From Gemmatimonadales bacterium (lineage in GTDB: Bacteria; Gemmatimonadota; Gemmatimonadetes; Gemmatimonadales; GWC2-71-9): a DNA stretch of 24,885 nucleotides. Under the pieces are notes generated by a model. The model did no database searches. It was not told the origin of the DNA and saw only the letters and a list, made by a program, of their open reading frames with translations. Location of the stretch: positions 1 through 24,885 of the forward strand of contig JBJMPB010000125.1 of assembly GCA_045803455.1 (NCBI GenBank), read 5' to 3'. Of this stretch, positions 1 through 24,885 are shown one piece after another; position 1 is the first letter of the stretch, and each line of letters opens with the position of its first letter. The position numbers and the translations under genes are program-made.

Positions 1-1506
1 CCGACCGAAGCAACCACCGGGGAGGAGGCGTATTGGCGGCGAAAGCTGGGACACCTCACTGGGACGAACAACCTGGAGTACGACAACGACGCGGTCAGCC
101 TAGATGCCAACCTGGTCCGGGCGACGTCGGCTAACCCGGCCGGCTGGTTCGCCAGTTACCACGCCTATCCGTACTACCCCGATTTCATGAATCTCGACCC
201 GGCATACCGAAGGGCTCGCTCCAGTGAGGGACCGTCGAACTATTTCGGCTACTTACGGGATCTCGTGATGCATCACCCCGGAATTCCGACTCTCATCGCC
301 GAGTACGGGGTTCCGTCCAGCCGGGGGGTTGCCCATTTCCAGGCCCAGGGCAGGGACCATGGGGGGCACGATGAAGTAGCCATGGCCACCATAGATGCCC
401 GGCTCACCCGCGAAATCCGCGAGGCTGGAGCGGCGGGCTCCATTCTGTTCGCCTGGATGGACGAGTGGTTCAAGAGGAATTGGGCGGTGATGGACTACGA
501 GATACCGCCGGACAATACCCGACGGTGGCACAACACCATGGACCCAGAGCAGCACTACGGGATCCTGGGTCAGTACGCCGGGGACTCGGGGAGCTCTCCA
601 AGGCTCGGCGGCAATCCGTCCGGCTGGCGGCGCCTCGCGCTGGTTCAGCGAGCCGACAAAGTAATTGCTGCCGCACCCCGGGCACTTCGAGCCGGCTCGG
701 ATGAGTCATTCATGTATCTGGCTGTCGAGCTCGATCGGGCAAGCTTCTCCTGGGACTCACTGAGCGTGCAGCTGGCCATTGACACCCACGAGCCAAAAAT
801 GGGGCAACATACGCTGCCGCGCACCTCGACCCGAAGTGAGATCGGATTCGAGTTTCTGGTGGATCTGACATCTCCGGACTCGGCCTCGATCCAGGTCCTT
901 CCGGAATACAACAGATATGATGCCCGGGTATCATCCGTCGGCGACGATTATGGAAGATTCTCCCGGCGGCCGGTGGCTACGCGGAACCGCAGCGATGGCC
1001 GTTTCAATCCGGAGCTCATCATCATCAATCGGGCACGGTTTGGCCGGGACGGAGAGCTCTACCCTGCCCAACGGTACGACCGAGGCCGTCTGCGCTACGG
1101 CACCGAGAACAGTTCGACTCTTTCGGATTGGTATTACGATAGGCAGGCGGGAATTCTCGAGCTCCGGATATCGTGGGACTTGATCAATGTGACGGATCCA
1201 TCCAGCCGGACTCTCTTGTCAGACACACAAGCAAGCGGTGATTTCGGCACTGCCTCAGGCGACGCGTTTCACTTCGGAGTGGAGGTATACCGGAAAAATG
1301 CCAGCAGCCGAGTAGCCGGAGCTCTTCCGACCTCAAGCAACGGCGTCTGGTCGGCTGCCGAGTTCCAGCCCTGGCGCTGGAGAGGTTGGACGGTGCCGCG
1401 ATCGCATGCCCGGCTCAAACCAGTGTACGACAGTCTCAGACTGTTGTGGCAGCAGGCTCCCCCCAGGGAGCCGGCTTCACCCGGGCGGAGAGCTCCTTCT
1501 GAGTGA
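1..1506 (+). CDS. Clan GH-A-like TIM-barrel glycoside hydrolase-like protein with C-terminal beta-rich domain; 5' partial
   Basis: Frame 1 is open from base 1 (PTEATTGEEAYW...WFASYHAYPYYPDFM), so the ORF-track start at 187 is internal. Motifs YHAYPYY, IAEYG and FAWMDEW match the H-x-Y (beta6), nucleophile E-x-G (beta7) and W (beta8) pattern of clan GH-A enzymes. No specific GH family can be assigned by eye. Confidence 0.65.
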   Translation, partial: PTEATTGEEAYWRRKLGHLTGTNNLEYDNDAVSLDANLVRATSANPAGWFASYHAYPYYPDFMNLDPAYRRARSSEGPSNYFGYLRDLVMHHPGIPTLIAEYGVPSSRGVAHFQAQGRDHGGHDEVAMATIDARLTREIREAGAAGSILFAWMDEWFKRNWAVMDYEIPPDNTRRWHNTMDPEQHYGILGQYAGDSGSSPRLGGNPSGWRRLALVQRADKVIAAAPRALRAGSDESFMYLAVELDRASFSWDSLSVQLAIDTHEPKMGQHTLPRTSTRSEIGFEFLVDLTSPDSASIQVLPEYNRYDARVSSVGDDYGRFSRRPVATRNRSDGRFNPELIIINRARFGRDGELYPAQRYDRGRLRYGTENSSTLSDWYYDRQAGILELRISWDLINVTDPSSRTLLSDTQASGDFGTASGDAFHFGVEVYRKNASSRVAGALPTSSNGVWSAAEFQPWRWRGWTVPRSHARLKPVYDSLRLLWQQAPPREPASPGRRAPSE

Positions 1507-3224
1507 TCGGAGGGGCTCTAAACTTGCCACGCAGCTTTCATCCCCCATCCCCTGCCGAAGCGGAAACAGGCAACTCCTTGAGTCGACGGTCATTGCGGGA
1601 TTCGGCCCGGCCCGACAGGCAAACTGTGAGCCGGGGTCAGTGCAAAACGCGCCCGGGCTACTGGAACTGCGGAGTCCTGTTCGGCTGCCTGGCCCTGCTT
1701 GTCACCGCCCCCTTATCTGCCCAACAGGCTCAGGCGGATGAAGCCTGGTCACACGGGCAGTATGAGACGGCACGCGCTGCATATCAGCGCGTACTGGCGC
1801 AGGAGCCCGGGAATGTACGAGCCAATCTTCGGCTTGGCGTCATGTTCTCGTGGGAGAACAAACTCGACTCTTCGCTAGTGTACCTGGCTCGCGCGCGCGT
1901 GGGAGATCCGGCAGATGTGGAGATTCGGCTGATTCAGGCCCGGGTCCTGGCCTGGCACCAGCAGTACGACGCGGCTTTGCTGCGATACGACAGCGTTCTA
2001 GCGACTCACCCGGGTTTGCGCGATGCTTCACTCGGACGAGCTCAAACGCTCGCCTGGGCGGGAAAATTGGAACAGTCGCGCTCTCTCTATGAGCAGATCC
2101 TGGCCCGTGACTCCACCGATGTGGAAGCCATGCTGGGGCGAGCACGGGTCAGCGCCTGGAGCGGCGACCTTGCATCTGCCGAGGAGGCCTATCACCAGCT
2201 GCTCACCCGGGATTCTCGCGATCTCGAGGCGAGAGTTGGCCTGGGGTACGTGTACCTCTGGCAGGGCCGAGAGGCCGCAGCCGAGCGCCAGGCGAACTAC
2301 GTTCTGGCTATCGAGCCGAACCACAAAGGGGGCCAAGAGCTGCGTCGGGTTGCCCGGGAGGCTTCGCGGCCCTCGGTAGATGCCTCGGTCAATTGGAGCA
2401 ACGACTCGGATGAGAACACGAGCCTCTGGCAGACACTAGGGTCCACAGCGACGCTGGGGCAAGGCGTATGGGTGTTCGGATCGGTCAATGCGCTCGAGAC
2501 TAGCGATCCGGTGCGGGAGGCAACCCGGGTCGGCGGTGAGGCGGGACTCTCGTATCGGACTGCAAAGGTGCAGCTGCAGGGTGCCGCAGGAGCCCGCAGG
2601 CTTGTGCCCGAAGTGGCGCCGCCTCGAACCGTGGCAACCTATCGCGCACGGGCGAGCTATCGCCCGGTGTCTCGGCTGGGAGTCAGTCTGGGCTACTCCC
2701 GGCAGCCCTTCGACGAGATCGCGGCGCTGATAGAGCAGGGGCTCGACATCGAGTCGCTTGACGCAGGCCTGGACGCGAAACCAACAACAACCCTCACCCT
2801 GTACGCCGGGCCGGGCGCGGCCTGGCTCACAGATGGAAACAGTCGCACCAGCTTCTCGGCAGGTCTGAATCAGAAGATCGGACGCAAGTTCGTGGTGGGA
2901 GTATTCGGCCGAACACTGAGCTATGAGCAACAAGGAGTAGGGTACTTTTCACCGGACCGCTTCTCCTTACTCGAGGGAACGGCGGGCTATTCCCACGAGA
3001 CCGGAAAGTGGGGCGCCAGTCTCAGTGGAGGACTTGGCGCCCAGCAGATCGGCGAGGAAGGAGCAGCGCAATCGGAGTGGCATCTCGAGGGCCGGGTTGG
3101 ACCACGATGGAGTAGTGGCAGCAGAATCGAGGTGTTCGGACTGGTGACCAACAGTGCTGTCAGCAGCACCACCGGAGCCTTCCGTCATAGGGCCGCCGGC
3201 CTGATCGCACGGATCGGCCTTTAG
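1503..3224 (+). CDS. TPR-repeat plus C-terminal beta-barrel outer-membrane protein, PgaA/BcsC-like polysaccharide export porin
   Basis: Signal-peptide-like segment (GVLFGCLALLVTAPLSA-QQ), about six 34-aa TPR units, then alternating amphipathic beta strands with TDGNSR and GYFSP motifs resembling PgaA-type barrels. Start is uncertain: GTG 1503 overlaps the upstream stop as GTGA; in-frame GTG 1626 gives a more normal signal peptide. Confidence 0.7.
   Translation: MIGGALNLPRSFHPPSPAEAETGNSLSRRSLRDSARPDRQTVSRGQCKTRPGYWNCGVLFGCLALLVTAPLSAQQAQADEAWSHGQYETARAAYQRVLAQEPGNVRANLRLGVMFSWENKLDSSLVYLARARVGDPADVEIRLIQARVLAWHQQYDAALLRYDSVLATHPGLRDASLGRAQTLAWAGKLEQSRSLYEQILARDSTDVEAMLGRARVSAWSGDLASAEEAYHQLLTRDSRDLEARVGLGYVYLWQGREAAAERQANYVLAIEPNHKGGQELRRVAREASRPSVDASVNWSNDSDENTSLWQTLGSTATLGQGVWVFGSVNALETSDPVREATRVGGEAGLSYRTAKVQLQGAAGARRLVPEVAPPRTVATYRARASYRPVSRLGVSLGYSRQPFDEIAALIEQGLDIESLDAGLDAKPTTTLTLYAGPGAAWLTDGNSRTSFSAGLNQKIGRKFVVGVFGRTLSYEQQGVGYFSPDRFSLLEGTAGYSHETGKWGASLSGGLGAQQIGEEGAAQSEWHLEGRVGPRWSSGSRIEVFGLVTNSAVSSTTGAFRHRAAGLIARIGL
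1737..2345 (+). repeat. Protein-level TPR array (about 6 x 34 aa) within the porin gene
   Basis: Trp at ORF residues 117, 151, 185, 219 and 253 (exact 34-aa spacing); recurring A-x-x-L/S-A-W and Y-x-x-x-L-x-x-x-P/S patterns. Confidence 0.85.
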
Positions 3225-3240
3225 TCGCAGGAAACGTTGG

Positions 3241-4266
3241 ATGCGCATTCTGGTTATCGGCGGGACCAATTTTATCGGGCCCCATGTCGTAACCCAGCTG
3301 CACCGGCAAGGCCACGAGGTCACGGTCTATCACCGTGGGGTGCACGAGCCCGACCTTCCCTCCGCCGTGCGCCACATCCACAGCTCCAGAGCAGCCATCC
3401 CGATTCTGCATTTCCCCTCTGTACTGAGCGAGCCTCGTCCCGACGTAGTGCTGCACATGTTCCCGGTGGGAGCGGAGGATACCCGCGCCGCCCTCGCAAG
3501 ATTCACGGGCATCGCGCAGCGAATGGTGGCCGTGAGCAGCGGAGACGTGTATCGAGCCTACGGCAGACTGCTGAACATCGAGCCGGGGCCTCCGGAGCCG
3601 ATGCCGCTGCAGGAAGACGCGCCGCTCCGCGAGACTCACTTTCCGTATCGCGAGGCTGCGGCCGGCCCGATGGATTGGACGTACCACTACGACAAGATTC
3701 TCGCGGAACGGGCGTTGTTGGAGAGCCGCCTGCCTGCCACCGTCCTGCGACTGCCTGCAGTCTATGGCCCGGGCGATCCGCATCATCGGCTTCGGCCGTA
3801 TGTCAGGAGGATGCAGGATCTGAGGCCGGTGATCCTGATCGATGCCTTACAGGCCCGATGGCGCTGGACCCACGGGTATGTAGAGGACATAGCCCGGGCG
3901 ATCACAGCGGCCGTGGTGGATCCGCGAGCAACGGAGAAGGTTTACAACCTGGGGGAAGCGTCAACACCCACCATGGCCGAGCGGATTGATCAGATCGGGC
4001 GATTGATGGACTGGCGGGGGCAGCTCGTATCGTTGAGCACAGAGCGGTTGCCCCGGCATCTACAGACTCCGTTCTACGCGCGGCAGGACTTGGTGATGGA
4101 CAGCCGGAGAATTCGAGTCGAGCTGGATTACACAGAGGTTGTGAGCGACGAAGAGGCCCTCAGGCGTACCATCGAATATGAGCATCGGAGCGAAGTCGTT
4201 CCGGGCGACCCCGGCGCTCAGGAGTATGCGGCGGAAGACCAGGCGGTTCAGCGAGGCGACACGTAG
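3241..4266 (+). CDS. NAD-dependent epimerase/dehydratase family protein (extended/atypical SDR)
   Basis: N-terminal Rossmann motif ILVIGGTNFIG, VSSGDVY, YxxxK (YHYDK), LRLPAVYGP, HGYVED, VYNLG; purine-rich AGGAAA upstream of the ATG. Confidence 0.85.
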   Translation: MRILVIGGTNFIGPHVVTQLHRQGHEVTVYHRGVHEPDLPSAVRHIHSSRAAIPILHFPSVLSEPRPDVVLHMFPVGAEDTRAALARFTGIAQRMVAVSSGDVYRAYGRLLNIEPGPPEPMPLQEDAPLRETHFPYREAAAGPMDWTYHYDKILAERALLESRLPATVLRLPAVYGPGDPHHRLRPYVRRMQDLRPVILIDALQARWRWTHGYVEDIARAITAAVVDPRATEKVYNLGEASTPTMAERIDQIGRLMDWRGQLVSLSTERLPRHLQTPFYARQDLVMDSRRIRVELDYTEVVSDEEALRRTIEYEHRSEVVPGDPGAQEYAAEDQAVQRGDT

Positions 4267-5726
4267 GTCTCGAAGAAGCCCGCGCCTGAATCGCTCACGG
4301 TTTCCCCCAGTACTCTCCCCCGCAGGTTGAAGTGCCCCCGCATCTGGAGGAAGGCTCGCCGAAAACCCTCGGCATTGCTGGGCGTGGCCAGCGCGTCTTC
4401 CACCTCCACGGCCAGGCGGAGGGAATCCTGGTCCCGCGTTGCCACCAACTCGAAGCGGCTCGGCGCAGTGAACCCGGGGCGACCCCGAGCCGGACGGGAT
4501 CCAGTGTAATGGATGGTGTTGAAGCGCAGCACCTGCTTGACCCCGAGCGAGTCCTCCAAAGTGAGAAAAAACGGAGAGCGCACCGCGGATGCTTCGCTCT
4601 GGTTCCGCTCCGGTCCATATACCCCGCCATATAGCACGGCCAGGCGTTTTCCCTGCCCCGCTCCCCACTCCCAGGTGACGTCACGCCAGACACCCCAGTT
4701 GTGATCATGATAGGCAGGAACCTGATGAAATTTCCGGCAGCGCCCAGCCACGCAGATAGAGCCGGAAGCGTGAGCAACCAGCCCGGGGACGACGTAGCCG
4801 GAGACGAACTCGTCACTCCGCAGCTCGACCGGCGGGAAATAGCGGTTGGACGCGGGCTGCAGGATGACATCGATTCGTACCGTCCCGGCGGATCCCGACG
4901 CGCCGCCGATCAGATGGTACACGCCGTCGCGCTGCGTCACCGAGCTTCCGCCTACCATCAAGTCTGCCCGGGTGGTGTCGAGCTGTACCCGCTGCGACGG
5001 CTCCCGGAGCAGAAAGCGCTGGTACTCCCCATCGGCTTGCCGGTGAGTCACCAGCAGCTGGCCACCCCAGCGGCCCGCTGCTGCCGGGTTGTGCTGGTCC
5101 GGAGGGATCTCGCCACCCACCAGGTACGTGATGTACCACCACTCGGTTTCCGAAGGGACAATGTTGAAGTAGTGCCACTCGCCCCAGGTGGAGTCGGCGA
5201 GGGGTGGAATGTGGAAGCGATCGAGCTCGTCGTAGAGCTGCTGGCTCGAGGGTGCGAGGTAAGCCGAATCAGCAGGCAGGTCTTTCCATGAACCGGCAAG
5301 GAGGTTCAATCCCGACCCAACGCTCGCGGCCCGGCTCGGAATTTCGCCTCCCGCTCTGACGGGGAGCACGCGATTACCTCTTTGGAGATAGAGCAGCTTG
5401 CCTTCAACCGTCGGGGAAACGGTCCGGACCAGGTCCTGGTGACGCACTCCGCCGAACACCTGGCGGACGAGGAAGCGGGCCCGGTCAACCCCAAAGAACA
5501 TGCTGCCGATTCCACCGGTTCTCATGGCTTCCACATCGATCCCCTGAGGCAGCACCGTGACCTCCCCTCCCCCGACCAGAGACACATCGCGTGATTGGTC
5601 CAGCATGGCCTGACCCACGGAGAGGAGGACAATCATAACGCCCACTCCGAGCGAGAAACCCAGGAGCAGGAAGAGGGAACGGAGCTTCCGGACCAGCAAA
5701 TGCCGGAAAGCCAGTATGGCTATCAC
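4248..5726 (-). CDS. Fusion of a MacB/LolCE-type permease N-terminal fragment (TM1 plus half of the periplasmic domain) to an AttH/CrtC-like (lipocalin-like tandem beta-barrel) domain
   Basis: Residues 1-45 (LAFRHLLVRKLRSLFLLLGFSLGVGVMIVLLSVG) are a typical type VII ABC permease amphipathic helix plus TM1. Similarity to the neighbouring permease continues to LLAGSW (residues 142-147). No further TM segment follows. The rest carries EWHYF (5166-5180), YHDHNWG (4692-4712) and WEWG, resembling the EWWY / DHxW / WDW motifs of AttH, CrtC and tocopherol cyclase. GTG start overlaps the ATPase stop (GTGA). Confidence 0.7.
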   Translation of the reverse strand: MIAILAFRHLLVRKLRSLFLLLGFSLGVGVMIVLLSVGQAMLDQSRDVSLVGGGEVTVLPQGIDVEAMRTGGIGSMFFGVDRARFLVRQVFGGVRHQDLVRTVSPTVEGKLLYLQRGNRVLPVRAGGEIPSRAASVGSGLNLLAGSWKDLPADSAYLAPSSQQLYDELDRFHIPPLADSTWGEWHYFNIVPSETEWWYITYLVGGEIPPDQHNPAAAGRWGGQLLVTHRQADGEYQRFLLREPSQRVQLDTTRADLMVGGSSVTQRDGVYHLIGGASGSAGTVRIDVILQPASNRYFPPVELRSDEFVSGYVVPGLVAHASGSICVAGRCRKFHQVPAYHDHNWGVWRDVTWEWGAGQGKRLAVLYGGVYGPERNQSEASAVRSPFFLTLEDSLGVKQVLRFNTIHYTGSRPARGRPGFTAPSRFELVATRDQDSLRLAVEVEDALATPSNAEGFRRAFLQMRGHFNLRGRVLGETVSDSGAGFFETYVSPR

Positions 5727-6448
5727 GCGGTAGAAGCGGGGAGCCCGGGAACGGCGGACGACTCCGCGCCCTCGGGGATGACGATGTGGCCGTCCAACAT
5801 GTGAATTATCCGATCGGCCTGCTCTGCCAGCCGGTCGTCGTGGGTGACCACCACCAGCGTCGTTCCATCCTGATTCAGCCGGCGGAATAGATCGAGGATC
5901 TCGTGGCCGGTGGCTGCGTCCAGCTCGCCGGTGGGCTCATCGGCCAGGAGAAGCGCCGGCCGGTTGGCCAGGGCGCGAGCTATGGCCACTCGCTGCATCT
6001 CTCCGCCTGAGAGCTGCGTGGCCCGGTGCCGAGCCCGGTGGTCCAGCCCTACATAGCCCAGCAACTCGAGGGCTCGAGCGCGCCGGTGATCCCGGGGCAC
6101 TCCGGCTTCCGCCATGGGAAGCTCCACGTTCTCTTGCGCTGTTAGCACCGGAAGCAGGTGAAATCGCTGGAAGATGAAGCCCAGCCGAGTAAGCCGAAGG
6201 CGGGTGAGCTCGCGATCGGAGAGTGATTCCAGAACCGTTCCCAGGATCTCCACCGTGCCCGAGGTCGGTGAATCGATTCCGCCGATGAGTTGCAGCAGCG
6301 TGGACTTGCCGCTGCCGGAGGGACCAACCACTGCTACGTACTCACCGGCGCCAATCTCCAGTGACACCCCTCGCAAGGCATGCACGGCTTCGCCGTACAT
6401 CGGGTAATCCTTCCGGAGGTCGCGCGCGACCAGCACCGGCCGGCTCAT
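5723..6448 (-). CDS. ABC transporter ATP-binding protein, LolD/MacB family
   Basis: Walker [11 protein letters not shown]-loop FIFQRFHLL, signature LSGGEMQR, Walker B/D-loop [12 protein letters not shown]-loop VTHD. ATG 6448 overlaps the upstream stop (ATGA); the longer ORF-track start at 6499 is less likely. Confidence 0.95.
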
Positions 6449-7638
6449 GCCGCCTCGGCCCGAAGCACCGCGGCGATGGCTGTCCGCGAGGCGAGCCACG
6501 CCGGATACAGTGCAGACAGAGAACCGGTCAGCAACAGGACCAGCGCCGCTCTGAAAAGGCTCTCCCGCCGGGGCACGAAGAAGGAGAACGCAGCGGGGAG
6601 GCCGGGAAAGCTGGTCAGGATACTGTCGAGGTAACGGGCGGTGACCAAACCGAGCACGATACCCAGAAGGGATCCGATGGCAGTGAGCGATACACCCTGC
6701 AGCAGCACCTCGCGTATCACCGTAGCACGGCTGATACCGATAGCTCGCAGCGTGGCGATCTCCCCCAGCCGCTCGTTGACCGTGATGGTAAGCAGGGTCG
6801 CGATCAGCAGCACCGTCACGATAAGACTCATGCTGCCGAGGATGTAGGAGAGCTGCCGAAAGTAGACCAGACGCTGCTTGAACTCTCGGACGAGGTCGGC
6901 CACGCTGTTCACTTCAAGCTGAGGGAACCGCTCACGCAGAGTTTTGGCCACGGCGGGAGCGGCAGTGTCCTCAGTGGCCCTGACCATCAGCAGGGAGGCT
7001 TGATCCCCCACTCTCTTCCCCGCCAGCGACTGCATCACCGGCAGCAGCGTGCCGACCGACGGCTGGTCCCGGTAGTCGTACACCCAGCGCACCAGACCCC
7101 TAACCCCCGCCGTCCGGCCCACCGCGGCGGTGACGACCTGCGGATCCAGGCGGCCCACCAGGGTGACACTATCTCCGACCTTTGCCTGAAGCACTCGCGC
7201 CGCCGGCAGGCTGAGCAGTACGCCGGTGCTGTCGCGGGGACTCAGGTCTCCTCCGGCGATAACGGTGTAGAGGGCCTGCGCCTCGGGCTGGATCCCGTAG
7301 CCAAACAGAGTGATGAGGCTGTCTCTGCGCCGGCCGTACAATGAGGCTCCCAAGACCGCTCCCGCCGCGGCAATGCCCGGTGTATGCCGGATCGAGGTAA
7401 CCAGCTGGGTGGCGCCGGACAGGGTGGCGTCGGTATCAAACGGCAGCGTTCCCTTGGGGGTCAGCCGGATCTGATATCCTCGGGCCAGAAGCAGCTCGGC
7501 AAATGACTTCTCGATTCCACCGCTCAGCATCACCATATCCAGCAGCATGGCTGCCGAGACCGCGATCCCTATGATCGAGAGGCCGGTCCGCAGTCGATGT
7601 CGCCCCAGGCTTTTGAGACTCCAGCCCAGCCCTGTCAC
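6445..7638 (-). CDS. ABC transporter permease, MacB/LolCE/FtsX type (complete, 4 TM)
   Basis: TM1 (LRTGLSIIGIAVSAAMLL), large periplasmic domain with VGDSVTL, TM2-4 with the ER..EIATLRAIG coupling motif, C-terminal YPAWLAS. GTG 7638 overlaps the upstream stop (GTGA). Confidence 0.92.
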   Translation of the reverse strand: MTGLGWSLKSLGRHRLRTGLSIIGIAVSAAMLLDMVMLSGGIEKSFAELLLARGYQIRLTPKGTLPFDTDATLSGATQLVTSIRHTPGIAAAGAVLGASLYGRRRDSLITLFGYGIQPEAQALYTVIAGGDLSPRDSTGVLLSLPAARVLQAKVGDSVTLVGRLDPQVVTAAVGRTAGVRGLVRWVYDYRDQPSVGTLLPVMQSLAGKRVGDQASLLMVRATEDTAAPAVAKTLRERFPQLEVNSVADLVREFKQRLVYFRQLSYILGSMSLIVTVLLIATLLTITVNERLGEIATLRAIGISRATVIREVLLQGVSLTAIGSLLGIVLGLVTARYLDSILTSFPGLPAAFSFFVPRRESLFRAALVLLLTGSLSALYPAWLASRTAIAAVLRAEAA

Positions 7639-8471
7639 CCGCGCCCCCACAGCACAAGGGGACGAGTCTGGACCAGTCTCCAGGCAGCGAGTGCACCAGC
7701 CACCGCTCCGAGCCCGAGCGACAGCACGACACTGAACCAGACGATGTCAGGCGTGATAATGGAGAAGGTCAGGACCGTATCGAAGAACCGGCGATAGTAG
7801 GCGTTGGTGGCCGCACCAGCCAGGTACGCCAATCCGGTTCCGAGCAGGCAGCCCAGAGCCGCCAGCAGAATGGCTTCCAGCAGAAGGGCGCCGAATATGG
7901 TGCGGCGCCGCACGCCCACAAATCGCATGACGGCGGCATCCAGCCGGCGTTCCTCCACCTTGAGGAGCATGATACAGAGGACGAACACCGTGCTGGCCAC
8001 GATGGTGATCACCGCAATCGCCCGGTGAAAGCGGCTGACCACTCGGAAGGTCTGCGAGGATTCCGCGGCAATGCTGGCCGACGGGAAGGCCCGGAACCCG
8101 TAGGCGCTCCGGTTTAGTACCTCGCTGGCTGAATCTGCAGAAATACCGGGCCTGAGACCGATACTTAGACGATCCACCCGGTCTGGGGACCCCAGGAGGG
8201 CCGCCAGGTCGGGAAGGTGCATCCGGAGATGGCGCTCGCGTTTGGCGATCTCAGCCGGATCCGCTCTGGGCTCGTAAATGGCCGAGATCTTCATCAGGCT
8301 ACCGGGCCTGTCCGGCCGGGGACCCAGTCGGACGCTGTCGCCCACCGAGAGCCCTAGCTCCTCGGCCAATTGACGCTCGACCGCGACCCCGCCCACTTGT
8401 GCCGCGGCCGGCCCGGTCACGACCGGCAGCAGGAACAGCAAGGCGCCCAAGTGTCGGGCCAGAGTAGTCAT
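7635..8471 (-). CDS. N-terminally truncated MacB/FtsX-type permease with a signal peptide (C-terminal half of periplasmic domain plus TM2-TM4)
   Basis: Signal-peptide-like MTTLARHLGALLFLLPVVTGPAAA-Q, then directly GVAVERQLAEELGLSVGDSVRL (mid-periplasmic MacB motif), then three TM segments with VEERRLDAAVMRFVG. 278 aa against 397 aa for the intact neighbour. Confidence 0.85.
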   Translation of the reverse strand: MTTLARHLGALLFLLPVVTGPAAAQVGGVAVERQLAEELGLSVGDSVRLGPRPDRPGSLMKISAIYEPRADPAEIAKRERHLRMHLPDLAALLGSPDRVDRLSIGLRPGISADSASEVLNRSAYGFRAFPSASIAAESSQTFRVVSRFHRAIAVITIVASTVFVLCIMLLKVEERRLDAAVMRFVGVRRRTIFGALLLEAILLAALGCLLGTGLAYLAGAATNAYYRRFFDTVLTFSIITPDIVWFSVVLSLGLGAVAGALAAWRLVQTRPLVLWGRG

Positions 8472-8526
8472 AAAGGAAACTAGTGCCGCACGGTTCCTTT
8501 CTGGGAATGCCTGGAGCAGAACATCT

Positions 8527-9468
8527 ATGACGGGTCAGAGCCAACCGAGGGTTGCCGTGGTGGGCATGAGCGAGTCCGGCAGGGGCTGGGCGTCGCTGGT
8601 GGCGGGAGCCGGCTGGCCACTGACAATCTACGACCCGGACGCTGCCCTGCTCCATGACGGCGAAGACGATATAGCGACCCGGAAACGGCACTCTCAGGGT
8701 GTCGGCCTGCCGGCCATGCGGGAGCACCGGGACGACTCGGCCCCGGGGCAGCTCCGGCTGGGACGTAGTCTCCTCGATACCGTGAGTAACGCCGACTGGA
8801 TCATCGATACCAGTGGCGGCGACTTGCTCCACCGGCAGCGGCTCCTGGAACAGATCGAGCGCGCGGCACGCATGGCAGCTATCGTGACCTGTGGGGCTCC
8901 CGGTCTTTCGCCGACGGATCTCTGTGCCCGCCTTCGCCGGCCCACTCGGCTTCTCGTGGCCCATGCCCTCGATCCGGTGGAACACGTGCTTGCGGTCGAG
9001 GTGGTGCCCGGCACGCTGACTGACCCAGCGGTGCTGGACGAGCTCAGAAACTGGCTCCGCCAACTGGGACGGGTACCGATCGTCCTGCGGAAGGAAGTGC
9101 CGGGTAACGCCACTGGACGCATTGCAGTCGCGGTATGGAGGGAGTGCATTCGGCTGGTGCTGGACGGCGTGCTGGAGGTGCGGGACGTGGATGTTCTGGT
9201 CTCCTCCGGACTGGCGGCCCGCTGGGCCGCGGCCGGACCGTTCCAGACGGCCTATCTCGAGGCCGGCGAACGGCAGACGGCGCAGCTCAGCGCCTTGTTG
9301 CGGGCTCTGGAAACTCGCTGGGAAGGCGACACCAGCTTCTATTTGCCTCCGGCCGAGCATCAGCACCTGATTCGATTGATCGAGCGGGCTTACGATGGTG
9401 AGGGCGACGTTCTCAAAGGCGCGCGGAATGAACGGCTGGCCGAGTTGAGGAGAATCGTAGGCTACTGA
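8527..9468 (+). CDS. 3-hydroxyacyl-CoA dehydrogenase / L-gulonate 3-dehydrogenase (lambda-crystallin)-like protein with degenerate motifs
   Basis: VAVVGMSESGRGWA...IYDPD, LLVAHALDPVEHVLAVEVVPG, LGRVPIVLRKEVPG and GLAARWAAAGPF follow the family pattern in order; GGAG lies 10 nt upstream of the ATG. Confidence 0.8.
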   Translation: MTGQSQPRVAVVGMSESGRGWASLVAGAGWPLTIYDPDAALLHDGEDDIATRKRHSQGVGLPAMREHRDDSAPGQLRLGRSLLDTVSNADWIIDTSGGDLLHRQRLLEQIERAARMAAIVTCGAPGLSPTDLCARLRRPTRLLVAHALDPVEHVLAVEVVPGTLTDPAVLDELRNWLRQLGRVPIVLRKEVPGNATGRIAVAVWRECIRLVLDGVLEVRDVDVLVSSGLAARWAAAGPFQTAYLEAGERQTAQLSALLRALETRWEGDTSFYLPPAEHQHLIRLIERAYDGEGDVLKGARNERLAELRRIVGY

Positions 9469-10268
9469 CTCCGAAATGGATGTTCGAAGCTCAGATACAG
9501 GAACAGCCCCTCTGCCCCATCCCCGTCTCGCCCCAATCCAATGGTATACGCAGCGCCTGGCACTACCTGAAGATGACCAAAATCGAGGGCAGTACGGATG
9601 CCGGGATTGAGAACCCAGGTTGATGCCTCAGTCATCCTCCCCTCCGTCACGACCTCACCCGCCTCGTACCAGACTGTCTCCAGCAGAAGATTGAAGCGGG
9701 GACGAGCCAGCCAGATAACGCTGGCGCCCAGGTTGAGTCCATACGTCGTCGCCTGATCGCCCGCGGCATTTCGGGCTGAGGGCGTCAGGGTGGCTCCCGC
9801 ATTCCAGTGAGTCACCACAGCTTCGCTCAGCACCAGTGTCAATGGGACATTGACCTGAACCCCTACTCCTCCCCTTCCTCGGCCCGCAGCTTCACTACCA
9901 GTAGCTAACAAGAGACTCAGCCGGGGAGCGGCGACGACGCGGGCCTGGGGATTGCCCGCCAGCTGATACCGATAGTTGACGGCCACGTCGCCCAGGCCGG
10001 TCCCCCGCACTTCGGTATTCAGGAAGGGAATGGTGTAACTGAGCTGGTGCTTGATGCCGCCGAGCGGCCATTCCTGGGTGAAGGAGAAGGTCCAGTCTCC
10101 GCCGGTAACGGCGTAGTTACTGATGTGCTGAACGACCCCGGCTTCCTGGTTGTAGGCCTCTTCCACCAGAAAGGAGTTGTCCTGGATTTGCGCGGCGAGT
10201 GGTGAGCCGTAAGCAGTGAGCAGTACTATCGAGACACAGAGGAGCACTCGACGGCTCAGGTAGCTCAT
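9462..10268 (-). CDS. Putative outer-membrane beta-barrel channel (transporter-like hypothetical protein)
   Basis: Signal peptide ending PLAA-Q, mature N-terminus QIQDNSFLVEEAYNQEAGVVQH, alternating amphipathic strands, C-terminal beta-signal-like LFLYLSFEHPF; GGAGG ribosome-binding site 4 nt before the ATG. Confidence 0.7.
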   Translation of the reverse strand: MSYLSRRVLLCVSIVLLTAYGSPLAAQIQDNSFLVEEAYNQEAGVVQHISNYAVTGGDWTFSFTQEWPLGGIKHQLSYTIPFLNTEVRGTGLGDVAVNYRYQLAGNPQARVVAAPRLSLLLATGSEAAGRGRGGVGVQVNVPLTLVLSEAVVTHWNAGATLTPSARNAAGDQATTYGLNLGASVIWLARPRFNLLLETVWYEAGEVVTEGRMTEASTWVLNPGIRTALDFGHLQVVPGAAYTIGLGRDGDGAEGLFLYLSFEHPFRSQ

Positions 10269-10296
10269 GAGTCCTCCGCAACCACTCAGTGCTGGA

Positions 10297-11655
10297 CTAG
10301 CCCACCCACTGGCGAAAGGTCCCGACCAGCAGCCAGCTATTCAGTCCCATGATGACCCCGGCAACCAGCCAGGCCAGTGCTGCCAATCCACGGCTGTTTA
10401 CGAACTGACCCATTTTCGAACGCTGACTGGTGAAGTACACCAGCGGTACGACGGCGAAGGAGAGCTGCAGGCTGAGAATGACCTGACTCAGAATCAGGAG
10501 CCCGCCGGCGCCACGCTCACCATAGGCCGCGGTGACAATGACTGCAGGGATGATCGCAATGAGCCGGGTGATCAGACGACGGAGCCAAGCCGGCAGCCGG
10601 ATGTTGAGAAAGCCCTCCATGACGATTTGCCCGGCCAGAGTCCCGGTGATCGTCGAATTCTGACCCGAGGCCAGCAGGGCGACGGCGAAGAGGGTGCTGG
10701 CCATTGTGGTGCCCAGCAGCGGCGCCAGCAGCCGGTAGGCATCGCCTATGTCCGCCACCTCCTGATGTCCGGTGTTGTGGAACGTCGCCGCGGCCAGAAT
10801 CAGAATGGCCGCGTTGATGAAGAAAGCGAACAGCAGGGCGACGGTCGAATCCAAAGTGGCGAAACGAATAGCCTCCCGCTTCGACGCGACGTCGGGCAAT
10901 ACCTTGCGGGTCTGCACGATGGACGAGTGCAGGTACAGGTTGTGGGGCATGACCGTGGCGCCCAGAATGCCGATGGCGATGTACAGCATCATCGGATTGG
11001 TCACGATTTGTGAGGTGGGTATCAGGCCTCGGGCGACAAACGAGAGGTCCGGCCGGGCCATGATCAGCTCAGCACCAAAGCAGACACCGATCGTGGCGAC
11101 CAACGTGATCACCAGCGCCTCGAGGTAGCGAAACCCCTTGTGCTGCAGCAACAGAATGAGCAACACGTCGAACGCGGTCAGACACACACCCCATATCAGC
11201 GGAATTCCGAACAACAGGTTCAGGGCGATAGCCGAGCCGATCACCTCCGCCAGATCACAGGCGGCGATGGCGATTTCGCAGAGGACCCACAGCACAAAGC
11301 TGACCGGCCGCGAGTAGTGGTCCCGGCAGGCTTGCGCGAGATCCCGGCCGGTCGCAATGCCGAGCTTCAAGGCGAGAGCCTGAAGGAGAATCGCCATCAG
11401 GTTCGAGAGCAGGATGACGCTCAGCAGGGTATATCCGAACCGCGCTCCACCGGCCAGATCGGTTGCCCAGTTTCCTGGATCCATGTAGCCCACGGCCACC
11501 ATATAGCCCGGCCCGGCAAAGGCGAGCGCCTTGCGCCAGAAGGAAACGCCCTTGGGCACATGGACCGTGTGATAGGACTCGGGCAGGCTCGGTAGTGTGC
11601 GTGGATAGCGCCACGCGCCGAGTTCGCGGACGGGTTCGGACGAGGCAGCGCTCAT
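10297..11655 (-). CDS. mntH: Nramp-family divalent metal (Mn2+) transporter MntH
   Basis: Signature motifs [10 protein letters not shown] (TM1) and MPHNLYLHS (TM6), plus [20 protein letters not shown]; about 11 TM segments. ATG 11655 overlaps the mntR stop (ATGA). Confidence 0.97.
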
Positions 11656-12338
11656 ACGGCCCCCGTGCAGGCGCACTGAAGAACGTGACTGAGCTCGCGA
11701 CCGATGACGTGCCGCTGTCCGCCGACCTCGATGGTGACCAGGTCGTCGAACGGCTGCCGGTCTAGCACCGTAATCCGGACGCCCGGCTTAAGGCCCAATG
11801 AAGCGATGTAGCGCAGCCGCTCGGGCTGATTTTCATGAACTCGATGGATCTCGACGGTGTCACCAACCGGAATATCGGAGAGCGGTGTGCAGGAAAGCTC
11901 GTGGACGAAACCGTCTGCCGAAGGGATGGGGTCGCCGTGAGGATCCACGTCAGGATTCCCCAGGGCGCTGGCCATCCGTTCGACCAGGGTGTCGGAGACC
12001 GCGTGCTCCAAACGCTCGGCCTCATCGTGGACCGTGTCCCAGGAGTAGCCCAGGAACTCCACCAGATAGGCTTCGATCAGGCGGTGCCGGCGAACCATCC
12101 GCAGAGCTGCCCGGCGACCCTCATCGGTCAGCTGGACCCCGCGATAGGGAACGTGCTCCAGCAACCCGTGCTCGGACAGCCGCTTGACCATCCCGGTAAC
12201 CGATGGCGGCGATAGCGCGAGCAGGTGAGCGATCTCGCTGGTAGAAGCGGGACGACCCTCCGGGGACAACTGGTATATGGCCTTCAGATAGTCTTCGACT
12301 GACCGGGTCAAACTGTCGCTAAGGGTAGCGGCACTCAC
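11652..12338 (-). CDS. mntR: DtxR/MntR-family manganese-dependent repressor with C-terminal FeoA (SH3-like) domain
   Basis: VEDYLKAIY, w[42 protein letters not shown], FeoA-like LGLKPG. Asp and Glu at the positions equivalent to DtxR M10 and C102 mark the Mn-sensing members of the family. Confidence 0.92.
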
Positions 12339-12350
12339 ACTGGGCTCCGT

Positions 12351-12364
12351 TTAGGCTTGCCTAA
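12351..12364. promoter_or_regulatory. MntR/SirR-type operator palindrome TTAGGC-TT-GCCTAA
   Basis: Perfect 6-bp inverted arms, 12 nt upstream of the mntR start; matches the TTAGG-N4-CCTAA pattern of DtxR-family (SirR/MntR-type) boxes. Confidence 0.85.
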
Positions 12365-12392
12365 TACTGATGTGTGAGCCGACTAATGTCAA
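12364..12392 (-). promoter_or_regulatory. Sigma70-type promoter for mntR-mntH-porin
   Basis: On the minus strand: perfect TTGACA (12392-12387), 17-bp spacer, CAGTAT (12369-12364, keeps the A2 and T6 of TATAAT). The operator begins at the last base of the -10. Confidence 0.7.
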
Positions 12393-12411
12393 GTTTAACC
12401 TAGTTGAAGTG

Positions 12412-12999
12412 CTACGCGAACTCGGCCAGGAAGCTGGTGAGAATCCGTTCCGTCATGCCCCAGACGATGGCATTCTCGAGCTGATACGCCTGAACCTGCC
12501 GGCTCCTGCCCGCAACCTCAAGCTGAACCGGATGATGGGTATCGGGACGGAGCAGGTAGTCAACCGGCACCCAGCTGGCCTGGGCCACTTCAGGGTTGAG
12601 CCGCATGGTCGGACGCACCGGCAGCAGAAATACAAAGGGCCGTACCGCTATAGGCGGCAGTACCGGGGTGCGGGGAATGACGTCGGGTAGGCTGCCTATA
12701 AGATCCTCGGGCCTGAGCTGGAGCCCGACCTCCTCGAAGGTTTCGCGGATAGCGGTTCCGCCAAGGTCGGAGTCGCCTGGCTCTCGTCGGCCGCCGGGCA
12801 AGGCCATGTGGCCAGACCAGGGATCTCCCGAACGATCGGCCCTGCGGATGAGGAGGATGGAATCGGGTTGAGGGGTAAGGATGATGGCGACGGCTGCCCA
12901 CAGCAGGGAGGGATCCTGATCGCTGGAATCACCCTTCCGGATAGCCAGACGCTCCCGAAGCCGGGCCACCCGAAGCGTCACTGAATCGGGTGCTGTCAA
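12412..12999 (-). CDS. Nudix hydrolase, CoA pyrophosphatase (NudL/PCD1-like)
   Basis: LLIRRADRSGDPWSGHMALPGG followed by the Nudix box GGRREPGDSDLGGTAIRETFEEVGL, and IVWGMT. TTG 12999 overlaps the upstream stop (TTGA); GTG 12981 is an alternative start. Confidence 0.88.
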   Translation of the reverse strand: MTAPDSVTLRVARLRERLAIRKGDSSDQDPSLLWAAVAIILTPQPDSILLIRRADRSGDPWSGHMALPGGRREPGDSDLGGTAIRETFEEVGLQLRPEDLIGSLPDVIPRTPVLPPIAVRPFVFLLPVRPTMRLNPEVAQASWVPVDYLLRPDTHHPVQLEVAGRSRQVQAYQLENAIVWGMTERILTSFLAEFA

Positions 13000-13847
13000 T
13001 TGGAGATTCCGGTTAGCCGCTCGCTGACCTCCCATAGACGTCGCGCGGCTGCCTCATCGTTGGACTCACGCGACGAGGTCACCGGCCTCTTGTTGACGAA
13101 GTACTTTCCGGTAACGCCTTCTACTTCCTGAGATGAAGCCAGGTAGACGATCGTTTCTGCTCCTTTCTCCGGCTTGGCACCGAAGGTGCGAGCGAGCGCA
13201 TCTCCGGCAGCCGGCACGCCCATGTAGTCAGCCAGCAGTCTGGTGGCGATCACGCCTGGATGCAGGCAGTTGGCGGTGACTCCGGTGCCCCTCAGGCGGC
13301 GCACGAGCTCATAGGTGAACAGGATATTGGCCAGCTTGGATTGGCTATAGGCCCGGTTTCCATCGTAGCCCCGCTCGCCCTGGAGATCGGCAAAGTCCAA
13401 GTGCGATCCGCTGTGGGCGCCTGAGGAGACGTTGATGATTCGGGACGGAGCTGCCGCCTTCAGACAGTCCAGCAGCAGATTCGTGAACAGGAAATAGGCC
13501 AGGTGGTTGACGGCAAACTGCTGCTCCAGGCCATCGAACGTGAGCTGGCGCCGGCGGGTAAACACCCCCGCATTGTTGATCAGGACGTGGATCGCAGGGT
13601 GACGTTTCCTGATCTGCGCGGCCGCTCTTTGGATATCGGTCTGAGAAGACAGGTCTGCTGCAACAACGTCGAGTGCTGCAGGGTGCCGGCTGGCGATCTC
13701 GTTGGCCACCTTGTCTCCATCCACCTGTTGCCGGCAGACCAGGGTGAGACTGGCACCGAGACTCGCGAGGGCTTCCGCGCTGGCCCTCCCGATGCCCCTG
13801 CTGGCCCCGGTGATCACACAGACTCGGCCGGTCATCTCAGCGGACAT
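12996..13847 (-). CDS. Short-chain dehydrogenase/reductase, retinol dehydrogenase/WWOX-like subfamily
   Basis: ITGASRGIG, LINNAG, FAVNHLAYF, NVSSGAH, YSQSK (YxxxK), LHPGVIAT, TGKYF. Confidence 0.93.
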   Translation of the reverse strand: MSAEMTGRVCVITGASRGIGRASAEALASLGASLTLVCRQQVDGDKVANEIASRHPAALDVVAADLSSQTDIQRAAAQIRKRHPAIHVLINNAGVFTRRRQLTFDGLEQQFAVNHLAYFLFTNLLLDCLKAAAPSRIINVSSGAHSGSHLDFADLQGERGYDGNRAYSQSKLANILFTYELVRRLRGTGVTANCLHPGVIATRLLADYMGVPAAGDALARTFGAKPEKGAETIVYLASSQEVEGVTGKYFVNKRPVTSSRESNDEAAARRLWEVSERLTGISN

Positions 13848-13853
13848 GGACGA

Positions 13854-14690
13854 TTACTGAAGATTGGCAGCCAGCCACTCGAGCGTGGCGTCAAAGACGG
13901 TGTCCAGCTCGGGAGTGGCTGAGCCCCACGGGTGAGTTGCGCCGAAGGTATGGCCGCCACGCTCGATAGCCAGCAACCTGGTCTTCTTGGGGCGGCTGGC
14001 CGCAGCCAGGACTTCGGCTTCGTGGAACCGTACCGATTCGTCCTCGGTCCCGTGGATGATGAGCCAGGGAACCCGGATCCGTGCCGCCGCTGCCTCGATA
14101 TCCAGGGTTTCGGCATTCTGCTCGATGTCGTCCAGCACGTCGGTGTACAGCGGCAGGACTTGACCGGTACGGGCGTTCTGGATCTCAGTTTGACCGCGAG
14201 CGCGCCAGGCGCTGCGTTGGTCCTCCGGCCATCGCTCCACCCGGGAGATGGCCGCCCAAGTCACCAGGGTTTGGACGCGGGAATCTCGCGCGGTTTGCAG
14301 GACTGCGGTGCCACCGCCGCGCGAATGGCCAACCAGCGCGAGCGTACTCGGCACCGCGATGTCCAAAGCGCCGCTCATCAGTGCATCGAGAACGCGCTGA
14401 AGGTCCTGGAGCTCGGCGGAAAAGGTGTTGTGTCCAAAGCGATCCGGCAGGGAGAACTCACCGGCGTCGTCAACACCGCTCCCGCTGAGGTTGAAGGTGA
14501 CCGCGGTGAATCCGGCCCGGGCTAGACGCTCAGCCAGGTGGGGAAACATCCCCCAGTCCTTGAAGCCCTTGAACCCGTGGACGACAACCACCGCCGGTCG
14601 GGAGGTTTTCCGGCTCGCCGATCGAACGTCGATGAGGATCTGACCCAGCACTCCCGGGAGAGAATGCTTGGTAAGAGCAGGTGTAGCCAT
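13854..14690 (-). CDS. Alpha/beta hydrolase (esterase/thioesterase-like)
   Basis: HGFKGFKDWG oxyanion region, nucleophile GHSRGG, Asp in HGTEDESV, His in GGHTFG; triad intact. Confidence 0.9.
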   Translation of the reverse strand: MATPALTKHSLPGVLGQILIDVRSASRKTSRPAVVVVHGFKGFKDWGMFPHLAERLARAGFTAVTFNLSGSGVDDAGEFSLPDRFGHNTFSAELQDLQRVLDALMSGALDIAVPSTLALVGHSRGGGTAVLQTARDSRVQTLVTWAAISRVERWPEDQRSAWRARGQTEIQNARTGQVLPLYTDVLDDIEQNAETLDIEAAAARIRVPWLIIHGTEDESVRFHEAEVLAAASRPKKTRLLAIERGGHTFGATHPWGSATPELDTVFDATLEWLAANLQ

Positions 14691-14708
14691 CGCTGAATGG
14701 TAGTCGGG

Positions 14709-15671
14709 TTAGAGTACCGCCGGCTCCAGCAGCTCGACCTCTCCGGCACTCGCGTCCAGGCGGGCGCGTACCCCGAGAGGGAGTGTCCACTGGGCATCGA
14801 TATGGCCGATCGGAAAGCCGTAAGCCACCGGAATCCCAAGGGGGCCGAAGTAGGTCGCTAACACCTCGTCGAAGCCGAGGGCCCCCTCCGAGGTGGAACG
14901 ATCCATCTCAGTAAAGCGGCCGATGATTGCTCCGGCCAGGTGCTGGAGAACACCCAGAGTCCTGAAGTGGGCCAGCATCCGGTCAACCCGGTAAAGATCC
15001 TCGCCCACGTCTTCCAGGAAGAGGAGAGCTCCCTCGAATTCGGGAAAGTACGTGGTGCCGGCGAGACAATGGAGCAGAGTGAGGTTGCCTCCAATAAGCG
15101 GACCTTCGGCTGTTCCGCCGGTCAGGGTAACAATTCGGTTTTTCTGAGGGGTCACTGCCCGCTCGGGTGATTCGAGCCGGTCCAATCGGCCGGCCGGCTG
15201 GGCGGAAGTGAGCACCCGAGAAAAATGGCTGCGGCTGAAGCTGGGCATGGCCGCACGAGCTACCGGCCCATGAAAAGTGACGACACCCGTACACCGATTG
15301 ATTGCGTTGAGCAGGGTAGTGATGTCGGAAAAACCGATGAGCGCCTTGGGGCGTCGCGCCATGGCCGCGAAATCCACCCGATCGAGCAGCCGGAGACTGC
15401 CGTAGCCTCCGCGTATGCACCAAACTGCATCGATAGCGGAATCCTGGAGCGCCGCGTTAAGATCGTAGAGTCGCTCCTCGTCAGAGCCAGCCAGGTAGCC
15501 ATAGCGCTTATGGGCATTTTGACCTAGGACCGGTTCGTAATCCAGCGCACGGCAGAGCTCCTGAGCCCGGGTTAGATCGTCTCTCTCCAATACGGGACCG
15601 GCGGGAGCAACCAAGGCGATGCGATTGCCGGGTATGAGTCGGGGAGGCTGGACCAGCGGTCTGGACCGCAT
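14709..15671 (-). CDS. ldcA: LD-carboxypeptidase, peptidase family S66 (LdcA/MccF-like)
   Basis: IALVAPAG, RGGYGS (Ser), IGFSDIT, GGNL, FLEDVGE (Glu), PIGHI (His): the Ser-Glu-His triad of family S66. LdcA versus MccF-type activity cannot be resolved from motifs. Confidence 0.9.
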   Translation of the reverse strand: MRSRPLVQPPRLIPGNRIALVAPAGPVLERDDLTRAQELCRALDYEPVLGQNAHKRYGYLAGSDEERLYDLNAALQDSAIDAVWCIRGGYGSLRLLDRVDFAAMARRPKALIGFSDITTLLNAINRCTGVVTFHGPVARAAMPSFSRSHFSRVLTSAQPAGRLDRLESPERAVTPQKNRIVTLTGGTAEGPLIGGNLTLLHCLAGTTYFPEFEGALLFLEDVGEDLYRVDRMLAHFRTLGVLQHLAGAIIGRFTEMDRSTSEGALGFDEVLATYFGPLGIPVAYGFPIGHIDAQWTLPLGVRARLDASAGEVELLEPAVL

Positions 15672-15719
15672 TGTTGATCCCGGAAGTAGATTGACGCACC
15701 TAACCAGGGAGAACCCTCA

Positions 15720-16277
15720 TTGCGTGCTTCGCAGCCCGCCTTGCTTGCTGCCGGTCGCGTAATCGCCGAGATGCGCGACTCGATGGTCTCTCAGTGGACC
15801 GACTGGCTGGGAGACCGGATGACGTCAGCTCCCACGATACCGCGGTCCACGGTCGAGCGGGAGTTCCGTCTCCTGTTCGATGTGCTGACCGAGATGGTTG
15901 GCCCGCTGCGGCGAGAGGTCAATCCCGTCTGGTACCACGTCTGTGAGCACTACGGCCGAGTGGCGTCGGCCCGGGGATTGGCTGCAGGTGAGGTCGTCGA
16001 GGAACTGCAGTTCCTGCGCGAGCTGCTCATTCGCGAGCTGGCCCCGATCCTAGTGGCCATGCGGGCTCGCCAGGGCATGGCGATCATGCTGCGGCTGAAC
16101 CGGGTCATCGACAAAGGTGTTGCGGTTGCGGTGGTGGGATACACTGATGCTCTGGTCGCTACCCTGTTCTCCCAAAACGGGGTGCCTCTGAGCAGTACCA
16201 AACAGGATGTAGCCGAGGTGGAGCGGCAGCTCGACATCCTGGAGCAGGAACTCCAAGCCGTCTCGCCACCGATCTAG
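15720..16277 (+). CDS. Stand-alone all-helical protein, RsbRD_N / non-haem globin-like sensor domain
   Basis: GGGAGA ribosome-binding site before TTG 15720. W...L, HYGRVASARGLAAGEVVEELQFLRELL resembles the HG..R...G...v..e...LR pattern of RsbRD_N-type domains; C-terminal coiled-coil-like VAEVERQLDILEQEL. Confidence 0.55.
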   Translation: MRASQPALLAAGRVIAEMRDSMVSQWTDWLGDRMTSAPTIPRSTVEREFRLLFDVLTEMVGPLRREVNPVWYHVCEHYGRVASARGLAAGEVVEELQFLRELLIRELAPILVAMRARQGMAIMLRLNRVIDKGVAVAVVGYTDALVATLFSQNGVPLSSTKQDVAEVERQLDILEQELQAVSPPI

Positions 16278-16291
16278 CGGCACTTTCACCG

Positions 16292-17464
16292 GTGCCGCTG
16301 TCGGATCTCTCGGAGCTGCTGCCCGCGGCTCCCTGGCTGCTCCCGTTTCTCACGCTGCCCCGGCTCGCTCGTCGTACTCCCAACCTCAGTGATGCGCCCC
16401 GCAGCTCCGGGCCGATGGTGTCGATCATCATCCCGGCTCGAAACGAGTCCAGAACGATACGCACCGTCATACAATCGGTGCTCGAATCGACCTATCAGCC
16501 GTTCGAGGTCTTGGTGGTGGACGATCGGTCCACCGACGACACTGCCACCCTGGTGCGCGGGTTTACCTCCGACACGCGACTCCGGCTGCTCAGTGGTGAA
16601 GAGTTACCGGCAGGGTGGTACGGAAAGCCCTGGGCCTGCTTTCAGGGCTATCGCGCCGCGCGGGGCAACCTCTTCCTGTTTACTGATGCCGACACCAGGC
16701 ACTATCCCGAGCTGCTGGAGCGGGCGGTAGGCGCGCTGCTTACCCAACGGGCGGACCTGGTGACGGTCTCCCCACGGCAACGCTGCATCACCTTCTGGGA
16801 GCGGATCGTCATGCCCCAGATCTGGTATCTGCTGGCGCTCCGATACACTCCGCGAAGTGTGAACCGAGCGCGGCGACCTCGCGATGTCATCGCCAACGGC
16901 CAGTTCATTCTGACCAGCCGCACCGCGTACGAAACCGCCGGTACGCACGCGGTCGTTCGCCATGAGGTGGCTGAAGACCTGGCCCTCGCCCAGACGTACG
17001 TCGGCAAAGGCCTCAGACTCCACTTCGCCTTTGCCGAGCGGTTGATGGAGACCAGGATGTATGAAGGACTTTCTTCGCTGATCGAAGGATGGTCCAAGAA
17101 CATCTATCTGGGGGGACGGCGCTCCTTCCCGGACGAGCCGTTCCAGCGATCTCTCGTTCCAGCGATGCTGATCATTGCCATGGTCTTTTGGCTGATTCCA
17201 CCTGCGCTCTTGATCTGGAGTGCCGCCGAAAGGTGGGTCATGCTTTCGGCCGCGGCAGCGGCCGTAAGCTTGTCCTTGGTATTCTGGATCGTGATCTGCT
17301 GCGGGATGCTGATTCCGCCACTCTATGGTCTGGGCTACCCTCTTGGGGCGCTCATGGCGCTCTACATCGTTCTTCGGTCCACCTGGCGGGGAAACCGGCG
17401 GGTAGAGTGGAGGGGTCGGGTTTACGGCGAAAGTACGAGCAGCGACAAGGTAGGAGAGCAGTAG
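16292..17464 (+). CDS. Membrane-bound GT2 glycosyltransferase, CrtQ/CruC/HpnB-like (isoprenoid lipid glycosyltransferase)
   Basis: IIIPARNE, VVDDRSTD, LPAGWYGKPWAC, FTDADT (DxD), ANGQ, EDLALA, RMY...GWSKN, C-terminal hydrophobic segments ending VEWRGRVY. Confidence 0.85.
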   Translation: MPLSDLSELLPAAPWLLPFLTLPRLARRTPNLSDAPRSSGPMVSIIIPARNESRTIRTVIQSVLESTYQPFEVLVVDDRSTDDTATLVRGFTSDTRLRLLSGEELPAGWYGKPWACFQGYRAARGNLFLFTDADTRHYPELLERAVGALLTQRADLVTVSPRQRCITFWERIVMPQIWYLLALRYTPRSVNRARRPRDVIANGQFILTSRTAYETAGTHAVVRHEVAEDLALAQTYVGKGLRLHFAFAERLMETRMYEGLSSLIEGWSKNIYLGGRRSFPDEPFQRSLVPAMLIIAMVFWLIPPALLIWSAAERWVMLSAAAAAVSLSLVFWIVICCGMLIPPLYGLGYPLGALMALYIVLRSTWRGNRRVEWRGRVYGESTSSDKVGEQ

Positions 17465-17480
17465 GGGCCGCCGCATCAGT

Positions 17481-18128
17481 TTATCGCCGGTCTACCACCA
17501 CGTTCTGCATCGGAATTCTGGCGCCGAGAAGACGTCCGTCGGGATTGAACCTCAGATCATAGCGGGTGTCGCCGATATCCATCCGCACCGAATCGGCACT
17601 TATCGGGGAGAGCCTGGCAACCAGCGTCTGCCCCCCTCCCAGGTTAAAAAACGGGACAGAGGACCCATGATTGGCGGCACGCGCCCGCCGCACGGCCTGC
17701 TCGATCAGCGCGAACGACAGGTTGAGGTAAGGAATGGCGCCCGACTCCGTTCCCATAACCCTGGTTACCAGCCCGCTTCTGCCAATCTCGTCCACCGCGG
17801 CACTGTCTTCCTTGAAGATCACCCGGGCCCGTTGCACGATTCTCGGCTGGCTCGTGCCGCTGTCGGCGCCTTCCTGAACGGTCACTTCGATTAATGGGAC
17901 GCTCCCATCGGGTGCAAGCACTGCGGCGTAGCGCTCTGACGTGCCCTTGGTGTTCCGTATGTTGAGGGTGCCTTCCAACTTGGTTGCCGTCCGGACGAAC
18001 CGCTCGGTCGCGACGGTGTCGGGCCCGCGAAGAACCAGGAACGAACCGCTGTCCGCGGCCGCCTGCGCCGAAAGATCCCCGCCTGTGCTGATCAGCGTTA
18101 TGACTGCAAGCAGAAATGATGTTTTCAT
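17481..18128 (-). CDS. Secreted beta-rich hypothetical protein
   Basis: ATG 18128 gives a signal-peptide-like MKTSFLLAVITLISTGGDLSA-Q; the mature region is mostly short amphipathic strands. The ORF-track start at 18203 is probably too early. Confidence 0.65.
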   Translation of the reverse strand: MKTSFLLAVITLISTGGDLSAQAAADSGSFLVLRGPDTVATERFVRTATKLEGTLNIRNTKGTSERYAAVLAPDGSVPLIEVTVQEGADSGTSQPRIVQRARVIFKEDSAAVDEIGRSGLVTRVMGTESGAIPYLNLSFALIEQAVRRARAANHGSSVPFFNLGGGQTLVARLSPISADSVRMDIGDTRYDLRFNPDGRLLGARIPMQNVVVDRR

Positions 18129-18248
18129 CGTGGAAATGTCCCCGCCCCCGTTCCGGGAGTCAATTCGATCCCAGCCGCAAGATTCCGATGACATCCTCAT
18201 CACTGGCCGCAGCTACCGTGGGCATCCGCTTTCGGCGATGGGCCACGG

Positions 18249-21200
18249 ATGGAGCTACAGCACGCACTGCAGTCGATCGGCTCCATTGCCGACTTGCCCG
18301 GCTTCATCACTACGCTGGGCCACTGCGCCAAGCTGGAGCCAATTCCGCACTCCGCCTGGAACAAGCCGGGATCTCGAACCTTCGACTTAACACTGGTAGG
18401 CCAGACCACTGGTCTTCCCTGGTTCGCCATAAACAGCACGAGGCCTGAGCGAGATGCGGTCCTGCTGGCCCGGCGCATCGCGCGTCGAGGCAAGCTCGCT
18501 GTGGTGCTGGCACTGGACAGCCAAGGCCGCCAGCTCGGAATATCGGTGGCATTTGGCAGCACTCCCGGCCTGCGAGTCAGCCTCAGCACCCCCGACGCAG
18601 AATCTCTGGCTTCTCTCGCGCGGCTTGCGGGTACCCCGGAAGGCGGCACACTCGCCTTTGCCGCTCGAGCAGCGGATGCACTCGCAACCGAACCGGTGGG
18701 AAGGCGCTTCTTCCGGGAATTCAAAGGAACACTCGACCGGATGGCCGCGGCCCTGCCGGAGCCCATGCCAAGAGCAGACCGGCACGCGGTTGTACTGCTC
18801 CAGCTGACGCGCGTCCTCTTTCTCTATTTCATCCAGAGTAAAGGCTGGCTCGGACAGCGAAGCCGGTTTCTGGCGGAGGAGGTTGACCGTTGTCTCAGCC
18901 GGGGCCGCCGTATCCACCGCGATTTCCTGCGGCCACTTTTTTTCGGCACCCTGAACCAGCCCCGGGCTGAGCGAAGCCAGACGGCCCGGCAATTCGGCGC
19001 CATACCATTTCTCAATGGCGGCCTCTTCGAGCCTCATTTGCTCGAGCGGCGTTATCGGGCCGATATCCCGAATCCACTGTGGTGTGATGCTTTCGACCGG
19101 CTGTTCGAGCGTTTCCACTTCACTGTTTCTGAAGGTACCAAACCAGGCAGCGTCGCCCCCGACATGCTCGGCCACGTCTTCGAGGGGGTCATGGACCCCG
19201 AGGATCGTCGGGCATCGGGCACGTTTTACACCCCGGCCGCTCTGGTGGAGCGGTTGGTAGATGCGGCATTAACGGTGGTGCTCGCCCTCCGAATGGGGTG
19301 CAGCGAGCAGGAAGCCGAGCGCCGGTTGACCGAGCAAGATCCCGCTGCTGCGCGCCTGCTCGACGGGATAACAGTACTCGATCCGGCTGTGGGTTCCGGG
19401 GCCTTCCTTCTCGGCACTCTGCACCGGCTCTCCGTAACCGGCAAACCCTCGGAGCACGCAGAACGGAAGCGCCGCGTTCTCCAGCAAAGCCTGTTCGGGG
19501 TGGACCGGAACGCCGCGGCAGTACGGCTGGCAGAGTTACGTCTGTGGCTGTCCGTCATTGCCGATGACCCCAGCAATTCTGCCCACGCGGTGCAGCCCCT
19601 GCCCAATCTCGACTGTCTGATCCGTCAAGGAGACAGCCTGTTCGATCCCGGAGGCCTCGACCTGTTTTCTGCCGCCTCGCGGCATGAGCCGGCATTGGTA
19701 ACCGAGATCTCGCAGGCGCGGAAACAGGTAATTGGCGCCACGGGATCACAGAAGAGGAGCTGGGTGCGCCAACTGCATCAGCTCGAAGCTCGAGCCCTGG
19801 GGAGCTCCCTTCGGCAGGCTGAGGAGCAACGTCGAGGCGTCATTGCAAGCTATTTGCAACTCGCCCGGGCTCTGGATCTGTTCGGCCGGCAGCGAGGACT
19901 GGATCGGGAGTTGCGCGCCGGCCTGAGCCAGGAACGCGCCGCTCTCCGCCGGCTCCGTCAGGGCCGCCGGCAGCTGTCCCGCCACGACGAAGTTCCCTGG
20001 TTTCACTATCACAGCGCGTTTGCGGACGTTTTCGCCCAGGGAGGCTTCGATCTGGTAATCGGCAATCCACCCTGGCTCCGCTCCGAAGCAATCCCACCCA
20101 ACGCTCGGAGGCAGATCGCTGACCGGTATCGCTGGTGGAGATGCCGCGGTGCTGGCTACGGCAAGTCTCCCGATCTGGCCATTGCCTTTCTGGAGCGAGC
20201 CTTCGAGCTGGCCCGGCCGAGTGGCACAGTAGCCATGCTCGTACCCGCCAAGATCGCTACCGCCGGCTATGCTGGGCGGGCCCGTTATGCGCTCGCCAGT
20301 TCCAAGACCCTTCATGTGCTGGCCAATGTCACCGGAACCCGTGAGGCAGCATTCGATGCCACGGTATATCCGCTGGCGCTGGTTGCCGGAAACTCGACTC
20401 CATCGCTCAACCAGTTGGTTCGCACACATCTCTCTTACGACACGGGAGATTGCCTCGAGCAAACAGAACTTCGCGGCGGGTCACCGTGGATCCTGAAGCA
20501 TGCCGGTGTCCAGGCTGTGTTAGTTGAGCTGGAGCAGCAGCAGCCTCACCTGGCCGAAAACATCAGATGTCATCTGGGGGTAAAAACCGGACTGAACCAG
20601 GTATTTCTCGATCCACCGGTAGATATCGAAGCGGAGCTCCTCCGTTGGGCGCTTCGGGGACGCGACATCAGGCCGTTTCGCTGCCGTTCCAAATTGCGGC
20701 TGCTCTGGACGCACGATGTCGGGGGACATCCGCTATCCCGCCTTCCACCGAGGGCTCAGGCCCATCTGAATCGGCATGCTGATGCGCTTCGGTCCCGCCG
20801 GGATTTTCAACAAGAGCCGTTCTGGACGGTGTTCCGGACGGCGCCCGCGGTGGCGCGGTACCGGGTGGTGTGGTCTGATCTGTCCCGGCAGCTCAAAGCA
20901 GCCGCCTTGACCACCCGAAACGATAGCCAGTGTATCCCGCTCAACACCTGCTATGTGGCGCCGGTCGCCAGTGCCCTGCAGGCTCACGCGCTGGCCGCCT
21001 GGCTGAATTCCACCTGGATCCGCGCGATCGCCATGCTGAGCGCGGTGCCGGCAGCGGGCGGATTCTTTCGATTCAATGCCGGGGTGGTTACAGCTCTGCC
21101 GCTCCCGCCTGCGGCACTGCGAGATCGAGACCTGGCCCAGCTTGCGCTCCGGGGCCGGGCCGGCAAGCCGGTTGGGACCGAGATCGACGCGCTAGTGGCG

Positions 21201-21278
21201 CATCATCTCAGTCTCGCGGAGCGTGCTCAAAAGGCCCTTCGTGATGCACTGGGCAGCTGCTCCATCGATCATCGCTGA
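18249..21278 (+). CDS. Type IIG / Eco57I-like amino-DNA methyltransferase (probably m6A) with TaqI-C-like target-recognition domain
   Basis: LTRVLFLYFIQSKGWL, LFFGTLN, IPFLNGGLFE, GTFYTP (motif X), VLDPAVGSGAFL (motif I, DPAVGSG at 19380-19400), LFGVD, GDSL, FDLVIGNPPW (motif IV, NPPW at 20064-20075), and a C-terminal YRVVWSDL...IPLNTCY region. Confidence 0.92.
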   Translation: MELQHALQSIGSIADLPGFITTLGHCAKLEPIPHSAWNKPGSRTFDLTLVGQTTGLPWFAINSTRPERDAVLLARRIARRGKLAVVLALDSQGRQLGISVAFGSTPGLRVSLSTPDAESLASLARLAGTPEGGTLAFAARAADALATEPVGRRFFREFKGTLDRMAAALPEPMPRADRHAVVLLQLTRVLFLYFIQSKGWLGQRSRFLAEEVDRCLSRGRRIHRDFLRPLFFGTLNQPRAERSQTARQFGAIPFLNGGLFEPHLLERRYRADIPNPLWCDAFDRLFERFHFTVSEGTKPGSVAPDMLGHVFEGVMDPEDRRASGTFYTPAALVERLVDAALTVVLALRMGCSEQEAERRLTEQDPAAARLLDGITVLDPAVGSGAFLLGTLHRLSVTGKPSEHAERKRRVLQQSLFGVDRNAAAVRLAELRLWLSVIADDPSNSAHAVQPLPNLDCLIRQGDSLFDPGGLDLFSAASRHEPALVTEISQARKQVIGATGSQKRSWVRQLHQLEARALGSSLRQAEEQRRGVIASYLQLARALDLFGRQRGLDRELRAGLSQERAALRRLRQGRRQLSRHDEVPWFHYHSAFADVFAQGGFDLVIGNPPWLRSEAIPPNARRQIADRYRWWRCRGAGYGKSPDLAIAFLERAFELARPSGTVAMLVPAKIATAGYAGRARYALASSKTLHVLANVTGTREAAFDATVYPLALVAGNSTPSLNQLVRTHLSYDTGDCLEQTELRGGSPWILKHAGVQAVLVELEQQQPHLAENIRCHLGVKTGLNQVFLDPPVDIEAELLRWALRGRDIRPFRCRSKLRLLWTHDVGGHPLSRLPPRAQAHLNRHADALRSRRDFQQEPFWTVFRTAPAVARYRVVWSDLSRQLKAAALTTRNDSQCIPLNTCYVAPVASALQAHALAAWLNSTWIRAIAMLSAVPAAGGFFRFNAGVVTALPLPPAALRDRDLAQLALRGRAGKPVGTEIDALVAHHLSLAERAQKALRDALGSCSIDHR

Positions 21279-23535
21279 AGAGCTGGTCGAGGTGCCGGAC
21301 CCTCTTCTCACTATCCTGCGCCCCGGACCATTGGCCTCCCCTGCGCAAATCGCGGCTCACCTGGCGCGCAGTCTCGGCCCGGTTGAGTCTCCCGCTCAAC
21401 CGCCCTCCTGGCTGCTGAGATGCCAGCAACCGAGCTTTCGCCGGGTGTTGGCAGCAATCGCTCGCTACCGTGGGGCACTCCTGGCAGACCCTGTGGGGAG
21501 CGGCAAAACGTTCGTTGCCCTCGCGGCGGCGGCGCAGCTCAACCAGAAAACAACGGCGTGCCTGGTCCCCGCGTCCTTGGTGTCCCAGTGGCATGCCACA
21601 GCTGCCCGGCTCGGTGTTGCAGTGGAGCTCTGCTCCCACGAGCAGGTCAGCCGGGGACGCCTGCCGCGCGGCACCCGAGGACTGGTCATTGTCGATGAAA
21701 GCCATCATTTCCGAAATCCGCACACCAGACGCTATCGGCACCTCGCTCCCTGGCTGACTGGCCGCTCCGCGCTGCTGCTGACCGCTACACCAATCGTTAA
21801 TCGAGCGGCAGATCTCGCCGCTCAGCTGCTGTTATCCATCCGAGATGATGCGCTGGCCCTCGAGGGGGTTAGCTCCATTCGGGCGCTGCTCAAGCAGGGG
21901 TGCTCGGCTCCAGCGCTGGGTGAGCTGGTGTTCGAGAACGACGCGGTAATCGAATCGAGGCCCCAGCGCGTGCTCGTGCGCCAAGCGGCTGATCCAAGGG
22001 AGTCCTTGGCCGCCGAGGCGGTGCTCGCGAAGGTGGGTGCGCTCAAGCTGTCCCGCTGCCGGACCACCGCCGAGCTGATCAGAGGGGTTTTCCTGCGGGC
22101 CGCGGCATCGAGCCCGGCGGCGTTTCGGGAGAGCCTCCGTCGTTATCGGCGGCTGCTGCTCCACGCGCGAGACGCGCTGAGGGCGGGACAGATCCTGGAC
22201 AGGAGAGAACTGAAACGCTTCACTCGCCAACTGGACGACCAACTGGTCTGGTGGGAGCTGCTGCCTGTGGCTCGGGCCGGGTCGGAGATCGAGCTGAGCG
22301 ACCTGGAGCAGCTGGAGATGATGATCCATCAGGTCGAAGATGTAGCTTCGAGACCAGACCTGAAGCTGGAACGCCTCCGCATCCTGCTGCGTGATGGCAT
22401 CCCAACGCTGGTGTTTGCCACCAGCCGCGCGACCGTGCGCTACTTACGCGACGCACTATCCGATCTCCGCGTCGCCTGGTGCACCGGCGATCGGGCCGGC
22501 ATTGGACCCGCCCCATTGCCGCGAGACAACGTGCTCGGCTGGTTCCGGGCAGCTACCTCTTTGTCTGAGGCGCCGAGGCATCTGGTTGTAACTGACGTGG
22601 CGGCCGAGGGGTTGGACCTGCAGCGGGTGGCCCGAGTGGTTCATTACGACCTTCCCTGGACCCCTATGCGGGTGGAGCAACGAGAAGGACGAGCTGTGCG
22701 CTATGGCTCGAGCCACCCGCGGGTAGAGGTCGTTACCCTGGCTCTACCCCAGCCGCTGGAACGGCGGATCCGCCTCAACGCCACACTGGCCCGGAAAAAC
22801 AAACTGCCTGCCGCGGTGGGGCTGGGGCTCTCGGGAAAACATGTCTGGCGCTGGCGAAGCGAGCTGGCAACCCGGTTCGAGGGGCTCCCTGAGGCTACGG
22901 GACTGGCTCAGGTGGTGAACTCATCGAGCGGACTTCTCGCGGGGTTCGTCTGCTGCCCATCGGGCCGCACCGCTGGCTCGAGCGGCACGATTCTGTGGAT
23001 TGATGACCAGGCCAACTGGACCGAGTCACCCGACGTTATAGGTTTGCGGCTCGAGTCTGCCGCCGCGCAACCGGAAACCAGTGAACCTGATCCTGCCCAG
23101 TTGCGGGCTTATCTCGCGGTACTGGCTAAAGCCATACGGGAGCGCCTCAACTCGACGACCGGCCGGCGCTGGACAGTTCCCGACCCGAGTCCCGCAGCTC
23201 GAGTGGTTCTGGCCCAGCTGCATGTGCTGGTGGGAGAAGCGGTGCGTCGCCATAACCCGGCGGCTCTGGCTTGGCTGGAGCGTGCAATAAGCTTTGTTGC
23301 CCGGGGCCACACTGCAGGTGAGGACGCGTTGATGGAACGGCTGGCCAAGGCCCGGCAAGGTGACCTCAAGGCTCTCATCCGGGCACTCCCTCGGGCAGAG
23401 CCGGCCCCCGATCACTTCGAGGTGACACTCACCGGTCTGGTCCTCTTCGGCCCTGCGAAAACCAACAGGGGCACGGTAGCTTCTCCGTCATGTCCCAGCT
23501 CCAAACGGTTCTCTTCGATCTCGATGGCACCCTGA
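21244..23535 (+). CDS. SNF2-like superfamily 2 helicase/translocase
   Basis: Motif I ADPVGSGKT (21484-21510), Ia LVPASLVSQW, II DESHH (from 21694), III TATP, V TDVAAEGLDLQ, YDLPWTP, VI EQREGRAVR. Start uncertain among 21223, 21241 and 21244; all overlap the methyltransferase 3' end. Confidence 0.9.
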   Translation: MHWAAAPSIIAEELVEVPDPLLTILRPGPLASPAQIAAHLARSLGPVESPAQPPSWLLRCQQPSFRRVLAAIARYRGALLADPVGSGKTFVALAAAAQLNQKTTACLVPASLVSQWHATAARLGVAVELCSHEQVSRGRLPRGTRGLVIVDESHHFRNPHTRRYRHLAPWLTGRSALLLTATPIVNRAADLAAQLLLSIRDDALALEGVSSIRALLKQGCSAPALGELVFENDAVIESRPQRVLVRQAADPRESLAAEAVLAKVGALKLSRCRTTAELIRGVFLRAAASSPAAFRESLRRYRRLLLHARDALRAGQILDRRELKRFTRQLDDQLVWWELLPVARAGSEIELSDLEQLEMMIHQVEDVASRPDLKLERLRILLRDGIPTLVFATSRATVRYLRDALSDLRVAWCTGDRAGIGPAPLPRDNVLGWFRAATSLSEAPRHLVVTDVAAEGLDLQRVARVVHYDLPWTPMRVEQREGRAVRYGSSHPRVEVVTLALPQPLERRIRLNATLARKNKLPAAVGLGLSGKHVWRWRSELATRFEGLPEATGLAQVVNSSSGLLAGFVCCPSGRTAGSSGTILWIDDQANWTESPDVIGLRLESAAAQPETSEPDPAQLRAYLAVLAKAIRERLNSTTGRRWTVPDPSPAARVVLAQLHVLVGEAVRRHNPAALAWLERAISFVARGHTAGEDALMERLAKARQGDLKALIRALPRAEPAPDHFEVTLTGLVLFGPAKTNRGTVASPSCPSSKRFSSISMAP

Positions 23536-24182
23536 TCGACTCGATCAGGCTCATTCTCGACAGCTATCACCATACGCTCATGCAGCATGATCTTCCGGCC
23601 CGATCGGACGAGGAGTGGCTTCGAGGAGTAGGCACTCCCCTGCATGTTCAATTCTCGCAGTGGCATGACTCCCCGGAGATGCTGGAGGCCATGATTGCTA
23701 CCTATCGAGAATTCAATCTCCGGCACCATGATCGAATGGTGACGGTGTATCCCGGCGTGGTGGAGGCGGTGAGAGAGATCAAATCGGCAGGAATCCAAAC
23801 CGGTCTGGTCACCAGCAAGAACCGGCAGGGCGCCCTGCGCGGACTGACGCTGGTTGGGCTGGAAGCGCTGATGGACGTGATGGTCTGCGCCGACGAAGTA
23901 AGCAACCCCAAGCCCCACCCAGAACCGGTCGAGAAGGCCCTGGCGCTGTTGGGAGCCGATCCACCGCGCACCGTCTACGTAGGCGACAGCATACACGACA
24001 TGCATTCCGGCCGAGCCGCCGGGGTCAAGACCGCCGCGGCGCTCTGGGGGCCCTTCGGGAGGTCACATCTGGCGAGTGCCGACCCGGACTACTGGTTGGA
24101 AAAACCGGAGGATCTGGTCGAGCTTATCATCGAGAAGCGTCGAGGATCTCCCTCAGTCTCCGCATCAGGGTCTCCACCGTAA
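23490..24182 (+). CDS. HAD-superfamily IA phosphatase (PpaX / phosphoglycolate phosphatase-like)
   Basis: Motif I FDLDGTLIDS, motif II VTSK, motif III KPHPEP, motif IV YVGDSIHD. Confidence 0.93.
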   Translation: MSQLQTVLFDLDGTLIDSIRLILDSYHHTLMQHDLPARSDEEWLRGVGTPLHVQFSQWHDSPEMLEAMIATYREFNLRHHDRMVTVYPGVVEAVREIKSAGIQTGLVTSKNRQGALRGLTLVGLEALMDVMVCADEVSNPKPHPEPVEKALALLGADPPRTVYVGDSIHDMHSGRAAGVKTAAALWGPFGRSHLASADPDYWLEKPEDLVELIIEKRRGSPSVSASGSPP

Positions 24183-24885
24183 ACGGCTTTTCCAGATAAC
24201 CAATGCCGGCAGGCATCGAGTCGTCGCTGGTAAAGGCACGCTCGGCAAAGCCGGACATGAAGATCACCCGAAGGTCTGGCCGGCGGGACCGAAGCCGCTG
24301 CACCAGCTCATGCCCTCCCATCTCCGGCATCACCACATCGGTGAGAACCAGATCGATGGTCTCCTCATGGGTGTCGAAGATTCGGAGCGCCTCCGCGCCG
24401 TTGCGAGCCTCGAGCACGGTATACCCATGCCACTCGAGCAGCCGGCGAACCGATGAGCGAACCGCCGCCTCATCTTCAACCAGCAACAGGGTCTCGGTTC
24501 CGATCTCGGGCATCCGCTGGGGAACGGTGCCGATCGGAGCCTCGGGTCCCCAGTAGCGGGGGAAATACAGGGTGAAGATCGCGCCCTGGCCCGGCGCGCT
24601 CTGCACCGTGACGCGACCCCCGGCCTGCTCCGCAATGCCGAACACTGTGGAGAGTCCGAGTCCCCGGCCACCACCCTGCTTAGTCGTGAAGAAGGGCTCG
24701 AAGATCCTTCCCTGGGTGGCCTCGTCGATGCCAATCCCGGTGTCGCTCACGCTGATGCTGACGTAGGGCTCTTCATCTACCTCCGCATCGGCGGTGACGA
24801 TACGAACCTGACCACCGGCAGGCAGGGCATCCCGCGCGTTGAGAATCAGGTTGACCAAGGCCTGCTCCACCTGAGCGGGATCGAC
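24127..24885 (-). CDS. Hybrid sensor histidine kinase / response regulator (CckA-like HATPase plus REC); 5' partial
   Basis: Frame is open to the window edge (VDPAQVEQALVNLILNARDA, N box); G1 DTGIG, F box FEPFFTTK, G2 GRGLGLS; receiver LLVEDE, LTDVVMP, MSG, KPF. Confidence 0.93.
   Translation of the reverse strand, partial: VDPAQVEQALVNLILNARDALPAGGQVRIVTADAEVDEEPYVSISVSDTGIGIDEATQGRIFEPFFTTKQGGGRGLGLSTVFGIAEQAGGRVTVQSAPGQGAIFTLYFPRYWGPEAPIGTVPQRMPEIGTETLLLVEDEAAVRSSVRRLLEWHGYTVLEARNGAEALRIFDTHEETIDLVLTDVVMPEMGGHELVQRLRSRRPDLRVIFMSGFAERAFTSDDSMPAGIGYLEKPFTVETLMRRLREILDASR

Follow-up and report, generated by a model that had tools for sequence, protein, structure and literature searches.

The window (the whole 24,885-nucleotide stretch of contig JBJMPB010000125.1 analysed here) derives from a fragmented metagenome-assembled genome (MAG; 678 contigs, 84% complete) and carries four translationally coupled genes on the minus strand, from 8471 to 4248. 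In order, these encode a 278-residue protein (C-half), an intact permease, an ATPase and a 492-residue protein (N-half), with the back piece of the split permease first and its front piece last. Translation of the ORFs confirmed this reversed, split-permease operon, which had been recognized in an earlier, sequence-only reading; the gene calls and coordinates given there are correct, and its three 4-nt overlaps are real (GTGA at 7638–7635, ATGA at 6448–6445 and GTGA at 5726–5723). The GTG start of the intact permease thus overlaps the stop of the upstream gene; its longest ORF begins at 7650, and that of the ATPase at 6499. Hydropathy analysis placed eight transmembrane (TM) segments in the encoded proteins, one in the N-half, three in the C-half and four in the intact permease. 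A promoter and terminator scan of positions 3900–8800 returned hits at chance level only.

Table 1. Genes of the operon and the features assigned to their products
Feature	Position	Strand	Residues or length	Remark
C-half gene	8471–7635	minus	278 aa	
Predicted Sec signal peptide	8397–8471	minus	C-half 1–25	
Back part of Sabre and second beta-alpha-beta of Porter	8082–8396	minus	C-half 26–130	
TM2–TM4 (FtsX domain) and stop	7635–8081	minus	C-half 131–278	
Intact permease gene, MacB/LolCE-type (TM1, full periplasmic domain, TM2–4)	7638–6445	minus	397 aa	From GTG at 7638; MacB_PCD and FtsX
ATPase gene, MacB/LolD-type ABC ATPase	6448–5723	minus	241 aa	From ATG; ABC_tran E 2.6e-34
N-half gene	5726–4248	minus	492 aa	
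Cytoplasmic amphipathic N-helix and TM1, MacB-type	5592–5726	minus	N-half 1–45	
First beta-alpha-beta of Porter and approximately the first 45 Sabre residues	5286–5591	minus	N-half 46–147	
Conserved linker, AttH/CrtC-like double beta-barrel (by predicted fold) and stop	4248–5285	minus	N-half 148–492	

Type VII ABC systems, including MacB, LolCDE, FtsEX and YbbAP, serve as models for mechanotransmission. The ATPase is a nucleotide-binding protein of the MacB/LolD/FtsE type with intact motifs, since Walker A, the signature, Walker B and the H-loop are all readable in its translation. It matched the MacB nucleotide-binding domain profile at E 1e-72 and LolD at 1e-70, both below the equivalog cutoffs (LolD TIGR02211, score 237 against 308); with the FtsE profile included, E values ranged from 1e-72 to 1e-64. 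The intact permease shows the type VII layout of N-helix, TM1, large periplasmic domain and TM2–4, covering positions 1–206 of 207 in Pfam MacB_PCD followed by FtsX, and it matched LolC, LolF, LolE and MacB chains in the PDB. Scores against lolCE, LolC, LolE and LolD all fell under the curated cutoffs, placing the proteins outside the LolCDE equivalogs (lolCE TIGR02212, 80 bits for the intact permease and 31 bits for the C-half, cutoff 362). All type VII permease elements are also present in the split unit, spread across its two chains.

The C-half contains FtsX as its only Pfam domain (E 4.3e-14), and its residues 29–248 matched positions 145–367 of the NCBIfam lolCE profile. Residues 26–130 aligned by hhalign to residues 138–255 of the intact permease, and helices spanning 131–170, 189–230 and 241–268 were predicted in the structural model. 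This model superposed on LolE 143–413, LolC 138–397 and the MacB of A. actinomycetemcomitans (AaMacB) from about 393 (390–396) to 642, with LolE and LolC as the best structural matches and YbbP also among the matches.

The canonical N-helix/TM1 motif, absent from the C-half, lies on the 492-residue chain. Residues 5–44 of the N-half aligned to residues 6–45 of the pneumococcal MacB-like permease 5xu1_M, and hhalign placed the same region on residues 6–45 of the intact permease (E 3.2e-5), the single TM segment lying at 14–43. When the 492-residue family profile was compared with PDB sequences, this motif alone was recovered (E 0.016). Pfam MacB_PCD positions 1–110 of 207 matched N-half residues 17–147 at E 0.0057, below the gathering score; the same profile was matched by half of the N-half homologues (14/28, best E 3e-6), and hhalign set residues 53–132 in register with 58–124 of the intact permease.

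That these two proteins represent complementary halves of one permease had been proposed from the sequence, and every testable prediction of that proposal was supported, three of the conditions it had set for its own refutation among them having turned out in its favour. Profile–profile alignment of the 21-genome families paired N-half 1–131 with intact permease 6–123 (E 2.7e-5) and C-half 23–271 with 138–392 (E 7.8e-24), the latter in the same register as the ungapped 22-residue C-half match with 10 identities on which the proposal had drawn. With Pfam and NCBIfam, MacB_PCD 1–110 fell on the N-half and FtsX with lolCE 145–367 on the C-half. Judged from the profiles and from the C-half superposition, coverage by the two pieces is complementary with virtually no gap or overlap, and motif matches fill most of the gap left between the profile-covered regions. 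In AaMacB, Sabre comprises residues 347–465 and Porter residues 306–346 plus 466–503 (PMC5985334). The C-half superposes from LolE 143, or AaMacB ~393, which places the cut inside the Sabre subdomain; Porter and Sabre would therefore each need both chains. Their C-terminal part was modelled and superposes, and their N-terminal part is assigned by profiles.

Beyond the break, the sequence-only reading described the N-half as diverging. It does depart from the permease there, but the 345-residue AttH-like domain that follows, the main functional clue at the locus, had been omitted. AlphaFold2 modelled this domain with pLDDT values mostly of 85–98; with the same 28-sequence alignment, the N-terminal periplasmic part folded alone gave 27–49, values that may stem from the shallowness of the alignment. 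Foldseek searches of the PDB retrieved the AttH protein NE1406 (2ICH; TM-score 0.63–0.64, probability 1.00) together with kievitone hydratase, the decalin-forming Diels-Alderases CghA, Fsa2 and Phm7 and 25-phosphosteroid lyase, at E values from 1e-12 to 1e-8, and fold matches in AFDB and the Atlas fell in CrtC, AttH, DUF2804, tocopherol cyclase and Svf1 clusters. The predicted structure, two orthogonally packed lipocalin-like barrels, is that of the AttH-like superfamily (SCOP AttH-like; Pfam CrtC, Lipocalin_9, DUF2804, Svf1 and Tocopherol_cycl). Family HMMs failed to recognize the domain (PF09410, PF07143, CrtC and Lipocalin_9 gave no match), and Tocopherol_cycl gave a sub-threshold match over residues 318–354 (E 0.027). 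Invariant motifs include E-W-x-Y-x-N, S-G-Y, Y-H-D-H-N-W-G and G-F-F-E, and a cluster of strongly conserved polar residues points to a defined pocket. An invariant cysteine pair, C325/C330, fits the predicted periplasmic location.

Enzymes of the AttH/CrtC-like kind include the carotenoid 1,2-hydratase CrtC, kievitone hydratase, the archaeal hydroxy-GDGT synthase Hgs, fungal decalin synthases, 25-phosphosteroid lyase and tocopherol cyclase. None of these belongs to an ABC permease, whereas the present domain, assigned by fold, is fused to the front piece of one. Hydration of isoprene double bonds is the reaction of characterized AttH-like enzymes (bioRxiv 10.1101/2025.10.20.683597); for the domain described here, an enzyme activity is suggested by fold analogy only. 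The idea that it supplies the missing carotenoid 1,2-hydratase of Gemmatimonas was dropped, cruF having already been proposed for that step (PMC8342508).

The reversed gene order was identical in all 85 informative loci, that is, related loci with enough flank (20/20 and 65/65), down to 31–40% identity, and the intact permease was present in each. Across 201 Gemmatimonadota genomes neither fragment occurred without the other, as the proposed complementarity had predicted, apart from two cases at contig ends (co-occurrence in 68/70 genomes). About a third of the sampled genomes carry the operon, and the family is abundant in soil Gemmatimonadota. The operon repeatedly sits downstream of mntR and mntH. 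A search for an unsplit ancestor, with TM1, the N-terminal part, AttH, the C-terminal part and TM2–4 on one chain, found none among the best 150 cluster representatives at 50% identity. Two long matches were rejected as candidates: P0298 joins the ATPase to the N-half, either as a true fusion or through merged gene calling, and P0254 is devoid of Pfam matches and lies at a locus with seemingly unreliable gene calls. A0A6V8F157 (AFDB, 780 residues) also came up in this search.

Building on the gene structure, the complementarity of the pieces, the folds, the conservation and the co-occurrence, we consider it probable that the operon encodes an asymmetric extractor of the type VII ABC class, similar to LolCDE, from which a hydrophobic membrane molecule, probably an isoprenoid, passes to a tethered AttH domain. 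Of its eight TM helices, four would come from the intact permease and four from a permease made of two polypeptides. The 492-residue chain would insert with its N-terminus in the cytoplasm, contribute the N-helix, TM1, the first half of Porter and the first third of Sabre, and run on into the periplasmic AttH-like double barrel. The 278-residue chain would be exported through a cleavable signal peptide, its new N-terminus arising in the periplasm where the other chain leaves Sabre, and would supply the remainder of Sabre together with the second Porter half and TM2–4. As both subdomains would be built from both chains, the pieces would have to co-fold into one periplasmic domain, which would pair with the intact permease in a reassembled complex of 2:1:1:1 stoichiometry powered by two ATPase copies through the usual mechanotransmission cycle. 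ATP binding, to judge from LolCDE-LolA and YbbAP-TesA, may force a hydrophobic molecule, most likely a lipid of the isoprenoid type, from the outer leaflet of the inner membrane into the tethered barrel, where it could be held or chemically modified by a reaction of the hydration or cyclization type.

Several features of this proposal have counterparts in known systems. LolCDE-LolA, the lipoprotein extractor of Escherichia coli, likewise has a single ATPase gene and two dissimilar permease units of the MacB type with a Porter and Sabre periplasmic domain, and passes hydrophobic cargo from the outer leaflet to a periplasmic protein with a hydrophobic cavity that docks on one permease only. Here, in contrast, one permease consists of two chains, the acceptor-like domain is fused whereas LolA is a soluble shuttle, and the fusion point lies ~35 residues before the Hook position of LolC (Met175). 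Att-type systems (Agrobacterium attE-attH, Mycobacterium tuberculosis Rv0986-Rv0988 and Nitrosomonas NE1404-NE1406) genetically couple an ABC transporter of the MacB/LolD type to a protein with the AttH fold, and the operon agrees with them in gene content if the two permease pieces are taken together as a single permease. AttH-family proteins have been linked to LolD-type ABC systems (PMC2954199), including attE-H and Rv0986-8 (PMC3982062). In those systems, however, AttH is separate and exported, with permeases that are either unbroken (AttF, AttG) or tandem-fused (Rv0987), whereas here AttH is fused to TM1 and the N-part of a permease that is itself divided in two, and the genes stand in permuted order. 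A tblastn search of the AttH part against 72,556 plasmids, looking for Agrobacterium attH, gave no match, and plasmid-borne att genes have no detectable sequence similarity to this part. YbbAP-TesA of Escherichia coli similarly attaches a periplasmic lipid hydrolase to a type VII ABC machine, YbbAP being proposed to lift hydrophobic inner-membrane molecules toward TesA (PMC12646458); TesA, however, is a separate, non-covalently bound SGNH hydrolase of different fold, and YbbP carries both of its FtsX units on one chain.

The combination of permease cut, AttH fusion and reversed order makes this locus an apparently new form of the Att-type and type VII ABC systems. The literature searched did not describe this layout and contained nothing relevant on a split MacB/FtsX permease, an absence that is not proof of novelty. 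To our knowledge, the type VII permeases described so far are all single chains or tandem fusions.

A bolder reading, possible but rather doubtful when its parts are taken jointly, would make this an ‘extract and modify’ machine in which the ABC motor lifts an isoprenoid lipid (carotenoid, hopanoid, quinone or polyprenol) into a tethered AttH-type hydratase or cyclase. The operon would have arisen by circular permutation at the operon level, through tandem duplication and end trimming, from an ancestor carrying AttH in the Sabre loop, and its position downstream of mntR/mntH would reflect a manganese or oxidative-stress response.

Reassembly of the split permease is also compatible with two transporters sharing the one ATPase, one a homodimer of the two-chain permease bearing a pair of AttH domains, the other built of two intact permeases. 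MacB, FtsX and HrtB, all represented among the PDB matches, do work as homodimers, but a strictly conserved operon of overlapping genes that combines a single ATPase gene with two different permease genes follows the pattern of LolCDE, and the intact permease is never absent from informative loci; we consider this division of labour unlikely. An equally unlikely account dispenses with reconstitution, the 492-residue protein being an AttH enzyme anchored by a relic of a permease and the 278-residue protein working with the intact permease as a three-helix partner that has no TM1. The weak homology of the periplasmic N-part is in its favour: pairwise BLASTP between the 492-residue protein and the intact permease yielded no collinear match of significance, so that profiles were required, and the N-part alone gave P 0.023, in the correct register. 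Anchoring is also common, AttH-like domains elsewhere being fused to OafA-type acyltransferases or CDP-alcohol phosphatidyltransferase/GtrA. Simple anchors, however, are usually poorly conserved, whereas the TM1 part (59% identity across genomes) and the 100-residue periplasmic N-part (52%) are the most conserved regions of this protein, the same regions of the intact permease being less conserved (55% and 45%). Furthermore, the N-part keeps a collinear MacB_PCD register, the C-half starts exactly where the N-part ends, and a Porter or Sabre fold without its initial elements would probably be unstable.

The N-terminus of the 278-residue protein bears on a third alternative, that it is an uncleaved signal anchor serving as TM1 of a short four-helix permease, with the 492-residue protein as an accessory subunit contributing a ninth helix. 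A hydrophobic stretch does occupy residues 8–29; its hydropathy is nevertheless weak (1.76 over residues 8–26), and AlphaFold2 modelled a helix at 5–13 only (pLDDT 55). Inspected by eye rather than with a trained predictor, the presequence has an arginine in the n-region, a hydrophobic core of ~11 residues and A-A-A followed by Q, and 109 called homologues show short h-regions (core of 10–13 residues in most) and, after them, a conserved A-x-A-Q. The segment is variable (24.5% identity across 21 genomes, against 41–56% for the remaining C-half), is devoid of the N-terminal amphipathic helix motif, and precedes the structural match to LolE, LolC and MacB, which begins only at residues 22–26. 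It thus looks like a freely evolving signal peptide, presumably cleaved, and the sequence-only reading was right that it is no MacB-type TM1; the signal-anchor alternative is very improbable. Finally, although the window comes from a fragmented MAG, an assembly error, frameshift or decaying pseudogenes are refuted by the same four ORFs in size and order at 85 independent loci, including closed or near-closed genomes, and by >2800 homologues of each fragment, both under purifying selection.

The two-chain permease would extend what is known of type VII ABC systems in several respects. A natural cut in the periplasmic domain would mean that two chains can together build Porter and Sabre, with the downstream one re-entering via Sec, and that a Sabre loop tolerates the insertion of large domains, which could be exploited in engineering and in studies that dissect force transmission. 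The fusion physically joins the poorly understood Att-type ABC systems to their AttH partner and provides a testable hypothesis on the AttH docking site and on the role of these systems. As MAGs labelled Gemmatimonas also carry the operon, genetics in cultured relatives may be possible. If the ‘extract and modify’ reading is true, this would be a transporter that mechanically feeds a lipid-modifying enzyme.

The split permease is encoded as two chains, a 278-aa C-half and a 492-aa N-half, at opposite ends of an operon that also holds an intact MacB/LolCE-type permease and an ATPase. The coordinates and overlap coupling proposed in the sequence-only reading were borne out: there are four minus-strand ORFs, each stop overlapping the next start (GTGA at 7638-7635, ATGA at 6448-6445 and GTGA at 5726-5723).

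Coordinates of the operon genes and flanking features
Feature	Position	Strand	Product	Remark
C-half gene	8471-7635	minus	278 aa	
Intact permease gene	7638-6445	minus	397 aa	GTG start at 7638
ATPase gene	6448-5723	minus	241 aa	ATG start at 6448
N-half gene	5726-4248	minus	492 aa	
NAD-dependent epimerase/dehydratase (SDR) gene	3241-4266			convergent to N-half gene
3-hydroxyacyl-CoA dehydrogenase-like gene	8527-9468	plus		divergent, between mntH-side genes and operon
Nramp/MntH and DtxR/MntR-type repressor genes	9462-12400	same as operon		upstream of operon

Pfam and NCBIfam profiles identify the third protein as a MacB/LolD/FtsE-type ATPase and the intact permease as a full MacB_PCD (positions 1-206 of 207) followed by FtsX. 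FtsX is the sole Pfam domain of the C-half, residues 29-248 of which are covered by lolCE profile positions 145-367. The N-half matches MacB_PCD weakly, at profile positions 1-110 only (residues 17-147, E 0.0057), and Tocopherol_cycl below threshold. By hydropathy, the C-half has three TM segments and a weakly hydrophobic N-terminal stretch, the intact permease has four segments and the N-half has one. The 3' end of the N-half gene overlaps that of the SDR gene by 19 nt (4248-4266).

Because BLASTP gave no significant match between the N-half and the intact permease, family profiles were built from alignments drawn from 21 genomes and compared instead. In these profile-profile comparisons, N-half residues 1-131 align to 6-123 of the intact permease (E 2.7e-5) and C-half residues 23-271 to 138-392 (E 7.8e-24). 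G-x-x-P and hydrophobic-A-G motifs common to the N-half and the intact permease carry the match to about intact residue 135, so that the two pieces abut within a few residues. The proposal that the fragments add up almost gaplessly to one permease is thus upheld, and the 22-residue ungapped match on which it drew (10/22 identical) lies in the same register as the profile alignment. Independent evidence for the N-half lies in MacB_PCD matches to 14 of 28 family members (best E 3e-6) and in its residues 5-44, which can be aligned with residues 6-45 of the pneumococcal permease 5xu1_M, a MacB-like protein. With moderate confidence, we favour an asymmetric complex resembling LolCDE, in which two ATPases are joined by the intact permease and its two-chain counterpart, the permeases together supplying eight TM helices. 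A rival, improbable in our judgement, is a pair of homodimeric transporters, one of the two-chain permease and one of the intact permease.

The AF2 model of the C-half (pLDDT 82) superposes, from residue 22-26 on, on LolE 143-413, LolC 138-397 and Aggregatibacter actinomycetemcomitans MacB 390/396-642, with YtrF, HrtB, BceB and YbbP as further partners. In this MacB, the Sabre subdomain spans 347-465 and the Porter subdomain 306-346 and 466-503 (PMC5985334), which together with the superposition places the cut inside Sabre, about 45 residues in; it falls ~35 residues ahead of the Hook position of LolC (Met175). Half of Porter and part of Sabre would therefore come from each chain, and neither subdomain would be complete without the other chain. 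The N-half model is in line with this: from a single alignment, its AttH part reached pLDDT 85-98 and residues 40-150 only 27-49, although the latter are among the best conserved stretches of the protein.

The remainder of the N-half (residues about 148-492) is a confidently modelled all-beta domain that Foldseek assigns to the AttH-like superfamily. PDB matches at E 1e-12 to 1e-8 comprise NE1406 AttH (2ICH, TM 0.63), kievitone hydratase, the decalin-forming Diels-Alderases CghA, Fsa2 and Phm7, and 25-phosphosteroid lyase, while AFDB and ESM Atlas matches fall in CrtC, AttH, DUF2804, tocopherol cyclase and Svf1 clusters. CrtC, kievitone hydratase and archaeal Hgs are AttH-fold enzymes characterised as hydrating isoprene double bonds (bioRxiv 10.1101/2025.10.20.683597). 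The motifs E-W-x-Y-x-N, S-G-Y, Y-H-D-H-N-W-G and G-F-F-E are invariant in the family alignment, as is a cysteine pair (C325 and C330), which is consistent with a periplasmic domain that has a defined pocket. In database entries such as P0298 (704 aa) and P0313, a single ORF covers an ABC ATPase domain and the N-half protein, which may reflect either a genuine fusion to the NBD as in MacB or gene calls merged across the GTGA overlap.

Homologues of each half number more than 2800 and hardly vary in length; all those bearing a name are from Gemmatimonadales. Among 201 sampled Gemmatimonadota genomes, the N-half has a clear homologue in 70 (69 at E < 1e-80 and one fragment at a contig end; the raw tally of 80 also takes in weak matches to intact permeases) and the C-half in 69, counts that include the unpublished genome G157 and are unchanged without it; none of the compared loci comes from G157. 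The fragments co-occur, the only discordant genomes being G146 and G170, each with the gene at a contig end. A scan of species representatives turned up a relative in 284 genomes. Of the 80 best, all are labelled Gemmatimonadota but two: a 3.3-kb contig assigned to an Acidimicrobiales bin, and an entry whose sole label is 'bacterium'. The order C-half, intact permease, ATPase, N-half on a single strand is found in 20/20 loci from five families. It recurs in all 65 additional loci whose flanks are long enough to show it, contig ends truncating the remaining 17, and is kept in a relative at 31% identity, in agreement with the earlier argument that the reversed order is no frameshift or sequencing break.

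In one locus (L057:3708-5206), genes for an ECF sigma factor and an anti-sigma factor of RskA type separate the intact permease gene from the ATPase gene, and in another (L064) a gap of 1.5 kb lies at this site; a third (L015:5460-7031) carries an endonuclease/exonuclease/phosphatase-family protein, a family that includes sphingomyelinases, between the ATPase and N-half genes. The four-gene cassette tolerates insertions.

That the N-half is merely an anchored enzyme appears equally improbable. Its match to the intact permease does owe most of its strength to the N-terminal helix plus TM1 (E 3.2e-5), and the periplasmic stretch taken separately reaches only P 0.023, though in the correct register. 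Identities in the split and intact permeases are, respectively, 59% and 55% for the N-helix and TM1, 52% and 45% for the periplasmic N-part, 41% and 33% for the periplasmic C-part, and 56% and 54% for TM2-4. The split permease is constrained at least as strongly as the intact one, which speaks against its being a vestigial anchor, a decayed pseudogene or an artefact of assembly.

The C-half ORF cannot be extended upstream of its ATG at 8471. Across 109 called homologues, its presequence shows an early Arg, a hydrophobic core usually 10-13 residues long and a conserved A-x-A-Q. The presequence is 24.5% identical across 21 genomes (versus 41% for the periplasmic part and 56% for the membrane part), and lacks the amphipathic-helix/TM1 motif present on the N-half. 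Judged by these features, it behaves like a cleavable Sec signal peptide and unlike a MacB-type TM1, as first read; an uncleaved signal anchor, which the weak hydrophobic stretch might also form, is improbable given the short core and A-x-A-Q. The C-half of the most distant family (L013, L021, L024 and L032) has two extra conserved cysteines, one just past the presequence and one ~45 residues on, which suggest a lineage-specific disulfide or, possibly, lipidation.

Upstream, on the same strand, lie an Nramp/MntH gene and a DtxR/MntR-type repressor gene, an arrangement that recurs among loci L014-L114. Where at least 3 kb of upstream sequence is available (66 loci), MntH occurs within 6 kb in at least 41 and the repressor in at least 40, lower bounds because many flanks are short. 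The window's family has the arrangement repressor, mntH, operon and Gemmatimonadaceae have mntH, repressor, operon, with the repressor 60-700 bp upstream; the linkage has thus outlived rearrangement, and the operon may be co-regulated by manganese. The 3-hydroxyacyl-CoA dehydrogenase-like gene is not among the recurring flanking genes of the 20 compared loci.

A tandem duplication trimmed afterwards at its two ends would leave just such a reversed gene order. The ancestor would, speculatively, have had an intact permease, an ATPase and a permease, not yet split, that carried AttH within Sabre; this would amount to circular permutation at the operon level. It stays speculation, since no unsplit relative was found among the database relatives examined. 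Full-text literature searches returned no description of a split MacB/FtsX-type permease. The single components and the ABC-AttH pairing are known: AttH-family proteins are genetically linked to LolD-type ABC systems in NE1404-NE1406 (PMC2954199), attE-H and Rv0986-8 (PMC3982062). As far as could be checked, what is new is the break within the periplasmic domain, the signal peptide carried by the downstream piece, the fusion of AttH where the chain is broken, and the permutation of the genes.

In the favoured asymmetric complex, the signal peptide of the C-half would be cleaved, the two halves would co-fold into one permease, and this would pair with the intact permease. The AttH barrel would leave from Sabre, the subdomain that carries the Hook by which LolC recruits LolA and that has been suggested as the family's adaptable subdomain (PMC5985334). 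In YbbAP-TesA, a type VII ABC system is proposed to supply an enzyme in the periplasm with molecules that it lifts out of the inner membrane (PMC12646458), and characterised AttH-like enzymes have isoprenoid substrates (bioRxiv 10.1101/2025.10.20.683597). Together with the ABC-AttH linkage, these precedents make extraction into a tethered barrel likely: ATP-driven transport would draw a hydrophobic membrane molecule, probably an isoprenoid, into the AttH barrel, where it would be held or modified.

Follow-up and report, generated by a model that had tools for sequence, protein, structure and literature searches.

A split type VII ABC permease carries an AttH-like double barrel at its break point in Gemmatimonadota

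Since the att locus and 2ICH, AttH-like proteins have been tied to MacB/LolD-type ABC transporters by gene neighborhood only. What such a protein does for a transporter is the question raised by a locus in a soil Gemmatimonadota bacterium, where a barrel of this kind is fused to part of the permease. In the 24,885-nucleotide stretch that we analyzed (the window), the initial annotation had placed an AttH/CrtC/tocopherol cyclase-type domain at 4248-5303 and had read it as sitting at the break point of a split permease, and had suggested profiling against carotenoid, hopanoid, and quinone pathways. The interpretation is partly supported: the AttH-like fold and the split permease stood, and links to carotenoids and hopanoids were not supported in this genus. 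The annotated range covers residues 142-492 of P0001 together with its stop codon; P0001 is encoded in a four-gene operon of which P0004 is the first gene:

7635..8471, minus strand: P0004, other piece of the split permease, with a signal peptide, the second half of the periplasmic domain, and FtsX TM2-4 (Pfam FtsX)
6445..7650, minus strand: P0003, intact type VII permease with TM1, periplasmic domain, and FtsX TM2-4
5723..6499, minus strand: P0002, MacB/LolD-type ABC ATPase; likely start ATG at 6448, giving a 4-base overlap with the P0003 stop
4248..5726, minus strand: P0001, 492 aa, stop codon 4248-4250; TM1, then the N-terminal half of a periplasmic domain of MacB/LolCE type, then a double barrel of AttH-like fold

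The ATPase part of P0002 scores 245 bits against MacB and 237 bits against LolD, and its gene lies alongside that of the permease, the two overlapping by 4 bases. P0001 begins with a GTG at 5726 that likewise gives a 4-base overlap with the stop of the ATPase gene upstream. Its residues 1-30 are kept among homologues, with R16, G23, G27, and M31 present in at least 90% of them, so the start in the database version (P0005, 462 aa) is placed too far downstream and leaves out the TM helix. A hydropathy scan found a single TM segment in P0001, at residues 14-43, and none beyond it. Because positive charges precede TM1, the positive-inside rule would place the rest of the protein in the periplasm. 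Up to the break, P0001 reads as follows:

5589..5687, minus strand: TM1 and stalk helix, residues 14-46 (hydropathy; modeled as a helix over 14-46; alignment with TM1 of both MacB and the neighboring permease)
5250..5588, minus strand: residues 47-159, periplasmic core domain, first half, ending at the break within it (MacB_PCD match; hhalign against P0003)

A type VII permease carries TM1, a periplasmic core, and FtsX TM2-4 on one polypeptide. P0001 has TM1 and the first periplasmic half only, the remainder is on P0004, and together the two cover the fold. Profile alignments placed them on complementary parts of P0003, bearing out the proposal of a split permease with the barrel at the break: P0001 residues 1-159 align with P0003 6-146 (hhalign, 90.6%), and P0004 residues 19-275 with P0003 134-396 (99.45%). 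TIGR02212 aligns residues 29-248 of P0004 with its positions 145-367 of 411, and residues 23-278 of the P0004 model match LolE 142-413. Pfam MacB_PCD places P0001 residues 17-147 on profile positions 1-110 of 207, and 17 of 30 P0001 homologues match it (best E 1.5e-6).

It could be argued that P0001 stands alone as a membrane-anchored AttH-like protein, its anchor merely resembling TM1, and that P0004 is a short permease of its own. The N-terminal Pfam score of P0001 is indeed under the cutoff (17.4 bits versus 27), and pairwise BLAST of its N terminus against P0003 returned nothing. Pairwise BLAST is too insensitive for this N terminus, however, and profile comparison is needed; the resulting alignment spans TM1 and 100 more residues and ends where P0004 begins. 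Gene order and co-occurrence of the P0001 and P0004 homologues (about 2,900 and 3,000, respectively) are strict, and the N terminus of P0004, which varies among homologues and contains A-x-A sites, resembles a cleavable signal peptide. We therefore consider an independent P0001 a most improbable explanation. As judged from these alignments, the permease split is real, and as far as the papers searched go, a break within the periplasmic domain is an undescribed build of a type VII permease. An inverted repeat at 8472-8500, before the P0004 start, shows no folding advantage over shuffled sequence (z 0.40).

The four-gene operon, with its order conserved, was present in 74 of the 201 Gemmatimonadota genomes sampled and was not seen outside this phylum among named records; Gemmatimonas MAGs (L063, L070, and L088) are among its carriers. 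With more than 2,870 P0001 homologues in a set of 5.8 billion proteins, and 339 clusters (50% identity level) matching the barrel domain alone, the P0001 feature is not a product of chance. Several apparent variants were discarded. P0142 and P0144 (about 700 aa), candidate ATPase-barrel fusions, are artifacts, being wrong-frame Arg/Pro-rich translations; in a third such candidate, P0141, a partial barrel is joined to a beta-lactamase, probably by gene-call read-through; and P0129 and P0168, which look like "stand-alone" barrels, lie on short contigs, with starts that are in doubt.

The remainder of P0001 has two orthogonally packed lipocalin-like beta-barrels, the hallmark of the AttH-like fold superfamily, and fold comparison agrees with the type of fold originally claimed. 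The motifs noted in this stretch of about 340 residues without TM segments were also found in place: DRFH at 169-172, EWHYF at 183-187, YHDHNWG at 339-345, and WEWG at 352-355.

4251..5249, minus strand: residues 160-492, double lipocalin-like beta-barrel of the AttH/CrtC superfamily
5166..5222, minus strand: DRFH to EWHYF, barrel 1, first strand; corresponds to RDH...EWWY in canonical AttH
4737..4754, minus strand: Cys325 and Cys330 (C-x4-C); homologues have both or neither (alignment)
4662..4712, minus strand: YHDHNWG and WEWG, acid motif of pattern Y-x-D-x-N-W-G, invariant in 62 sequences

The paired pattern of the cysteines points to a probable disulfide, consistent with a periplasmic site.

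Family models place the barrel at a distance from its named relatives. Neither PF07143 (CrtC_N) nor PF17186 (Lipocalin_9) matched P0001 or 30 homologues at E <= 0.1, neither was found in the searched genome (84% complete), and P0001 stays below threshold for the AttH-family models of Pfam and NCBIfam. The sole Pfam similarity in the barrel is to Tocopherol_cycl, over residues 318-354; PF14249 was not matched over its full length (14 bits, cutoff 26.6; best homologue, E 3e-5). A PDB search by family profile reached only TM1 of MacB (E 0.27) and none of the solved AttH structures. Profile-profile alignment of the P0001 family with canonical AttH covered the second barrel only (hhalign, 87.9%, E 3e-6), pairing D341 with the invariant Asp of WMDxEFG, W352/W354 with WDW, and E486 with an invariant Glu. 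By eye, the strand-1 motifs (D-x-H...EWWY) are common to both families. Canonical AttH (NE1406 family; 2ICH; PF07143 and PF17186) is a protein in its own right, secreted or a lipoprotein, and in attEFGH-type operons its gene follows those of the permease. The P0001 barrel, by contrast, continues from TM1 and half a periplasmic domain, its gene follows that of the ATPase, and YHDHNWG replaces WMDxEFG.

Conservation within the barrel is concentrated in these motifs. A 30-sequence alignment reaching 27% identity left H172, W181, E183, W184, Y186, Y339, D341, H342, N343, W344, G345, W352, W354, G355, and Q461 invariant, so that the acidic and His motif residues on which the earlier claim depended (E183, D341, H342) are conserved; E486 was also invariant in a 31-sequence alignment of the domain alone. 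The motif residues remain invariant down to 25% identity. Carotenoid 1,2-hydratase CrtC, kievitone hydratase, the hydroxy-GDGT synthase Hgs, tocopherol cyclase, and 25-phosphosteroid lyase share this fold and a Tyr-x-Asp/Glu acid motif, and enzymes of the fold carry out proton-initiated chemistry on isoprenoid-type substrates (PMC4717167; bioRxiv 10.1101/2025.10.20.683597). Unlike P0001, they are soluble or peripheral and lack an ABC partner.

Because characterized enzymes of the AttH fold do such chemistry, we propose it here as well. Chances look about even for the explanation as a whole, in which P0001, as a piece of the split type VII ABC permease, works with P0002-P0004 as partners and its barrel is an enzyme station, probably working by acid catalysis. 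A Tyr339-x-Asp341-x-Asn343 face, with Glu183, His172, His342, Gln461, and Glu486, would most likely support a proton-initiated reaction, candidates being hydration, cyclization, or elimination at a C=C or tertiary C-O bond. The motif residues could instead be structural, since they are also invariant in canonical AttH proteins, and in 2ICH the EWWY calycin Trp has a structural role (PMC2954199). CrtC relies for catalysis on His239, Trp241, Tyr266, and Asp268 (PMC4717167). Compared by residue spacing only, P0001 has the invariant Y339-x-D341 pair; 25-27 residues upstream it has Gly-Tyr-Val-Val-Pro and no His-x-Trp. No counterpart to CrtC H239-x-W241 was identified, which may weigh against an enzyme.

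Phylogenetic profiling, suggested with the initial annotation, gave no link to carotenoids. Among the seven best candidates scored per genome, the CrtI family was found in none of the 16 genomes of the genus and not in the window's own genome, and across the phylum CrtI and the operon overlapped in about 20 genomes against 17.7 expected. No link to the hopanoid pathway was supported in the genus either. Carotenoids and hopanoids are thus not supported as substrates in the window's genus, and CrtC, which goes with a carotenoid pathway, differs in this respect too.

The best Swiss-Prot fold match of the barrel is Svf1 (E 8e-14; TM 0.69 normalized to the hit; 11-13% identity). Svf1 is a ceramide-binding transfer protein rather than an enzyme (PMC10038888), which also counts against catalysis. 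In yeast an N-terminal helix holds it at the membrane, a likeness to P0001 (PMC10038888), although Svf1 is cytosolic, eukaryotic, and without a transporter. A passive barrel, which would bind an extracted lipid or lipid-anchored molecule and hand it to a periplasmic or outer membrane partner with no chemistry, therefore deserves weight, although we think it rather unlikely. Ligand mimics are enclosed in NE1406, for which a role in lipid transport alongside ABC partners has been proposed (PMC2954199). LolCDE-LolA offers a precedent for extraction into a barrel, LolA taking lipoprotein acyl chains from LolCDE. As in that system, the permease here is heterodimeric and the ATPase LolD-like, and LolC/LolE is the best match of P0003 and P0004 among NCBIfam models and PDB chains. 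The TIGR02212 score of 80 bits nevertheless falls short of the equivalog cutoff of 362, LolCDE would be expected throughout diderm relatives whereas only about one in three sampled genomes of the phylum has the P0001 operon, and several other FtsX-type systems are encoded in the searched genome. The P0001 barrel also differs from LolA in fold and in being tethered; held by TM1, it cannot shuttle. The operon has no conserved candidate receiver gene, and ten polar residues invariant down to 25% identity would be unusual in a greasy binding pocket.

A parallel for a motor that presents its cargo to an enzyme may be YbbAP-TesA of Escherichia coli, in which a lipid hydrolase of the periplasm works with a type VII ABC transporter (PMC12646458). 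Both systems would pair such a motor with a lipid-modifying partner on the periplasmic domain, extraction being followed by presentation. TesA, however, has the unrelated SGNH hydrolase fold and binds noncovalently, and YbbP is a single duplicated permease, whereas the P0001 system is a heterodimer with one subunit split.

We strongly infer that P0001, P0004, P0003, and two copies of P0002 form one heteromeric machine. P0001 would contribute TM1 and the first periplasmic half, followed by the barrel at the break, and P0004 would supply the rest of the split permease and join intact P0003 and the ATPases. By analogy with LolCDE and YbbAP, ATP binding in the cytoplasm would close the periplasmic domains, and the barrel would be a built-in periplasmic partner receiving a hydrophobic molecule extracted by the motor. 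The fusion shows only that the barrel is physically linked to one permease piece; as direct "Rosetta stone" evidence, this covalent link argues that the barrel acts on top of the periplasmic domain.

The motor might instead transport nothing, with ATP-driven movement of the split domain opening and closing the barrels to switch activity. Type VII systems such as FtsEX-EnvC act like this (PMC7668044, PMC12646458), the subdomain that moves is where the barrel is attached, and 2ICH ligands are fully enclosed (PMC2954199), so barrel opening must be driven somehow. The retained intact LolC-like permease, with its full periplasmic domain, suits extraction equally well, and we regard this regulatory reading as improbable.

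A condition under which the machine may work is suggested by its neighborhood, a point the initial annotation did not raise. Among 60 loci with at least 2.5 kb of upstream sequence, 37 have mntH and/or mntR upstream on the same strand. The operon usually lies directly downstream of mntR/mntH and sometimes overlaps mntR, as in L072 and L096; in eight loci the distance between the mntR stop and the first gene of the operon ranges from -4 to +62 bases. This frequent placement suggests that the operon is expressed within the manganese-limitation response. Canonical AttH systems of the phylum are not near mnt genes. We looked for a conserved gene between mntR and the operon; a YceI-like polyisoprenoid-binding protein occurred in only two loci, and the content was heterogeneous elsewhere.

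The same synteny could mean that the barrel binds a metallophore, tetrapyrrole, or metal ion through its invariant His/Asp/Glu residues, the motor exporting or loading it in manganese homeostasis. A DtxR-type palindrome heads the cluster, and H340 and H342 are specific to the P0001 family. MacB-type pumps export pyoverdine and protoporphyrin, HrtBA extracts heme, and some lipocalins bind siderophores or heme. We nonetheless regard a metal role as improbable: no protein of the AttH-like fold is known to contain a metal, no such palindrome lies upstream of the operon within the window, class-level relatives (L018, L020, L099, and L104) lack mnt neighbors, and synteny within a single phylum can be inherited.

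The enzyme reading can be joined to this neighborhood in a more specific proposal, which we offer as speculation with a slim chance of being correct. As an ATP-powered enzyme of the manganese-limitation regulon, the motor would extract a prenylated or unsaturated lipid, such as a prenylquinol, from the inner membrane and force it into the tethered tocopherol-cyclase/CrtC-type barrel, which in the periplasm would turn it into a protective lipid when manganese-dependent antioxidant defense fails. Placement behind mntR/mntH provides a concrete condition, manganese limitation, for a substrate search, and the fusion is a naturally stable complex suited to cryo-EM and ligand capture. If the proposal is true, this would be the first function assigned to the AttH family in bacteria and would explain the family's long-known association with ABC transporters.

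The AttH-like barrel is encoded by the last of four tightly packed genes in an operon that starts at 8471 and ends at 4248:

4248-5726, minus strand, P0001, the fusion protein (492-aa ORF)
5723-6499, minus strand, P0002, the ABC ATPase (top matches MacB and LolD)
6445-7650, minus strand, P0003, the intact permease (401 aa; MacB_PCD and FtsX domains)
7635-8471, minus strand, P0004, the other permease piece (278 aa; Pfam FtsX domain)

A hydropathy scan of P0001 found a single hydrophobic segment (residues 14-43), in agreement with the initial annotation, which saw no transmembrane segment after the permease fragment, in 4248-5303 (residues 142-492). The 462-aa database copy, P0005, begins 30 residues late and so lacks most of this helix (window 5637-5726). 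We favor the GTG at 5726 as the start, because residues 1-30 are conserved and the gene then overlaps the ATPase stop by 4 bases.

The permease is truly split, as had been proposed from the sequence; the cut falls within the periplasmic domain, and the barrel comes straight after it. An hhalign comparison of the P0001 family, limited to its N-terminal 165 residues, aligned residues 1-159 with P0003 family positions 6-146 (90.6%, E 1e-6). In a separate comparison, P0004 family residues 19-275 aligned with P0003 134-396 (99.45%, E 5e-22). The NCBIfam model TIGR02212 pairs P0004 29-248 with LolCE positions 145-367, and residues 23-278 of the P0004 AlphaFold2 model (pLDDT 79) superpose on LolE 142-413, LolC 138-399, MacB 390-643, and YbbP 122-371. 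The N-terminus of P0004 (25 residues) varies in length, has A-x-A-like ends, and is modeled with low confidence, pointing to a signal peptide rather than a first transmembrane helix. By this start and the alignments to P0003, P0001 and P0004 are complementary permease pieces, encoded by the last and first genes of the operon. The four proteins very probably make up one type VII ABC machine with its barrel in the periplasm. Cys325 and Cys330 are either both present or both absent in aligned P0001 homologues, a pattern consistent with a disulfide and a periplasmic location.

No Pfam or NCBIfam model matched P0001 above threshold; below it were MacB_PCD (residues 17-147, E 0.006) and Tocopherol_cycl (318-354, E 0.027). 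Among 30 homologues, nine matched Tocopherol_cycl (best E 3e-5), and DA_N, DUF2804, and DUF7065 were each matched by single members. With an alignment of 62 sequences as input, AlphaFold2 gave a model (mean pLDDT 87.4, pTM 0.83) that is beta strand throughout residues 181-489. Its top Foldseek match in the PDB was AttH NE1406 (2ICH, E 8e-11), followed by kievitone hydratase, the Diels-Alderases CghA, Fsa2, and Phm7, and 25-phosphosteroid lyase; Swiss-Prot model matches were Svf1 ceramide-binding proteins, CrtC, tocopherol cyclase, and Rv0493c. Profile-profile alignment with five canonical AttH proteins from other genomes of the phylum (PF07143 and PF17186 confirmed in one) gave 87.9% probability (E 3e-6, 203 columns). 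In it, D341 falls on the invariant Asp of WMDxEFG, W352/W354 match WDW, and E486 lines up with the C-terminal Glu. The barrel is AttH-like, and the initial assignment to the AttH, CrtC, and tocopherol cyclase fold stands. Matches in AlphaFold DB clusters and the ESM Atlas were consistent with this fold. They also included an AttH-like domain fused to an OafA/YrhL acyltransferase (725 aa), one in Myxococcota fused to CDP-alcohol phosphatidyltransferase and GtrA (778 aa, 118 members), and two AlphaFold DB entries (1118 and 1169 aa) with the domain at the C-terminus, which might be permease fusions.

P0001 has more than 2870 homologues, and a search with only the barrel matched 339 clusters at 50% identity. 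The motifs of the initial annotation, EWHYF (183-187), YHDHNWG (339-345), and WEWG (352-355), are conserved in their key residues, as is DRFH (169-172); neither of the two grounds it gave for refutation, a different fold or variable motif residues, therefore applies. In alignments reaching down to 25-27% identity, the invariant residues are H172, W181, E183, W184, Y186, G310, P314, G322, Y339, D341, H342, N343, W344, G345, W352, W354, G355, Q461, and E486. Similarity of the barrel to the tocopherol cyclase Pfam model is confined to the stretch with the acid motif, Y-x-[D/E]-x-N-W-G, and strand alternation would turn the side chains of Y339, D341, and N343 the same way. Y339-x-D341 has the pattern of the Tyr-x-Asp pair shown to be essential in CrtC (PMC4717167), to which it may correspond. 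H340 and H342 are specific to the P0001 family, whereas canonical AttH has Met and Lys there.

Ten invariant polar residues, including an acid motif common to the fold's hydratases and cyclases, hint that the barrel could be an enzyme, as does its tether, which would keep it from shuttling. The chief alternative is a passive acceptor in the manner of Svf1, itself among the structural matches. An FtsEX-like switching role of the motor is less likely.

The P0001 gene occurs, always as a single full-length copy, in 74 of 201 sampled Gemmatimonadota genomes (a tally that takes in one unpublished genome, G157, on which nothing here depends) and in all 16 of the window's genus. Across 80 loci taken from species-representative genomes, every named record is from Gemmatimonadota (Gemmatimonadales, Gemmatimonadaceae, Longimicrobium) except a short contig binned as Acidimicrobiales; ESM Atlas clusters of this architecture are likewise Gemmatimonadota. 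Of 91 loci, 75 share the operon's gene order, among them metagenomic relatives at only 28-29% identity; the remainder are interrupted by contig ends. The window's genome carries at least five further loci with FtsX-type permeases, so the operon does not encode the housekeeping Lol system. Other Gemmatimonadota have the classical arrangement of an ATPase, a large FtsX-type permease, and then a separate secreted AttH (PF07143 and PF17186):

L109-L112, classical AttH loci (genomes G021, G023, G109, G080)
L016:1072-3553, classical AttH locus

The fused system is absent from all five genomes found with this arrangement, a number too small for inference, and their AttH loci have no mnt gene within 10 kb.

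Upstream of the operon in the window lies a manganese-related cluster:

10297-11676, minus strand, mntH (Nramp)
11652-12338, minus strand, mntR (DtxR-family regulator)
12351-12364, minus-strand cluster, perfect palindrome TTAGGCAAGCCTAA, before mntR at the head of the cluster

In 37 of the 60 loci with 2.5 kb or more of sequence upstream, the operon is preceded by mntH and/or mntR on its own strand. Their order varies between families while adjacency is kept, and at eight species-level loci the distance from the end of the regulator gene to the P0004-family start is -4 to +62 bases, so that the two abut or overlap. Palindrome variants precede the first cluster gene in six other loci; in the window, the sequence just before P0004 has no TTAGGCAAGCCTAA-like site. 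Class-level relatives are without mnt neighbors. Manganese-dependent expression of the operon is thus only a lead, suggested by gene context. A metal-related role of the barrel itself is less likely than a passive acceptor. A divergent 3-hydroxyacyl-CoA-dehydrogenase-like gene (8527-9468, plus strand) sits between the mnt cluster and the operon, and its homologue keeps this position in 16 related loci. In L070 (2251-2820) and L089, both Gemmatimonas-like, a gene for a YceI-like secreted protein (Pfam E 2e-39), of a family we take to be polyisoprenoid binding, lies between mntR and the operon; it is not a regular occupant, as other loci have a different gene there.

The window's DNA occurs in soil metagenomes from several studies. 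In soil metatranscriptomes (four runs, four studies), contigs of 150-250 nt match the fusion gene with 0 to 5 differences (for example, 4953-5260 and 5374-5524), and others fall over P0004 and mntH; the matched stretches in all are 4013-5524, 7852-8436, and 10412-10984 (0 to 17 differences each). These matches are compatible with transcription, although RNA libraries can contain DNA.

Pathway profiling, suggested along with the initial idea of a hydrophobic substrate, gave no support for a link between the operon and carotenoids or hopanoids. Squalene-hopene cyclase is present in 7 of 201 phylum genomes and CrtI in 48 of 201, neither in any of the 16 of the genus, and CrtI coincides with the operon in about 20 genomes against 17.7 expected. 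These counts argue against either class as the general substrate.

The AttH fold, its enzymes, and its gene-neighborhood tie to ABC transporters were already known (PMC2954199, PMC4051167). New here are the covalent link between barrel and permease piece and the natural split inside a periplasmic domain, together with a divergent subfamily of barrels that score below Pfam thresholds and the proximity of mntR/mntH. In our working model, the barrel would act as an enzyme mounted on a type VII ABC machine.
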